A stretch of 64,000 nucleotides of DNA from an uncultured delta proteobacterium (lineage in GTDB: Bacteria; Desulfobacterota; Binatia; UBA9968): assembly GCA_963745835.1 (NCBI GenBank), contig CAVUZH010000013.1, positions 854,926-918,925 of the forward strand, written 5' to 3'. Shown in pieces: positions 1 to 64,000 of the stretch. The notes beneath the pieces are model-generated. The model was not told the DNA's origin. It saw only the letters and a program-made list of their open reading frames with translations, and did no database searches. The number at the start of each line of letters is the position of its first letter. The first letter of the stretch is position 1. Made by a program: the position numbers and the translations under genes.

Positions 1-158
1 GCCGCTGCCGCGGGGCCACTAGCTGCCGCAGCCACCGCCATAGGCGCCGCAGCACTGACGCCGAGCTCTTGTTCGAGTTCCTTGACCAGAGTCGCAGCGT
101 CTAGCAGTGTCATGTTCTTAATGTAGTCCTTAACCTGTTCCCTAGATACCTCTGCCAT
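1..158 (-). CDS. rplL: 50S ribosomal protein L7/L12 (5' part; runs off window)
   Basis: Manual translation from ATG at 158: [45 protein letters not shown]; follows rplJ. Confidence 0.95.
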
Positions 159-202
159 AAAACGTCCCCCTTTTAATTAAATCCACGCACCGATTGTTGT
201 AA

Positions 203-745
203 TTACTCGGCTTTTCCCTTAGCTGCCGCATCGAGCAATCTGACTACCCGAGATCCGGGTTCTTGAATGAGGCGAAGCAAGTAAGTCGCTGGCCCCTGTA
301 TCAGCGCGAGCAACGTCGCCTGCAGCTCAGGTTTACTGGGCATTTGTGAGAGAACTTTGACCCGAGCAGGATCCATTAACTCGCCCTCAAACATTGCCCC
401 CTTGATCGTCATTTTTTCATTGGCATCGACAAACTTGACGAGCGTCTTAGAAAGCAGGACCGGATCGTCATATGCGAACACCCATCCATTGGGACCCTCG
501 AGCATTCGTTCCAATTCGCCGTAAGCGGTATCTTTAAGAGCCCGGCGAACGAGAGTATTTTTGATAACCTGATATTCCCCTGCCACATCGCGAATCTCGC
601 GCCGCAACTGCGTCATCTTACCGACCGAAAGACCACGATACTCAGTTGCGATCGCCATCTTTGCTTTCCTAAATTTTTCATGCACAGCCGCTACCGTCTC
701 GGCTTTTTCGCCGTGACTCGCGCGTGCAGCTTCTAACTCCGCCAT
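203..745 (-). CDS. rplJ: 50S ribosomal protein L10
   Basis: EYRGLSV..LR..YQVIKNTLVRRA motif; between rplA and rplL. Confidence 0.95.
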   Translation of the reverse strand: MAELEAARASHGEKAETVAAVHEKFRKAKMAIATEYRGLSVGKMTQLRREIRDVAGEYQVIKNTLVRRALKDTAYGELERMLEGPNGWVFAYDDPVLLSKTLVKFVDANEKMTIKGAMFEGELMDPARVKVLSQMPSKPELQATLLALIQGPATYLLRLIQEPGSRVVRLLDAAAKGKAE

Positions 746-792
746 GCTTCTCTCCCGATCCCCTTGGCTTGAAATTTAGCTGAAGAACAGAC

Positions 793-1497
793 CTAGGCAG
801 CCATAGCTCGAACCTGCGACAGGTCGATCTTGACTCCTGGGCCCATGGTCGTTGATAGCGTCACCCCGCGAATGTAGTTGCCTTTAGCTGAGGCAGGTTT
901 GGCTCGGAGAATCGCTGAGAGCACGGCTCTGGCATTGTCTATGAGCTTCTCAGGCTCGAAAGAAGCCTTACCCACGGGAACATGAACTATTCCTGCTTTA
1001 TCGACTCTAAACTCCAATTTGCCGGCCTTGATCTCCTTAACGGCACGTGCAATATCGGCCGAGACCGTACCGGTCTTAGGATTAGGCATGAGGCCGCGTG
1101 GGCCCAACACCTTACCGATCCGACCGACTGCCGCCATCATATCCGGAGTCGCTACAGCTTTATCGAAATCGAACCACCCCTCGCTGATCTTTTTAATAAG
1201 TTCATCGCTTCCGACGAAATCAGCTCCGGCTTCCTGGGCTTCTTTTTCCTTTTCTCCCTTGGCGAAAGCGAGCACCCTAACGGCCTTGCCCATACCGTGT
1301 GGCAATGTCACGGTTCCCCTTACATTTTGGTCCGCTTGCCGTGGGTCAACCCCCAAGCGGATGGCGAACTCAACGGTCTCATCAAACTTTGCCCGGGCGG
1401 TTTCCCGTACAAGCTTAACGCCCTCGTCCAATTGATAGCGTTGACTACGATCTACCTTGGCCAACGCAGCGCGATATGATTTTCCAAAACCGCTCAT
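793..1497 (-). CDS. rplA: 50S ribosomal protein L1
   Basis: [34 protein letters not shown] motifs. Confidence 0.98.
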
Positions 1498-1557
1498 TTG
1501 TCCCCCTCATAAAGCTTCAAAGCAGACGGATTTCGAATCGAGTGACTGCGCTCTGAA

Positions 1558-1983
1558 TCATCCCTCAACATCGAGACCAAGGCTGCGAGCAGTACCTTCA
1601 ACTGACTTCTCGGCCGCGGCCAAATCGTTAGCCGTCAAATCCTTGAGCTTCAACTCCGCAATCTGCCGAACTTGCGCCCGAGTAACTTTCCCAACTTTAG
1701 TCTTGCCCGGTTCCTTGGAACCTTTTTCCACGCCCGCAGCCTTTTTTAGCAGTACAGAAGCCGGCGGGGTCTTCGTCACAAAGGTGAAAGATCGGTCCGC
1801 ATAGACTGTAATAATCACCGGAGTGATCATACCTTGCTGGGATTGAGTCGCAGCATTGAAGGCCTTGCAGAATTCCATGATATTAACCCCACGCTGCCCC
1901 AATGCAGGGCCGACGGGAGGGCTTGGATTGGCTGCCCCAGCGGGGATCTGCAACTTGATTTCTGCGATGACTTTTTTGGCCAT
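1558..1983 (-). CDS. rplK: 50S ribosomal protein L11
   Basis: [37 protein letters not shown]. Confidence 0.98.
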
Positions 1984-1998
1984 TTAGTGTCCTTGTAA

Positions 1999-2529
1999 CT
2001 AGTTCCGCTCAACCTGAACGAATTCCAACTCGACAGGAGTGGCTCGTCCAAAGATACTGATGAGCACTCGAAGCTTGCCTTTATCCGGTCTAACTTCTTC
2101 AACAACCCCGTTGAAATCTGCAAACGGACCGTCGACAACTTTAACGTTCTCACCAACCGAAAATAGCACCCGGGGCTTGGGTTTGATTGCGCCCTCCTCC
2201 ATTTGAAGAGTGATGGCTCTAACTTCCTCCTCCGAAATCGAAGGCGGATTCGTGCTGCCACCAACAAACCCAGTAATTTTCGGTGTCTCTTTCACCACAT
2301 GCCAAGTATCGTCATTGAGCTCCATTTGAACCAGAATGTAACCTGGAAAGAATTTTCTTGAGGAAGTTTTTTTCTTTCCTTTGACGAGCTCAACGACCTT
2401 TTCAACCGGCACAAGGATTTCACCGAAATACTCCTGTTTACCGAGAGTCCTCACCCGCTCCTCGAGAGCTGCCTTTGCCTTCTGTTCAAAACCCGAGAAG
2501 GTGTGAACGATATACCATTGCTTTGCCAT
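1999..2529 (-). CDS. nusG: transcription termination/antitermination factor NusG
   Basis: WYIVHTFSGFE, FPGYILV, KOW GPFADF..G, IFGRATPVEL. Confidence 0.98.
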   Translation of the reverse strand: MAKQWYIVHTFSGFEQKAKAALEERVRTLGKQEYFGEILVPVEKVVELVKGKKKTSSRKFFPGYILVQMELNDDTWHVVKETPKITGFVGGSTNPPSISEEEVRAITLQMEEGAIKPKPRVLFSVGENVKVVDGPFADFNGVVEEVRPDKGKLRVLISIFGRATPVELEFVQVERN

Positions 2530-2545
2530 AGGAGAGCTCGGAGAG

Positions 2546-2761
2546 TTAATCGATGATAGCCTGGATCACTGTGGTCAAGCCCAAGTCTATGATCGCCAAG
2601 TAAACCGACACCAGCACGACCACTATAATAACGAGTGCAGTCGCAGCGTACGTTTCCTTCCGCGACGGCCAATGGACCTTTTGCAGCTCCTGCCAGGATT
2701 CTTTTACAAACTCGACGGTATGGCCAAGAGTATCCTGAACTTTTTGAATCCAATCTGCCAT
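2546..2761 (-). CDS. secE: preprotein translocase subunit SecE
   Basis: ELQKVHWPSRKE plus single TM helix; between tRNA-Trp and nusG. Confidence 0.93.
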   Translation of the reverse strand: MADWIQKVQDTLGHTVEFVKESWQELQKVHWPSRKETYAATALVIIVVVLVSVYLAIIDLGLTTVIQAIID

Positions 2762-2778
2762 GGCTAATGATGCATTGA

Positions 2779-2856
2779 TGGCGGGTCAGGCAGGATTCGA
2801 ACCTGCAACAGCCGGATTTGGAGTCCGGAGCTCTAGCCAGTTGGAGCTACTGACCC
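2779..2856 (-). tRNA. tRNA-Trp(CCA)
   Basis: Cloverleaf GGGTCAG...CTGACCC-G-CCA, anticodon arm CCGGA-CT-CCA-AA-TCCGG, GTTCGAAT T-loop. Confidence 0.96.
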
Positions 2857-2866
2857 CCGGTAATCG

Positions 2867-3019
2867 TTAGACCTTGATCTCTCGATGAATTGTATGGGAT
2901 CGACACGAAGCGCAAAATTTCTTAAAAGAAAGTTTATCGGTGGTTTTTTTCTTGTTCTTCGTCGAGGTGTAATTCTTTCGCTTACATTGGTCGCAAGCAA
3001 ACCCTACGATATCCCGCAT
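2867..3019 (-). CDS. rpmG: 50S ribosomal protein L33 (Zn-ribbon type), missing from ORF track
   Basis: Manual translation MRDIVGFACDQCKRKNYTSTKNKKKTTDKLSFKKFCASCRSHTIHREIKV; canonical tuf-rpmG-tRNA-Trp-secE order. Confidence 0.95.
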   Translation of the reverse strand: MRDIVGFACDQCKRKNYTSTKNKKKTTDKLSFKKFCASCRSHTIHREIKV

Positions 3020-3042
3020 GAGTGCGCCCCCCCTTGCCCAAG

Positions 3043-4234
3043 TTACTGGATGATCTTCGTGACAACTCCGGCGCCAACGGTCCGACCACCCTCTCGAATT
3101 GCAAACTTCAACCCGTCGTCCATAGCGACAGGAGTAATGAGCTCGATCTCCACATTGATGTTGTCGCCGGGCATAACCATCTCTGTTCCTTCCGGCAGTT
3201 TCACGACACCGGTAACATCGGTTGTGCGGAAGTAGAATTGCGGCCGGTATCCGTTAAAAAACGGCGTGTGTCGACCACCTTCTTCTTTCGTTAGAACATA
3301 AGCCTCGGCATTAAACTTTGTGTGCGGGGTTATGCTCGCGGGCTTGGCCAAAACCTGACCTCGCTCAACCTCTTCACGCTTGGTGCCACGTAGCAACACC
3401 CCAATATTATCGCCGGCCCGGCCTTCGTCCAGAAGCTTGCGGAACATTTCGATCCCGGTCGCTACCGTTTTTTGCGTCGGCTTAAATCCGACAATTTCAA
3501 TTTCTTCTCCGACCTTGACGACGCCGCGCTCGACTCGGCCGGTTACAACTGTGCCTCGACCGCTGATTGTGAAAACGTCCTCAACCGGCATGATAAATGG
3601 CTTGTCGACGTCTCTGGTGGGCTCTTTGATGAAAGAATCAACAGCTTCCATGAGCTTTATGATAGACCCTTCACCTATGTCGGAGGCGTCTCCCTCTAAA
3701 GCCTTTAGAGCACTACCGATCACTATCGGAACTTCGTCGCCCGGGAAATTTATACTTCGAGAGCAGCTCTCGAACTTCGAGCTCTACCAGTTCTAGCAAT
3801 TCCTTGTCGTCAACCATGTCCGCTTTGTTAAGGTAAACAACTATACCAGGAACACCGACTTGGCGCGCTAGCAGGATATGCTCGCGGGTTTGCGGCATGG
3901 GGCCGTCGGCGGCTGAAACCACCAGGATCGCTCCATCCATCTGCGCCGCTCCAGTGATCATATTTTTCACGTAGTCGGCGTGTCCAGGGCAGTCGACATG
4001 TGCATAATGACGCTTGTCAGTCTCATACTCCACGTGAGCAATATTAATCGTAACGCCTCTTTCTCTTTCTTCCGGCGCCTTATCGATTTGATCATAGGCG
4101 AGAAACTGCGCTTTGCCCTGCTTGGAGAGAACCTTCGTGATGGCCGCAGTTAAAGTAGTTTTACCGTGGTCTACGTGACCGATGGTTCCGATATTAAGGT
4201 GCGGCTTTTTGCGCTCAAACTTTTGCTTGCTCAT
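3043..4234 (-). CDS. tuf: elongation factor Tu, with one extra base near 3741 (probably a sequencing error)
   Basis: [27 protein letters not shown] (ATG 4234) joins the [20 protein letters not shown] half; span is 1192 nt, one base more than 397 codons. Confidence 0.95.
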
Positions 4235-4297
4235 CTCTTCCTCCTGATTGATTTGCCAATCAATTGACTTTATCGTGCTCGAAAATAAACGGCACCA

Positions 4298-4370
4298 AGC
4301 CCAGGAGCGGGATCGAACCGCTGACCTCGTCCTTACCAAGGACGTGCTCTACCGACTGAGCTACCTGGGC
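4298..4370 (-). tRNA. tRNA-Thr(GGT), CCA not encoded
   Basis: GCCCAGG acceptor stem, anticodon arm CGTCC-TT-GGT-AA-GGACG. Confidence 0.95.
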
Positions 4371-4450
4371 AAATCAGTCGATTACTCTTGGCTGATGGCC
4401 TAATTTAAATGATCGGACCACTGCTATTTTGCCACCGGCCATATGCGAAT

Positions 4451-4526
4451 TGGAGCGGGAAACGGGACTCGAACCCGCGACCCCGAGCTTGGAAGGCTCG
4501 CGCTCTACCAACTGAGCTATTCCCGC
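4451..4526 (-). tRNA. tRNA-Gly(TCC)
   Basis: GCGGGAATAGCTCAGTTGG...CGAGC-CT-TCC-AA-GCTCG...TCCA. Confidence 0.96.
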
Positions 4527-4532
4527 CAAAAA

Positions 4533-4617
<85 letters not shown>

Positions 4618-4703
4618 GATTATCAGCAGTATGTTTGCCGCAATCCCACTGCGACTCCCGAACAGCAAATCCTCGCCGCCAGGTTAACATCGGAATGCTT
4701 GGC

Positions 4704-4778
4704 TGGAGCTGGCGATAGGACTTGAACCTACAACCTGCTGATTACAAATCAGCTGCTCTGCCGTTGAGCTACGCCAGC
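4704..4778 (-). tRNA. tRNA-Thr(TGT)
   Basis: GCTGGCG..GCTGA-TT-TGT-AA-TCAGC..TCCA; Thr-Tyr-Gly-Thr-tuf arrangement. Confidence 0.96.
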
Positions 4779-5007
4779 GTCGCAGTGATCGGTCCATACC
4801 AATAAGATGATGCATCAAACGGCTACATCATAACGGCAACGACCGCTTCAGCTCAATTTAGTTAACAAGATATTGGTAGTAAGTTCTTGAAACGCAACGG
4901 ACAACGACGGCAAAGAGGTCATACCACTTCCGCAAACGGGTATTTAAACCATCTTCGATCTATGATGTCAACAGGCTGGCCATAGGTCCCGCGCCACCAA
5001 ACTCCTA

Positions 5008-5769
5008 TTATCTGTCGGGTTTACCCTTGTCAATGCCGCTGTGCTGCCGCGACACCTCATACAACAAGATGGCGGCGGCAACTGAAACATTGAGACTCGA
5101 AATCTTTCCTTTCATCGGAATGCGCACGAGATAGTCGCATTGCTTAGCAATCAAAGGACGAAGACCCCGGCCCTCGCTACCTAGAACGATTCCGAGCTTC
5201 TTCGGGTACTCTTTACTGTCATAAGTCTCCGTAGCGTTTGCATCTAAGCCAACGATCCAGAATCCTGAGCTTTTTAGTGACATTAAGGCGCGACGCAGAT
5301 TCGTCAACCGATAGATCCGCAAGTGATTAACAGCTCCTGCGGAGGCCTTGAGAACTACTGGCGTTATCCGCACAGAGCGATCCTTAGGGATGATGATATC
5401 GCCGGCGCCTACAGCTTCGGCGGTGCGCAGAATTGCTCCGAAATTTCTCGGATCAGTAATGCCATCCAGTATCAGAACCGTCTGAGAGCATGCCTCAGAG
5501 GTGGTACTTTCTAATTCCGAGAAAGGGGCGTACGAATACGCCCGGACTCGCGCTAGAGCTCCTTGATGATTTTGCCCGTGCGCCAAATAATCGAGCTCTT
5601 TAGCATCTACGAACTGTATCTCTATCTGAAGTTTTCGCGCGTCCGTTTCCAGTGATTTAAGAATTGGTCGTAGCGGGCCGCGAGCAAGTAGGATCTTGGA
5701 GATCTCTTCCGGCGCAGCCCTGAGCTTCTCTAGAATAGGATTGACACCGAATATTAGATCCTGCTCCAT
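5008..5769 (-). CDS. rlmB: 23S rRNA Gm2251 2'-O-methyltransferase (SpoU family)
   Basis: HQG, LDGITDPRNFGAILRTA, GSEGRG, SLNVSVA SPOUT motifs. Confidence 0.92.
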   Translation of the reverse strand: MEQDLIFGVNPILEKLRAAPEEISKILLARGPLRPILKSLETDARKLQIEIQFVDAKELDYLAHGQNHQGALARVRAYSYAPFSELESTTSEACSQTVLILDGITDPRNFGAILRTAEAVGAGDIIIPKDRSVRITPVVLKASAGAVNHLRIYRLTNLRRALMSLKSSGFWIVGLDANATETYDSKEYPKKLGIVLGSEGRGLRPLIAKQCDYLVRIPMKGKISSLNVSVAAAILLYEVSRQHSGIDKGKPDR

Positions 5770-5834
5770 ATCGTTCTAGTAGAAGCGGGCCTATCGTTTA
5801 CAACAAAAGAATCACCGGTTAACATGAAAAGGTT

Positions 5835-7025
5835 GTGAAGCGCAGAACTCTTAGTTGTTATCTTCTTTCGGAAATTCTCCCGCCTTTCTTGCTCGGGCTA
5901 CTCACTTTCACTTTCATTCTTCTGATCGCAAGAATCTTAAAGTTGGTCGAACTTATCGTAACTCGTGGCATACCCCTGACCCAAGTCGGAAGACTACTTG
6001 TCTTGATTCTGCCAACGTTCTTGGAATTAACGCTTCCAATGGCGTTTCTTTTGGCCATTCTCTTGGGGCTCGGCAGACTATCAGGCGATCAGGAGCTTCT
6101 CGCCCTGAAATCATCCGGAGTAAGTCCGGTGCAGATTCTGCTACCCCTTATTTTTATGGCGGCGAGTGTCGCCATCATTACCTTTCTCCTGACAACCTGG
6201 GTGAGACCGGCGGCGCAAGTGGCTCTTAAAGACGAACTTTACAACATCGCTAAGACTCGCGTCGGGACAGTCCTTAGGGAGAAGGTATTCAACGATGACT
6301 TTCCAAACATATTGATCTATGTCGAAGAGATAATACCTCCTGGCAATGTTGGGCAAGGCATTCTAATCATCGACAAACGCGAGACCGCGAAGGACAATAT
6401 CATCGTGGGCAAGGTCGGCCTGATCAACACCGAGGAACAGACCCATACGCTCTCATTGAGATTGTTCGATGGCTCCATCTATGAACGAGATCGAACACGC
6501 TCAGACTTCAGCCAAACTAACTTCAACATCTATGATTTCAAGCTCGATTTGGACGAGTTCATCGGACCCGTAAAAATGAAAGATGCCGGACCGAAGGAGA
6601 TGTCTTTAAATCGTCTGCTTAAAACCATCGAGGAAAAGCAAGATGCCGGCATAAACGCCAGACCTGAACTGATGGAGCTTCATCAACGGATTGCGTTCTC
6701 CTTTGCGCCTATCGTGTTCTGTCTGCTAGGTGTCTCTCTATCGCTTCTACCGCGCACATCACGGGCCAATAGATCGTGGGGAGTGGCTTTATGCGTCGGC
6801 TGGCTCGTGGTCTATTATGCTCTGCTTTCCCTGGGAAAGGCATTGGGAGAGAGGGGTGCTTTTCACCCGTTCGTCGCCTTGTGGTTTCCAAACATCGTAA
6901 TCGGTGTCATTTCATTTCATCTATTCCGGAAGGCGCTTTACGAATCTCCATTACTGTTGCAGACCAGGTTCGACGCCGCATCTCTGTGGCTCGGGCAGAG
7001 ACTGACGAAATTCGAAAACCGCTGA
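5835..7025 (+). CDS. lptF: LPS export ABC permease LptF
   Basis: YjgP/YjgQ pattern: GRLSGDQELLALKSSGVS, C-terminal W.PN; paired with the next gene. Confidence 0.88.
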   Translation: MKRRTLSCYLLSEILPPFLLGLLTFTFILLIARILKLVELIVTRGIPLTQVGRLLVLILPTFLELTLPMAFLLAILLGLGRLSGDQELLALKSSGVSPVQILLPLIFMAASVAIITFLLTTWVRPAAQVALKDELYNIAKTRVGTVLREKVFNDDFPNILIYVEEIIPPGNVGQGILIIDKRETAKDNIIVGKVGLINTEEQTHTLSLRLFDGSIYERDRTRSDFSQTNFNIYDFKLDLDEFIGPVKMKDAGPKEMSLNRLLKTIEEKQDAGINARPELMELHQRIAFSFAPIVFCLLGVSLSLLPRTSRANRSWGVALCVGWLVVYYALLSLGKALGERGAFHPFVALWFPNIVIGVISFHLFRKALYESPLLLQTRFDAASLWLGQRLTKFENR

Positions 7026-7032
7026 TAGAACC

Positions 7033-8145
7033 ATGCCACAGAAGCCGCGATTTGCCCTTTTACCGTTTGGCAGCATCGTTGATCGCTATATCGCCAGCGG
7101 CTTTGTCCGGGTATTTGTCGCCAGTTTGCTTTGTTTCACTGCGATCTTTGCCATCATCGAGTTTTTTGAGCGGATCGGCACGTTAGTGGAATCTGGAATT
7201 TCCGTTACCACGGCACTTCGCTACGTCTTGTACAAGATTCCGTTATCAATATCTCGGGTGATCGGTTTTGCCACATTATTTTCGACTCTCTTCTGCCTAG
7301 GAATGCTTTATAAAGCTCAGGAGATCACAGCCATGCAGGCTGCCGGTCTGAGCACCCGAAGATTGTCATTCCCGCTACTTTGTCTCTCGTTGTTAATCTG
7401 CATGACGAATTTCATCTGGAATGAAGGACTGGTACCGGCTTTTGCTCATCGTGCCGAGACTATCTATAAGACTGAGATTAAGAAGAGACAGCAACAGAGT
7501 TTATTCGGAACAAAAGATATCTGGATCCGTGGGGAAGGTGGCTTTGTCAATATAGATAACTTTGATCCGAGCAACAATGTTCTGGAGGGAATCACGTTCT
7601 TTGTTCTAAGCCGCGACTTTACATTACAGTCTACGATTGGCGTTCCCAAAGCACAGTGGGTGAGAGAACAATGGGAATCACCAAGTGGCATCGAATGGCA
7701 GTTTCTATCGGACGGAAAGCTCAGGCAACGAATCGTGAGCACGCCGCCGACAATCTCTGAAACACCCGGCGACCTCATGTTACTCGCTCGGGATCCCGAA
7801 GAATTCACGTTCTTTGATCTGCAAAAACAAATACTCGAAATGAAGGCCAAAGGCATGGATGCCACAGCTTATGAGGTCGATTTACAGGTAAAGCTCGCAG
7901 TTCCATTTATTTCGCCCCTGATGGTTCTAATCGCCATTCCTCTCGCGTTAAAAAGACGCATTGGCAGTGGGTTAGCCATGAGTTTCGGCATCGCAATGCT
8001 GATCGCCTTCGGTTACTGGGTGCTTTCCGCCTTCTGCTTTTCCTTGGGACATAGCGGCGCCTTGCCGCCGACAATCGCAGCGTGGTTGCCAAATTCGATC
8101 TCCGCGCTCCTAGGGATTTATCTTTTCACTGCTGAAGAATATTAG
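7033..8145 (+). CDS. lptG: LPS export ABC permease LptG
   Basis: IVDRYI, EITAMQAAGLS, GALPP..AAWLPN. Confidence 0.88.
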   Translation: MPQKPRFALLPFGSIVDRYIASGFVRVFVASLLCFTAIFAIIEFFERIGTLVESGISVTTALRYVLYKIPLSISRVIGFATLFSTLFCLGMLYKAQEITAMQAAGLSTRRLSFPLLCLSLLICMTNFIWNEGLVPAFAHRAETIYKTEIKKRQQQSLFGTKDIWIRGEGGFVNIDNFDPSNNVLEGITFFVLSRDFTLQSTIGVPKAQWVREQWESPSGIEWQFLSDGKLRQRIVSTPPTISETPGDLMLLARDPEEFTFFDLQKQILEMKAKGMDATAYEVDLQVKLAVPFISPLMVLIAIPLALKRRIGSGLAMSFGIAMLIAFGYWVLSAFCFSLGHSGALPPTIAAWLPNSISALLGIYLFTAEEY

Positions 8146-8214
8146 GGAAGAATACTGATATAGCCGCGTTGGGTCGTCCACTCCGCCGTAGAATCTCAAA
8201 TTAACTGAATCCGG

Positions 8215-8254
8215 TCGAACGCTTTTGCGCCTTAAATCGCGCAAAAGCGTTCGA
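8215..8254. terminator. probable bidirectional terminator hairpin between convergent lptG and rpsI
   Basis: Perfect 16-bp inverted repeat TCGAACGCTTTTGCGC / GCGCAAAAGCGTTCGA with 8-nt loop. Confidence 0.65.
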
Positions 8255-8270
8255 AATTCGTTCTGAATCG

Positions 8271-8663
8271 CTAACGCTTTGAGTACTGTGGTCGTTTTCG
8301 CGCCTTGTGTCGACCGTACTTTTTGCGCTCTACCCCGCGCGGATCACGCGTGACAAAACCGGCCTTTTTCAACGACGATCTAAAATCCGGATTGAGCAAC
8401 ATGAGCGCTCGCGTAATGCCATGGCGAATGGCACCCGCTTGCCCTGAACTACCCCCTCCATCAACATTGACTTCGACGTCATAATTACCGGTGGTCTGAG
8501 TTAACTCGAAAGGCTGCATGACAATCATGCGAGCAGTCTCCCGGCCAAAATACTCATTGAGCGTTCGATCATTGATAGCGATGGAGCCCTTTCCCAGACG
8601 TAAAAAGACGCGAGCTACAGAGGTCTTTCGTCTCCCAGTTGCAGTGATCACTTTTTCTGCCAT
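8271..8663 (-). CDS. rpsI: 30S ribosomal protein S9
   Basis: [27 protein letters not shown]-terminal RKRPQYSKR; start set at MAEKV (ATG 8663). Confidence 0.97.
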
Positions 8664-8673
8664 TTGATAACTC

Positions 8674-9129
8674 CTAAGCTCGGATCGCCAGCGGTTTTGG
8701 TTTTTGTGCTTCGTGAGGATGCTCGGCACCTGAATACACTTTGAGCTTGGCGGCCAATTTTCTACCCAAACGGTTTTTGGGCAACATTCCTTTAACAGCT
8801 AAGTGAATCAAATCCTCCGGTTTGTTCTCGAGAAGGTCCGCGGCCGTGCGGGAACGAATTCCTCCAGGATAATTGGTGTGACGATAATAGATCTTATCAT
8901 CCAATTTGTGTCCCGAAAGCCTCACACCTTTAGCATTGATGACGATGACAAAATCGCCGGTGTCCGCGTTGGGAGTGAAAATCACCTTGTTCTTACCGCG
9001 CAGAACCCTGGCGATCTCGCTAGCCATGCGGCCCAAGATTTTTCCATCCGCATCAACGATGTACCACTCCCGTTGGGCAAGCGCTTCTTTGGTATTCATA
9101 CTCCTATCCTCGCAATATCTCTGTGCCAC
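8674..9129 (-). CDS. rplM: 50S ribosomal protein L13
   Basis: [33 protein letters not shown]; exact start uncertain. Confidence 0.96.
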
Positions 9130-9141
9130 TTCGAGAAAAAA

Positions 9142-9218
<77 letters not shown>

Positions 9219-9235
9219 AAGTGATAAAATACGAT

Positions 9236-9310
9236 TGGTGGGCGGTACAGGATTTGAACCTGTGGCCCCCGGCTTGTAAGGCCGATGCTCTCCCGCTGAG
9301 CTAACCGCCC
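9236..9310 (-). tRNA. tRNA-Val(TAC)
   Basis: TCGGC-CT-TAC-AA-GCCGG anticodon arm, ends ACCA. Confidence 0.95.
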
Positions 9311-9365
9311 TTCTCCAGATTACCTCTGGTGTATACACCAGCTCGGATTTGCACGATAGGGTGTT

Positions 9366-9638
9366 CTAGCTGAGGGCCTCTTTTAAGAGCTTACCGGCCT
9401 TGAATTTAGCGACCCTAGAAGGAGCAATCTCGATTGCTTCCCCGGTCTTCGGGTTTCTCCCGGTTCGCCCTTTACGCTCCGAGATCGAAAAAGTCCCGAA
9501 TCCGGAAACATTTATTTTATCCCCGTTCTTTAAAGCGACAACAATATCATCAAGAAATCCATTGACAATTTCTTCTGCTTTCTGTCGGGGCATCTCAGCG
9601 CGTCTTGCTAATGAATCGATTAAGTCTGCCTTGGTCAT
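9366..9638 (-). CDS. hup: HU/IHF-family DNA-binding protein
   Basis: MTKADLI..GFGTF..RKGRTGRNPKTGE..FKAGK.LK, 90 aa from ATG 9638. Confidence 0.92.
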   Translation of the reverse strand: MTKADLIDSLARRAEMPRQKAEEIVNGFLDDIVVALKNGDKINVSGFGTFSISERKGRTGRNPKTGEAIEIAPSRVAKFKAGKLLKEALS

Positions 9639-9681
9639 TACTCTTCCATTCAAGCAAATCTGTCTAATCAGACGTTGCGAG

Positions 9682-9710
9682 TTTATAACAGTCGGCCAAC
9701 CGAGTGTCAA
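9682..9710 (-). promoter_or_regulatory. sigma70-type promoter of hup
   Basis: TTGACA-17 nt-TATAAA with TGn extended -10 on minus strand. Confidence 0.6.
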
Positions 9711-9744
9711 ATCACACGGCTGGCCGAAGTATCGGAACAATTAT

Positions 9745-12213
9745 TTACTGAGGAAGAATCTCAGCGGGAGCGTTATCCTCGATCTTTTCCCCGAACGGAG
9801 TTGGCCCCTCTTTCGATTCGATCGTTACCGGCGGGCGCTTGAAAAGATTTTCTGGATTGTCAATGACTAACGCCTTCTTCAGCACGTCATCCATGTGAGC
9901 GACCAATTCAAGCTCCACAGTCTTCAAAACCGCAGCGGGAATCTCCTCTATGTCTTTCTCGTTTTCGGCAGGTATTAACACTTTCTTGATTCCTGCCCGA
10001 TGCGCAGCCAATACCTTTTCCTTGAGCCCGCCAATCGGCAGGATGGTGCCACGCAGAGTAATTTCGCCGGTCATGGCAAGATCATTTCGCACTGCAACTG
10101 TCGTCAGTGCCGAGACTAGCGAGGTCGCCATCGTTATCCCAGCCGAAGGCCCATCTTTAGGGATAGCTCCTTCCGGAACGTGAATGTGAACATCGATTTT
10201 TTGATAGAAGTCTTTGTCCAACCCAAGCTCCGTCGCTCGAGACCGCACGTAGCTCATGGCAGCCTGCGCGGACTCTTGCATGACGTCGCCCAGTTTTCCG
10301 GTGATGATCAGCTGACCTTTTCCTGGCATAACGGTCACTTCGGTTGCCAGCAATTCACCGCCAAGTTCAGTCCACGCCAAACCGGTCGTTACTCCGACCT
10401 TCTGCTCATCTTCAGCCTTGCCGTAACGGTACTTCACGGGTCCCAAATATTTATGGAGGCTCTTTGTCCCAACCTGCATATGGGTATTACGATCTTTCTT
10501 GACTACCTCAACGGCAACCTTTCGGCAGATCGCTGCGATCTCTCGCTCAAGGCTTCTTACCCCGGCTTCTTTGGTGTAGTGCCGAATGACTCCCAGTAAA
10601 GCATTATCGGTAAACGTGACGTTTTCGGGAGTGAGTCCATTGGCTTCTTTCTGCTTCTCCAAAAGATACCGCTTAGCAATACTGAGCTTCTCGAGTTCCG
10701 TATAACCAGCGATTCGAATAATCTCCATGCGGTCCTGCAGTGGCCGTGGAATACGATCAAGAGTATTTGCCGTCGTAATAAACATCACCTTGGACAAGTC
10801 ATAATCCAAGTCGAGGTAGTGATCATTAAACGCGGTATTCTGCTCGGGGTCTAAGACCTCGAGCAATGCAGATGATGGATCACCTCGGAAATCAGTCGAC
10901 ATCTTGTCGATCTCATCCATCAAAAACACAGGGTTGCTGGACCCCGCTTTTTTCATCGACTGGACAATTTTTCCAGGCAAGGCGCCAATGTATGTGCGGC
11001 GATGGCCGCGGATTTCCGCCTCGTCCCGCACGCCTCCCAAAGACACTCGAACAAATTTTCTCCCGGTTGCGCGCGCGATCGAACGTCCCAATGAAGTTTT
11101 TCCAACTCCGGGAGGCCCGACTAGACACAGAATTGGCCCCTTGATCTTACCCACGAGACTTTGCACCGCAAGATATTCGAGAATTCTCTCCTTTACCTTT
11201 TCGAGGCCATAATGATCTTCTTCCAAAACCCGTTCCGCTTCGGTGATATCAAGCTTATCATCGGTAAATTCATTCCAGGGCAAGCTCAAGATCCAGTCGA
11301 TGTAGTTCCTGACCACTGTCGCTTCCGCTGACATCGGTGACATCATCTTCAGCTTCTTAAGCTCCTTATCAATCTTCTCGCGAGCTTCCGCGGACAGCTT
11401 TTTCTGCTTGATTTTCTCCTCGATTTCTTGGATTTCGTTTTTGAACTCGTCCTTCTCACCAAGTTCTTTTTGAATCGCGCGCATTTGCTCGTTCAGATAA
11501 TATTCTTTTTGTGAACGCTCCATCTGCTTCTTGACACGCGAGCGAATACGACGCTCGACCTCAAGTATTTCGATTTCCGCACGCATATGCCCTAACACCT
11601 TCTCCAGGCGTTCGGCCGCATTGAAAGTTTCGAGCAGATTTTGGCGGTCTTCTAACTTGATTCCCAAATGAGCCACAATGGTATCCGCTAGTCGTCCCGG
11701 ATCATCGATCGAGGATACCGACATCACCATCTCGGGAGGAATCTTCTTCTTGAGCTTGACGTAATTCTCAAACGTGGTGTGAACCTCGCGCGTCAAAGCC
11801 TCCACTTCAGTATTCCGCTCGTTAACTTCCGGAGCTTCCTCTACGTCTACTAAGAAAAACTCAGGATTATTTACAAACCGCGCGATCTGAGCGCGCCTTT
11901 TTCCTTCAATCAAAACTTTGACCGTGCCGTCCGGAAGTTTTAGCATCTGGACAACAGTGCCTAACGTGCCAATTTTATAAATGTCGTCCTCGGCCGGTTC
12001 GTTCGTCTTTGCATCCTTCTGCGAGGACAAGAAAATTGGCCCTTGTTTTTGCGTAGCTTCTTCCAATGCTCGAATAGAACGTTGGCGGCCGACGAAAAGC
12101 GGCACGACCATATGTGGGAAGACAATAATGTCCCTCAAAGGTAGCAACGGGACGCGGGTGGAGCCACCCGACTCTTTTTCCTTTTCGTCCTTTTTATCAC
12201 TGCGAAACAACAT
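9745..12213 (-). CDS. lon: ATP-dependent Lon protease
   Basis: LPLRD N-domain, GPPGVGKTS Walker A, PKDGPSAG catalytic Ser, IGGLKEK. Confidence 0.98.
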
Positions 12214-12225
12214 ACGTTTCCCTTC

Positions 12226-13479
12226 CTAAGCGCTTTCCGCCGCTTTGGTGTACACAACAATAGGAGGTTCGTTTTTGTTGACCACTTCTTCGGAAATCAC
12301 GACCTCCTTGATGTTGGGCTGCGAGGGCATGTCATACATAATATCGAGCATAATATTTTCCATGATTGCTCTTAGCCCTCGCGCGCCGGATTTACGTTTC
12401 ATCGCGTCCCGTGCGATCGATCTAAGTGCCTCTTCCGTGAATTTAAGATGCACGCTTTCCATTTCGAAAAGCTTGGAATACTGTTTTGTCAGCGCGTTCT
12501 TTGGTTCCTTTAGTATACGCACTAGGGCGAATTCATCCAGTTCGTCCAAGGTAGCTATGACGGGCAATCTCCCAATAAATTCTGGAATCAATCCGAACTT
12601 AAGCAGATCCTCCGGCCGCGTTTCATGCAACAGCTCAGTGGGCCGTTTGCCATCTTGTTCATCGAGATGGCCGCCGAAGCCCATGCGTTTTTTCCCAGTC
12701 CGCTTACGGATGATATCTTCAAGACCGACGAAAGCGCCGCCACAGATAAACAAAATGTTCGTCGTGTCTACCTGTAAAAACTCCTGCTGCGGATGCTTTC
12801 TGCCGCCTTTTGGTGGAACGCTCGCCATGGTTCCTTCGATGATCTTCAGCAGAGCCTGTTGCACCCCCTCGCCGGAGACATCGCGGGTAATCGACGGATT
12901 GTCCGATTTTCGAGAAATCTTGTCGATCTCGTCAATATATACGATTCCCCGCTGAGCCTTTTCAACGTCATAGTCCGCCGCTTGCAGCAGGTTAAGGATT
13001 ATATTTTCTACATCTTCGCCAACGTACCCCGCCTCCGTGAGACTGGTTGCATCAGCTATGGTGAAGGGCACTTGCAGAAAGCGTGCAAGAGTCTGCGCCA
13101 AGAGGGTCTTTCCGGAACCGGTAGGCCCAAGCAGTAGGATATTACTCTTCTGCAATTCAACATCGCCCGTTACCATCTGGCTGTCAATGCGTTTATAATG
13201 GTTATGGACCGCGACGGCGAGAATCCTTTTCGCTCGCTCCTGGCCGATCACATACTGATCTAGAACTCTTTTGATTTCAGCTGGCTTTGGAACGTTAGAT
13301 GAGGCCGTAAGAGTTTCATCGTGATCGCACTCTTCGGCAATGATGTCGTTGCATAAATCGATGCATTCGTCGCAGATGTATACGGTCGGTCCAGCAATCA
13401 ACTTGCGAACCTCGTCTTGACTCTTTCCGCAGAAAGAGCAAACGAGATTCCCGGATCGATCATCCCCGTGCTTTGGCAT
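12226..13479 (-). CDS. clpX: Clp protease ATP-binding subunit ClpX
   Basis: CSFCGK..ICDEC Zn finger, [25 protein letters not shown]. Confidence 0.98.
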
Positions 13480-13500
13480 AGAACCCCCGCTTCATTTGAA

Positions 13501-14103
13501 TCACTTTTTCAAAATGCCTTCAGGTCGAGCCGCGATCACCTCGTCAACCAAACCGTATTCCTGCGCCTGCTTACCTGACATGAACATGTCCCGATCGGTA
13601 TCCTTCTCGATCTTCTTTAAGCTTTGCCCGGTGTGTTTCATGAGGATGTTATTCAACTCTTCACGCATTCTAAGAATCTCGCGCGCTTGAATATCAATAT
13701 CCGCCGCCTGCCCCTGGAATCCACCCAGCGGCTGGTGAATCATAATCCGCGCATGGGGCAGCGCATACCGTTTGGTTTTACTGCCGGCGGCAAGGAGCAC
13801 GGCGCCCATGCTCGCAGCCTGCCCGACACAAACCGTGGAGATCTGTGGTCGGACGTACTGCATCGTATCATAGATCGCTAATCCTGCAGTCACAGATCCG
13901 CCCGGAGAATTGATGTAGAAGAAAATATCGCGTTCAGGATCTTCCGATTCGAGAAAGAGGAACTGAGCGGTAATCAGATTCGCCACATCATCGGTCACAA
14001 CGGACCCCAAAAACACAATGCGATCCTTAAGCAAGCGAGAATAAATGTCATAGGCTCTCTCGCCGCGGCCGGTTTGCTCGACGACCATGGGAATAAAATT
14101 CAT
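13501..14103 (-). CDS. clpP: Clp protease proteolytic subunit
   Basis: [39 protein letters not shown]. Confidence 0.98.
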
Positions 14104-14133
14104 CCTGGCAAACTCCTTTATTACCAAGGCATT

Positions 14134-15459
14134 CTAACTTTTTTTATTTTCGTCATCAACCTTATTTAAAGAAGGATCAACCTCTTCCACAGTCGCTTGT
14201 TGCAGCAAGAAATCGAGAGTGCGCTCAAAGGCTATTTGGGTTCGCAGATCGGCGCGCGCCTCGGATCTGGAATAAAAATCGCGCAGGGTCTTCCCACGTT
14301 CGCCAGCAGCTCTCACGAGCTTATCGATTCTCTCTTGAACGTCACGATCTTCGACATCTATTTTTTCTAGCTGTGAAATCTTCTCAACCAACAATGTTGC
14401 TTGCACCTGACGGATTGCACGGGTCTCGAGCGCTTTTCTGGTTTCTTCTGTGGTGGGAGCCGTTTCCGGTTCAGGCGAGTTGGGAACCGCACTTGCGTTT
14501 CGTTCCAAAAGATATCGAGTCTGACGCTCGACCATCGAGGCGGGCGGCTCAAACGAATGACTCTCGATCAAGTGGTTTAAAATTTGTTCCTTGAGCTCTT
14601 CTTTTTGGTATTGTGCGAGTTCGGCTTCGAGCCGTTGACGAATGACTCGCTTCAATTCCTCTAGCGAGGAGCATTCGCCATGATCTTTGGCGAACTCGTC
14701 ATCGATCGTCGGAAGTACTTTCTGCTTGATCTCACGCACGACGACTGAGAACTCGGCAGTTTTGCCGGCAAGACCACGACTGGGGTAGTCTTCAGGGTAA
14801 GTGACCTTGATTTGTTTTTCCTCACCCTGCTTGGCTCCTTGCAGAGCATCATCAAATTGCGGCAATGCCTGGCCGGCTCCTATCTCGATAACATAGTTTT
14901 CGCCTTTGCCCCCGGAGAAAGGCTTGCCGTCCACAGAGCCGGCAAAATCTACTGCGATGAAATCCCCCCGCTCGGCAACCATCCGATCGGTAACGGGCTC
15001 TAAACGCGCATGGCTCTGCTGCAAACGTTTTAGCGCTTCATCAATCTGATCGTCGGTCACAGCTATTCGCGGTTTCTTGACCTCGATGCCGAGGTAATTC
15101 TTAACATCGATTTCGGGCTTAACCTCAAAAACAGCTGAAAAGGAAAAGTCTCCGTTCTCTTGGAGCTCGGCGGCCTCTATCTCCGGGCGGGAAACTAGTT
15201 GCAAGCCTCGGTCTTTGATTACTTCACCGAGTGAATGTTCGACTAGTTGTGAACGGACTTGCTCTCTTATCTCACCTCCATAAATTCCCTGGAGAACACT
15301 CCGCGGGGCCTTCCCCGCGCGAAATCCCTTGATGCGAACACGTTTGCCAAGGTCCTGATAGGCGCGAGAGAATTCACCGGCGACTTCGTTTGCCGGTAGC
15401 TCGATGTGAACCTTGCGTTGTACTGGACTTAGCTCAGCAAGATCTATTTTCATAACCAT
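14134..15459 (-). CDS. tig: trigger factor
   Basis: GFRAGKAP ribosome-binding motif, FKBP domain; tig-clpP-clpX-lon order. Confidence 0.95.
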   Translation of the reverse strand: MVMKIDLAELSPVQRKVHIELPANEVAGEFSRAYQDLGKRVRIKGFRAGKAPRSVLQGIYGGEIREQVRSQLVEHSLGEVIKDRGLQLVSRPEIEAAELQENGDFSFSAVFEVKPEIDVKNYLGIEVKKPRIAVTDDQIDEALKRLQQSHARLEPVTDRMVAERGDFIAVDFAGSVDGKPFSGGKGENYVIEIGAGQALPQFDDALQGAKQGEEKQIKVTYPEDYPSRGLAGKTAEFSVVVREIKQKVLPTIDDEFAKDHGECSSLEELKRVIRQRLEAELAQYQKEELKEQILNHLIESHSFEPPASMVERQTRYLLERNASAVPNSPEPETAPTTEETRKALETRAIRQVQATLLVEKISQLEKIDVEDRDVQERIDKLVRAAGERGKTLRDFYSRSEARADLRTQIAFERTLDFLLQQATVEEVDPSLNKVDDENKKS

Positions 15460-15547
15460 AAAGCGGTGATCCGCAGCTGTCTCTGCGGCTTAGCATCGAC
15501 ACGATCACCACACAACATCCCCTTCCTTGTTTCACGACGGACAACGC

Positions 15548-15632
15548 TGGTGCGAGAGGGGGGACTCGAACCCCCATGGTGTGACCCGCTAGATCCTAAG
15601 TCTAGTGCGTCTGCCAGTTCCGCCACTCTCGC
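15548..15632 (-). tRNA. tRNA-Leu(TAG)
   Basis: CTAGA-CT-TAG-GA-TCTAG anticodon arm, long variable arm, ends ACCA. Confidence 0.96.
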
Positions 15633-15682
15633 TTCTAGAGAACAAATTGTCGACAGTGTTTTGCCATCTGGACCAGCAAAAC

Positions 15683-15711
15683 AGAGTAGGAAAGGCATCA
15701 CACTAAGTCAA
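15683..15711 (-). promoter_or_regulatory. sigma70-type promoter of tRNA-Leu-tig
   Basis: TTGACT-17 nt-TACTCT on minus strand. Confidence 0.5.
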
Positions 15712-15897
15712 GCATTCACACTGTCTATTTAGTTTCAAAGCGATGTGAGCGCGGCAAGAACAATTTGATTCGACTGTACTGCTGCTCGTGGGCTTACGCG
15801 GAAATTTAAGCACGGGAGTCCTGGCGCTTCGCTGAACCAGCCGCTATTTGAAAGGACTAGTTCCTGATAAATCCAAACAAACTAATGCCGTTAGTTA

Positions 15898-16218
15898 TCA
15901 ACTGCGATCGTCTGAAGAATCGCACTCTGGACACGGACAGAGAGACCGGAGATAGTCATAGGTGTAGATGCCGGTACTATGACCATCGTGCCAGCGAAAT
16001 TCTATCGCGTAGTTTCCTATTGGCTGGATGTCAATCAACTTAGCATCCGGAACGGAGATAAACTTCCGGGTGGCGCCGTGCCCTTGGCAAAGAGCGCAAG
16101 GGCAGTAACCCCTCAGGTACGTTTCTGGATAGTTCCCTGCATGGTCATCATTCCACAGGATCCTGACGACGCCCTGGGCTTTGATGTGATTGATCTCGGT
16201 TGGAAATCGGCTAGTCAT
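15898..16218 (-). CDS. DUF971 / GBBH-N-like metal-binding protein
   Basis: LRGYCPCALC, IGNYAI.F.W.DGHSTGIY...YLR. Confidence 0.85.
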   Translation of the reverse strand: MTSRFPTEINHIKAQGVVRILWNDDHAGNYPETYLRGYCPCALCQGHGATRKFISVPDAKLIDIQPIGNYAIEFRWHDGHSTGIYTYDYLRSLCPCPECDSSDDRS

Positions 16219-16241
16219 TTGGGCTTACTTGCCTTTTACCA

Positions 16242-16763
16242 TTAAAGCTCAACCAGACCGTCCCCTACGGCTGTCATGCAACCAATCTTTGTGCGATTCA
16301 CTAGATAGGTGCGTGATGCTATGTCGGGCCTGCCGATCAAAGTGGCGTCGGTAATCGGGAAAAAACGTGTCTTGCCCAATAGGAGCTCATGCAGCGGAGC
16401 GCCCGGAACGACATGAATGTCGCCTTTCAGCCAATAGGGTCCTACGCTGATCAAGGCTTTGTTTGATTCCTTTTTCACGTAAAGATGTTCGTACCCGGAC
16501 CGATCTGAACTGAGTTGCGGGCTCAAATCGCCGATGAGAAATACCTCCTGCATATAGATCAAATATTCGGCTGAGCCGGCCGCCATCGTTTTTCCTTGCA
16601 AATCGTCAAGAGTGGCATTTGTGATTGAGAGAACTTCATCTCCCTCGCGAAGTATCAGGTAATTACTTAAACGATCCTGATTTGTAACGAGCACTCCCCG
16701 CAGAACCGCGGACTGCAAGTAGACCTCCAAAGTCATGGAATACGTCGTTGCCGTCAGATCCAT
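16242..16763 (-). CDS. hypothetical protein, two DUF6812-like repeats
   Basis: Halves G.L...RLS.YL..ITNATL and GDIH....L.ELL..FFPITDATL; purine-rich RBS (GGGAAGG) before ATG 16763. Confidence 0.6.
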   Translation of the reverse strand: MDLTATTYSMTLEVYLQSAVLRGVLVTNQDRLSNYLILREGDEVLSITNATLDDLQGKTMAAGSAEYLIYMQEVFLIGDLSPQLSSDRSGYEHLYVKKESNKALISVGPYWLKGDIHVVPGAPLHELLLGKTRFFPITDATLIGRPDIASRTYLVNRTKIGCMTAVGDGLVEL

Positions 16764-17047
16764 CAAATCCTTCCCTGCTGGCAAGCTGCGTCGTTCGCAT
16801 ATGCGAACAGAACCATGAATCATTATCTCACTACGGAGAAGCCTTAACAATTGATTTCTGCGCGACCACAACGTTACGAAGATAAGGCACCGCCGCTATG
16901 CGAGAAGCCGCAAGGAACACACAGAGGAAAAGTCGAAATCCTGATACAACGCAGGTTCAAAAACGCCAAGGGCCGACTAGGTTTTTAGCCGAACGGCTCA
17001 CTGTCACCGATTTGGGCTAAAGAGATGGCGTCGGGGCTAAGAAGATT

Positions 17048-17123
<76 letters not shown>

Positions 17124-17178
17124 AAACAAACTATTACTCGTACTCGGCAGCTACGATCCTTACACCGAACTAAGAATA

Positions 17179-17255
17179 TGGGGTGAGTGAAGGGATTTGA
17201 ACCCTCAACCCCTGGAGCCACAGTCCAGTGCTCTAACCGTTGAGCTACACTCACC
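17179..17255 (-). tRNA. tRNA-His(GTG)
   Basis: CTGGA-CT-GTG-GC-TCCAG; 8-bp acceptor stem with G-1. Confidence 0.96.
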
Positions 17256-17269
17256 ATATTACCCCACAC

Positions 17270-17346
17270 TGGCGCGCCAGAAGGGATTCGAACCCCTGAC
17301 CTACGGCTTAGAAGGCCGTTGCTCTATCCAACTGAGCTACTGGCGC
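17270..17346 (-). tRNA. tRNA-Arg(TCT)
   Basis: ACGGC-CT-TCT-AA-GCCGT, ends GCCA. Confidence 0.96.
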
Positions 17347-17414
17347 CAAAAACAACAGCGAGTAATAAGTGATGAGTTAACCTAGACTCAACACTCATTA
17401 CTCAGCAGTCTTTA

Positions 17415-17491
17415 TGGTCGGGGCGAGAAGATTTGAACTTCCGACCCCCTGCGCCCAAGGCAGGTGCGCTACCAGGCTGCGCTACGCCCCG
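17415..17491 (-). tRNA. tRNA-Pro(TGG)
   Basis: CGGGGCGTAGCGCAGCCTGGTAGCGC..CT-TGG-GC.., ends ACCA. Confidence 0.96.
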
Positions 17492-17532
17492 TCAAATGAA
17501 CAGGATCGATTCTACATGGCTAAAGAACTAAA

Positions 17533-18153
17533 TCAAGGTTTTCCAGCTAGATCGAAACATGCCGGCAGAACCTCGGCGAGCTTTTTAAGCGCTTTGCCGC
17601 GATGACTGACGGTTATCTTCGTCTGCTGATCGATTTCGCCGAAGGTCTTCCCTAATGGCGGGTAGAAAAAGACCGGATCATACCCGAAGCCATTCTTTCC
17701 TTTCGCAGCAAACCCGATGAATCCTTCGCAACTACCCCGCACGGTGCACTGCTTACCACCATGCGATCTCGGGAGGCACAAGGCCAAAACACAAACAAAC
17801 CGCGCGGTTCGTTTTTCCTCGCAAATGTCCCTCAATTCCTCGAGGAGCTTGCTATTATTGCCCGTGTCATCAGCCTCAGGGCCGCTAAATCGCGCCGAAA
17901 GAATCCCAGGCCTACCATCGAGAGCATCCACTTCCAATCCCGAATCATCGGCCAATGTGCGGTAGCCGGACCACTCCGCAAGCGTTCGCGCCTTTTTTAG
18001 AGCATTTTCTTCGAACGATTGCCCATCTTCAGCAATCATGGGTGGATCGTGTAGGTCATTTAAAGAGATAATATGAAGCGGCGAGTGTTTCAGAAACGCT
18101 TTGATCTCCCTCAATTTCCCGCTGTTGGTTGTCGCGACAAGTAGATCGAACAT
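17533..18153 (-). CDS. rdgB: dITP/XTP pyrophosphatase (HAM1 family)
   Basis: ATTNSGKLRE, ADDSGLEVDAL.G.PG..SAR, GFGYDP.F, SHRGKAL; start MFDLL (18153). Confidence 0.95.
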   Translation of the reverse strand: MFDLLVATTNSGKLREIKAFLKHSPLHIISLNDLHDPPMIAEDGQSFEENALKKARTLAEWSGYRTLADDSGLEVDALDGRPGILSARFSGPEADDTGNNSKLLEELRDICEEKRTARFVCVLALCLPRSHGGKQCTVRGSCEGFIGFAAKGKNGFGYDPVFFYPPLGKTFGEIDQQTKITVSHRGKALKKLAEVLPACFDLAGKP

Positions 18154-18166
18154 TGCATAGACGACT

Positions 18167-18892
18167 TCAAGAAGTGAACGCGAGAGCTTGTTTCTGCGCC
18201 CTGAGCAGCTCCTTGATGCCCTGTTCGGCAATCTCCGACATCTTATCCATTTGTTTCTTGGTAAAAGGTGCACTCTCCGCAGTACCTTGAACTTCGACGA
18301 ACTTACCGGACCCTGTCATAACGACATTCATATCGACGTCCGCTTTGCTATCTTCCTCGTAACATAGATCTAGCAGGATCTTGCCATCGACGATTCCGAT
18401 GCTTACCGCGGCAACGGAATCTTTGATTGGCTCTTGCGTGATGATTCCACGCTTTTGCCAACTACGAATTGCTTGGCACAGAGAAACGTAAGCGCCGGTA
18501 ATCGAAGCGGTGCGGGTGCCACCGTCCGCCTGGATCACATCGCAATCGATCCAGACCGTACGCTCACCGAGATTGGTCAAATCCGTGATCGCCCGCAAAC
18601 TGCGGCCGATCAAGCGTTGAATCTCGTGGGTTCTGCCACCCACTTTGCCGCGGGAGGATTCACGGCCGATGCGCGCCTGTGATGAACCCGGCAACATGCC
18701 ATATTCCGCGGTAATCCAACCCTTACCGCTATTGCGCAGGAAAGGCGGCACACGGTCTTCCAATTTAGCAGTGCAAATTACTTTCGTGTCGCCCATCTCG
18801 ATCAACACCGAACCATCGGCAGTCTTTAGGTAGCTCGGCGCTATTTTTATTGATCGCAGTTGTTTCGGTTTTCGCCCATCGCTTCTCATCAT
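18167..18892 (-). CDS. rph: ribonuclease PH
   Basis: [45 protein letters not shown]. Confidence 0.97.
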
Positions 18893-18955
18893 GGTTCCAG
18901 TGTTTGCAAGCCTGTTTAACTCTGGTGTTCGCTGGTTGCCAAGCTGTTTGTAAGA

Positions 18956-20374
18956 TCAGCTGTTCAGGTGAAATACCACCATCTTGAGCTCGGTCATTTC
19001 TTCCACCGCATACCTTGGACCTTCTTTGCCAAAGCCTGAGTCCTTAAGTCCGCCGTAAGGCATGAGATCCACGCGCCACTGCGGGCCCCAGTTAACATGC
19101 AGATTGCCGGCTTCGGCTTCGCGCGCGAATTTCATGGCCCATTCCACATTTTCCGTAAAGATGCCCGCTGCCAAACCGTAAATACTATCGTTGGCAAGCG
19201 CAATGGCCTCTTCGATGTTTTCAAACGGAGTCACCGCCACCGCCGGACCGAATAGCTCATCGCGCGAGATGCGCATATCTGGCGTAACATCGGCCACCAC
19301 TGCTGGCATGTAGATCGCGCCGCGCCGACCACCACCGGCCGCCAAGCGCGCACCGCCGGCGACCGCTTCTTCGATCCAGTCTTCGACGCGGACCGCCTCG
19401 CTCTCCTTTACCATCGGCCCGACTTTTGATTTTTCATCGAGTTGATTGCCGGTGCTGAGTGCTTCAACTTTGGGTTTCAAAGCATCAAGGAAGTCGCCGT
19501 AAACTTTTTTTGCCGTAAGCACCCTTTGAGTCGAGATGCAGGTTTGCCCGGCATTGCCGTAACCGGTCGTCGCCACCGCGGCCGCCACTCTGTTTAAATC
19601 GGCGTCAGGCATGATGATAAGCGGGCTGTTGGAGCCGAGCTCCATCGTGACTTTTTTTATTCCCGCCATTCGGCAAATTCGATCGCCAATTTCACGGCTG
19701 CCGGTAAATGTGATTTTTCGCACACGGCGGTCTTTGACCAGAGTATCACCGATCTCACCGCCCGACCCTGTGATGCATTGAATCCCTTCCGGCGGGAGTC
19801 CGGCTTCCAAAAGAATTTCCGTGAGCTTCAAGGCCGACAGCGGCGTATCGGAAGCCGGTTTGACGATCACCGAATTTCCCGCCGCGAGCGCCGGACCGAC
19901 TTTGTGACAGACGAGATTCAATGGAAAATTAAACGGCGCGATGGCTGCAACGACACCGCAGGGCACGCGTAGCGTGAATCCTAACTTCTTACCCCCGGTA
20001 GGATCCGCATCTAGCGGTACGGTTTCCCCGTGTAAGCGCTTGGCCTCCTCGGCAGATCCCATCATAGTTTCCACCGCTCGGCCTGCCTCTCCCCGCCCCT
20101 CGGCGATGATCTTTCCTTCTTCTTTAGATATTGTCCGGCCCAGCTCTTCGTTGCGCGCCGCCATCAGATCCGCCGCAGTGCGCAAGATTTTCCAGCGCTG
20201 ATAGCTGGTAAGTTTGGCCATCACCTTGGCTCCACGTTCGGCATAAGCCAGCGCCTTTTCAACATCGCTCGCATCCGCTTTGGGAACCGTATCGACGACG
20301 GAATTATCGAAAGGGTTTTTGACCTCGATCTTGTTGGCCTTATCAACCCAGCGGCCTTCTAAAAAAATCTTCAT
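18956..20374 (-). CDS. NAD(P)-dependent aldehyde dehydrogenase family protein
   Basis: PFNFPL, FTGS, MELG, GQTCIS catalytic Cys, ELFGP, PYGGLKDSG. Confidence 0.92.
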   Translation of the reverse strand: MKIFLEGRWVDKANKIEVKNPFDNSVVDTVPKADASDVEKALAYAERGAKVMAKLTSYQRWKILRTAADLMAARNEELGRTISKEEGKIIAEGRGEAGRAVETMMGSAEEAKRLHGETVPLDADPTGGKKLGFTLRVPCGVVAAIAPFNFPLNLVCHKVGPALAAGNSVIVKPASDTPLSALKLTEILLEAGLPPEGIQCITGSGGEIGDTLVKDRRVRKITFTGSREIGDRICRMAGIKKVTMELGSNSPLIIMPDADLNRVAAAVATTGYGNAGQTCISTQRVLTAKKVYGDFLDALKPKVEALSTGNQLDEKSKVGPMVKESEAVRVEDWIEEAVAGGARLAAGGGRRGAIYMPAVVADVTPDMRISRDELFGPAVAVTPFENIEEAIALANDSIYGLAAGIFTENVEWAMKFAREAEAGNLHVNWGPQWRVDLMPYGGLKDSGFGKEGPRYAVEEMTELKMVVFHLNS

Positions 20375-20598
20375 GAGAACAATCTCCCTTAATGAATAAT
20401 GCCGAAACTAAGATATGAGGCGAACAGTCTTCGTTCTCTTAGGTTCAGACGTCACTAGTCCTTGCTGTGGCCAGCGCCGCGGTAAAAACTACGGCCGCCG
20501 CGCGATTGGCGAGACCAATGCGGCCGTAACAGCGGGTCGAGCATTCGATTCACGCGAATATCGGCCGTTTAAAGATTTCACTAAAGCATCCCTGGCAA

Positions 20599-20898
20599 TT
20601 ACCTCAATGTATAAGCAAGGTCGTAAAGCGACCGAACCAGAAATCCTTTGATAAACCAAATGGCCAAAGAAACAACGATCGGTGAAAGATCAAAACCGCC
20701 TGCGAATAAAGGTAATCTCTCACGAACTTTTTCGAGTACTGGTTCTGTCAAGTTGTAAATGAAGCGAACGATCGGGTTATATGGGTCTGCATCGATCCAC
20801 GACATCACCACGCGGGCAATCAAGATCCATAAGTAAGCCCAGAGCAAGAAGTCCAGAACCTGGGCCGTGGCAATGATAAAATTAGCAAGAATAAACAT
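20599..20898 (-). CDS. yggT: YggT family membrane protein
   Basis: SW..DPYNPIV.F...TEP.L..R...GGFDLSP. Confidence 0.9.
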   Translation of the reverse strand: MFILANFIIATAQVLDFLLWAYLWILIARVVMSWIDADPYNPIVRFIYNLTEPVLEKVRERLPLFAGGFDLSPIVVSLAIWFIKGFLVRSLYDLAYTLR

Positions 20899-20903
20899 TC
20901 AGG

Positions 20904-21596
20904 CTACGTTCTTCTCGGACCAAACAAGGCTGTGCCAATTCGCACAATGGTTGCGCCTTCTTCAACAGCAATCAGATAATCATGCGTCATGCCCATCGAT
21001 AGCTCCCTAAGGTCGACGTTCGGCAATTTCAAACTGTGCAGTTCATCTCGCAACCGGCGCAGGTCACGAAAGTAAGGCCGAGTCTCTTCAGAATTTTCGC
21101 GAAAAGGCGGAACAGTCATAAGCCCTTCGATGCTGAGATGGTCGAGCTCGCCGATAGTGCGTAAAAGCTCCTCGACTTTGGGCTTGGCAATCCCCGACTT
21201 GGTCTCTTCGCCGCCTATATTGATCTCAATGAACGCCCGCACTCGGACATTTCTTTTTCGGCCTTCCTTATCCAGCGCGCGCGCCAATTCAGCGTTATCG
21301 AGAGACTCAATGACGTCGAAGATTTCCACTGCCGCTTTTGCCTTGTTGCGTTGCAAGTGACCAATCATGTGCCATTCGACGTGATCGGAAAGACTCTTTT
21401 TTTTGAGGCTCGCCTCCTGAACGTAATTTTCCCCAATGAGCAAGACACCAGCCATGATGGCCGCTTCGATTGCTTTGATATCTTGTGCTTTGGCGGCCGC
21501 AAGTATTTTAACATCGCGCGGGTCTCGTCCCTTCGAAACCGCGGCCCGCCTGATCTGTTCAGCGATCTCTCGATGGTTCGCCGCCACATCCGCCAT
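20904..21596 (-). CDS. yggS: PLP homeostasis protein YggS
   Basis: GENYVQE, WHMIGHLQRNK, LSMGMTHDY..AVEEGAT.VRIGTALFG; start MADVA (21596). Confidence 0.95.
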   Translation of the reverse strand: MADVAANHREIAEQIRRAAVSKGRDPRDVKILAAAKAQDIKAIEAAIMAGVLLIGENYVQEASLKKKSLSDHVEWHMIGHLQRNKAKAAVEIFDVIESLDNAELARALDKEGRKRNVRVRAFIEINIGGEETKSGIAKPKVEELLRTIGELDHLSIEGLMTVPPFRENSEETRPYFRDLRRLRDELHSLKLPNVDLRELSMGMTHDYLIAVEEGATIVRIGTALFGPRRT

Positions 21597-21734
21597 AAGG
21601 TGAAAATGCTTATCACATCCACCTTTGTAAATCACTCCGGTCGTTACAAGTGAGGGTGAAAAGGAGCCGTCAAAGGCGAGTTTGTCACCTCCTTCTGATT
21701 ACGCATCGAGTGCCAGATATTATATCTGCAACCG

Positions 21735-22190
21735 TCATTGGTTTTCAGGTTCCTGAACGCAATCAGGCGCACGGCTCTCGAGGATCAAACTACCCAGAGT
21801 ACAGCGGATCGAGGTAAAGTTGAGCCGCACCGGCCAACCGTTATCGGCAAGAAGGGCATCAACATCAAACACGAGCATCCCGTTTCGATTTACGATATTC
21901 GTTCCAGAAGTAATACGATTCAGAAGATACTTTTTTAAGAAGCCTATACTTATAAATCCTGCTCTCACTCGCTCAATGCGCGCGCCGAGCTTGCCTTCGG
22001 AAACTGATAATTGCCAGAGCATCTGGAAGGGAATCCAGATAAATTGTTGATAAATCCCCGTGACCCGAACGCCTTCCGGCGTGACAGCGAGATCAACATC
22101 ACGGATAGCGTCGGGCCAGAGGAAAATTCGAGATGCCAGTTGGTTTAGGTCCGCGTCGCTCACGATAAGCTTCAATAACTGTATCTCCAT
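21735..22190 (-). CDS. hypothetical protein
   Basis: 151-aa ATG ORF in an otherwise intergenic gap; no recognised motif. Confidence 0.55.
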   Translation of the reverse strand: MEIQLLKLIVSDADLNQLASRIFLWPDAIRDVDLAVTPEGVRVTGIYQQFIWIPFQMLWQLSVSEGKLGARIERVRAGFISIGFLKKYLLNRITSGTNIVNRNGMLVFDVDALLADNGWPVRLNFTSIRCTLGSLILESRAPDCVQEPENQ

Positions 22191-22491
22191 GGCGCTAAAC
22201 TAGCAGGCGCGGTCGCAATACTACACAGATCTGATTGCATCTCGGTTCGCGGGAGATGGAAGCGCCGAGAACGGTCAGAAGAGACCTAGCGTAAACCGGC
22301 TTATTTCTGATCGTGTTTTCACCAACGGCTGCTCGCCATCCAAGGAGTCTGACGGACCGCAAATCAAAGCACCCATGAAAGCTAGTTCATCAGATTCGAA
22401 ATGAATCAGCTGCAGCCGAACCGAAAACCAGTGATGTCTTTTAACTGAAACACAATAAACGAAAGGTTATTGATTCCCCTGTAAAATCTTC

Positions 22492-22507
22492 GGGCACCGC
22501 ATTTGCG
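22492..22507 (+). promoter_or_regulatory. sigma54-like -24/-12 promoter
   Basis: GGGCAC-CGCAT-TTGCG (GG-N10-GC), 13 nt before ATG 22521. Confidence 0.45.
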
Positions 22508-22520
22508 TCCGCGATTCCGG

Positions 22521-23117
22521 ATGGCTGCGGAAGTAAAAGTCTCTTACAAATCATGGGCGGCGTTTGCGCTGTCGGCTGTTTTCTTATCAGCTTTCGCCTT
22601 TGTCGTTACACAGCAAACCCGCAACCCACCGGCAATTGAAGAAGCAAAGACCACGGCTCCTGCCAAACCGTCGGATGAGACTCCTGAGGTTGCGGGCCAG
22701 GGCAAGGACGTGGCGCCGCAAATTTGGGAACCTGCGCCTAGAACCGACGAAGCTCCCGAGTCCACTGTGAAAGAATTGGTGCAGGCATGGAATAAGGGCG
22801 ATCCCAACAAGATCGCTGAACTGTTTTTGCCCGATGGTGTGCTGTTTCTTCCCACCGGCGCGGAAATCAAATCTCGTGAGGAAATCAAGAACACGATAGC
22901 CAAACACCACGACGGGATGCTGAAAGAGACAAAACTAACTAATAGGATCGAGGGGGTTTCTACCGATGGCGAGAAGGCGATCGTTAAAGGCAACTACCAA
23001 TTAGACGGCATAAAGGTACTGGGGTTTAGCACGAGTGCAACGGGCAGCTATGAATTTCACGGAACCAAACGAGATGGTCGCTGGCTGATTGCCAAAGCTG
23101 AAGTGACTTGGGAGTGA
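22521..23117 (+). CDS. membrane-anchored NTF2/SnoaL-like (DUF4440/SgcJ-like) protein
   Basis: N-terminal TM, P/A/E-rich linker, AWNKGD..IAELF..DG, KRDGRWLI end. Confidence 0.7.
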   Translation: MAAEVKVSYKSWAAFALSAVFLSAFAFVVTQQTRNPPAIEEAKTTAPAKPSDETPEVAGQGKDVAPQIWEPAPRTDEAPESTVKELVQAWNKGDPNKIAELFLPDGVLFLPTGAEIKSREEIKNTIAKHHDGMLKETKLTNRIEGVSTDGEKAIVKGNYQLDGIKVLGFSTSATGSYEFHGTKRDGRWLIAKAEVTWE

Positions 23118-23201
23118 CGGGGTCGGCCTCACGGAACATTAACGCAGAGCGGAGCAATCGGCTGCTTAACGATTCTTGCTCGATTGCTCCGCTTGGCCCT
23201 G

Positions 23202-23597
23202 TTAACTGACTGGACTGCGCACACTACAATGCTTTCTGTGGTTCTCGAGATCCGAGTGCAAACTAAATTTACTATCGCAGAACTCGCAACTGTAATCACC
23301 CATGGGTTCATTCATGATGCCGCGATCGTACCGGTCGTGGCCTTCCAGTTTAACCATTTTGTTATAGACGCCGAAGATTAACCAGGTGGGCACCCACTGC
23401 GCTATGAAATTACCCCACTTCCCCCGGCCGGTGATCTGACAGAACAAGGAAAGCGCCATGGCTCCAACCGCCACGCCCAGGTAGGCTGAGGAGGGTATAG
23501 CCGCCGTATACGATTCGATATTCTTTGTGACTCGATCTTCACTTTCGATGTTATTCGGTAAACCATTCGTTTGCGTCGGTACATCATACGTTTCCAT
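23202..23597 (-). CDS. small membrane protein with C-terminal C2H2/C2HC-like zinc finger
   Basis: Hydrophobic core ..FIAQWVPTWLIFGVYNKMVK; tail YSCEFCDSKFSLHSDLENHRKHC; GGAGG RBS. Confidence 0.7.
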   Translation of the reverse strand: METYDVPTQTNGLPNNIESEDRVTKNIESYTAAIPSSAYLGVAVGAMALSLFCQITGRGKWGNFIAQWVPTWLIFGVYNKMVKLEGHDRYDRGIMNEPMGDYSCEFCDSKFSLHSDLENHRKHCSVRSPVS

Positions 23598-23645
23598 TAA
23601 TCATGCCTCCGTTTGCTAATCGCGCATGGTCGTTTTCGGAATACT

Positions 23646-24092
23646 TTAGCCTGCCTTGCGCTCCCGGTTTCCTTTGGCGGCCTCCAGTTCCGCTCCGAGT
23701 TGCTGCAGCTCGGTCGCGCTAAAAAGCTTCCGCACCTTCGGAAACATCTTTCCTTCCTCCTCTTCCTCCGCATGATGCTCGACGTTTTCTTTGAGCACCT
23801 TGAGCTTCGGCTCGAATTTCTCACTATCCTTTGACAGATTATCCATTTCTCGCAGCAGAGTCTTAACTTGTTTATGCTCTTCGATGGATTCGAGAACCAT
23901 GTCTTTGAGCTCTTCGTTTTTCTGCACCGCGGGATAGAACACGTTTTCTTCGATTCGCGCATGAGTTTCTAATTCAGTTTTGATTTTTTCGAAGATGTCG
24001 GTGCGTTCTTTGCCTTGTTCCGCGCTTTCCGCCTTCTCCAGCAGCTCTTTAACTTTCGCGTGATCCTGTTTTAAGAGTTCGAGCGCATCCAT
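23646..24092 (-). CDS. hemerythrin/HHE cation-binding domain protein
   Basis: MDALELLKQDH, HARIEE..FYP, EEH, HHAEEEE..MFP; AGGAGG RBS. Confidence 0.9.
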   Translation of the reverse strand: MDALELLKQDHAKVKELLEKAESAEQGKERTDIFEKIKTELETHARIEENVFYPAVQKNEELKDMVLESIEEHKQVKTLLREMDNLSKDSEKFEPKLKVLKENVEHHAEEEEEGKMFPKVRKLFSATELQQLGAELEAAKGNRERKAG

Positions 24093-24122
24093 TGTTTGTT
24101 CCTCCTTTGCCGTGGGGTTTAA

Positions 24123-24138
24123 CGCAAGAGCAAGGCCA
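24123..24138 (-). promoter_or_regulatory. sigma54-like promoter of hemerythrin operon
   Basis: TGGCCT-TGCTC-TTGCG on minus strand, 30 nt upstream of ATG. Confidence 0.55.
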
Positions 24139-24316
24139 GGCTTCGCCAAGAGCCGGCTGAGATAGACTTGTATGAGATGTGAGACATGCAATACGCGCTT
24201 GTCTCAGAATTGAATGCCATTGTGATGATTGAGGTCATCAGATATTCGTATGCTGCGTCCAAAGAGTTGAAGACGATCACGGAGTGAATAATCCTCCGAC
24301 CGTGAGCGGTAGAACT

Positions 24317-25105
24317 ATGTCGTTCGAATATCTTCCCATCATGGCTCAGGCCGGCGCGCCTAAGCCGCCGCGCGTTCTAGTCCCGCCATCAAAGCAAGCT
24401 TGGTCGCCTGTCACCAAGCCAGTCAACCAATCAACAATTGCTCTTTTGTCCAGCGCAGCCCTGCGGCTGCTAGATCAGGAGCCCTTTGTGCCGCGCGAAG
24501 ACTTGAGCTATCGGCGCATTCCGGCTGATGCCGCTGGCGCGTTTATTATCGATCACCACTCCGGAATCGGCCGGGTACCCAAACAGGATCCCGAAATTGT
24601 TTTTCCACGCACCGCGCTCGCCTCTCTGGCGCAGCACGGCACCATCGGCGAAATTTCGCCGTTTCATTTCTCTTTCATGGGCGGCGTTCGCCGCCCGCAA
24701 GAAATCGAACATGAGCTGGCTACCGCGATTGCAGATGATTTAAAAAAGATGGCGGTGGATCTCGCCTTGCTGGTGCCCTACTGACCATTTTGCCATGAGA
24801 CCGTCGGTCTCATCGCCCACGTTATCGAGGGGCGCGGCATTCCAACCCTGGTAATCGGTACCGCTCTAGACATAATGATCAAGGTGACTCCACCGCGAGC
24901 TGTTTTTGTCGATCATCCGGTAGGCCGGACCTTCGGTCCACCACATGATCGCGATCGCCACGAAGCGGTTCTAAAAACCGCGCTCAATGAGATACCCAAA
25001 TTTACCGAGCCCAACCAGATCCACGATTTACAATGCCGATGGCAAATCGACGGCAGCCGGGCTTGGGAGGCGGAGCTTCGGGCTGAGATGCTGCGCGACC
25101 GTTGA
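24317..25105 (+). CDS. selenoprotein, GrdB/PrdB (glycine/sarcosine/betaine/D-proline reductase selenoprotein B)-like; Sec at TGA 24782-24784
   Basis: ORFs 24284..24784 and 24875..25105 are in one frame separated only by TGA; read-through gives LLVPY-U-PFCHETVGLIAHVIEGRGIPTL..VTPPRAVFVDHPVGRTFG; alternative start GTG 24284. Confidence 0.85.
24785..24813 (+). promoter_or_regulatory. bacterial SECIS element candidate
   Basis: ATGAGACC-GTC-GGTCTCAT perfect 8-bp stem; loop starts GU, 18 nt after UGA. Confidence 0.75.
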
Positions 25106-25162
25106 CAGCGCAGCTTAAACATAATAATTCCCGCAGACTATAATCTCACTAGAGGAGAGTTT

Positions 25163-26185
25163 ATGTTCAAGTTCCTGGGCAAGGGTTTTTCGGCGCTTAT
25201 ACTTAGCTTCCTATTGGCCGTCCCGGCGGGCGCCGCGGCTCCTTATTATGAGGGCAAGGCAATTAGGGTGATCGTGGGTTTTTCCGCTGGCGGTGGTTTC
25301 GACACCTACTCTCGTGTGATTGGACGTCATATCGGCAGACATATACCAGGCAATCCCTCGATTGTAGTCGAGAATATGACGGGAGCCGCCAGTCTGGTGG
25401 CGGCTAATCACGTCTACAAGGTCGCCAAGCCCGACGGATTGACAATTCTAAATTTCCACGGCAACCAAGTGATCAACCAGATCATCGGCAAGCCAGGCAT
25501 AGAGTTTGATGCTCGTAAGTTCGAGTACATTGGTATTCCGACGCAGGACAATGTTGCGTGCGCGTTTACCAAAGCCAGCGGCATCACCTCGGTCGATGCG
25601 CTGAGAAATGCCAAGACGCCGGTCAAAGTCGGCGGCGTAGCACCCGGAGATACGACTTACAATACAGCAAAGCTGTTAATTGCCGCGCTGAAACTGCCGA
25701 TTCAGCTGGTCGCCGGTTACAAAGGCACGGCTGAAGTTCGCCTCGCCGCCGAAGCTGGAGAAGTCGCCGGCGGTTGCTGGCAATGGGAATCAATCAAGTC
25801 TATCTGGCGTCAGGGACTTGATTCGGGCAATGTCTCCGTGGTTTTGCAAGTCAATCCCAAACCCCATCCGGAGTTGCCGAACATAGCCAATGCCATCGAT
25901 TTCGCTCCCAACGAAAATAGCAAGCAGCTTCTGAAATACGGCGGCCATGATCCTGCCGCGATAACCAGACCCTACGCACTCGGGCCGGGAACACCCAAAG
26001 ACCGTGTGCAGGTCTTGCGCAAAGCATTTGTCGATACTCTCAAGGACCCGGAGTTTCTCGCTGACGCAAAAAAATCGAGGCTGGACACTGATCCGCTGAC
26101 CGGCGAGGACATCGAGAAAATCGTCACCGCGCTCTTCAAGATGGACTCCAGCCTGGTAAGCCAATTGAAAGAGATCTTGCAATAA
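25163..26185 (+). CDS. TctC/Bug-family tripartite transporter substrate-binding protein
   Basis: Signal peptide, VGFSAGGGFD..SR, PGNP.IVVENM.GA, KPDGLT, GYKGT. Confidence 0.85.
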   Translation: MFKFLGKGFSALILSFLLAVPAGAAAPYYEGKAIRVIVGFSAGGGFDTYSRVIGRHIGRHIPGNPSIVVENMTGAASLVAANHVYKVAKPDGLTILNFHGNQVINQIIGKPGIEFDARKFEYIGIPTQDNVACAFTKASGITSVDALRNAKTPVKVGGVAPGDTTYNTAKLLIAALKLPIQLVAGYKGTAEVRLAAEAGEVAGGCWQWESIKSIWRQGLDSGNVSVVLQVNPKPHPELPNIANAIDFAPNENSKQLLKYGGHDPAAITRPYALGPGTPKDRVQVLRKAFVDTLKDPEFLADAKKSRLDTDPLTGEDIEKIVTALFKMDSSLVSQLKEILQ

Positions 26186-26214
26186 AGACAACTCGAGGTA
26201 AACGGGGAGGTCTT

Positions 26215-27246
26215 ATGGCTCGAACGCCGATGATGTTGATCATGGGTTTGCTAACCCTTTCGTATTCCAGTTTTACGTATGCTCCCGCGCACGCGCAGGA
26301 TCCGTTCTATAAGGGCAAGACCGTACGAATCATCGTCGGAGCCTCTGCCGGCGGCGGTTACGACACTTACTCCCGCACGATTGCCCGCCATATGGGCAAA
26401 CACATCCCCGGCAATCCCACCTTCGCTGTGGAAAACATGCCAGGAGCCGGATTTCTGATCTCTGCCAACCACATGTACAACGTGGCAAAGCCCGATGGAC
26501 TAACTATCGGTCATTTTATCGGCGGTCTTTTCTTGCAGCAGCTTTTGGGTAAGCCGGGAGTCGAATTCGAGTCGACCAAGTTCCAATTTATCGGCGTGCC
26601 GGCGCAAGACAATTACATGTTAGGTGCGGCAAAGAGCACGGGCGTCACGACCATTGAACAATGGTTGTCTTCCAAGACCCCGGTTAAGCTGGGCGGGGTT
26701 GGCGCAGGTTCGGCGACAGATGACATCCCAAAGGTTTTGGCGGCGACCATCGGCCTACCGATGCAGCTGGTCAGTGGCTATAAAGGAACTGCCGATGTGC
26801 GACTCGCCTTCAACAGCGGCGAGATCACCGGCATCTGCAACTCCTGGGAATCCTTCAAAGCCACCTGGAGTAAGGAGCTTAGTTCAGGCGACGTGACGAT
26901 CGTATTACAAAATATTGCCAAGCCGCACGCGGAACACCCGAAACTGCCCTTGGCCATCGATTTCGCCAAGACCGAGGAAGCAAAAAAACTGATCATCGCT
27001 TTGGTCCACAGTGTCGGGCCGACGGCGCGGCCGTATGTGCTACCTCCTGGGACGCCAAAAGACCGGGTGCAGATCCTGCGCCGCGCCTTCATGGAAACCA
27101 TGAAGGATCCGGAATTTCTGGCAGATGCGACCAAAGCCAAGCTCGACATCAATCCCCTCGATGGCGCTGAACTGGAACGCAATGTCCATGAGGTGTTCAA
27201 CCTGGACAAGTCGCTCATTCCGCGGGCTAAAGAGATTTTGAAGTAG
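26215..27246 (+). CDS. TctC/Bug-family substrate-binding protein (paralogue)
   Basis: VGASAGGGYD..SR, PGNP..VENMPGAG, PPGTPKDRV..LR.AF. Confidence 0.85.
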   Translation: MARTPMMLIMGLLTLSYSSFTYAPAHAQDPFYKGKTVRIIVGASAGGGYDTYSRTIARHMGKHIPGNPTFAVENMPGAGFLISANHMYNVAKPDGLTIGHFIGGLFLQQLLGKPGVEFESTKFQFIGVPAQDNYMLGAAKSTGVTTIEQWLSSKTPVKLGGVGAGSATDDIPKVLAATIGLPMQLVSGYKGTADVRLAFNSGEITGICNSWESFKATWSKELSSGDVTIVLQNIAKPHAEHPKLPLAIDFAKTEEAKKLIIALVHSVGPTARPYVLPPGTPKDRVQILRRAFMETMKDPEFLADATKAKLDINPLDGAELERNVHEVFNLDKSLIPRAKEILK

Positions 27247-27610
27247 GCTGCAACGACTATGTCATCGTGGATGTCAGGTGGCGCTGCGAATCCTAATCAG
27301 ACCCGGCAGAGCTGTTCGTTATGAATCCCGGAATCTAGCGATAGGGCTGTTGTTTTCGGTACTGCCCATCGACTCTGTCGATCCAAAGTATTGGAAACGA
27401 CGGTCGGAGCAAAGTTCACTTGCTAGGCAGCCTGGAATCCTGGCACAAAAAAACGTCCAACCGTCATCTCATCGAGACTTGACAGAAGCTAAATTCACCG
27501 GCTGCCTGTGTGGCTAGACTTCAAAAAATTTTAATGAGCATAAGTTTCAGCGTCCCGCCTAGAACGATGCTGATCGCGGACCAGCCTCATGGACTTAGGC
27601 TTGGTGCAGG

Positions 27611-28045
27611 TTAGAATCCGCAGTCTGCCGAGGATATGTCGATGGTCGCGATGTGTTGCTTGTCTTTGTCGTAATACGCATAACTCAGAGTCACGCCGTG
27701 TTTCAATAAGTCGTCACGAGTCTCAGGGCGATTGCAAACGCCTTGCGTGACCCGCTCTTTCGCCCCGGCGGCGAACTTGGAGGCATTCAACTGCGAAACC
27801 GAATAACTCACCAGCCGGTAGTTATAAGTCAGCATCCCCTCTGTACCGACAGCAGCTAGCAATTCGGTCTCTTTGTCGATCATAACCGGCACACCGCGAT
27901 TAATTTGGTCGGCCAGCCGATTAAGAGAAGACTGGGACCGCGGGTTTTCTCCATCGGAAGGTTTCGGGACTGCCCACCAGATCGCAGCGCCGAACAAGAG
28001 CGCCGCAACAACCAAGGTAAATATTTTCGTCCGTGACATGATCAT
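27611..28045 (-). CDS. exported/membrane-anchored hypothetical protein
   Basis: N-terminal TM, IN..VPVMIDKETEL, two Cys (possible disulfide). Confidence 0.6.
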   Translation of the reverse strand: MIMSRTKIFTLVVAALLFGAAIWWAVPKPSDGENPRSQSSLNRLADQINRGVPVMIDKETELLAAVGTEGMLTYNYRLVSYSVSQLNASKFAAGAKERVTQGVCNRPETRDDLLKHGVTLSYAYYDKDKQHIATIDISSADCGF

Positions 28046-28275
28046 CTGAAATCCAGCTGTACTTTAATCCTGTGACCTTGCTAGATGCGATTCGGTGCTC
28101 GGCAGGCGCCGCAATCCGAAACCCATATACAACCATGGAACGAAAAAAAACAAACATGGGAACACCAGAGGCATCGGGGGGATTGGCGCATGAGCGAAAT
28201 CGCAGGCACCTGAGCAGTGCGATGCCGACTGGAAGGCCGCCCAGTACGTCGTCGCTTTGAGCCGATAATCGGACT

Positions 28276-28311
28276 AAAAAAAACGGGGAACAGCATAAAG
28301 CCATTCCCCGT
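28276..28311 (-). terminator. intrinsic terminator of porin gene
   Basis: Minus strand ACGGGGAA..TTCCCCGT hairpin followed by T-run, 25 nt after stop. Confidence 0.75.
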
Positions 28312-28336
28312 CCCGCACTAGGAGGAGGCAATCGTC

Positions 28337-29554
28337 CTAGAACGTATATATTAGCTGGCCGGCGAGGGTCGTCTGATTTTTATCGGCTGATGATGCGCCC
28401 TTCCTATAGAACGTTTCATCAGACCAATCCTGCCGAACCTCAACTCGGCCCAAGAACATTTTGGTAAATTTGTAAGCACCGGTCAGTGTAACTTCGGCGA
28501 CCGTGTTGTTGGCATGGGTTCCGCTAAAGTTGCCGCCCAAGCGAGCACCATCCCGATCGTTGAAAAACTCGCCTCTCAAGGCCGTCGTTAAACGATCAGT
28601 CCAACCGTATGACGCAATACCGGCAAGGCCTTGCCATACGGCGTCCCTCGTTCCACCTAAGGAGGCATTTTCTTCCCTGCCATAAGTATACTCAAGAATC
28701 AGAGCGACAGGGTCAGCAGGCTTATAAGTGGCTACGTGACTCATGGTAAAACGCTGATCGCCGGTATTGCTGAATTGCTCGGGACCGTAGATCACGTTGC
28801 TGGCTAGCGCGAATTGTTCCGTAGGGGTAAACCCAAGGCCCGCCATAAACGACGGCTGCCGATTGTTGTCATGAGGATTATCCCAACCCGTCACCACTCC
28901 AGCATTAACCGACAATGTTTTCAAAATCGGGTAGCTAAAGAGCGCTCCCACATGGCGCAGCGGGATTGCATAATTGAACAGGAAAGACCTCGAAATATTG
29001 TCGTTGTAAGCTCCAGGATTGGGAAGAATCTCAGTGCCCAGGGTGGTGACGAAAAGTCCTCCTTTGACGCTAATACCTGCGCCGACAGGAATCGTCGTTG
29101 TCAGGTACGCTTCGCGCACTTCAGCCGAAGGCTCATCGTGAAAATTGTGACCCCACAGCGTGGCCTCTCTCAGAAGCTCGCCCCCGCGGCCGAAATCGCC
29201 GGAGAGGCGAAAACCAACGCCCCAATCCTTTTCAGGTTTCTCCACCGCCACATGAAAGTAATTGAAAACGAGTTTGTTGTAATCCTTATCGAAGTATCTG
29301 CCGGAAATGTTTCTCGGGTTCTTCGGGTGATTCGAACTCCACTGGTAACTAGTATCGAGAAACCCGCTGATGCCGATTCCCAAAGCGCCATCTATAGCGG
29401 ATTTGCCATCCGCAATGTTTTTATCGAGCACTCCAACGCTATCGTCCAAGCTCAACCAGCCGGGACCTAAGGGCTTGTCTTGCGCCTGTATCGCCGGCGG
29501 CTCAAAAGCAGCGATAGCCACAGTAAGAATCAGTCCAAGTAAACTTTTCTTCAT
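28337..29554 (-). CDS. outer-membrane beta-barrel porin (BBP2/DUF1597-like)
   Basis: Signal peptide, G.F.T..G.E....N.N.SRS.LF.YAIP..H.G, NGWD-like TGWDN, C-terminal YTF. Confidence 0.8.
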   Translation of the reverse strand: MKKSLLGLILTVAIAAFEPPAIQAQDKPLGPGWLSLDDSVGVLDKNIADGKSAIDGALGIGISGFLDTSYQWSSNHPKNPRNISGRYFDKDYNKLVFNYFHVAVEKPEKDWGVGFRLSGDFGRGGELLREATLWGHNFHDEPSAEVREAYLTTTIPVGAGISVKGGLFVTTLGTEILPNPGAYNDNISRSFLFNYAIPLRHVGALFSYPILKTLSVNAGVVTGWDNPHDNNRQPSFMAGLGFTPTEQFALASNVIYGPEQFSNTGDQRFTMSHVATYKPADPVALILEYTYGREENASLGGTRDAVWQGLAGIASYGWTDRLTTALRGEFFNDRDGARLGGNFSGTHANNTVAEVTLTGAYKFTKMFLGRVEVRQDWSDETFYRKGASSADKNQTTLAGQLIYTF

Positions 29555-29618
29555 CAAGACACTCCTATCTATTACGACACATATTCGAACGTAAGTTACT
29601 CGATCAAGTCCCCGAATG

Positions 29619-29634
29619 AGCAATAAAAATGCCA
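29619..29634 (-). promoter_or_regulatory. sigma54 promoter of porin gene
   Basis: TGGCAT-TTTTA-TTGCT near-consensus. Confidence 0.75.
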
Positions 29635-29692
29635 TTAAGCGGTCACCACTAACTCCATAAAATCAAATGCAACCCTCACTTCTAGCTAGATA

Positions 29693-29732
29693 TGCACAGA
29701 GTTTGTTCAAAGCGATGATTATTTGCTAGGCA
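29693..29732. promoter_or_regulatory. two NtrC-like enhancer sites
   Basis: 17-bp TGCACA-N5-TGTTCA (29693-29709) and TGATTA-N5-TAGGCA (29716-29732), 60-100 bp upstream of sigma54 site. Confidence 0.45.
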
Positions 29733-30176
29733 TTTGCCTGCACATCGAGGCCAGCATCAATCTCAGTAACTCATGCTGACGCGACTTCAAGCAATAATGA
29801 CGTTACCTAGAAATAGAAGACTCGCTTCGTCTTGCACCCTCACGGGACCGCCGAGAACAATTAGCGCCTTAACCTCGTTCTCAACACGCTGTGGGCGTTC
29901 TCTCCATGAAACAAGCGGATAACCCGATAACCTCCGCCTGTCGCTCCAAGATCTCAGCGAGTACACCCAGATCTTCGAAAGGATCGTTTTGGAAACCAAG
30001 ATTTCTTCCATCACACTGAGTTTGAATGATTTGATGCTGGATCTCAGATTACATCCGAGACCTCGAGTAGCATGGGAAAGACCAGCGAAAAATTACTTGA
30101 TCGAACTCGAATCTAAATACTTCAGCAAAACAAGCCGCGCTCCGGAAGATCCTGATGTCGAATCTCACACGAGCTC

Positions 30177-31787
30177 TTATAATGCGGCCTCTTTTGAAAG
30201 CGCAGGCTGGTGTTCGCGCACCACCGCTTCTCCTGAGGCTCCGGTGGTCGTGCCCGCGATGATCGTGCTGCTTCTCGAGGTTACCGTCACAAAATCGGGG
30301 TATGCGACATTGCCATGTTCATTGACATCGAGCCCTTCGATCTCCTCTTCCGTCGACACTCGAACGCCAAGAGTCGCATCGATGATCTTCCAGACGATGA
30401 GCGAAAACGGGAAAACGAAAACTCCCACGCCCACTACACCGGCAAGCTGCGCCATCAAAAGTCCAGCACCACCACCGAATAGCAGACCGTTCCCTGTGGT
30501 GTTGGGAGTAAATTCGGCCTGCGCAAATAAGCCAACGCAGATCGTCCCGAAAATGCCGCAAACTAAATGCACTGAAGTCGCTCCAACGGGATCGTCTATT
30601 TTGATTTTGTCAAAAAATAGAACCGATAATACGACCAACGCTCCGGCAACCAAGCCGATTATTAGTGAGCTTGGGATACTGACAAAGGCGCACGGCGCCG
30701 TGATCGCCACGAGTCCAGCCAACGCGCCGTTAAGAATCATCGTTAGATCTGGTTTACCTAGAAGCATCCAGGCTGTGATGGACGCCGAAATAGCCGCTGC
30801 GGCTGCCGCCGTATTGGTTGCTACCGCGATTCGACCGATGGCTCCGGCGTCTGCCGCCATAGTGCTGCCGGGATTAAACCCGAACCAGCCGAACCAAAGA
30901 ACGAATACACCGATGGTTGCCAATGCGATACTGTGACCCGGCAGTGGCAGCGCCTTTCCATCTTTACTGTATTTGCCAATGCGCGGGCCCAGAACCATCG
31001 CTCCAGAAAGGGCAGCCCATCCGCCCACGGAGTGAACCACTGTCGATCCTGCAAAGTCGAACATACCTAATTTCGCCAGCCAGCCTCCGCCCCATATCCA
31101 GTGGCCTACGATCGGATAGATAAGACCCACCATTAAGAAACTGAAAATATAGAAAGATCCAAACTTGATTCTCTCCGCCACCGCGCCGGAAACAATCGTC
31201 GCTGCAGTGCCGGCAAATACAAGCTGAAAGAAGAACTTGCTCCACAATGGGACGCCGGTCCAATTAATTGATGAATAGACACCCTTATAAGCATCCCCCA
31301 TCGCCGGGCTGTTGTCGGCGCCGCCGACAAACCATAAACCCTGAGTGCCGAAAAAAAGATTGCCATCGCCGAACATGAGACCCCAACCTAGAACTAAAAA
31401 CGCAATCGACGCCGCGGCGAACACAACAAAATTCTTCGCCAGAATCGTCACCGCGTTTTTGGCGCGGCATAGGCCGGATTCGACCGTTGCAAAACCGAGG
31501 TTCATAAAAAACACCAGCATGCCGGCAATCAACACCCACATGGTGTCTATCGCGACTTTAGCGCCGCCGATTTGTTGCAGCAGTCCTTGAGTAAACTGCG
31601 CCGGCGTGGCGCCGGGATCTTCTTTTTTGGCTTCAACACCTGGAGCCGCGGACGAGGTCGCCGGGGTTTCTATTTTAGTTGGCTCCGGCGGAGCAGGGTT
31701 TTCTTGCGCCGAAAGCGAAGTCAAAAGAACAATTCCCACGACCAAGCTCAATGAGGCATACACGAACATTTTTTTCACCTTCTTCAT
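30177..31787 (-). CDS. amtB: ammonium transporter with N-terminal signal and P-rich extension
   Basis: LVFFM..GF..VESG, FAGTAATIVSGAVAER, DFAGSTVVH..GG, WFGWFGFNPGS, DDPVGA..VH. Confidence 0.95.
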   Translation of the reverse strand: MKKVKKMFVYASLSLVVGIVLLTSLSAQENPAPPEPTKIETPATSSAAPGVEAKKEDPGATPAQFTQGLLQQIGGAKVAIDTMWVLIAGMLVFFMNLGFATVESGLCRAKNAVTILAKNFVVFAAASIAFLVLGWGLMFGDGNLFFGTQGLWFVGGADNSPAMGDAYKGVYSSINWTGVPLWSKFFFQLVFAGTAATIVSGAVAERIKFGSFYIFSFLMVGLIYPIVGHWIWGGGWLAKLGMFDFAGSTVVHSVGGWAALSGAMVLGPRIGKYSKDGKALPLPGHSIALATIGVFVLWFGWFGFNPGSTMAADAGAIGRIAVATNTAAAAAAISASITAWMLLGKPDLTMILNGALAGLVAITAPCAFVSIPSSLIIGLVAGALVVLSVLFFDKIKIDDPVGATSVHLVCGIFGTICVGLFAQAEFTPNTTGNGLLFGGGAGLLMAQLAGVVGVGVFVFPFSLIVWKIIDATLGVRVSTEEEIEGLDVNEHGNVAYPDFVTVTSRSSTIIAGTTTGASGEAVVREHQPALSKEAAL

Positions 31788-31820
31788 TTGTCTCCCTCCT
31801 CGGAAATAAACTCGATCGTT

Positions 31821-32258
<438 letters not shown>

Positions 32259-32325
32259 TCATCAGCTTGAAATAGCGAGTAAATTCTGTCGAGACGATAG
32301 CGTGATGCAAAAGATCCGGGCAACG

Positions 32326-32447
32326 TGCTTAAGGAGTAGGCGCTCAGCTTAGTTTCTAAGCAGGTCTGACATCGGCAACTAATTGGCATAGCGCTTAGTC
32401 GATGAAGGTGTGCTTAAGAAATGAACGTGTGCTTAAGAATGGAAGCA
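32326..32447. promoter_or_regulatory. cluster of NtrC-like enhancer sites (TGCTTA-N5-TAAGCA type)
   Basis: TGCTTA-AGGAG-TAGGCG (32326), AGCTTA-GTTTC-TAAGCA (32346), TGCTTA-AGAAA-TGAACG (32411), further TGCTTAAG at 32430. Confidence 0.55.
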
Positions 32448-32570
32448 TAAATCTTTGACCCGGCGCCTTATAAGGAGGGCCGAGATTTAGCTCTTCGCTT
32501 CTGCTTGTTACGACGTCGCGACCTAAATAGAATGTGACGTAGTCTTGATCGACTCAACCGGGGAGGAACC

Positions 32571-33236
32571 GTGAAACACAAGCTGCGCGAGTATGGCCTT
32601 TCGATAACGTTGCTCGGTTTGTTTTTCGTGATCCAGGTGGGGTTAAGTCTGGTGGGTCAGCGGCAGTACAACCATGAGCAAGCTGATCATGGCCAACCCA
32701 CGGTCAGCTATCTCGAGTATGTGCGCGGTCCGGCATTTCTTGAAGCCACGATGGAGAACTGGGAAAGCGAATTTCTGCAAATGTTCGCCTATGTTCTGTT
32801 AACAGCATTTCTTTTTCAGAAAGGATCTGCCGAATCCAAAGATCCCGAGAAGCAAGAGGCTGTAGATCGAGATCCGCGTCAATACAGGGACGTTGAAAAC
32901 GCTCCGTGGCCAGTGCGCAAAGGCGGCATCGTCCTTAAGCTTTATGAGAACTCTCTCTCGATCTCGTTGTTTCTACTCTTTGCCATAGCATTCGTGTTGC
33001 ACGCGGTAGGCGGTGCCAAAGAGTACAGCCAGCAGCAAACAGCCCACGGCGAACAAGCAGTTACCGTCGTGCAATACTTAGGAACCGCGCAGTTTTGGTT
33101 TGAATCCTTGCAAAACTGGCAAAGCGAGTTTTTTTCGATTGCCGTCCTGGTGCTGCTGAGCATTTTTCTGCGCCAAAAGGGATCACCTGAATCTAAACCC
33201 GTCGATAGTCCTCACAGCATGACCGGCCACGAATAG
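32571..33236 (+). CDS. DUF6766-like membrane protein
   Basis: Duplicated ENWESEFLQ / QNWQSEFF and Q(K)GS(A/P)ESK motifs; GGAGG RBS. Confidence 0.8.
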   Translation: MKHKLREYGLSITLLGLFFVIQVGLSLVGQRQYNHEQADHGQPTVSYLEYVRGPAFLEATMENWESEFLQMFAYVLLTAFLFQKGSAESKDPEKQEAVDRDPRQYRDVENAPWPVRKGGIVLKLYENSLSISLFLLFAIAFVLHAVGGAKEYSQQQTAHGEQAVTVVQYLGTAQFWFESLQNWQSEFFSIAVLVLLSIFLRQKGSPESKPVDSPHSMTGHE

Positions 33237-33504
33237 AGATGCACACGATTCGTATAGAGTGAGCCAGTCTTCGCATCACAGCGTGAACAGTTAGTCGATC
33301 AGTTCTGTAGCCTTCGGATTATATTCGACGTCTTCTCTGGTCGTGAGCTGATCGCGGGCTCCGTCCCGCGGAAAGAATTTCACTTTCTTGTTGTCGGTCT
33401 TTTTACGTCGTCCAAATTATTGCAAAGCAATCCGAGGCACTTGGATCACCACTCCAAGTGAGGTCCTCACCGCTGACCGATATTTTAGCAGAAGGAGAAA
33501 AGCG

Positions 33505-34311
33505 CTAACTCAGCCGCCGGTGTGCAAGACAGGGCAGCTCGCGGCGGACTCGGCTGAGATAATCGAGATCGATGTCGCCGATGACGAAACCCGGACCATC
33601 GGGAAGTACGGCAACAATCTCACCCCACGGATCAACGATCATCGAATGACCATAAGTCTCGAAGCTCTGAGGATTCTTCCCGAACTGATTCGGCGCGATG
33701 ATGTAAACTTGGTTCTCGATGGCGCGCGCCCGCAGCAGCGGTTCCCAATGCGCTTTTCCTGTATAGGCAGTAAACGCGGACGGAACGAAGATCAGATCAG
33801 CCTGACGGCGAGATAGCTGGCGATAGAGCTCGGCGAATCGAAGATCGTAACAGACGCTCAGGCCCATCTTGCAGAGCTCCGTTTCGGCGATGACTACCGT
33901 TTCGCCGGCGGCCCGGGTATCGGACTCCCGCGCGGAAACCTTGTTAGCTAGGTCTACGTCAAACAGGTGAATTTTACGGTAGCTCGCGATTAGTTTGCCG
34001 GAAGGATCGAACAACAGGCTGGTATTGAAAGCTTTTGCGCTGCCGGGAATTTCTTCCAAGATGGATCCCGCCAGCAGATAGATACCAAGCTCTCGCGCAA
34101 GTACAGCCATTGCTGTTGAGGCAGGTCCGGGTATGGGCTCAGCGGCTGCGCGTTCGCGTCTCTTGTCGCCCCGCCAAATGAAAACTTCCGGCAGGGCGAT
34201 CAGTTTGGCGCCGGCGGCGGCGGATTGGCGAATCCATCGTGCCGCTTCCGCCAGATTAGCCGCTTTGTCATCCGAGGCAAGCATTTGAATTGCAGCCGCG
34301 GTGAATTTCAT
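33505..34311 (-). CDS. carbon-nitrogen hydrolase (Nit1/deaminated glutathione amidase-like)
   Basis: LPE, YRKIHLFD, SVCYDLRF, PSAFT..TG.AHW..LLRARAIENQ, GHSMIVDPWG. Confidence 0.9.
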   Translation of the reverse strand: MKFTAAAIQMLASDDKAANLAEAARWIRQSAAAGAKLIALPEVFIWRGDKRRERAAAEPIPGPASTAMAVLARELGIYLLAGSILEEIPGSAKAFNTSLLFDPSGKLIASYRKIHLFDVDLANKVSARESDTRAAGETVVIAETELCKMGLSVCYDLRFAELYRQLSRRQADLIFVPSAFTAYTGKAHWEPLLRARAIENQVYIIAPNQFGKNPQSFETYGHSMIVDPWGEIVAVLPDGPGFVIGDIDLDYLSRVRRELPCLAHRRLS

Positions 34312-34345
34312 TGAGTTTCCTTGAACAGATTCTCTGACCCAATTG

Positions 34346-35182
34346 TCAGCGTGTAAGAAAGACAGGGCATGAACTGTTTCTCAGTACGAACTCCGTCGTG
34401 CTGCCAAGAACCATTTCGATGATGCGCCGATGACCGTAAGCACCAATGAATAGAAGATCATGATTGAAATTGACCAGATGATCGATGATCTTCTGTTCCG
34501 GATAGCCGCGCGCTTTTTCATAATGAACATCAATCGCATACGAGTTTAAGTACGATTTTGCCTGATGCAAGGTTCCTTCAGCCAGCTGATCTTCTTTGGC
34601 GATGGTTAAGACACTGAGGGGTAGATTCAATACAGTACAGAACTCCGCCGCAGATTCCATCGCCGCGCATGCGCGCTGGCTGCCGTCATACGCTAGCAGC
34701 GGGCTCTCGACAGGCTTGAATTTTTTTGTCGAAACAAACACCGGACGCGGGCATTTGCGCGTGATGCTTTCGGCGGTCGTGCCCAAAAGCCCGGTGGTAA
34801 AATCCTCATTGATCCCGCGATGACCAATCACGACCAGATCAGCAATCTTAGAGCGCTCGCAGATCTCGTTGGCGATTAGGCCCATGTCCAAAACAGTTTG
34901 ATGTTTGATGCCGCTCTTCCGGCACCGTTCAGCGAATTCTTCGAGTATCAGCTTGCCACGCTCCTCCAGGGCTTCGCGCATCTTCGTGGAGAAGTCCAGG
35001 TATGGCTCGAACCCCATGGATCCGGAAATGTCGTGAAAAAATGTTCCTTCAATCGAAATGGTATCGATGACGTGTTGACCGAAGAGCGTTCCGTCGAACT
35101 TTTCCGTCATCCACAGAGCATAATCAAAGGCTGCATTCGAGTGTTCCGAACCATCGAGGGGAAGCAGAATATTCTTAATCAC
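34346..35182 (-). CDS. universal stress protein (two Usp domains)
   Basis: IKNILLPLDGS, ADLVVIGHRG, LAYDGS, GAYGH..LGSTT. Confidence 0.88.
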   Translation of the reverse strand: MIKNILLPLDGSEHSNAAFDYALWMTEKFDGTLFGQHVIDTISIEGTFFHDISGSMGFEPYLDFSTKMREALEERGKLILEEFAERCRKSGIKHQTVLDMGLIANEICERSKIADLVVIGHRGINEDFTTGLLGTTAESITRKCPRPVFVSTKKFKPVESPLLAYDGSQRACAAMESAAEFCTVLNLPLSVLTIAKEDQLAEGTLHQAKSYLNSYAIDVHYEKARGYPEQKIIDHLVNFNHDLLFIGAYGHRRIIEMVLGSTTEFVLRNSSCPVFLTR

Positions 35183-35372
35183 GTTTCCCTCCTGAAGCCG
35201 TGAGCGGCGAGCCTGATGTACATCAGCGCAATGGCTTTGGTTACGAGCGGCGTTCTCCGGATTAACCGCGGGCTACGATAACAACCTGCGCGGTTTTTGC
35301 AAGCAGGAAATGGCTCAATCGTTTTACAAATCAGCACGTTTAGCAGATAATAATATAGCGTTTAATTCAGCC

Positions 35373-35621
35373 ATGGCACAGCTAAAACACAAGCAGCAAT
35401 TGCGTCTACAGGAATTAATCGGCGCCGCCAAACAAATGAACATCGAGGTGCGCACCGAAAAATTATTGCGGGAAGTAGGATACAAGCCGCGCAGCGGCCG
35501 TTGCCGTATCAATGGCCAAGAAGTAATATTGATCGATAGAGACGCGCCGCTTAGCGAGCAAATTGATTTTCTGTCAGCGCTGCTCGCTGAAGAGGAACGT
35601 CAACCATCCTGTCGAACATGA
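35373..35621 (+). CDS. conserved small hypothetical protein
   Basis: IEVR.EK......SGRCRING...ILID...L..QI..L pattern. Confidence 0.6.
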   Translation: MAQLKHKQQLRLQELIGAAKQMNIEVRTEKLLREVGYKPRSGRCRINGQEVILIDRDAPLSEQIDFLSALLAEEERQPSCRT

Positions 35622-35729
35622 TTCAACCCCAAGAGTATGTAAGTCATTTCAGCGCTGATCATGTCCGCTTCAATCCGGCTCTTCTACCGTTGAAGGTCAG
35701 GTAGGGCTGGCACTAAACTCGATCCGGTA

Positions 35730-36395
35730 TCAGTGCACGCGGATTTTTTTCGCCGCCTCAATGCCGAGCGAAAACTCGCCGCCATTGACCGTTAGAGTCA
35801 TCATGCCGAGGGACGGCGCGACATCGACCACGTGGACTTTCGCACCCGGTCGTAACCCATGCGTTTGTAGGTAACTGAGCAAGCGCACGTCGCGTTCTCC
35901 ACCTTCCGTAATATAATCGAGTTCAACGTCCTGTCCATCGACCACTTCGCTAAGCGGCATTGTCTTCGGTGCCGGCGTCTTGCTTGCTCCGGGGATCGGA
36001 TTTCCGTGCGGGCAAGTAGTTGGATAGCTCAGCAACTTCGCCAACCGCTCCTCTACTTCCTGGGAAATCGCATGCTCCATGCGGTGCGCTTCTTGGTGTG
36101 CCTTGACCCAATCAAGACCGAGCAGGTCCGTGAGAAACCGTTCGGTTAGGAAATGCCGGCGAACAATATTCTCCGCCACTCTCGTACCCTCACGGGTCAG
36201 GTGAATTTCCTTGCGCCGGTTGATCGTGACGTAACCTTCCTTCGCCAAACGCCGCAGGGTGGCGAAGATGGTCGACGGCGACACGCCGGTTTCGTCGGCG
36301 AGTCGGGCTGCGATCACTGGGTGCGATTCTTCTGAAAGCTGATAGATCGCTTTCAGATAGTCTTCCAGCGCGTGAGTTACCTTGTGCGTTTCCAT
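35730..36395 (-). CDS. DtxR/MntR-family metal-dependent repressor with FeoA-like domain
   Basis: EDYLKAIY, RRHFLTERFL..LLG, H.EAHRMEH, CPHGNPIP, GLRPG C-domain. Confidence 0.92.
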   Translation of the reverse strand: METHKVTHALEDYLKAIYQLSEESHPVIAARLADETGVSPSTIFATLRRLAKEGYVTINRRKEIHLTREGTRVAENIVRRHFLTERFLTDLLGLDWVKAHQEAHRMEHAISQEVEERLAKLLSYPTTCPHGNPIPGASKTPAPKTMPLSEVVDGQDVELDYITEGGERDVRLLSYLQTHGLRPGAKVHVVDVAPSLGMMTLTVNGGEFSLGIEAAKKIRVH

Positions 36396-36619
36396 AGGAG
36401 CGGCAAATTCTTTGTTGAAGAACGAAGGGCTTTCCATCCTCGTCAAACAACAAGCGCATGTTATTTCAGGAATCCGGGAACTTCAAGTTTGCTGTAAAAA
36501 TTATGGACGATTTTATCGCGGCCGAAGCGCGCAACGCCACGGACGATTTGCGCAAGGCGTCGGCGCTCATCTGGAACTGTCTATCTGTTTCAGGTATTTA
36601 TCCGGGACGGAGAAAACCT

Positions 36620-37675
36620 ATGGCCGTCATCGAAGTCAACCGCATCACCAAGCGCTTTAACCAAACAGTCGCGGTAAAAAGCTGCGACTTGCAGGTTGCG
36701 TCCGGTGAGATTCTCGCACTGCTGGGACCCTCTGGCTCGGGCAAAACGACATTGCTCAGAGTAATTGCTGGATTCGAGCGGCCCGACGACGGACAGATTG
36801 TAATCAGCGAGCGCACCGTGGTCGACGTTGCGGGCTCAGTCTGGGTCCCGGCCGAGGAGCGCGGCGTCGGCATGGTCTTTCAAGATTATGCCCTATTTCC
36901 TCATTTGACCGTGGCGCAAAACGTCCGCTTCGGCCTGCGCAATGGCGACAAAAGCGCTCGTCAAAGCCGGGTCGAAGAGCTCCTTCGACTGACGGAGTTG
37001 TTTTTGTGCGGCGACCGCTACCCGCACGAATTATCCGGTGGCCAACAGCAGCGCGTCGCGCTGGCGCGAGCTCTGGCGCCGCGTCCACCGGTGGTCCTGC
37101 TCGACGAACCTTTTAACGGGCTCGACCCTGAGCTACGTCCGCAGATGCGCCGCGAGGTGGCGGGTATCTTGCGCCAGTTAGGTACCGCAGCAGTGCTGGT
37201 CACCCACGACCAGGAAGAGGCGTTGGGGATGGCAGATCAAGTCGCGGTCATCCGTAATGGTGAACTGCAACAGATCGGCACGCCCGAAGACATCTATTAT
37301 TCGCCGACGACTGCCTTTGTCGCGGGCTTTGTTGGCCACGCTGATTTCATTCCGGGTGTCGTCATCGGTCCGCACATCCAAACCGAAATCGGCGTGTTTC
37401 CCTGCCCAGCCGGCGTTCCGACGGGACCCGTAAAGGTGATGATCCGCCACGAAGCCGTGAATGCCAAAGCAGGTGGAATATTGGCGACGGTCGAAGAGCG
37501 CGAATTCCTCGGCGGCGAAATCCTTTACCGCCTGCGCTTGCCCTCAGGAGCGACCGTCCATTTGGAACAGCGTCGGCCCGTGCATTGGCCGGTAGGGCAC
37601 CAAGTGCCCGTTGAAGTGCATCTCCCTAATGTGGTCGTCTTCCCCATCTCCGCCACTGACAACACCGACGACTAG
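36620..37675 (+). CDS. Fe3+ ABC transporter ATP-binding protein (FbpC-like)
   Basis: LGPSGSGKTT, MVFQDYALFPHL, LSGGQQQRVALARAL, TOBE-like tail; GGAG RBS before ATG 36620. Confidence 0.88.
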   Translation: MAVIEVNRITKRFNQTVAVKSCDLQVASGEILALLGPSGSGKTTLLRVIAGFERPDDGQIVISERTVVDVAGSVWVPAEERGVGMVFQDYALFPHLTVAQNVRFGLRNGDKSARQSRVEELLRLTELFLCGDRYPHELSGGQQQRVALARALAPRPPVVLLDEPFNGLDPELRPQMRREVAGILRQLGTAAVLVTHDQEEALGMADQVAVIRNGELQQIGTPEDIYYSPTTAFVAGFVGHADFIPGVVIGPHIQTEIGVFPCPAGVPTGPVKVMIRHEAVNAKAGGILATVEEREFLGGEILYRLRLPSGATVHLEQRRPVHWPVGHQVPVEVHLPNVVVFPISATDNTDD

Positions 37676-37882
37676 GTTCATCTATGCACCCGCTAGATTT
37701 GTGCACGTAGCCCACCAGCAAACAAGCTGACGAAGGGCACCTCTTTTCAGAAATCCGAGCTTCGGTTGAGATCAGGAAATCGGCTCCCTAAGCTTGTCGG
37801 CAGCGTTTCAGCCTCGTTTTGAAAAGCGATCGGCGACGTACTTGAGCCAGCAAAAGGAAGTATAGCAAAGTTTTAGTCGGTC

Positions 37883-37937
37883 TTGACAAAGATATTTTAT
37901 TTCACTATTCGAATATTTGAATTTTGTTAGTACAAAA
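37883..37937 (+). promoter_or_regulatory. iron-island promoter/operator copy 1 plus palindrome TTTTGT-TAGT-ACAAAA
   Basis: TTGACA-17-TATTCG, 24/34 identical to the copy at 43225; perfect palindrome at 37922-37937. Confidence 0.6.
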
Positions 37938-38007
37938 CTTCAACGCAACAAGGCTGACTTATAAGAATATCCGTTTCTAGTGGCGGACAGCTTTAGGAGA
38001 AACAACG

Positions 38008-39052
38008 ATGCAGCTTTTTGGTGGAGCGTGCGCTAAAACCATTCTCGCCGGACTTTCTCGCGACGTTCTTGCTCGGTGAATCGGCGGCTCAAGAGAAAGT
38101 GCTCAATTTGTACACGGCCCGTCACTATTCGACCGATGAATCATTTTACACCGGCTACACCAAGGCCACCGGCATCAAGATCAATCGCATCGAGGGTGGG
38201 GAGGATGCGCTCTTCGAGCGCATCAAAGCCGAGGGCGCCAACAGCCCGGCGGACGTCTTCCTGACCGTTGACGCGGCGCGCTTATGGCGCGCCGAGCAAG
38301 CCGGCATCTTCGCGCCGCTAAAATCTGCGGTGCTTGACAAGCGAATCCCCACCGCCTCGCGCGGCGCCGACGACAAGTGGTTCGGATTCTCCGCGCGCGC
38401 GCGTGTGATCGCTTACGATAAGAGCAAAATTAAACCCGCCGAGCTGGCGCGTTACGAGGATGTGGCCAATGCCAAGTGGAAAGGACAGATTTGCGTGCGA
38501 CCGAGCAGCCATCCCTATAATCTCTCCTTGATATCCAGCCTGATCAATCACCTCGGCGAAGAAAAGGCCACGGACTGGGCGCGCGGCGTGACCGCAAATC
38601 TCGCGCGGCCGCCTCGCGGAGGCGATACCGACCAACTCAAGGGAGTCGAGGTCGGGGAGTGCTCCATCGCGATTTCCAACCATTACTATTATCTCCGGCT
38701 CATGCGCTCGGAAAAACCTGAAGAGCGAGCGCTGGTCGAAAAAGTGGGCATCATTTGGCCCAACCAGGCGGACCGCGGTACCCACATCAATATCTCCGGC
38801 GGAGGTCTGTTACAGAATGCGCCGAATCGGGACGCCGCGCGTCAAGTTCCTCGAATACCTGGCGAGCGACTGCGGCGCAGACATTATTCGCCAACGGCAA
38901 CAACGAGTGGCCAATCGTAAAAGGCGCCAAGTTGAACAATCCGGCGCTCGAATCGTTGGGTCAATTCAAAACCGATTCCGTTGCCGCTGGCGAACCTCGG
39001 CAAATCCCAAGCCGCCGCTCAGCGCATCGCTGACAAAGTTGGTTGGAAATAG
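38008..39052 (+). CDS. Fe3+ ABC substrate-binding protein (FutA/FbpA-like), several frameshifts
   Basis: LNLYTARHY, EGANSPADV, GGDTDQ, N.YY, GTHINISG, end ADKVGWK*; frame changes near 38055, 38840, 38871, 38980. Confidence 0.8.
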
Positions 39053-39085
39053 CGCCATACGTCGGCTCGGACTTGCAGCGGAGCT

Positions 39086-40774
39086 ATGACCGGCGCCGTC
39101 GCGGTCCTTACCGGATATCCAACGGTCTCACTGCCGCTCGGCTCGGCTGGCTCGGCTGGGCGTCGGTGATTATCGCGTGCCTTAGTACTTGCTCCCATCG
39201 CCGCGGTGGTTGTTTAACGTTTTTTTACCGAGCGAAGCCACCTGGTCTCACCTCGCTGTCCACCGTTTTACCCGAGTACATCTGGAACACAGCTGCTGCT
39301 CGATTTGCCTGGTGGCCTTAGGCGTGGTTTTTTTCGGCGTGAGCGCGGCTTGGCTCGTCAGCGCCTATCGTTTTCCCGGCCAACGCGTTCTTGAATGGGC
39401 CCTGGTCCTGCCTCTGGCGATGCCGGCTTACGTCATGGCTTACGCCTATACCGACTGGCTGCAGGCAGCTGGACCGGTCGCAGACACTGCTGCGCGAACT
39501 TACCGGTTGGAAGGTTCGCGAATATTGGTTTCCGGAGATCCGTTCCTTGCCTGGCGCTGCGGCGATGCTGTCGTTCGCGCTTTATCCCTATGTCTATTTG
39601 CTGGCGCGCACTGCGTTTCTCGAACAGTCGCGCACGACTATGGAGGCGGCCCGCCTCGCCGGGTACGGCGGCTTGGGGCAGATTCTTGGCGCGTCGCGCT
39701 GCCTCTGGCCCGCACCGGCATCGTTGCCGGTACCGCTTTGGCCCTGATGGAGGCGCTTGCCGATTTCGGCACGGTTTCCTATTTCGCCGTAAATACGTTC
39801 ACTGCCGGCATCTATCGCGCTTGGCTTTCCCTTGGTGACCCGGTGGCAGCCGGCCAGCTCGCCACCTGCCTGCTGATTTTCGTGCTGCTGATGTTTTCAT
39901 TGAGCGCCGCCATCGCGGCGGCGCTCGCTACGCCGCTAAGCGCACGCCCATGCCGCCGCAGCCACTGCATGGCGCTGCCGGCCGCAATTGCTTCCATCAT
40001 ATGCGCCGTGCCGGTCACGTTTGGTTTTTTAGTACCGGCCGTCATTACTGATAAAGCTCGCCGCTGCCGATCCCGGAGGCCCAGTTCGGCGCGCGTCTTT
40101 ACGGCCTGGTACTGAATACATTCACTTTGGCCGGGGTCGCCGCCCTCGCCGCTGTAGCTATGGCTTTGCTTCTGGCGTATGCGGCGCGAACAGTCAAACA
40201 TCCGCTGGTCCATGGCGCTAATCGTTTTGCCGTGCTCGGTTATGCTCTGCCTGGAGCGGTGATCGCTGTCGGAATTCTTTTGCCGCTTGGGTAAATTCGA
40301 CAACGCCATAGCCGCCTGGATTCGAAGAGCAATTCGGCATCAAGACCGGCCTGCTGCTCACCGGTTCGATCACGGCGCTGATTTACGCTTACGTCGTGCG
40401 CTTTCTTGCCGTCGCCTTTCAGACGCGTTGAAGCTGGACTTACTCGGGTGACGCCCTCGATGGACGACGCCGCGCGCAGCCTCGGTCTCTCTCCCGCGCG
40501 TACCCTTGCGCGTGTACACGTGCCGATCATATGGGGCAGTCTTGCCACCGCGGCGCTGCTCGTCTTCGTCGACGTCATGAAAGAACTGCCCGCGACGTTC
40601 GCCATGCGCCCGTTTAACTTCGACACTCTGGCGGTCGAAGCCTACAACTTGGCCAAGGACGAACGGATCGCCGAGGCCGCAGTGCCTTCGCTGGTCATGG
40701 TCGGCATCGCCCTGCTGCCGTTAATCCTGCTGTCCCGCCAGATCGCCCGCTCGAGCCTGAACAGGTCGTCCTAG
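39086..40774 (+). CDS. Fe3+ ABC permease (FbpB/FutB-like), many frameshifts
   Basis: Pieces in all 3 frames: LPLAMPAYVMAYAY, LYPYVYLLARTAF, LMEALADFGTV, DVMKELPAT..RPFNFDTLA. Confidence 0.78.
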
Positions 40775-40930
40775 CGCCGGACTCAGCCGAGCGAGTTGAC
40801 ACTCGCGAGATTGCTCTTTGGTCGGCAGCTCTAACAATTCACCCGAGAACGTGGAGGCGCATCGTTCACACGGCATCCCAACGGGCAAGCTAAGAGCGAA
40901 AAAGAGCACCAGTTGTGAAGGCGGGATGAT

Positions 40931-40964
40931 TTGACAAACTTTTTTCAGTTGCATATACGAAGAT
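40931..40964 (+). promoter_or_regulatory. iron-island promoter/operator copy 2
   Basis: TTGACAAACTTTTTTCAGTTGCATATACGAAGAT; 29/34 identical to the copy at 43225. Confidence 0.7.
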
Positions 40965-40965
40965 C

Positions 40966-42945
40966 GTGAATTCTATGGTGCCAACTATTTTTCCGCGCAG
41001 CGGCTACATAAAGGGGCTCCTCGGCGCCGCCCTTCTGCTGCTCTTGGCGCCTGGCCCTGCTTTGTGGGCAGCGGACGAGGCGAAAAGAGTCGTCGCTCTG
41101 ATCGACTATATCGGCGGCGATTATCGAAACGCGGTGCAAGGCGGGAAAATCGTAAACCCTGACGAGTACCAGGAAATGAGCGAGTTCGCGGCTCGCAGCC
41201 TGGAACTTTTCCGCCAGCTCCAGTCCGCCGAAGGCGACAAGGCGGGTATTCAAAAAGAACTCAACGCACTGGCGGCTCACATCAAAAACAAAACCGGCGA
41301 CGATGCCGTTCCTGAGCTGGCGCAGCAAATTAAAGATCGCCTAATCAAAACGTACAACATTGTCACTTATCCGAAAGCACTACCCAACTACCCCAGCGCA
41401 AGGGCGATTTACCTGGAGAATTGCGCTCAATGTCACGGCGACAGCGGCAAAGGAGACGGGCTCGGCCGCGAGTCGATGAATCCGAAAACACCGCCGCCGG
41501 CCAATTTTACCGACGCGGAATTCATGGCCGGACTCTCGCCGTTCAAAGTCTATAACACCACCACTTTCGGCATCGACAATACGGCGATGGCGTCTTTCGC
41601 GGCGCTGCCAGACGATCAGCGCTGGCAATTGGCCTTCTACGTAATGGCGCTGCGGTTTTCCGCCGAAGCGGCCAGTACCGGAGAGGCATGGCTGAAAGGC
41701 AAGACTCCGCCGGCCGATCTCACCAGCATAGCGACACTGGCAACTTCGTCCGACGACGAGCTTGCGGGGAAAATCAAGAAGAGTCTTCCCGGCGCACCCG
41801 TGAAGGAGGTGCTCGCCTATCTCAGGCGCGGCCTTTTGGAGAAGACATCCAACGATCCGCTGCTGATCGCCCGCACCCTTCTCGGCGAAGCCGCAACGAT
41901 CTACAGCCAGGGCGACAAGGAGAAGGCCTATCAAAAAGCGATCGAGGCCTACCTCGACGGCTTTGAAATGGCCGAGCCGGCGCTCTTCGCCAAGGACGCG
42001 GCTCTGGGACGATCTCTCGAGGCCCAGTTCACGCAATTTCGCAATTCGATTCGCCAGGGAGTTTCCAACGAGGAGATTCAAAACCAGCGCTTGGCGATCG
42101 AGACGAGGCTTGACCAAGCGGCGCAGATGCTGGGCGAGACCAACGACTTCGCCGGTTACTATGCTTTTCTCAATTCAGCGCTGATCATCTTGCGCGAGGG
42201 CCTCGAGGCGGCGCTGATCCTCGCCGCCATCATGGCGATGCTCAGAGTCATGGGCGCGGCGCATGCCGTCCGCTACATCCATTTCGGCTGGATCCTCGCG
42301 CTTGGCGCCGGGGTGGTGACCTGGCTCGCCGCCCAGACGGTGCTCACGTTCAGCGGCCAGCATCGCGAAAGCATGGAGGGCTTCATCTCAATTTTTGCCG
42401 CGGCGGCGCTCTTCTACGTCGGCTACTGGCTGCACACGCGCAGCGAAGCCAGGCGCTGGCAGTCGTTCATTCAGGACAGAGTTCAAAACGTCCTATCGAG
42501 CAAACGCATCCTTGGCCTTGTCGGCATTTCCTTTTTCGCCGTGTATAGGGAAGCCTTCGAAGTAGTGCTGTTCTATCAGGCGCTGTGGCTGCAGAACGCG
42601 GAGAGCCACCAAGCGATCATCGGTGGCTTTCTCGCCGGTGTTGTTGCGTTGCTGGTGGCTACCTTCGCAATCATCAAACTCGGAGTGCGGATCCCACTTA
42701 AATACTTCTTCGGTATCACCGGCACTTTGCTTTACATCATGGCTTTCATCTTTGCCGGCACCGGAATCAACCAGCTGCAGGCAGCAGGCTGGGTGCCCGC
42801 AACTCCCTTGGAATTTCCACCGGCGGTGCCGCTGTTGGGAATTTATCCGACGATGGAGACCTTGGCGGTGCAGGCTTTATTGCTCTGCGCCTTCATCGCG
42901 ACTTCATTTTGGATGGGCCACGAACGAAAAAAGGCGCTTGCGTAG
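40966..42945 (+). CDS. cytochrome c / FTR1 iron permease fusion (PbrT-like)
   Basis: DYIGGDY..AV, CAQCHG heme motif, AYLDGFE..E, two RExxE motifs (REGLE, REAFE). Confidence 0.9.
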   Translation: MNSMVPTIFPRSGYIKGLLGAALLLLLAPGPALWAADEAKRVVALIDYIGGDYRNAVQGGKIVNPDEYQEMSEFAARSLELFRQLQSAEGDKAGIQKELNALAAHIKNKTGDDAVPELAQQIKDRLIKTYNIVTYPKALPNYPSARAIYLENCAQCHGDSGKGDGLGRESMNPKTPPPANFTDAEFMAGLSPFKVYNTTTFGIDNTAMASFAALPDDQRWQLAFYVMALRFSAEAASTGEAWLKGKTPPADLTSIATLATSSDDELAGKIKKSLPGAPVKEVLAYLRRGLLEKTSNDPLLIARTLLGEAATIYSQGDKEKAYQKAIEAYLDGFEMAEPALFAKDAALGRSLEAQFTQFRNSIRQGVSNEEIQNQRLAIETRLDQAAQMLGETNDFAGYYAFLNSALIILREGLEAALILAAIMAMLRVMGAAHAVRYIHFGWILALGAGVVTWLAAQTVLTFSGQHRESMEGFISIFAAAALFYVGYWLHTRSEARRWQSFIQDRVQNVLSSKRILGLVGISFFAVYREAFEVVLFYQALWLQNAESHQAIIGGFLAGVVALLVATFAIIKLGVRIPLKYFFGITGTLLYIMAFIFAGTGINQLQAAGWVPATPLEFPPAVPLLGIYPTMETLAVQALLLCAFIATSFWMGHERKKALA

Positions 42946-43143
42946 ATGGCTAATCAATCTCACGAGCGTGAGCCGGCCGCACCGGCCGCTAGCGAAGATA
43001 ATGCGTTGCGCTGCCATTGCGGCAGCCTGCTAGCGCGCCTCGTGCCAGGCGGAGTCGAGGTGAAATGCCGCAGGTGCAAGCGAACAATCGTCATTGCGCT
43101 CGATGTGGAAGGCCGTGGAAGATGTTCTTCGTCGATGCCGTAA
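42946..43143 (+). CDS. small Com-like zinc-ribbon protein
   Basis: LRCHCGSLLAR....VEVKCRRCKR; ATG immediately follows the FTR1 stop. Confidence 0.72.
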   Translation: MANQSHEREPAAPAASEDNALRCHCGSLLARLVPGGVEVKCRRCKRTIVIALDVEGRGRCSSSMP

Positions 43144-43224
43144 TGCAGCTACGCTCATGAATAGCGCGAGTTTTGTATAGATTGTCTGGCGTTTATGCGT
43201 GCTCACATAAAATAATTATTCGTA

Positions 43225-43258
43225 TTGACAAACAATTTTCATTTGTATAGACGAAGAT
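43225..43258 (+). promoter_or_regulatory. iron-island promoter/operator copy 3
   Basis: TTGACAAACAATTTTCATTTGTATAGACGAAGAT; overlaps TTCGT-N4-ACAAA and TTTGT-N4-ACGAA dyads. Confidence 0.7.
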
Positions 43259-43285
43259 AATTAGCGGCCCGCGATCTTCGAATCC

Positions 43286-43336
43286 AGAGCCCGGAATTGT
43301 GCCACATGGATGGCGGCGCTCCGGGCTTTTATTTTT
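43286..43336 (+). terminator. terminator-like hairpin in the 5' leader of the TonB operon (attenuator candidate)
   Basis: AGCCCGGA(43288-95)/TCCGGGCT(43320-27) stem with inner GCCA/TGGC, followed by TTTTATTTTT, just before the GGGAGG RBS. Confidence 0.65.
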
Positions 43337-43350
43337 GCGGGAGGACACAA

Positions 43351-43563
43351 ATGCAAGGAATCAAATCACGTGAAGGAAAGTGGTCGATTTCATTGTGCAG
43401 CTGCAGCCGCGACACGGCTCATTTTCACTATGGCAACGCCATTCTGCATATCTCGCTCGACGATCTACGCGATCTCGGCATCGCCATGCAGAGCGTTGCG
43501 GAGGATGTCGCGCGCGGCGAGTCGCACAACCGCTTCGAACTCAAGAAAGGTCTGGTCCAGTAG
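43351..43563 (+). CDS. small CxC..HxH hypothetical protein
   Basis: 70 aa from ATG 43351 with GGGAGG RBS: ..ISLCSCSRDTAHFHYGNAILHISL.. Confidence 0.65.
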   Translation: MQGIKSREGKWSISLCSCSRDTAHFHYGNAILHISLDDLRDLGIAMQSVAEDVARGESHNRFELKKGLVQ

Positions 43564-43565
43564 AC

Positions 43566-44174
43566 ATGTCCGAGGTTGTCTCTGTCATTATCAAGGGCGG
43601 GATCGTGATGATTCCGCTGCTCGCTTGTTCGCTCATTTCTCTCACTCTCACCATCGAGCGATTTTTTTTCTGGACCAGAATCAAGTCCCAACGGACCCTT
43701 CAGAACATGCTCGGGCTGGCCGAAGCGGGCGAATTCGATAAAGCCATGAAGCTCGGCAAAGAATCGGCGCACCCGATCGCGCGGGTGCTCGCGGCCGGAT
43801 TGGCGCACCGCAATCCGGCTCCGGCAAAGGCCATGGAAGCGGCGGCCCAGGCGCAGATTCCTGCTCTCAAAAGCCGGCTTGGCATCCTTGATACCATTAT
43901 CACCCTGGCGCCGCTGCTTGGGCTTCTCGGAACGGTTGTCGGCATGATCGGATCTTTCGACATCATGTCCGAGGCCGGCATGGGTCAGCCCCACGCAATT
44001 ACGGGCGGCGTCGCCGAAGCGCTGATCGCCACCGCCAGCGGGCTGCTGATCGCGATTTTAACGCTGATTCCCTACAACTACTTCACTACGCGTGTCGAAA
44101 AAGAGATGGACGCTATGGAGCACTTCAGCTCATCGCTCGAGTTGCTGCTGCACGAACAATCGGGGAAACACTGA
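43566..44174 (+). CDS. exbB: MotA/TolQ/ExbB proton channel
   Basis: GGIVMIPL, APLLGLLGTV.GMI.SF, GVAEALIATA.GL; start MSEVV 43566. Confidence 0.9.
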   Translation: MSEVVSVIIKGGIVMIPLLACSLISLTLTIERFFFWTRIKSQRTLQNMLGLAEAGEFDKAMKLGKESAHPIARVLAAGLAHRNPAPAKAMEAAAQAQIPALKSRLGILDTIITLAPLLGLLGTVVGMIGSFDIMSEAGMGQPHAITGGVAEALIATASGLLIAILTLIPYNYFTTRVEKEMDAMEHFSSSLELLLHEQSGKH

Positions 44175-44587
44175 TGCGAATTCAAAGACGCAATCCCAAG
44201 AAGGCGCGCATCGAGATCATCCCGATGATCGACACGATATTTTTTCTGCTGGTCTTCTTCATGATCTCTACCTTATCGATGGCCCAGTACCGCGGCATGC
44301 CAGTCAATCTGCCCAAGGCCGCGTCAGGCCAGCAAGCCCCGGCCGAGAGCGCTGCCATCACGATCGACAAGGAGTCGAGAATTTTTCTTAACAAAGAGGA
44401 GGTTGACCAAGCCGCGCTCGGCGATTTGCTGCGCCAACACCTCGAGCAGAACTCCGATCTGCTGGTCGTCATCAACGCCGACGACGGTGTCGAGCATGGC
44501 CGTGTGGTGGAAGTCATGGACATCGCCCGTGCCGCCAACGTGGCGAAGATGGCGATCGCGGTGAAACCCAAGGAGCAGAAAAGATGA
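44174..44587 (+). CDS. exbD: biopolymer transport protein ExbD
   Basis: IEIIPMID..F.LL.FFM, VNLPKA, INAD..V.HG.VV.VMD. Confidence 0.9.
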   Translation: MRIQRRNPKKARIEIIPMIDTIFFLLVFFMISTLSMAQYRGMPVNLPKAASGQQAPAESAAITIDKESRIFLNKEEVDQAALGDLLRQHLEQNSDLLVVINADDGVEHGRVVEVMDIARAANVAKMAIAVKPKEQKR

Positions 44588-45432
44588 ATGAGCGCTGGCT
44601 GATTCCATCCTTTGCGGCGTCGTCTCTACTTCATTTGGGACTGATTCCACTCGCCGCCCTTATCCTGCACACCAAGCCGATCAAGCCGGTTACCGTACCA
44701 ATTGAGCTGATCGACGTGTCGCGCGTGGAACCACCAAAAAAGATTGAAGTTGCGCCGCCGCCTCCCCCGCCACCGGCGCCGAAACCAAAACCTAAACCGC
44801 GAGTCACCACGGCGCCAAAATTGTTGTCGAAGCCGGTTTTCGAAACCAGCCCGCTGCCGCCGAGCGGCAATACGAAAGAGGAGGTTACGGAGAAGCCCAA
44901 AGAAGAGCCCCAGCCGCTGGCATCGCTGCCGGAAAAAACCGGCTCGGCGCAAAGTGGCTGGAATAGTGGAACCCAGGCGGTCGAAGCCGAAGGAAGCGCT
45001 GCGGGCGCCGGTAATCTCTTCGGCGAGGGCGATGTCGGTGTGGTCCGGGGCAGCGGTGTCGAAGGCGGCGGCGGTGGAAAAGGAAACTCCGGCTTGGGTC
45101 GCGGAGCCAAAGGCAATGGCGCCGGCGGGGGCGGAACCACGTCGGGAGAAGCACTTTCGGGTCTCGCCCGGCCGCTGGGCGGCTATCAAGTCAAGCCGAG
45201 ATATCCCGAGTCGGCCCGCCGCGCGGGAGTGCAAGGCATTACGACGCTGCGCGTTCGGGTATTGGAAAACGGCCGGGTGGGCGAGGTGCTCGTCGAGCAA
45301 TCGGCGGGATTTCGCGATCTCGATACGGCGGCGATGGAAGCGGTCAAGAAATGGCTCTTCGAACCGGCACGCCGGGGCAAGGATTCGGTATCCGTCTGGG
45401 TCATGCTGCCGGTGAAGTTCGAACTGCATTAG
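44584..45432 (+). CDS. tonB: energy transducer TonB
   Basis: N-terminal S..LH TM, poly-Pro/KP linker, P.YPESARRAG.QG, AV.KW.FEPA. Confidence 0.9.
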   Translation: MNERWLIPSFAASSLLHLGLIPLAALILHTKPIKPVTVPIELIDVSRVEPPKKIEVAPPPPPPPAPKPKPKPRVTTAPKLLSKPVFETSPLPPSGNTKEEVTEKPKEEPQPLASLPEKTGSAQSGWNSGTQAVEAEGSAAGAGNLFGEGDVGVVRGSGVEGGGGGKGNSGLGRGAKGNGAGGGGTTSGEALSGLARPLGGYQVKPRYPESARRAGVQGITTLRVRVLENGRVGEVLVEQSAGFRDLDTAAMEAVKKWLFEPARRGKDSVSVWVMLPVKFELH

Positions 45433-45439
45433 TAATTCG

Positions 45440-45631
45440 ATGGCAGAAAGGCGAATGAATCTCGCTTCGCAGGCGCCTGCCGGTGCGGCGACGTTGACGG
45501 CGGGAGCAAGAAAGCTGCGGATCGAGAGCCAGCGGCTTTTTCAGGGTAACAGCGAAATTGTCATCGTGCACCACGAGGAAGAGTACCACTTGCGTATCAC
45601 CAAGAACGGCAAGCTGATTTTGACCAAGTGA
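45440..45631 (+). CDS. hemP: hemin uptake protein HemP
   Basis: S..LF.G..EI.I.H..E.Y.LRITKNGKLILTK. Confidence 0.88.
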   Translation: MAERRMNLASQAPAGAATLTAGARKLRIESQRLFQGNSEIVIVHHEEEYHLRITKNGKLILTK

Positions 45632-45701
45632 AACATCAACCAGCCAGCCAGCATATGAGACGACTCATGCCAGCCAGCGAAAAAAACAACCTGGAGGAAG
45701 C

Positions 45702-47879
45702 ATGAGTCGACAAGAAAAGCGCGCCAGCGATAGACGGTTGCGGAAGGCGCTCCGCAAGATCAGCCTGGCCGCCGGTGAGGGAGTGGGGCGTGCCGTCGCT
45801 TTTAGCTTCGCGCTGGCAAGCAATGCTTTCGCGGCGGAGCCAAAGCAGGAAGAGACTTTCAACCTGCCGCCGGTCGTCGTGCAAGATCAAAATAACCCTT
45901 ATGTACCACCCGAATCTTCACTATCGCGCATTCCCGTACCGCTGCAAGACGTGCCGCAATCGATCACTGTGGTGCCGCAGCGATTGATGCAGGAGCGCGC
46001 TGCTTCCAGTTTTCAGGACGCGTTGAGAAGTGTTCCCGGTATCAGTTTTCAGGCTGGCGAAGGTGGCGTGCAGGGCAACAACTTAACCTTGCGCGGCTAC
46101 AACGCTCGCAACGATCTTTTTCTCGACGGCGTGCGTGACCAGGGGTCGTATTTTCGCGACATCTTCAATATCGAGTCGATTGAGGTTCTGAAAGGTCCTT
46201 CTTCGCAGTATTTTGGCCGCGGCTCGACCGGCGGCGCCATCAATCAGGTCAGCAAAGTTCCCCAACTTACCCCGAGCTATGGCGGAAATTTTAGTCTTGG
46301 CAACGGCATCTATCTCCGCGGTACGGCCGACATCAACCAGCCGATCACCCCGACGATCGCTTTGCGTTTCAACCTGATGGCACACAAAGACGATATCGTC
46401 GGCAGGGATATCGCGCAGCAAGAACGGCTGGGTTTCGCTCCTTCGATTTCCTTCGGTCTCGGCACTCCAACCCAGTTGAACTTGAGCTACCTTGTTCAAG
46501 GCGAGGACAATATCCCGGACTATGGCGTACCTTACCAACCCGGAAACCCCGGAAGACCTGCTCGTGTAAAGCGTGACAATTTTTACGGCTTCGACCACGA
46601 GGATTACGAGCGAACGCTGCTCAACCTCGGAACGCTGCGGTTGGATCACCGCTTCAACGATATCTTCAGCCTACGGAACACTTTGCGATTTAGCCACAAC
46701 GACCGGGAGCACGAAGTGACGGCGCCCCGCTTCAATGCCGCGACCCCTGGGTTTTTCAACAGAAATCGGCCCAAACGAGATTTGACTGAGACAATTCTCA
46801 GCAATCAAACGGATCTCACCACCAGGTTTGACACTGTGGGCTTGCAGCATACGTTGGTTAGCGGGATCGAGTTTTCCCGAGAGACGTTGGATCGAACCAA
46901 CTATGCTTTTACCGGGATCCCCCAAGCAAACGCTACTAACCCCAATCCGCACGACAGCACCGCCGGAATCAGCCAGCGTGTTTCGGCTCGGTCGGATGGC
47001 AAAGCCTTCGGTTTCGGCATATTCAGCGCGGATCAAATCAAGCTGAATGAATATTTCGACGTCGTCGGCGGCGTTCGCTGGGATTATTTCGACACCGACT
47101 TTGACAATACTGACATCGACGCCGCGAATGTCAGCACTCGGTCCGATTTAGGCCGCACTGACAAGATGTGGAGTTATCGTGGCGGTTTGATTTTCCACCC
47201 GACCCCATTCCAGAGCTACTACTTTTCCTACGCGACAGCATTCAATCCATCCGCCGAAGCGATCCAATTGGCTGCCAATAACGAGGGGACTTCGCCCGAG
47301 AAGAACGAAACCTTTGAGCTGGGCACCAAGCTGCAGTTTTTTAACGGCGCTTTGAGCCTGCAGGGCGCTATTTTTCGAATCAACAAGACCGACGCCCGTG
47401 TAGATGATCCGGACAGCCCGACCGGACAGTTGGTTCTAGAAGGCAAGCAGCGGGTGCAAGGATTCGAGGTCGGCATCGCCGGCCGCCTACTGCCGGATCT
47501 GAACATCTTCGGCGGGTACACCTACCTCGATTCGGAATTTGTCGACTCGCCCGATCCTAACGTCGAAGGCAACAAGCTGTTGAACGTACCGGAGCACAGC
47601 GCGACGTTGTGGACCACCTACGATTTTCTTGAAAAGTGGCAGATCGGCGGCGGCCCTACGTATGTCAGCTCGCGCTACAACAACGCCGCGAACGATGCCC
47701 GGATCGAGGGGCACGTGCTCTGGGACGCGACGATCGCTTACCAACTCACGAAGAATGTTCAATTGCGTCTCAACGGGATCAATCTGACCAATGATCTGTA
47801 TTACTCCAATATCTCAGGGGGACACGTGGTTCCCGGCAACGGGCGAACTTTCATTTTAAGCACGAGTTTCAAATTCTAG
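45702..47879 (+). CDS. TonB-dependent siderophore receptor (Fiu/PiuA-like)
   Basis: PLQDVPQSITVV, LRG..FLDGVRD, IEVLKGPSS..FGRGSTGG.IN, NLTN..Y, terminal F. Confidence 0.9.
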   Translation: MSRQEKRASDRRLRKALRKISLAAGEGVGRAVAFSFALASNAFAAEPKQEETFNLPPVVVQDQNNPYVPPESSLSRIPVPLQDVPQSITVVPQRLMQERAASSFQDALRSVPGISFQAGEGGVQGNNLTLRGYNARNDLFLDGVRDQGSYFRDIFNIESIEVLKGPSSQYFGRGSTGGAINQVSKVPQLTPSYGGNFSLGNGIYLRGTADINQPITPTIALRFNLMAHKDDIVGRDIAQQERLGFAPSISFGLGTPTQLNLSYLVQGEDNIPDYGVPYQPGNPGRPARVKRDNFYGFDHEDYERTLLNLGTLRLDHRFNDIFSLRNTLRFSHNDREHEVTAPRFNAATPGFFNRNRPKRDLTETILSNQTDLTTRFDTVGLQHTLVSGIEFSRETLDRTNYAFTGIPQANATNPNPHDSTAGISQRVSARSDGKAFGFGIFSADQIKLNEYFDVVGGVRWDYFDTDFDNTDIDAANVSTRSDLGRTDKMWSYRGGLIFHPTPFQSYYFSYATAFNPSAEAIQLAANNEGTSPEKNETFELGTKLQFFNGALSLQGAIFRINKTDARVDDPDSPTGQLVLEGKQRVQGFEVGIAGRLLPDLNIFGGYTYLDSEFVDSPDPNVEGNKLLNVPEHSATLWTTYDFLEKWQIGGGPTYVSSRYNNAANDARIEGHVLWDATIAYQLTKNVQLRLNGINLTNDLYYSNISGGHVVPGNGRTFILSTSFKF

Positions 47880-47888
47880 GGATTCACG

Positions 47889-48569
47889 ATGATTGTCCAT
47901 GTTCCCAACGTCCTCAATGCAGAACAACTCGCGCGCTGCCGCGAAATCATGAAGCGCGCGAGCTGGATCGACGGCCGGGTGACAGCGGGGCATCAGTCGG
48001 CACAGGTGAAGCACAACCGGCAACTGGCGGAGAACAGTCCCGAGGCGCGCGAGCTGGGCGATCTCATCGTCGCCGCTCTGGAGCGGAACCCGCTGTTCAT
48101 CACGGCGACACTGCCGCTCCGCGTGTTTCCACCGCTTTTCAACCGATATGAAGGCGGCGAATCTTTCGGCGCCCATCTCGATAACTCGATCCGGCAGATC
48201 CCCGGCACGCTGCTGCGCGTCCGCACTGATATTTCGGCGACGCTATTTCTCAGCGCGCCGGAAGACTACGAAGGCGGCGAACTGGTGATTGACGACATCT
48301 ATGGTGAGCATGCAGTCAAACTCCCCGCCGGAGAGATGGTGGTCTACCCGGCGAGCAGCCTGCACCACGTCAAACCAGTGACGCGCGGCGTGCGTCTGGC
48401 ATCGTTTTTCTGGGTGCAGAGCATGGTGCGCGACGACGGCCATCGTACGCTGCTGTTCGATCTCGACATGGCAATCAACAAGGTCAACCAGGCGCTGCCC
48501 AATCACGGCGGTGTGGTCGAGCTGACCAACTGCTATCACAACCTGCTCCGGCGTTTCGCGGAGGTGTGA
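47889..48569 (+). CDS. piuC: PKHD-type Fe(II)/2OG hydroxylase (PiuC/YbiX)
   Basis: W.DGR.TAG.QS..VK.N.QL, PPLFNRY, HLDN, YEGGEL, SLHHV.PVTRG.R.ASFFW.QS. Confidence 0.9.
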
Positions 48570-48570
48570 C

Positions 48571-49092
48571 GTGATAAAAAAATTACCGGCGATTGCTTTT
48601 CTGCTTCTGTCCGGCTGCGCGGCCTCTGCGCCTCACGATGAAGCGGTTTCTCGCGTTTCCGTCAGCTTCGTCGAGCCGGAGAAATTCACGGACTCGCGGC
48701 GCGGCAAATTGGCGCCCACTTCTGCGGGCGTCCTGCGCGAATTGGAAAATTTTTTGATCGAAACCGGCGGACGCTATCTGCCAGCGACCACGAAACTGAG
48801 CATCCGGGTCACCGACATCGATCTCGCCGGCGACTTCGAATTATTTCGCGGACCGCAAGCGGATCAAGTGCGCATTAACAAAGGCCTGTATCCGCCGCGC
48901 ATCCTGCTCGAATTCGAAGTCATCGATGGCACCGCGGCGGTGGTGAAATCAGGCAAGCGCGACTTGACCGATATCAATTACCAAGTGCGCAACGTTTACC
49001 CGAGAGAAGACTACCTGCGATACGAAAAGGATATCTTGCGCGACTGGCTGCGCGCCGAGCTTGGCGTTTTGAGCGCCGACAACAGTAAGTGA
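48571..49092 (+). CDS. DUF3016-like lipoprotein
   Basis: LSGC lipobox; V.F.EPEKFTD, VTDIDLAG, YPPRI, LRYEK..L.DW. Confidence 0.78.
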   Translation: MIKKLPAIAFLLLSGCAASAPHDEAVSRVSVSFVEPEKFTDSRRGKLAPTSAGVLRELENFLIETGGRYLPATTKLSIRVTDIDLAGDFELFRGPQADQVRINKGLYPPRILLEFEVIDGTAAVVKSGKRDLTDINYQVRNVYPREDYLRYEKDILRDWLRAELGVLSADNSK

Positions 49093-49113
49093 CACGCAAG
49101 GAGATTGTCCAGC

Positions 49114-50931
49114 ATGAAGTTGCTGCACAAAATCATTTTTTGGTCTCATCTGATCGCCGGCATCGTTGCCGGAGCGGTGATTTTTCTCATGTCGGCCACC
49201 GGCGTGATCCTCATGTACGAGCATCAGCTTGTCGAGTACGCCGAGCGCGACGTTCGCGATGTTGTGCCGCCGGCCGGCGCTGCCCGGTTAAGCTTGGACG
49301 AGATAGTCGCTAAAGCGCGCGCGCAAAATCCGGACGCTCGGCCGACTGGCCTGGTTCTGCGAAATCAAGCCACTGCTTCGGTCGCGGTCGGATTCGGTCG
49401 CGAAGGCGCCGTTTACGTCAATCCTTATAACGGCGCAGTGCTGGGCAGGGGCTCGAAGCTCCACGACTGGTTTCACGACGTGATCGATTGGCACCGCTGG
49501 CTCGGGAGGGAAGGCGAGGAGCGAGCGACGGCGCGTGCGATCACCGGGGCCTGCAATCTTGCCTTCTTTTGGCTTGCCATTACCGGAGTCTATCTCTGGT
49601 GGCCGCGCAGTTGGCACTGGCGAGGATTGAAATCCAGTCTTCTTTTCGATCCTCGCCTGCGCGGCAAAGCGCGGGATTGGAACTGGCACAACGTCATCGG
49701 TTTCTGGTCTTCAGGCGTGCTGGTCCTGCTGACGCTCACCGCGGCGGTGATGTCGTATCAGTGGGCCAACGATCTTCTTTACACGTTGACCGGTAGCGAG
49801 CCGCCGCCCAGAGCGCAAGCGCCCGGTCCGACGGCGCAGGCGCAGCAACGCCCCAGCGGGGGCGAAGCGAGCGAGCATAAACCGTTGGCCAGCTTCGATG
49901 CGTTCTTCGCTCGCGCGGAACAGCAGGCGCCCGGCTGGGTAATGACGATGATGCGTATGCCGCCGCGCGTCGACGGCCCGGTCACCTTACTGATCCAGGA
50001 GCGATCGGCGCCCCACATGTTTGCGCGCTCGCAGCTCACCCTGAACCGGACCAGCGCTGAAATCGTCAAGTGGGAACCCTACGCCGCTGCCAGCGCCGGC
50101 CGCAAACTGCGCCTCTGGGTGCGCGGCCTTCACACCGGCGAGGCTCTCGGGTTTATCGGTCAGACCGTCGCTGGTCTGGCGTCGTTCGGCGGCTGCTTCC
50201 TGGTGTGGACCGGAATGGCAATGGCATGGCGGCGCTTTCGCTACCGTAAGCGCGACGCCGAAGATGCGAATAGCGTTCAATATCCCTACGTCGCGGAAGA
50301 AGCCCACCAGGTAAAGGTACAAAGCCTGCAACCCGACATCAGTCAACCATCAAAGGAGCCAGCGAGGATCGAGATGGAAGAAGCGAACGCCACCGCAACC
50401 AATGGCCATGCAGAGAACGGCAACCAAGATATGCGCGCTCAATGGAGCAACCAGCCCTACAGCCGCGATTCGGTTTTGATCCTCTACGGTACCGTCACCG
50501 GAACCGCCGAGACGCTGGCGCATAAACTGGCGGCGGAGCTGCAATGGACGGGCATCACAACGCGGGTGCGTGATATGGCCCATTGTCAATCTAGCGTGTT
50601 GACTCAGGTAGGCTGCGTGTTGCTCGTGGTCAGTACCTACGGCGATGGCGAACCGCCAGAAGATGCCGTCCCGTTTTGGAAAGCGGTGGTGCACGGCAAC
50701 GATCTCGACTTACGAGGCGTTCGCTACTCCGTACTCGCACTCGGTAATACGACCTTTGATCACTTCTGCAAGTGCGGCCGCGAGTTCGATGCCGCGCTGG
50801 AACGGCACGGCGCTATGCGCATCTATCCACGTGTCGATTGCGATGTCGATTACGAGGTGGCGGCCAAGCATTGGCTCGATGGGGTGCGGGCGCATCTCAC
50901 TCTGCAGGAGCACAGCGCCTTGCCTGCGTAA
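49114..50931 (+). CDS. PepSY-associated TM protein fused to a flavodoxin domain (PiuB-like)
   Basis: FWSHL..G, YVNPY.G, WHRWL, WHNVIG, LHTGE; then ILYGTVTGTAE, STYGDGEPP, LGN..FDHFC. Confidence 0.85.
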   Translation: MKLLHKIIFWSHLIAGIVAGAVIFLMSATGVILMYEHQLVEYAERDVRDVVPPAGAARLSLDEIVAKARAQNPDARPTGLVLRNQATASVAVGFGREGAVYVNPYNGAVLGRGSKLHDWFHDVIDWHRWLGREGEERATARAITGACNLAFFWLAITGVYLWWPRSWHWRGLKSSLLFDPRLRGKARDWNWHNVIGFWSSGVLVLLTLTAAVMSYQWANDLLYTLTGSEPPPRAQAPGPTAQAQQRPSGGEASEHKPLASFDAFFARAEQQAPGWVMTMMRMPPRVDGPVTLLIQERSAPHMFARSQLTLNRTSAEIVKWEPYAAASAGRKLRLWVRGLHTGEALGFIGQTVAGLASFGGCFLVWTGMAMAWRRFRYRKRDAEDANSVQYPYVAEEAHQVKVQSLQPDISQPSKEPARIEMEEANATATNGHAENGNQDMRAQWSNQPYSRDSVLILYGTVTGTAETLAHKLAAELQWTGITTRVRDMAHCQSSVLTQVGCVLLVVSTYGDGEPPEDAVPFWKAVVHGNDLDLRGVRYSVLALGNTTFDHFCKCGREFDAALERHGAMRIYPRVDCDVDYEVAAKHWLDGVRAHLTLQEHSALPA

Positions 50932-50947
50932 ACTCAAGGAGAGCCTC

Positions 50948-51625
50948 ATGTCAAAGACGATTTTGCTCGTTGTTGTGCTCGTGACTCTCTTTCTTGTTTC
51001 TTCAGCCCGCGCCCACTACGTCTGGCTCGAACGCGACGGCGATGGACCGGCGCGTGCCTACCTCGGCGAGTGGGTCGACGACATCCGCGAGAAAACCGGC
51101 GGCATGCTCGATCGGATCAAAGCCCCGCGGGTTTTACTCGGCGCGAATACTGAATCCCTGCCGGTCAAGCGGAACGAAAATAACCTGGAGTTCCAGACCA
51201 AAGGACGCGGCGACGTTCGGCTTGTGGAAGACAGCATGCCGCCGCGGGAGGACAAGGAGAAAGGCGGCATTACAAAGACGATCTATTACGCCAAGGCGGG
51301 TCGCAGTGAAACCGCCGCTAAGCTCGACTTGGAGTTCGTGCCGACGGCGCCGAACGGTAATATCTTGGTGCTCATGTTCCGCGGCGCGCCGCTGCCGAAG
51401 GCCGAGGTGACCATCGTCGGTCCCTCCAAATGGCAGAAGCCTTTGGTCACCAACGACAAAGGTCAGATCACTTTGCCCACGCCCTGGGCCGGAAGGTACG
51501 TGCTGGAGGTCACGCATTTCGACGAGAAGGCCGGCGGCGACAACGAGAAGTTTGATCGCATGCGCCACATCTCATCCCTCTCATTCGTACATCGGGACGG
51601 AATTCGTTGGTCCGACAAACAGTAA
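50948..51625 (+). CDS. DUF4198-like exported protein
   Basis: Signal peptide ending ARA-HYVW, F.G.PL..A.V, T..KG......PWAG.Y; AGGAG RBS before ATG 50948. Confidence 0.75.
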   Translation: MSKTILLVVVLVTLFLVSSARAHYVWLERDGDGPARAYLGEWVDDIREKTGGMLDRIKAPRVLLGANTESLPVKRNENNLEFQTKGRGDVRLVEDSMPPREDKEKGGITKTIYYAKAGRSETAAKLDLEFVPTAPNGNILVLMFRGAPLPKAEVTIVGPSKWQKPLVTNDKGQITLPTPWAGRYVLEVTHFDEKAGGDNEKFDRMRHISSLSFVHRDGIRWSDKQ

Positions 51626-52311
51626 CCGAGGAAATGCACGATGATTCCTATTGTCGATAAGTCATGGCTACATATCTAGCACGGCTCGCTTTCCGAGATG
51701 AAGATCCGCAGCGTAACCGCTCCGCTCGAACAGTGCTTCCATAAAGCTCCTGCGTCGAGTTCGCTATAGCGATCACCGTGGCTCTCATTCGCACCGCGTC
51801 ATGACCAAGATTAACTGCTTGCCAATCCGCGGGCGGCCACAGAAAACGGCTGATTGTCATTAGCAATGATCGCTGTTGTAGGAGATTTTCAATTCTGGAG
51901 GAGGCATGGTTTTTAAACCGTGGATCGAAAAGGACGGCATTTCTATGGGCACGCCGAGGCTGTTCCTGACGTCACGATCCTGAAATCCGCTATTTGGCTG
52001 GAACGCAAATACGGAGAAGCGCCGAGCCTCAAAACTGCAGGGATCATTTCTCCCCACTAGCTCGTGCTGTCGCTGAGAAAGCAAGCCGGGCGCAAAGGCG
52101 CTGCTGTTCGACCTTTACATGTCACAGGCTTTGAGGTGGTGACGGGAGGCAAGGCACTTTGGCGCCGATCAGCAGAGGACCCAAGCCACTGATTTCGTGA
52201 GACGTTAGGCAGGACCTCAATATCTTCCGGAGATAAGCTTTGGGTTCGTTTAGCTCTCCGCTCTCAGTCGCTAAGATTACTGGGTTATCATACCTGCATT
52301 TCACCTGGGTG

Positions 52312-52337
52312 GAAATTTTTCAAAGTTGAAAAATTTC
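52312..52337. promoter_or_regulatory. perfect palindrome, probable operator
   Basis: GAAATTTTTCAA-AG-TTGAAAAATTTC. Confidence 0.5.
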
Positions 52338-52370
52338 ATCCGCGCGCGCTCGATTCCAAGCAAGGTTCAG

Positions 52371-52386
52371 TGGCACAAGTAGTGCT
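52371..52386 (+). promoter_or_regulatory. sigma54-like promoter
   Basis: TGGCAC-AAGTA-GTGCT (GG-N10-GC). Confidence 0.5.
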
Positions 52387-52413
52387 CTGCCTCAAACACA
52401 GAGGTCAGCGGTC

Positions 52414-52550
52414 ATGAACTCAGGGAGCCGGACATCAGAACTCACTGACCACAAAAGCGCGCGGCCCGATCCTGCTGCAAGACAGGCTGCTGCTAAAACA
52501 CGCCTACTTTCAACCGTCAGCGCATTCCAGAGCGTGTGGCTACTCCTCGA
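52414..52550 (+). pseudogene. monofunctional heme catalase N-terminal remnant
   Basis: QNSLTTKARGPILLQDRLLLKHAYF / frameshift / FNRQRIPERVA, matching catalase QNSLTAG.RGP.LLQD...EKLAHFNRERIPERVVH. Confidence 0.7.
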
Positions 52551-52673
52551 GCGGTCCCGCTACCTGGCGTTATTGCAGAGACCCACGAGATAAGTATCGC
52601 GGAACCGTCATCGGGCGTTGACCCGCGGCGATCAGGTGCGCCTGTTCGTGTTCAAATAGGGAAATGTAAATAC

Positions 52674-53150
52674 TTAGCCCTTTTTGAATATCTGCTGCGC
52701 CAGGTAGTTCTCATAGCCAACTTCCTTGATCTGATGAAACTGCGTTTCGATCCAATCGATATGGTGCTCTTCATCAACGACTATATGTTCGAGCAACTCC
52801 CGGGTGGCATCGTCGTGAGCATCGAGGCAGGTTTTTATTCCGGGCCTGAGAACCACCAGCGCCGCCTGCTCCAACCCGAGATCGTTCTCTAATTGCTGCT
52901 TGACGTTCGATCCCACCTGGATCTTGTCATAAGCTTGAACGTTCGGCGTGCCTTCGAGAAAAAGAATCCGTTCCACGATTTGATCCGCATGCTTCATTTC
53001 ATCGATGGACTCATTCCAGGCGTGTTCGCCGAGCACGGCATAGCCCCAGTTCTTGCACATTTTCGCGTGAATGAAATACTGATTAATGCCGGTGAGCTCC
53101 TTGCGCAATACCTCGTTCAACACCTTGATGACGTCGGGATTCCCTTTCAT
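52674..53150 (-). CDS. bfr: bacterioferritin
   Basis: MKG...VI..LN..L..ELTGINQYF.H, ESIDEMKHAD, EEHHIDWIETQ. Confidence 0.96.
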   Translation of the reverse strand: MKGNPDVIKVLNEVLRKELTGINQYFIHAKMCKNWGYAVLGEHAWNESIDEMKHADQIVERILFLEGTPNVQAYDKIQVGSNVKQQLENDLGLEQAALVVLRPGIKTCLDAHDDATRELLEHIVVDEEHHIDWIETQFHQIKEVGYENYLAQQIFKKG

Positions 53151-53235
53151 ACCTCGTCCTCCTCGCTTGTAGTGTTATCTAATCTCATACACAGCAATCA
53201 CGGAAGCACAAGACCAAAAGAATGTCGCGCTTGCG

Positions 53236-54027
53236 CTAAATTTTGAATAGCTTGAGGACGTTTCCCGTTGTGATTTGTGCGATCTGTTCCAGCGAAACGG
53301 CTTTTATTTTGGCCATAGCCTCGGCGACTAACTTTACGTATGCTGGCTCGTTGCGCTTGCCGCGATGAGGCACCGGAGTGAGATAAGGCGAGTCGGTTTC
53401 GATAAGTATTTTTTCTAAAGGCACTTGTCGCACCACATCGCGGAGAGGCCCGGCGTTTTTGAACGTGATAATCCCGGTAAAGGAGAGATAAAATCCCAAA
53501 TCCAAGTAGGCGCAGGCAGCCTCGTAATTCCCGGTGAAGCAATGAATGACGCCGAGCAAATTTCCACGTCCTTCCGAACGTAAGAGTCGAGCAACATCCT
53601 GCGCAGCATCTCGTTCATGGACGACGAGCGGCAATCGGGTCTGGAGCGCCAGTTGAATGAAATCGACGAAGACTCGCCGCTGAACATCGTGCGGTGAATG
53701 ACTGTAGTAATAGTCCAGACCCGTTTCCCCCACTGCGATCACTTTCGGATGCACAGTCAGATCTCGCAAGCTTTTTAATTCTTCTGGCCCGACATCCTTG
53801 GCGTCGTGGGGATGCATGCCAACCGTGGCGTAGACGCTCTCATACGAATCGGCCAGCGCCACAGCGTCATGGTTGCTCGACATCTCACCGGCGCCGCCGA
53901 CGGCAATTATTTTATCGATTCCCGCCTCGCCCGCGCGCGCGATTACCGCTTCAACCTCGCCTGCGTACTCCTTTCCTTGAATATGGGCGTGACTATCTAC
54001 AAGGATGAGACTTTCGAGGTCAGTCAT
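53236..54027 (-). CDS. tatD: TatD-family hydrolase
   Basis: DSHAH, GMHPH, AVGETGLDY, GVIHCF, ETDSPYL.P...RGKRNEP; start MTDLE 54027. Confidence 0.92.
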   Translation of the reverse strand: MTDLESLILVDSHAHIQGKEYAGEVEAVIARAGEAGIDKIIAVGGAGEMSSNHDAVALADSYESVYATVGMHPHDAKDVGPEELKSLRDLTVHPKVIAVGETGLDYYYSHSPHDVQRRVFVDFIQLALQTRLPLVVHERDAAQDVARLLRSEGRGNLLGVIHCFTGNYEAACAYLDLGFYLSFTGIITFKNAGPLRDVVRQVPLEKILIETDSPYLTPVPHRGKRNEPAYVKLVAEAMAKIKAVSLEQIAQITTGNVLKLFKI

Positions 54028-54034
54028 TTGGAAG

Positions 54035-55573
54035 CTATTGATTGCTTGGAGCTTCGATACGCGGGAACAACACTTTCGGACTGTTAACCTTATGGCCGGC
54101 AGCAAACGAATTCCCCCAAGAAGCTTCGAGCGCTGGATCCCCCTCATGCAAAGCAAGCAGCGATTGAAGTTCTTTCGCGGTATCAGGCATGAAAGGCTTC
54201 AGTAGGCGAGCCAAGTGGCAGATCGCCTGAAGCAAGTGGTGCAAAATCTCCCCAACCCGCGCGTGATTAGCGGGATCTTTCATCAGCGTAAATGGCGATG
54301 TCTGCACGATATAACGGTTGGTATGGTCGAGAGCCGCCCAAAGAACTTCCAATGCGCGGTGAAATTGAAGCTCAGCCAAATGGCGTTCGATTTCGCTCTC
54401 GGCTTTCTCATAGACGTTCTTCAGCTCGTTATCTTCATGCGCCCATTGCTTACTTAACGGTTGCACCACCCCGGCAAAGTATTTCCCCTGCATAGCAAGA
54501 ATGCGACTGACTAAGTTGCCGAGGTTATTGGCGAGATCAGCATTATAACGTCCGATCAAGCTTTCTCGTCGAAAATCGGCGTCCTGTCCGAAGACGCTCT
54601 CGCGAAGCATGAAATAGCGAAATGCATCCATGCCAATCGTGTGCTTCATTTCTAATGGCGAAACGGTGTTGCCAAGACTCTTCGACATCTTCTTACCTTC
54701 AACCGTCCAATAACCATGGACATTGAGGTGCCTATAAAGTGGAAGCCCTGCAGCCAATAGCATCGTAGGCCAGAACACGCCATGCGGTTTGACGATGTCC
54801 TTGCCAATGAAGTGTTGTGCTTCAGGCCAAAATTTTTGAAAGTCGCTTTCGCCTCTGCGCTTCAAAGCGCTGACGTAGTTGATCAGCGCGTCAAACCAAA
54901 CGTAGATCACGTAACGGTTGTCGAAAGGAAGCTCGATCCCCCAGGTAAGCCGGCTCTTGGGACGGGATATGCAGAGGTCTTCGATCGGCTCACGCAGCAT
55001 TGCAAGCACTTCATTCTTATATCCCTCTGGCCTGATGAACTGAGGATGGCTTTCGATGTGGCGCAGTAATTGATCTTGGTACTTGCTCATCCGGAAGAAA
55101 TAATTCTCTTCCTCGATCAGTTTGGGTTCGATCAAATGGTCCGGGCATTTGCCATTGACTAATTCTTTATCCGTGTAAAAGCGTTCGCAGCCAAAACAAT
55201 AAAGCCCGCTATAACGATCGAAATAAATATCTCCGGATTGATAGACGCTGCTGAGCAATTCCTCCACATAGCGGATGTGATAGTCATCAGTGGTGCGGAT
55301 AAAATGATCGTACGAAAATCCGCATTCGTCCCATACGGCGCGAAATGTCGTGCTGATTCGATCGGTAAACTCCTTCGGGTCGAGGTTGGCGCTGGCCGCC
55401 GCCTGGGCAATTTTGTCGCCATGCTCGTCAGTGCCGGTGAGGTAAAAAGTTTCATATCCCTTGGCGCGGTAATATCGCACCAAGGTATCCGAAAGAATCA
55501 TTGTATAGGCGCTGCCCAAATGCGGTTCTGCATTGACATAATACAGCGGCGTCGTAATGTAGATTCTGTCCAT
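54035..55573 (-). CDS. metG: methionyl-tRNA synthetase (short form, no C-terminal tRNA-binding domain)
   Basis: YITTPLYYVN..PHLGSAY, GTDEHG.K, YVWFDAL..Y, KMSKS. Confidence 0.96.
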   Translation of the reverse strand: MDRIYITTPLYYVNAEPHLGSAYTMILSDTLVRYYRAKGYETFYLTGTDEHGDKIAQAAASANLDPKEFTDRISTTFRAVWDECGFSYDHFIRTTDDYHIRYVEELLSSVYQSGDIYFDRYSGLYCFGCERFYTDKELVNGKCPDHLIEPKLIEEENYFFRMSKYQDQLLRHIESHPQFIRPEGYKNEVLAMLREPIEDLCISRPKSRLTWGIELPFDNRYVIYVWFDALINYVSALKRRGESDFQKFWPEAQHFIGKDIVKPHGVFWPTMLLAAGLPLYRHLNVHGYWTVEGKKMSKSLGNTVSPLEMKHTIGMDAFRYFMLRESVFGQDADFRRESLIGRYNADLANNLGNLVSRILAMQGKYFAGVVQPLSKQWAHEDNELKNVYEKAESEIERHLAELQFHRALEVLWAALDHTNRYIVQTSPFTLMKDPANHARVGEILHHLLQAICHLARLLKPFMPDTAKELQSLLALHEGDPALEASWGNSFAAGHKVNSPKVLFPRIEAPSNQ

Positions 55574-56559
55574 CAGGGTCTTTCAACAGCTCGGAGCAAT
55601 AGATCCTCGAGTACCATCCGCCGGTTAACGTTTCTTTGAATCAGCCGTGATGCCTCGCCCGTCTTAAAGAACAACGAGAATAGATCATCCTCGGAGATGC
55701 CAGCGGCCTGTTCTGCTATTTGCGGCAGCATATCAATATTAACAATATGATCCGTTACGGGAGCGATTCGGAAGCTTAGTAAATCACGATACCAAAGTCC
55801 CGCCCATTCTAAGAACTTCAGTGTCTCCTCACGATTTCCGGCAAGCGTTTCGGCCGCGTTTAAGGCTGCGCGGTAGTCTCCCGCCTTTAAGGAAGACAGC
55901 GTCTTCATCCAGTCGAGCCTCTTTTCGATCATCCTTTCGTTATCGAACTTGGTAACCGCCCCTAAACTTCCCATCGCCAAAGCGGCGAGGAATTCCGCCT
56001 GCTCCTTGGTCTTACCCTTGCGGGAGATTAAAAAGCTGACCATCCGGTGCCGTGGCAGTGCGGCGAAAGAAAGAGCGAAAGTGCGCGAGCGCACGGTCGG
56101 GAGCAGACCTCCAGCGTTAGAGGCGATCAGGATCAAAACGCAGCCTTGCGGCGGCTCTTCCAATGTCTTCAGCAATGCATTCTGTGCAGGCCAGTTCATC
56201 AAAGTCGCGGGATCGATAATCGCCACTTTCTGGCGACCGGAAAAGGACCGAAGACTGAGCGCTTTCTCGAGTTCGCGCACCTGCTGAATGCTGATATCTT
56301 TCTTGTTGGATAGAGGTTCCAAGATGCGGACATCGGCATGATTGCCTGTTTGAATGGCCCGACAGGCACCGCAGGCGCCGCAGAAGTCAGTCTCCAGCTC
56401 CGCGCAGTGGATCGCCTGAGCCATGGCCAGCGCAAGAGTTCTCTTGCCAATGCCATCAGGCCCGATAAATAGATATGCCTGATGCAATCGGCCGGTGAGG
56501 AAGGATTGGCGCAACGTTTCTAATTGTTTCTCGTGACCGACGATTTCGGAAAGGCCCAT
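55573..56559 (-). CDS. holB: DNA polymerase III delta' subunit
   Basis: AYLF.GPDGIGK, CG.C..C, H.D, NALLKTLEEPP, LLPTVRSR. Confidence 0.92.
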   Translation of the reverse strand: MGLSEIVGHEKQLETLRQSFLTGRLHQAYLFIGPDGIGKRTLALAMAQAIHCAELETDFCGACGACRAIQTGNHADVRILEPLSNKKDISIQQVRELEKALSLRSFSGRQKVAIIDPATLMNWPAQNALLKTLEEPPQGCVLILIASNAGGLLPTVRSRTFALSFAALPRHRMVSFLISRKGKTKEQAEFLAALAMGSLGAVTKFDNERMIEKRLDWMKTLSSLKAGDYRAALNAAETLAGNREETLKFLEWAGLWYRDLLSFRIAPVTDHIVNIDMLPQIAEQAAGISEDDLFSLFFKTGEASRLIQRNVNRRMVLEDLLLRAVERP

Positions 56560-56577
56560 GGTTCGTTGTACTAGTTT

Positions 56578-57225
56578 TTAGCTTGACAAATCTAGTCTCC
56601 GATCGACAATCTCTTTGACTGCTGCGAATACTTCTTGCTCCGATTGCGAAGCATCAATGACATAAAATCGCGCCGGTTCCGCTCGCGCTAAATCTAAAAA
56701 GCCCCGACGCACTTTTTCGTGAAACTCTAAATTCTCGTTTTCAAAACGATCGTTATTCTTGGCTATCGATGGATCCGACCGACGATGGATCGTACGGGAC
56801 AGCCCTAAATCTACGGGACAGTCGAGCAAAAACGTTAAATCGGGTGTGAGACCCTGGCTGGCGACCCGATTCAGTGTCAGCAGTAATTGAACCTCAAAGC
56901 CGCGGCCGTAACCCTGGTACGCCACCGTTGAGTCTGTGTATCGATCGGACAGAACAATCTTACCCTGTATGATCGCGGGCGCGATCACTTCATGGACATG
57001 CTGGGCGCGGTCGGCCAAGTACAGAAAGAGCTCGGTCGACGAGCTGATCGGCCGGTTGCCGCTTTCTAATAGAATTTTGCGCAGGAGTTGACCCAGCGAA
57101 GTGCCGCCTGGTTCTCGCGTCGTTAGGCAGGATTTACCTTGCGCGATCAGGTGCTTTTCGAGCAATCTAATTTGCGTGGATTTACCGGTGCCGTCACCGC
57201 CTTCAAAAGTGATGAAACCAACCAT
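56578..57225 (-). CDS. tmk: thymidylate kinase
   Basis: FITFEGGDGTGKSTQ, REPGGT, DRAQH, DRY.DS..AYQG. Confidence 0.95.
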   Translation of the reverse strand: MVGFITFEGGDGTGKSTQIRLLEKHLIAQGKSCLTTREPGGTSLGQLLRKILLESGNRPISSSTELFLYLADRAQHVHEVIAPAIIQGKIVLSDRYTDSTVAYQGYGRGFEVQLLLTLNRVASQGLTPDLTFLLDCPVDLGLSRTIHRRSDPSIAKNNDRFENENLEFHEKVRRGFLDLARAEPARFYVIDASQSEQEVFAAVKEIVDRRLDLSS

Positions 57226-57318
57226 AGATCTGATCAACAGCAGGCTGTTTGCCGGGCGTGTACCTTTGTACCACGCCGATGCGGGGGTAGAAATGGCTGA
57301 GGTGAGATTGAGCCGGTG

Positions 57319-57702
57319 CTAGTTCTTGCTTTCGCCTAGGAGCAGATTGATCCCATTGACCAGCTGCGTACTCGTGAAGGGCTTGGTAATGTAGTAATCG
57401 GCGCCTAACTTATACCCGCCAAGAACATCTTCGTATTGCACCTTGGCAGTTAGCAGGATTACAGGAATAGAGGCCGTCTCTGTGACAGCCTTCAGACGAC
57501 CCAAAACTTCCAATCCGTCCATTTCAGGCATCATGATGTCAAGAATGATCAGATCCGGCTTGCGATCCGTCAAAAGGTTCAGCAATTCCTGGCCGCTCGA
57601 AGCACTCAGCACTTGATAGCCCTTCCCCTCCAAAATGGTTTTGACGATGGTGATGATATCTGGATTATCGTCAACTACCATTATGGTTCGCTGTGTGTCC
57701 AT
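57319..57702 (-). CDS. single-domain response regulator
   Basis: VVDD, PDLIILDIMMPEMDG, LLTA, GADYYITKPF. Confidence 0.92.
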   Translation of the reverse strand: MDTQRTIMVVDDNPDIITIVKTILEGKGYQVLSASSGQELLNLLTDRKPDLIILDIMMPEMDGLEVLGRLKAVTETASIPVILLTAKVQYEDVLGGYKLGADYYITKPFTSTQLVNGINLLLGESKN

Positions 57703-57923
57703 GCGTTCTACTCCCTAGAGCTGCAAGGTCCGACGATTGAGATTGGGTAATTTACCACCTTATCCCAGTAATGTAAATTATTGTTTTGGCTATCTAATAC
57801 GCCCCTTTTCGCAGATTTGCTGTTACGTTTGATCACTTCAGATAGCAACAGTCACAGGATATGCCGGAGACTAGATAACCAGAGGTCGGATGTAGGCGGC
57901 GGGAGAATTGATCGGAATTTACT

Positions 57924-59111
57924 TCAAGGCATTACCGGTCGCCAATAACTCTGAACCACTTCCGAGGGTAAAGATGTGTAAGCGCTGATCAAACCGCTAG
58001 CAGGCACGACACTTGCCGCAGTTTGTAAAGCGGAACGGCTAAAAAGTATTTTGATAGGGCCGTGAATATCGAGTGTCGACGGATTAGTCTCCGAATAAGT
58101 AGCGGTCTCATTGATGATCACCGCACCAATTATCTCTTTGATGCCCGCCTCCATCACTTTTAAGCTTACCCTGCTGCCCGTTACGATGATCAAACCTTCC
58201 CATCGAAACCCGCCTTCCAATATTAGATCGGCATTTCTAGCCACCAAGATCCCAGCACCTGACGAGTTGCTGAGAGTCGCAACCGAATCGGCAGCACCAG
58301 GGGTGCCGTCTATGCAGCGAAGCTGGGGGACAGAGCGGTTGCCCCACTGTTGGTCGGTCAACAATACGGAACCATCTGCGGGAATAGCTGTGAGTTGGGA
58401 ATTTTCTGCTGAACACAGCTCATCAACAAATCGCGCAATCGCTGCGGTCGGCAGATTTTGGGTTTCAGCAATCGTTGCGCCCTGGCGATCAGTTCCGGAA
58501 ATTCTACTGAGTTGGTTCGGTTCCAGCGCCGTCTCGAGTTCTGCCTTAGTAGTTGCATGTGAGACACTGATTCCGGCATATGGCCGGACATTTGGGATTG
58601 GCTTGCTTGTTGCCGGGTCATGATCCATACCCGAGATCGAGAAATCATTGCCGCCCAAGATCGGGTGGCTTGCGTTTCCCCTCAATCCGACGGCGGCGTC
58701 GGCCAATAGAGAACGCTTGATCAGCTCGGCTTGGACGATCTGCGAAGATAGAGCGAACTTGCCAGTAGATCGTACGACGGTCCTGGAGACTAGCGGTGAC
58801 ATGGCCACTGTAGAAATCGTCGCCACAGTGAACGTTCCAGAGGAAATTGCCGAGGAAAAATTCAGTGTCGGCGGCGGATGAACGGTGGTCCTTGCGAGTT
58901 CATTTTTGCTCCACTCGATTCCCGCTTCCGATATGTAGAAGGCAACGTTTTCGGATCGCAAATTTGCTGACATTTGAAAGTTGCTTTGCGTCGAAACGAT
59001 CGCCTGCACGCCCACAGCCATGATCAGCGTCAACAACATCAATGAAGAGTAAAGGACTATCCCACGCTGGTCCGCAATCAGAGCTCTGCTGTAAGTAACG
59101 AAAGCTTGCAT
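57924..59111 (-). CDS. PilX-like type IV pilus minor pilin/assembly protein
   Basis: QRG-IVL..hydrophobic helix, AFY.SEAGIE; C-terminal YW; last of the pilin cluster. Confidence 0.7.
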   Translation of the reverse strand: MQAFVTYSRALIADQRGIVLYSSLMLLTLIMAVGVQAIVSTQSNFQMSANLRSENVAFYISEAGIEWSKNELARTTVHPPPTLNFSSAISSGTFTVATISTVAMSPLVSRTVVRSTGKFALSSQIVQAELIKRSLLADAAVGLRGNASHPILGGNDFSISGMDHDPATSKPIPNVRPYAGISVSHATTKAELETALEPNQLSRISGTDRQGATIAETQNLPTAAIARFVDELCSAENSQLTAIPADGSVLLTDQQWGNRSVPQLRCIDGTPGAADSVATLSNSSGAGILVARNADLILEGGFRWEGLIIVTGSRVSLKVMEAGIKEIIGAVIINETATYSETNPSTLDIHGPIKILFSRSALQTAASVVPASGLISAYTSLPSEVVQSYWRPVMP

Positions 59112-59758
59112 TAGTTCCGCAGTTCAACGCTGCTGGAAAGCGCGGAGGTGAGGCTTGCGCCCGTTCTGGAATCCGTCTCCTTCATCCCGACAGAGAACGA
59201 AATCCCAATTCGTTTAATGGCTGCCAGCGCCGGTGTTTCGCTAAGCTGCAAACCATTCTCATCGTAGTACCTAAACAGCTTGCCTGAGTTTGGCGCTGTC
59301 GCATACGCGACTAGGCAGTCACCATTGCGTCGGATGACGGTTGCTCCAGGGCAGTTCGTAGTTGGCGCGCCAAGCTCGTAGCGGATGTTTTCGCGCGGCT
59401 CAATGTCGGCGCAATTACCGTTTCCATTAAGATCCATTTGAATCTGGATCATTCGCCCGGTCGCGCGATAAACCCGATTACATACGGCGTCCTCATCGCC
59501 GTCCGGATCGTCCCCCAGATGAGTCTCCGCTGGCGGGCTTCCGGCGCCCCATGAACCTGCCAGCTTCAAATCGCGGCTTATGATATCCATCGCTCCTCTG
59601 GCATCTTCCAGTGTTGCCATCCTGGTTTCTTGGGCGAGAAGATGGAACAGTTCGGTACGATAAAATCCAAATAGGGCTGTAATGATTATGGTCCCCAGCA
59701 ATAGCGCACCTAATTGCTCGATCAAAGTGGCGCCGCAGTCCTTCTGAATAATTTGCAT
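59111..59758 (-). CDS. PilW-like minor pilin
   Basis: G-ATLIE prepilin-like N-terminus, R.AMDII.RDL..AG, C-terminal V.LRN. Confidence 0.72.
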   Translation of the reverse strand: MQIIQKDCGATLIEQLGALLLGTIIITALFGFYRTELFHLLAQETRMATLEDARGAMDIISRDLKLAGSWGAGSPPAETHLGDDPDGDEDAVCNRVYRATGRMIQIQMDLNGNGNCADIEPRENIRYELGAPTTNCPGATVIRRNGDCLVAYATAPNSGKLFRYYDENGLQLSETPALAAIKRIGISFSVGMKETDSRTGASLTSALSSSVELRN

Positions 59759-59766
59759 AGGCAATC

Positions 59767-60177
59767 TCAACCTGTATAAACCAGAGTGGTGAGAGTCACT
59801 TCCCGGCTCTCTTGAGCGCGCCACGAAACCGTTACAGTGATCTCCTTCAACTCCGATCCCAATGGCGAATCGGCAATCACCCAACATCGGTTATACTGGC
59901 CGCCCGGTTCACCGCTTGCAGCGATATCAACGTCGCCCGCTGTTGGGCAGTTGTTCACGTCGGCCCAATTTTTCTGCGCTTTAATCTGCTCCAGCTTGTC
60001 TTGGGCGAGGTTCACCGCGACCGTGTAATCCCGGCTGGCGGAATTCCACCGGATCAGATTACCCGTGCCGGCCGAATAGCCGAGAATGCCGATAACAATA
60101 AGGCTCATCGCCAGCAGTACTTCGTTAAACGTGAATCCGCCAGCGCTCCGACTTGGTGCAAGGAATCGCCGCAACAT
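59767..60177 (-). CDS. PilV-like minor pilin
   Basis: GG-FTFNEVLLAM, A..LAQDKLE.I, K.ITVTVSW. Confidence 0.75.
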   Translation of the reverse strand: MLRRFLAPSRSAGGFTFNEVLLAMSLIVIGILGYSAGTGNLIRWNSASRDYTVAVNLAQDKLEQIKAQKNWADVNNCPTAGDVDIAASGEPGGQYNRCWVIADSPLGSELKEITVTVSWRAQESREVTLTTLVYTG

Positions 60178-60623
60178 CAGCAATCCTCGCTGCAACCGGT
60201 AGGATTGCACACCCGAATCCTGCCGGTGGAGCTGACCACAACCTGTTTGCATCCGCCTTCTCTGCTTTGAAGTCGAATGCGATTGCTCCCCGCGGTGCCT
60301 CTCGGTGAAAAAGAAACAGTGCCGGCCTGAGTAATTACTATGCCTTCGGGTAAAGGCTTGCTGACGAACACGCTGCCGTCTCTCCGGATAGTGTAGCTGC
60401 CGCTTCCTGCGCTGTATGCGAATTGAAACCCCAGGTTCTCGGCTGCCGCGCGCATCTTAATGTTCTGTAGCTCCGTCTGAACACGCCGTGCAGAGCCGTT
60501 CAATTGATAGGAAAGAAGTAACTTGTTTGAAGCCGGAATCCCGATCGCGAGCAAGATGCCTATTAGAGTTAGCACCGCGATAAGTTCGATGACAGAGAAT
60601 CCGCGCCTCTTCTGGCAATCCAT
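60177..60623 (-). CDS. FimT/GspH-like minor pilin
   Basis: RG-FSVIELIAV..IGIL..IGIP, F.PRG, VSSTGRIR. Confidence 0.78.
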   Translation of the reverse strand: MDCQKRRGFSVIELIAVLTLIGILLAIGIPASNKLLLSYQLNGSARRVQTELQNIKMRAAAENLGFQFAYSAGSGSYTIRRDGSVFVSKPLPEGIVITQAGTVSFSPRGTAGSNRIRLQSREGGCKQVVVSSTGRIRVCNPTGCSEDC

Positions 60624-60644
60624 GGCCCCTCCCGAAATTTGCGG

Positions 60645-60674
60645 ACCATACAGGTGCACGTGAGGGGCTGTCAA
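60645..60674 (-). promoter_or_regulatory. sigma70-type promoter of minor pilin cluster
   Basis: TTGACA-18 nt-TATGGT on minus strand. Confidence 0.45.
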
Positions 60675-60774
60675 GAGCCCCAAGCCAGATTAAGATCGAA
60701 GAGAAAATTGGCAGCTTACGGGAGCTTAGGTATGAAGGCGGCAATCATCTACATTGGAGAAGAGAAGTTCAGAC

Positions 60775-61572
60775 TCAACGCGGGAAGACGTAGAAATCGA
60801 TGATCTCTCTGCCGAAAAATAAGTACACAAGAGCGCCCAAACAGAGGAAAGGAGCAAATGGAAGGGCGTATCGGCGATCTACTCCTTTGGCCAACATAAT
60901 ACTTAGACCGATGACAGAACCACCTAAGGACGAAAAGAACAGTGTCAGTGGAATCGACGGCCACCCGAGAAATGCGCCGATCATTGCCAGAAGCTTGATA
61001 TCACCGCCTCCCATTCCTTCGACGCCGGTAAACTTTTCATAAATCCAAGCTACAGCCAACAGAAATCCGCCGCCTATCAGCACACCAATCAACGCGCCCA
61101 GAGGAGTAGGCACGATGTTGAATGGATCACTAATCACGTAGCGGCCAATAACTGCAAACAAAACACCGACAACGATGCCGGGGAGGCTGATGACATCGGG
61201 AACGATCCTTACATCCAGATCAATAAATGAGATAACAATGAGAGCCGCAATGAAAACGAACCCGACCACAAACGCGAGCCCCAAACCGAACTGGTAAAAT
61301 AGAGCTACCGCAAAAGATGCCATCAGAAACTCGACCGCAAAATAACGAAAAGAAATCCGCTCCCCGCACGAACAGCAGCGGCCGCATAACAGCAGATAAC
61401 TGAGTAAGGGAATATTGTGAAAGAACGTTATCGGGGCTTGGCACTTTGGGCAGTGCGATGCCGGATGAATAACGGATTCTCCCTTGGGTATTCGGGAGAT
61501 GCAGACGTTTAAGAAGCTGCCGATCACGGCGCCGAATATGAACACAGTAAAACCTACATTAAGCTTGGACAT
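60775..61572 (-). CDS. pilD: prepilin peptidase/N-methyltransferase
   Basis: GSFLNVCI.R.P, S.CP.C, NIP.LS...L.GRC..C, ID, GMGGGDIKL, PFAPFL. Confidence 0.93.
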   Translation of the reverse strand: MSKLNVGFTVFIFGAVIGSFLNVCISRIPKGESVIHPASHCPKCQAPITFFHNIPLLSYLLLCGRCCSCGERISFRYFAVEFLMASFAVALFYQFGLGLAFVVGFVFIAALIVISFIDLDVRIVPDVISLPGIVVGVLFAVIGRYVISDPFNIVPTPLGALIGVLIGGGFLLAVAWIYEKFTGVEGMGGGDIKLLAMIGAFLGWPSIPLTLFFSSLGGSVIGLSIMLAKGVDRRYALPFAPFLCLGALVYLFFGREIIDFYVFPR

Positions 61573-63008
61573 CAATGGTTCCAATAACTTAGTCGCATAG
61601 GCACCTGAAATCGACAAACTCTAGCCAACACGCGAGCGGCATGCTTCTTCCAAAACAGAGAATGACAAAGCGAATCGCTGTGATAGATGTTCCTCTTTGC
61701 ACCTTCAAGTGTTTGGCAGCTCACGATAAAAAGCCATTTCCATCCGAGGCTCGTTGATTTACTAAGATCTATCGTACCCAAACACTGGGGCAAAATGTAA
61801 TAGCTTCCTCGGTAATGCACGATATTGCAACCGCGGTAGTTGTACTCCACCGCGACTGGAGTTTCATCGAGATTGGCCTCGCTATACTTTAGCGGTCGCC
61901 TGCGGAATTCTTCTGCGCGTTTTGAAATCGTTACAGCATCAAGGTATTCCCCAGAATCATATCCGAATTTGAACATCACATCCTGTGATAAGGACATAAA
62001 CTTCTTTCGCGCGCGGGGAGTAAACTGAGTTTTGTGAGATCCGATCCGTCCGTCAGTAAAGGTGGGACTCCCGGGATTGAATATCCTTTCGCCAAATTTC
62101 TCAGGATCGCCCGGAACCTGAAGCTTGAGCTGCAGAGACCAAATCAATTTTCGCTGGACCTTTCGGCTGCCGCCGCCTTCGTCGCCCACTAACTCCTCAA
62201 ACGATACCGGGACAACATTTTGGAAATCCAGCCAAGCAGCGAACTTCGCGACCCGATCCATGATAGTCCCGAGAAGCCATGGATCATCTATCAGCCGAAT
62301 AAGCCTCTCCTCGAAACAGAGATAGTTTAGATAACCGCTAAAAGCCGTTTTTCCGTCTTCATGATAATAGTTAGCTTCCGATACTACGATGTCCAGAGGA
62401 TTACGATAAATGAAGATCACAGGAGACTTGGGAAATGGATGCAACCGATTACCAAAATGACTCCGATGAACTGTGTCTAGGAAAAAATAATGCGCAGAGG
62501 TGTGAGTGTTTGAAGATTCCAAACAGTACCACAGACCGGGCTTCGGCTCTTCCGGGCAAACCACACCATCTCCATAGCCAAAGGCACGGACGAGTTCGAG
62601 CAGGAGGTGAGTACCACTTTTAGGAATGGAAATAACAAAGAGAGGTTTGTTCCTGAAGCTATATCCCGTCATGGGAGCTACAATCGTTCCGGTTTCGAGG
62701 TCGAGATAGTCCAGGAGGCAGGCGGCTAAACTCTTGGCTTCCGGATAGAAAAGAAGTGTTGCATCGTCACGTAAAACGTCGTCCGTCAAGCTGACATTTT
62801 CAGGCAGCGGCGCTTGCTGATCTCCCGGAGCAGTGACAAACGAAACATTCAGACCCTGGATCAGGGCCTGGGTCGCTACTTCCGCGGAACACGCGTTAAG
62901 TGGACGTAAACGAATCTTTTTTCGCCGCTCGAGGCAAAGCCTTTGTAGAATTTCGATATACGCTTCGCTTCGATACTCTACGAATGCCAAACTTAGATGA
63001 GAGTTCAT
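61572..63008 (-). CDS. sulfotransferase-like protein
   Basis: 5'PSB-like SIPKSGTHLL, 3'PB-like IYRNPLDIVVSEANY, V.FEEL, SPTF..G.IG. Confidence 0.65.
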   Translation of the reverse strand: MNSHLSLAFVEYRSEAYIEILQRLCLERRKKIRLRPLNACSAEVATQALIQGLNVSFVTAPGDQQAPLPENVSLTDDVLRDDATLLFYPEAKSLAACLLDYLDLETGTIVAPMTGYSFRNKPLFVISIPKSGTHLLLELVRAFGYGDGVVCPEEPKPGLWYCLESSNTHTSAHYFFLDTVHRSHFGNRLHPFPKSPVIFIYRNPLDIVVSEANYYHEDGKTAFSGYLNYLCFEERLIRLIDDPWLLGTIMDRVAKFAAWLDFQNVVPVSFEELVGDEGGGSRKVQRKLIWSLQLKLQVPGDPEKFGERIFNPGSPTFTDGRIGSHKTQFTPRARKKFMSLSQDVMFKFGYDSGEYLDAVTISKRAEEFRRRPLKYSEANLDETPVAVEYNYRGCNIVHYRGSYYILPQCLGTIDLSKSTSLGWKWLFIVSCQTLEGAKRNIYHSDSLCHSLFWKKHAARVLARVCRFQVPMRLSYWNH

Positions 63009-64000
63009 TAACTACAGCTTAGATGAATCGCTTCCAATTCGATTCGGACATCTGCCAGCGCTTGTTCTGTCGCTTTCATGAACCCTCGGAGCAGATTCTC
63101 ATCCTTGATTGATGAACGTTCGATCTCCACTCCATTGTCACCGGAAAAGCTCACGAAGTCATATTTAGAGGACCGAAAATTAGATTTATTAAAGGCAAAT
63201 GTAAAAAGATCGGCATCCAACTCCGCTCGATAGACTCTTCCGCTTCTGACGTGATCCCGGACTATCTGCTGGAAAGGAGTATAATTTGCCTGATCCAAAT
63301 ACTCGATGCTTTCATAGCCAAACGCTTGTAGGAACTTATCGAAGCCCTGGCTCTTCAGGATTTCTAAGTGCTCATTGACCAAATGGAGTTTCCAATCCCC
63401 TATGATACCCGTGCGGAAATTATGCACATGATAGGTAGTCTGATTTTTGTACTTCATTTCCTCCCAGATATCTCGCGCAGCCCGTACAGAAACCCCCAGT
63501 CCGGCTTGGCGACCAATTGTCTGGATCGTTTGTTCCGGCTGCGTAACTAGATCCTCCCATCGCATCACGTTGTAGTTCCTGTGGACTTCAAGGAACGATG
63601 TTAGATAGGTAACCAAGGGTGCAACCAGGCCGTCCACAAAGTTGAGATCTGTCAATTTGTAGAGAGCCAGACGTTCTCGAATAACATCAACCGGGTTTCG
63701 AACAAAGCGGTTAATGTATTCACCTGTCAAAGCGTTGATGGAAAACACGGACGAATTGAAGATATCGAGAGGATTTCGAATAGGGGAGAACTTCTTGTAA
63801 TCTGTGTAGTAGGCGTCCTTGAGCCAGAGTGCCGGCTCATAATGGGAATGGATTACGTTATAATAGTCCATTATATATTTGGGAAGCGAGAAGACGGCCA
63901 AGAAATCTCCTCTCCCTCGGATGCCGACGTATTTGCGGACACACGCCAGATTGACATTTTCTTTTTTAAGCCATTTCGGACCGCCGACGAGGAGCTTAAA
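63008..64000 (-). CDS. sulfotransferase-fold protein, 5'-truncated by window edge
   Basis: Frame open to 64000 (FKLLVGGPKW..); HSH, IRNPLDIFNS, MRWEDL, NFRTGIIGDWK. Confidence 0.6.
   Translation of the reverse strand, partial: FKLLVGGPKWLKKENVNLACVRKYVGIRGRGDFLAVFSLPKYIMDYYNVIHSHYEPALWLKDAYYTDYKKFSPIRNPLDIFNSSVFSINALTGEYINRFVRNPVDVIRERLALYKLTDLNFVDGLVAPLVTYLTSFLEVHRNYNVMRWEDLVTQPEQTIQTIGRQAGLGVSVRAARDIWEEMKYKNQTTYHVHNFRTGIIGDWKLHLVNEHLEILKSQGFDKFLQAFGYESIEYLDQANYTPFQQIVRDHVRSGRVYRAELDADLFTFAFNKSNFRSSKYDFVSFSGDNGVEIERSSIKDENLLRGFMKATEQALADVRIELEAIHLSCS

Follow-up and report, generated by a model that had tools for sequence, protein, structure and literature searches.

The window, i.e., the whole stretch of 64,000 nucleotides that was analysed, carries on its forward strand an iron-uptake locus in which the gene for an FTR1-family permease is followed by a mini-gene for a small, predicted zinc-finger protein, a promoter-like element, a structured leader and an operon of ten genes (Table 1). 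Much of this layout had been recognised in the first-pass annotation and holds. The 65-aa ORF with four cysteines lies right behind the FTR1 stop, its ATG adjoining the TAG of the 40966-42945 gene; the TTGACA promoter is present at 43225-43230, and relatives keep it with TATA(C/G)ACGAA 17 nt downstream; the leader of about 90 nt does carry a GC hairpin and a U-tract before the ribosome-binding site, ahead of the ten-gene exbB/tonB operon.

Table 1. Features of the locus in the window (positions count from the first nucleotide of the window)
Feature	Position	Strand	Description
Promoter-like element of FTR1/Com unit	40931..40959	+	TTGACA 40931-40936, 17-nt spacer, TATACG 40954-40959; presumed function
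FTR1-family iron permease fused to cytochrome c domain, 659 aa	40966..42945	+	Pfam FTR1 4.5e-25, Cytochrom_C 4.2e-09; NCBIfam EfeU/Ftr1
Com-like zinc-finger mini-gene, 65 aa	42946..43143	+	Invariant core RCxCGSLLARxVPGGVExKCRRCKR; start abuts FTR1 stop
Promoter-like element of leader/operon	43225..43253	+	TTGACA 43225-43230, 17-nt spacer, TAGACG 43248-43253; conserved in G005, G006, G018 and many other loci
Unit 1 of RNA element	43266..43273	+	GGCCCGCG here; consensus GGCC-A-G(A/C)G, variants GGCC[A/C]G[A/C]G; G7 G8 C9 C10 G12 G14 invariant in alignment A3
Short stem P2	43273..43284	+	G43273-C43284, A43274-U43283, U43275-A43282; loop CUUCGA
Unit 2 of RNA element	43284..43291	+	CCAGAGCC, invariant in A3; AGAGCC part is the foot of the terminator 5' arm
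Terminator-like hairpin	43286..43329	+	5' arm 43286-43295, 3' arm 43320-43329, upper stem internally paired; -24.9 kcal/mol alone
U-tract	43327..43336	+	TTTTATTTTT; T columns nearly invariant in A3
Shine-Dalgarno sequence of first operon gene	43339..43345	+	GGGAGGA; GGAGG conserved at same place in relatives
First operon gene, 70-aa protein	43351..43563	+	No Pfam match; pattern RW-x-I/V-x-x-C ... T-x-H-x-H-Y-G
Rest of operon	43566..51625	+	exbB, exbD, tonB, hemP, TonB-dependent receptor, PiuC-like hydroxylase, DUF3016, PepSY_TM/flavodoxin, DUF4198 (Pfam); start of last gene uncertain

Leader of the exbB/tonB operon

A GC-rich stem with an immediate U-tract between a promoter and a first gene is the layout of an intrinsic-terminator attenuator. 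Two alignments, of 31 and 56 sequences, show conservation of both the stem and the T columns, and the stem pairs covary. The transcript of the operon probably starts near 43260. Contigs assembled from four RNA runs cover only 43572-44200, within exbB. The promoter-like element of the FTR1/Com unit is of the same type as that of the leader, with no RNA motif behind it, and the TTGACAAA...TATACGAA promoter pattern precedes about 20 copies of the motif described below. A simple promoter/terminator scanner flagged neither the leader promoter nor the terminator on the + strand; the -10 element of the leader is non-consensus and the hairpin loop is longer than 8 nt. The whole 99-nt leader folds modestly better than shuffled sequences (z = -1.77), so the case for function rests on conservation and not on energy. 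For the leader, the search of region 42000-44500 against Rfam 15 gave no match at E up to 10.

A putative zinc-finger mini-gene remotely related to phage Mu Com

The ORF behind FTR1 is a real and widely conserved gene with 151 homologues. The alignment of 26 members has 19 invariant columns, including RC.CGSLLAR and KCRRCKR; the four cysteines are invariant, the first pair being CxC in 26/26 members and the second CxxC. Named homologues come from metagenome-assembled genomes of Binatia, Myxococcota and Polyangia, the nearest Atlas clusters, from Myxococcota and Nitrospirota, carry the automatic name Com family, and some homologues are labelled 'phage FluMu protein Com' by JGI. The predicted fold has three strands with pLDDT 75-85 across residues 20-55, and the Foldseek search of this model against the PDB returned no match at E <= 0.001. 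Protein-family libraries gave sub-threshold matches to generic zinc ribbons only (Zn_ribbon_4 0.055; TIGR02098 0.016).

The proposal that this ORF is Com-like stands in part. BLASTP aligned it with phage Mu Com across the whole finger (12/33 identical, E = 5e-05), and hhalign matched it to the Mu Com zinc finger with a probability of 89.6% and E = 1.9e-06, which is a remote and not a strong relationship. The search with the Com-family HMM PF10122 (Zn_ribbon_Com), however, was negative, both for the window protein at E up to 10 and for the aligned homologues at E up to 1 (0/26), and NCBIfam likewise yielded no Com match, while Mu Com itself matches PF10122 at 2.7e-09. The tblastn search of 50,697 phage records returned a single match (E = 2) and no phage Com. 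The PDB, searched by sequence, has no Com structure on record, and thus no fold comparison with Com is possible. Taken by sequence, the comparisons support a distant kinship of the mini-gene product with the Mu Com zinc finger.

The primary tie of this gene is not to the TonB operon, as first proposed, but to the FTR1/cytochrome c gene, found in 20/20 fetched loci. The Com-like gene is directly downstream of it in 19 loci and upstream in the 20th. Fusion of the Com-like domain to FTR1 was considered and rejected: the ORF is separate, and in 15/19 loci its start falls between -4 and +13 nt relative to the FTR1 stop, the simple rule used to find starts having identified none in the remaining four.

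A conserved RNA element at the foot of the terminator

The four short units GCGGCCC, GCGATCT, CGAATCC and AGAGCCC, read by the first-pass annotation as repeats, do not correspond to what is conserved. What relatives keep is an element of about 30 nt in which two CC-N-G(A/C)G units, at 43266-43273 and 43284-43291 in the window, enclose a covarying 3-bp stem (P2). Counts of the middle P2 pair, taken from alignments that were fitted to the covariance model, were GC 33, AU 11, GU 10, UA 1 and other 1 (n=56) and, in a second alignment, GC 31, AU 18, GU 13 and other 1. Unit 2 is CCAGAGCC in 50/55 rows of alignment A5 and 48/63 rows of A6, while unit 1 in the window reads GCG and has no GA dinucleotide. 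CsrA-type GGA sites were dropped by eye, as the units in the window contain no GGA. The 30 nt upstream are more conserved than the top of the terminator stem and persist across families.

The element runs into the terminator's 5' arm. Nucleotides 43286-43291, which make up the terminator foot, are also part of unit 2 and the GGC/GCC helix, so that a mutually exclusive alternative structure exists. When 43266-43291 was barred from pairing, only the upper stem still formed, detached from the U-tract, and the energy of the leader changed from -36.1 to -12.9 kcal/mol. Folded in isolation, the 5' element adopts the GGC/GCC helix plus the P2 hairpin at -4.7 kcal/mol, a weak alternative on its own. 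Because of this overlap, occupancy of the element should favour read-through. In GC-rich variants the element adjoins a hairpin that holds the Shine-Dalgarno sequence, and there is no U-tract. With a terminator here and a Shine-Dalgarno hairpin in GC-rich lineages, one binding site appears to serve two expression platforms.

Co-occurrence of the gene and the element

Among 90 genomes of the family, 52 have both the Com-like gene and the motif, 33 have neither, four have the gene only and one the motif only, which makes 56 Com-positive and 53 motif-positive genomes. The sole motif-only genome (G005) carries frameshifted Com remnants. One genome with an intact Com-like gene and no motif (G004) has an exbB operon with the promoter and without the element, and another (G081) has only a 19-bit variant of the motif. 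The motif lies 33-173 nt downstream of 50/63 Com-like matches on the same strand (47/56 genomes), and 33 of these 50 copies follow at only 33-83 nt, too close for a promoter element of about 30 nt. In metagenomes, where the 80 loci most similar to the query were taken, the motif was found 11-188 nt downstream of the Com-like gene in 67/80, and 11 of the 78 assessable loci gave no motif match. In nearly every case the Com-like gene precedes a conserved RNA element with CC-N-GAG units that resemble the Com site; the repeats as originally parsed are not part of it.

The motif does not stay with the Com-like gene alone. Of 79 copies, 29 do not adjoin it, and sampled copies elsewhere precede genes for ferritin, porin, cupredoxin, HemP and DUF4198, with up to four copies in one iron island. 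Copies stand behind both sigma-70-like and sigma-54-like promoters, and most of the 56 sampled copies have a Shine-Dalgarno sequence and a start codon at most a few to about 30 nt behind them. In none of the 20 fetched loci does a motif match precede FTR1; extra copies of the Com-like gene are themselves preceded by the motif in G082, L212 and L257. Outside the family, a variant follows the Com-like gene in another family (G181, 29.6 bits), and a weak variant follows it in another class of the phylum (G202, 16.8 bits, E = 0.28; GGCCAGAG ... CAGAGCC by eye); both stand directly behind the gene although FTR1 is not adjacent. The pattern GGCCMGMGN{6,13}CCAGAGCCCG had at least 120 matches in 596 Gb of contigs, with unrelated GC-rich taxa among the matches listed, and is too loose to inform on distribution. 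The genomes are kin, and the co-occurrence of gene and motif may simply reflect the inheritance of one iron island.

Interpretation

What was observed directly comprises the mini-gene and the motif, which are linked, as well as a stem that covaries, an overlap between element and hairpin, and a remote homology of the protein to Com. We lean towards the explanation that the chromosomal Com-like protein binds the element and opens the hairpin, leading to antitermination. The module would have two parts, one being a basic zinc finger of about 60 aa with a CxC...CxxC core, a putative chromosomal, non-phage relative of Com, translated right behind the FTR1/cytochrome c permease from a promoter that has no RNA element. 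The other would be the element of about 30 nt at the 5' end of the exbB/tonB transcript, with unit 2 as the foot of the terminator. Without the protein, the strong hairpin would form and most transcripts would end at the U-tract, just short of the ribosome-binding site. Transcription and translation of the FTR1 unit would let the protein accumulate and bind both units, which would keep AGAGCC from the 3' arm and allow RNA polymerase to enter the operon. RNA binding, an activating direction and a link to metal status are what we infer for the protein. Together with the element it looks like an undescribed, protein-operated RNA switch by which uncultured soil bacteria would control iron acquisition. 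In the open PMC and bioRxiv literature, where the Mu Com paper was the only pertinent one, we found neither a chromosomal Com-like regulator of iron genes nor this element described.

The same overlap could be exploited by a small molecule or an ion. In a riboswitch, an iron-linked ligand, e.g., Fe2+, haem or a siderophore-related compound, would bind the internal-loop hairpin (GGC/GCC plus P2) in competition with the terminator, and the Com-like gene would merely be the last of the preceding unit. The core is indeed small, with hardly any variation and with a covarying stem, its isolated form folds into that hairpin, it occurs before many different iron-related genes behind promoters of two types, and the use of one small conserved element with two platforms, termination and sequestration of the Shine-Dalgarno sequence in GC-rich variants, is a riboswitch signature. 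We nevertheless consider a riboswitch rather unlikely, as the element tracks the Com-like gene and no single downstream gene (52 of the 53 motif genomes have the gene and the 53rd its remnant), directly follows that gene in G181 and G202 even where FTR1 is not adjacent, and matches no Rfam family. Moreover, conservation in it takes the form of a Com-type word that occurs twice as a direct repeat and not of a pocket-like fold, and the antiterminator helix would have only 3 + 3 Watson-Crick pairs at the weak energy given above. Binding of the element by another trans-acting factor, such as the product of a small ORF of the iron island or a general RNA-binding protein, with the Com-like protein serving FTR1, e.g., as a cytoplasmic metal-binding partner, would account for the constant tie to FTR1/cytochrome c and for the short distance between the two genes, a hint at translational coupling and perhaps at a stoichiometric partnership; three small-ORF families without known function do lie directly behind motif copies. 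This seems quite improbable to us, given that Com-like homologues with the motif but without adjacent FTR1 exist and that the basic KCRRCKR finger can be aligned with one that binds RNA. The 70-aa ORF of the window was rejected as such a factor, since it is present in only 22/90 genomes against 53 with the motif, and the remaining small ORFs follow still fewer of the sampled copies.

Two further readings were considered. If, as the first-pass annotation allowed, the hairpin were just the terminator of the FTR1/Com transcript and there were no regulation, conservation would reflect a shared terminator cassette or recent ancestry, and the element does end that unit where the 33 close copies follow the Com-like gene with no intervening promoter. 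In the window, however, the conserved promoter lies between the Com-like gene and the hairpin, and the operon transcript must therefore traverse the hairpin. The copies away from the Com-like gene, many with a promoter of their own upstream and a gene start downstream, and the conservation of the upstream 30 nt above that of the stem top, across families and in GC-rich variants lacking the U-tract, likewise make a plain terminator very unlikely. We give hardly any credence to the leader being a small RNA under iron control, of the RyhB/PrrF type and about 75 nt long, that acts in trans via its conserved single-stranded words while read-through feeds the operon. The promoter about 10 nt before the element in the window, the terminator at its end and the conserved words as a possible seed would suit such an RNA, but the 33 close copies leave no room for a promoter, a single island may hold four copies, a Shine-Dalgarno sequence and a start codon soon follow most sampled copies, and GC-rich variants have no U-tract.

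Within the preferred reading, in which the Com-like protein acts on the hairpin, the finger itself might be the metal sensor, with Zn2+ or Fe2+ occupancy of its unusual CxC...CxxC site deciding on RNA binding; this is a doubtful extension. If it applied, the system would be a protein-based metallo-riboregulator that reads metal status after transcription initiation and switches an iron-acquisition regulon via one set of RNA words combined with terminators or ribosome-binding-site traps. The Com fold would then have its first role in cells outside phage biology, and antiterminators would gain a new class.

Significance

To our knowledge, a single phage system is the only known setting of Com, which there activates the translation of one gene. 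Its relative described here was apparently co-opted by cellular genomes and paired with an element that precedes many iron-uptake and iron-storage genes. Fur-type repressors and small RNAs otherwise dominate bacterial iron regulation, to which a protein-operated RNA switch would add a layer if the pairing holds. A finger of 60 aa with an RNA of 30 nt could serve as a compact model for sequence-specific RNA recognition. The element is sharply defined and cleanly found by the covariance model, which may aid the annotation of iron regulons in uncultured soil lineages.

Comparison with known systems

Protein-dependent antitermination leaders include those of the ANTAR/EutV-NasR, BglG/SacY RAT, HutP and TRAP types. 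The leader resembles them in having a short structured site, here with predicted protein binding, which extends into a terminator's 5' arm, and in the presence of several copies of the site ahead of units of one pathway. It differs in its RNA site, which has no Rfam match, and in the unrelated fold of the protein, a single small zinc finger without a sensor domain, for which we know of no ligand-sensing partner. With Fur-controlled operons and small RNAs of the RyhB/PrrF type the locus shares an AT-rich conserved promoter/operator region before iron genes and a short terminator-bearing RNA 5' of uptake genes. The operator, however, was not identified as a Fur box, and in contrast to RyhB/PrrF-type RNAs the RNA is a cis leader, is directly followed by a Shine-Dalgarno sequence and a start codon, is repeated within one island and is partnered with a protein gene.

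The closest likeness is to phage Mu Com. Both proteins have about 60 aa and an N-terminal four-cysteine finger with the shared pattern ...RC..C..LL......vEvkC.RCKR.i.i, and both genes lie immediately 5' of the regulated RNA site. According to published work on Mu (PMC6483171), the binding site of Com is CC(N)2-3GAG within a hairpin loop, SELEX yielded two GAG(N)2CC cores that flank a 3-4-nt stem, the GA dinucleotide is critical, and the site adjoins an inhibitory hairpin. The site in the window and its relatives has a comparable layout, with CC-N-GAG, the covarying 3-bp stem and CC-N(1-3)-GAG-CC beside or inside the hairpin, so that in both systems CC...GAG words flank a short stem next to an inhibitory hairpin (PMC6483171 for Mu). 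The expected outcome, which is a prediction for the locus studied here, is activation through opening of the hairpin in both. The differences concern the chromosomal iron-uptake locus in place of a phage late operon, the first cysteine pair (CxC and not CxxC), the unit spacer of 1 nt (CC-N1-GAG) and not 2-3 nt, and unit 1 of the window, which has no GA, the dinucleotide that is critical for Mu Com. The hairpin is a predicted transcription terminator here and a start-codon trap in Mu, with the GC-rich relatives resembling Shine-Dalgarno traps. Unlike Mu Com, one Com-like protein would serve several RNA copies and thereby control a regulon.

Gene layout and promoters of the window

The 65-aa ORF immediately behind the FTR1 stop, the TTGACA promoter followed by a hairpin-bearing leader, and the 10-gene exbB/tonB operon described by the first-pass annotation were all recovered. 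Neither the leader promoter nor the terminator was reported by a simple consensus scanner, and the whole leader folded only slightly better than its shuffles (z = -1.77); the case rests on comparison with other genomes.

Features of the FTR1 unit, the leader and their surroundings in the window
Feature	Position	Strand	Remarks
ABC-type uptake system	38018-40774		5' of the FTR1 unit; solute-binding protein (38018-38920) and permease
FTR1/cytochrome c gene promoter	40931-40968		same type as leader promoter; TTGACAAAC, 17-nt spacer, TATACGAAGAT
FTR1-family permease fused to cytochrome c domain	40966-42945	+	GTG at 40966
Com-like mini-gene, 65 aa	42946-43143	+	ATG directly abuts TAG stop of FTR1 gene, no gap
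Leader promoter	43225-43230 (TTGACA)		17-nt spacer, TAGACG; about 80 nt 3' of Com-like ORF; read from sequence
Terminator-like hairpin	43286-43329		43286-43295 paired with 43320-43329; leader end
U-tract	43327-43336		behind hairpin
Ribosome-binding site GGGAGGA, then ATG	43351 (ATG)		behind U-tract
70-aa ORF, first operon gene	43351-43563		then exbB, exbD, tonB, hemP, TonB-dependent receptor, PiuC-like hydroxylase, DUF3016, PepSY_TM/flavodoxin, DUF4198
Ferritin-like gene	52674-53150	-	just past operon end

Only 6 nt separate the end of the FTR1 promoter's -10 from the GTG, therefore the FTR1/cytochrome c mRNA may be leaderless or nearly leaderless. In relatives, a CAAAT-N7-ATTTG-like dyad is frequent in the AT-rich spacer common to both promoters and is a possible operator, with no assignment to Fur, DtxR or another repressor. 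The permease of the upstream ABC system is seemingly split across several frames (a 308-aa ORF without Pfam match and a 122-aa BPD_transp_1 fragment), which may reflect assembly frameshifts or a decayed gene.

A Com-like protein family encoded with FTR1

The protein search returned 151 homologues of 35-114 aa, some of which JGI annotates as 'phage FluMu protein Com', and the closest Atlas clusters bear automatic Com-family names. Across 26 aligned members 19 columns are invariant; the core is RC-x-CGSLLAR-x-VPGGVE-x-KCRRCKR, with CxC as the first cysteine pair throughout. Pfam and NCBIfam gave no significant match for the protein; the HMM check against the Mu-like Com family proposed at first pass was negative, PF10122 matching 0 of the 26 members and Mu Com itself at 2.7e-09. 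Phage records contained no match, the PDB searched by sequence no Com structure, and a fold model of the protein found no fold match. Pairwise comparison with Mu Com, taken from the public Mu record, gave 12/33 identical residues over the whole finger (E = 5e-05 in a single comparison), and the family profile matched Mu Com with 89.6% probability. Weighing the finger alignment, profile probability and cluster names against the failed Pfam and NCBIfam searches, we therefore retain the earlier designation Com-like for a remote relative of Mu Com rather than a proven member of its family.

In 19 of the 20 loci fetched, the Com-like gene, a separate ORF, follows the FTR1/cytochrome c gene directly and in the same orientation; in the 20th (G013, L026) it lies just upstream of it. 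Relative to the FTR1 stop, its start sits between -4 and +13 nt in 15/19 loci (a simple start rule gave none in the other 4), which suggests translational coupling of the two genes. The genes 3' of it differ among the 20 loci (exbB operon, DUF4198, others); the mini-gene is linked primarily with FTR1, rather than with the TonB operon as proposed at first pass. Second Com-like copies detached from FTR1 carry a copy of the RNA element described below upstream (L019 7181-7265 in genome G082, L212 1375-1459, L257 81-165), hinting at positive autoregulation.

A conserved RNA element in the leader

Conservation of the intergenic DNA extends to three relatives, one from another genus, and a recurrent element was found behind Com in the 20 collected loci. 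In it, GGCC-[A/C]-G-[A/C]-G is followed by a short stem-loop and CCAGAGCC-CGG; a variable upper stem separates these from CCGGGCU, after which come a U-tract and usually GGAGG with a start codon. Columns G7, G8, C9, C10, G12, G14 and C25 through C33 are invariant in 31 sequences. The four short units postulated in the first-pass annotation do not correspond to this pattern, which has two units instead. The 3-bp stem between them is supported by covariation, its middle pair being GC 33, AU 11, GU 10, UA 1 and other 1 in 56 sequences (98.8% of cells pair) and GC 31, AU 18, GU 13 and other 1 in the metagenome set, in alignments fitted to our own model, which favours the structure; moving the stem partner by one column reduced pairing to about 60%.

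AGAGCC is common to unit 2 and the terminator. In folding, the isolated 5' element formed GGC/GCC and a short stem (-4.7 kcal/mol), the terminator segment reached -24.9 kcal/mol, and blocking 43266-43291 from pairing left only the upper stem, away from the U-tract. In the close relative G006 (L002, 1496-1898) both partners look degraded, with an interrupted Com frame, a substitution in one or more of its Cys codons and loss of motif unit 1 (36.7 bits vs 73 bits in the window); this single case could represent co-decay of both partners or errors in a 30-contig assembly.

Linkage of protein and element

Within the window's family of 90 genomes, a Com match occurred in 56 and the motif, by covariance model, in 53: both in 52, neither in 33, Com only in four (G004, G081 and, with weak Com matches, G014 and G062) and motif only in G005, which has out-of-frame Com remnants. 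These genomes are related, therefore the counts are not independent events. The tallies, including that of the 70-aa ORF, contain the unpublished genomes G018, G051 and G072, on which alone no conclusion rests; G018 contributed three rows to motif alignment A3, hence to the covariance model, and G051 rows to alignment A5.

The motif lies 33-173 nt 3' of Com in 50/63 Com hits, with a bimodal distribution: a group at 33-83 nt, too close to fit a promoter, and a group at 115-173 nt, where the conserved promoter intervenes, as in the window. Copies away from Com number 29/79, in G018 for example 7 kb distant. Of 80 metagenome loci picked for their similarity to Com, 67 have the motif 11-188 nt 3' of Com, 11 lack it and 2 do not extend far enough to judge. 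Among 151 genomes sampled across the phylum, four others have Com, with no strict motif match: G181 has a variant element 3' of Com (29.6 bits), G202 only a weak match there (16.8 bits, E = 0.28; GGCCAGAG ... CAGAGCC by eye), G215 a weak match 1.2 kb from Com and G248 none. The clearest exception to the pairing is G004 (L020, 6949-7644), of the same genus: its 42-aa Com-like gene is intact and its exbB operon has the conserved promoter in front, and the element is absent there and from the rest of the assembly.

Genes and expression platforms behind the element

The 56 sampled copies precede a 70-aa ORF family, ~95-aa and ~90-aa families, cupredoxin-like, 522-aa Porin_O_P-like and ferritin-like proteins, HemP, DUF4198 and DUF6662; upstream of FTR1 no motif was found in the 20 loci. 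In our searches, Com and the motif each occur once in the window's genome, whose ferritin-like gene has no copy. The 70-aa ORF, always just behind the motif and usually preceding exbB, occurs in only 22/90 family genomes and thus cannot be the element's general partner. It encodes a conserved 66-71-aa protein (RW-x-[IV]-x-x-C ... T-x-H-x-H-Y-G; also L017, L019, L035 and others) without Pfam match. Likewise without Pfam match are the ~95-aa family starting ...PWIEKAW... (L018:6495-6773, L024:14057-14350, L172:575-853, L175:2283-2579), which replaces the 70-aa ORF before exbB in some genomes, and the ~90-aa family containing ...LRSLRWG.G.GWY... (L031:6541-6801, L024:7311-7610, L182:3490-3768 and the ORF directly 3' of Com in L159).

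In the window's family the hairpin is followed by a U-tract. GC-rich metagenome variants lack the U-tract, and by sequence and folding the 3' arm bears a GGAG-like ribosome-binding site and reaches the start codon or stops close to it; L221, L223, L217, L230, L209 and L202 carry, ~30-150 nt after Com, GGCCAGCG ... CCCCGAGCCC and then such a hairpin, which resembles the translational trap of Mu mom rather than a terminator. Copies before ferritin-like genes (L023:594-683, L164, L165, L168, L169) have in the upstream 30 nt a sigma-54-type promoter sequence, TGGCAC-N5-GTGCT, not the TTGACA type, and hairpins without a clean U-tract.

Discussion

The most economical reading, towards which we lean with some reserve, pairs a Com-type protein with the RNA: the regulator would be expressed from the FTR1 unit, which has no motif of its own, bind the element and open the hairpin, so that polymerase reads into the exbB/tonB operon by antitermination. 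A riboswitch would fit the small core with interchangeable platforms, but leaves the element's tracking of the Com-like gene unexplained, and we consider it distinctly less probable. Recognition by a different protein factor seems doubtful, a plain terminator more doubtful still, and a small RNA the least probable. Against antitermination by the Com-like protein stand the failed Pfam membership test and G004 with Com and no motif, and all parts may travel as one island. No report of the system was found in the open PMC and bioRxiv literature.

According to PMC6483171, the word recognized by Com is CC(N)2-3GAG within a hairpin loop; SELEX yielded a bipartite NGAGNNCC(N)2-3GAGNNCCNN whose two cores flank a 3-4-nt stem. 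GA is a critical dinucleotide, and the site adjoins the translation-inhibition hairpin of mom. Unlike the site as described there, our element has a unit spacer of 1 nt (3 nt in one natural variant), and its unit 1 tolerates GCG, the form present in the window. Like it, the element combines the words CC and GAG in two units around a 3-bp stem beside an inhibitory hairpin.
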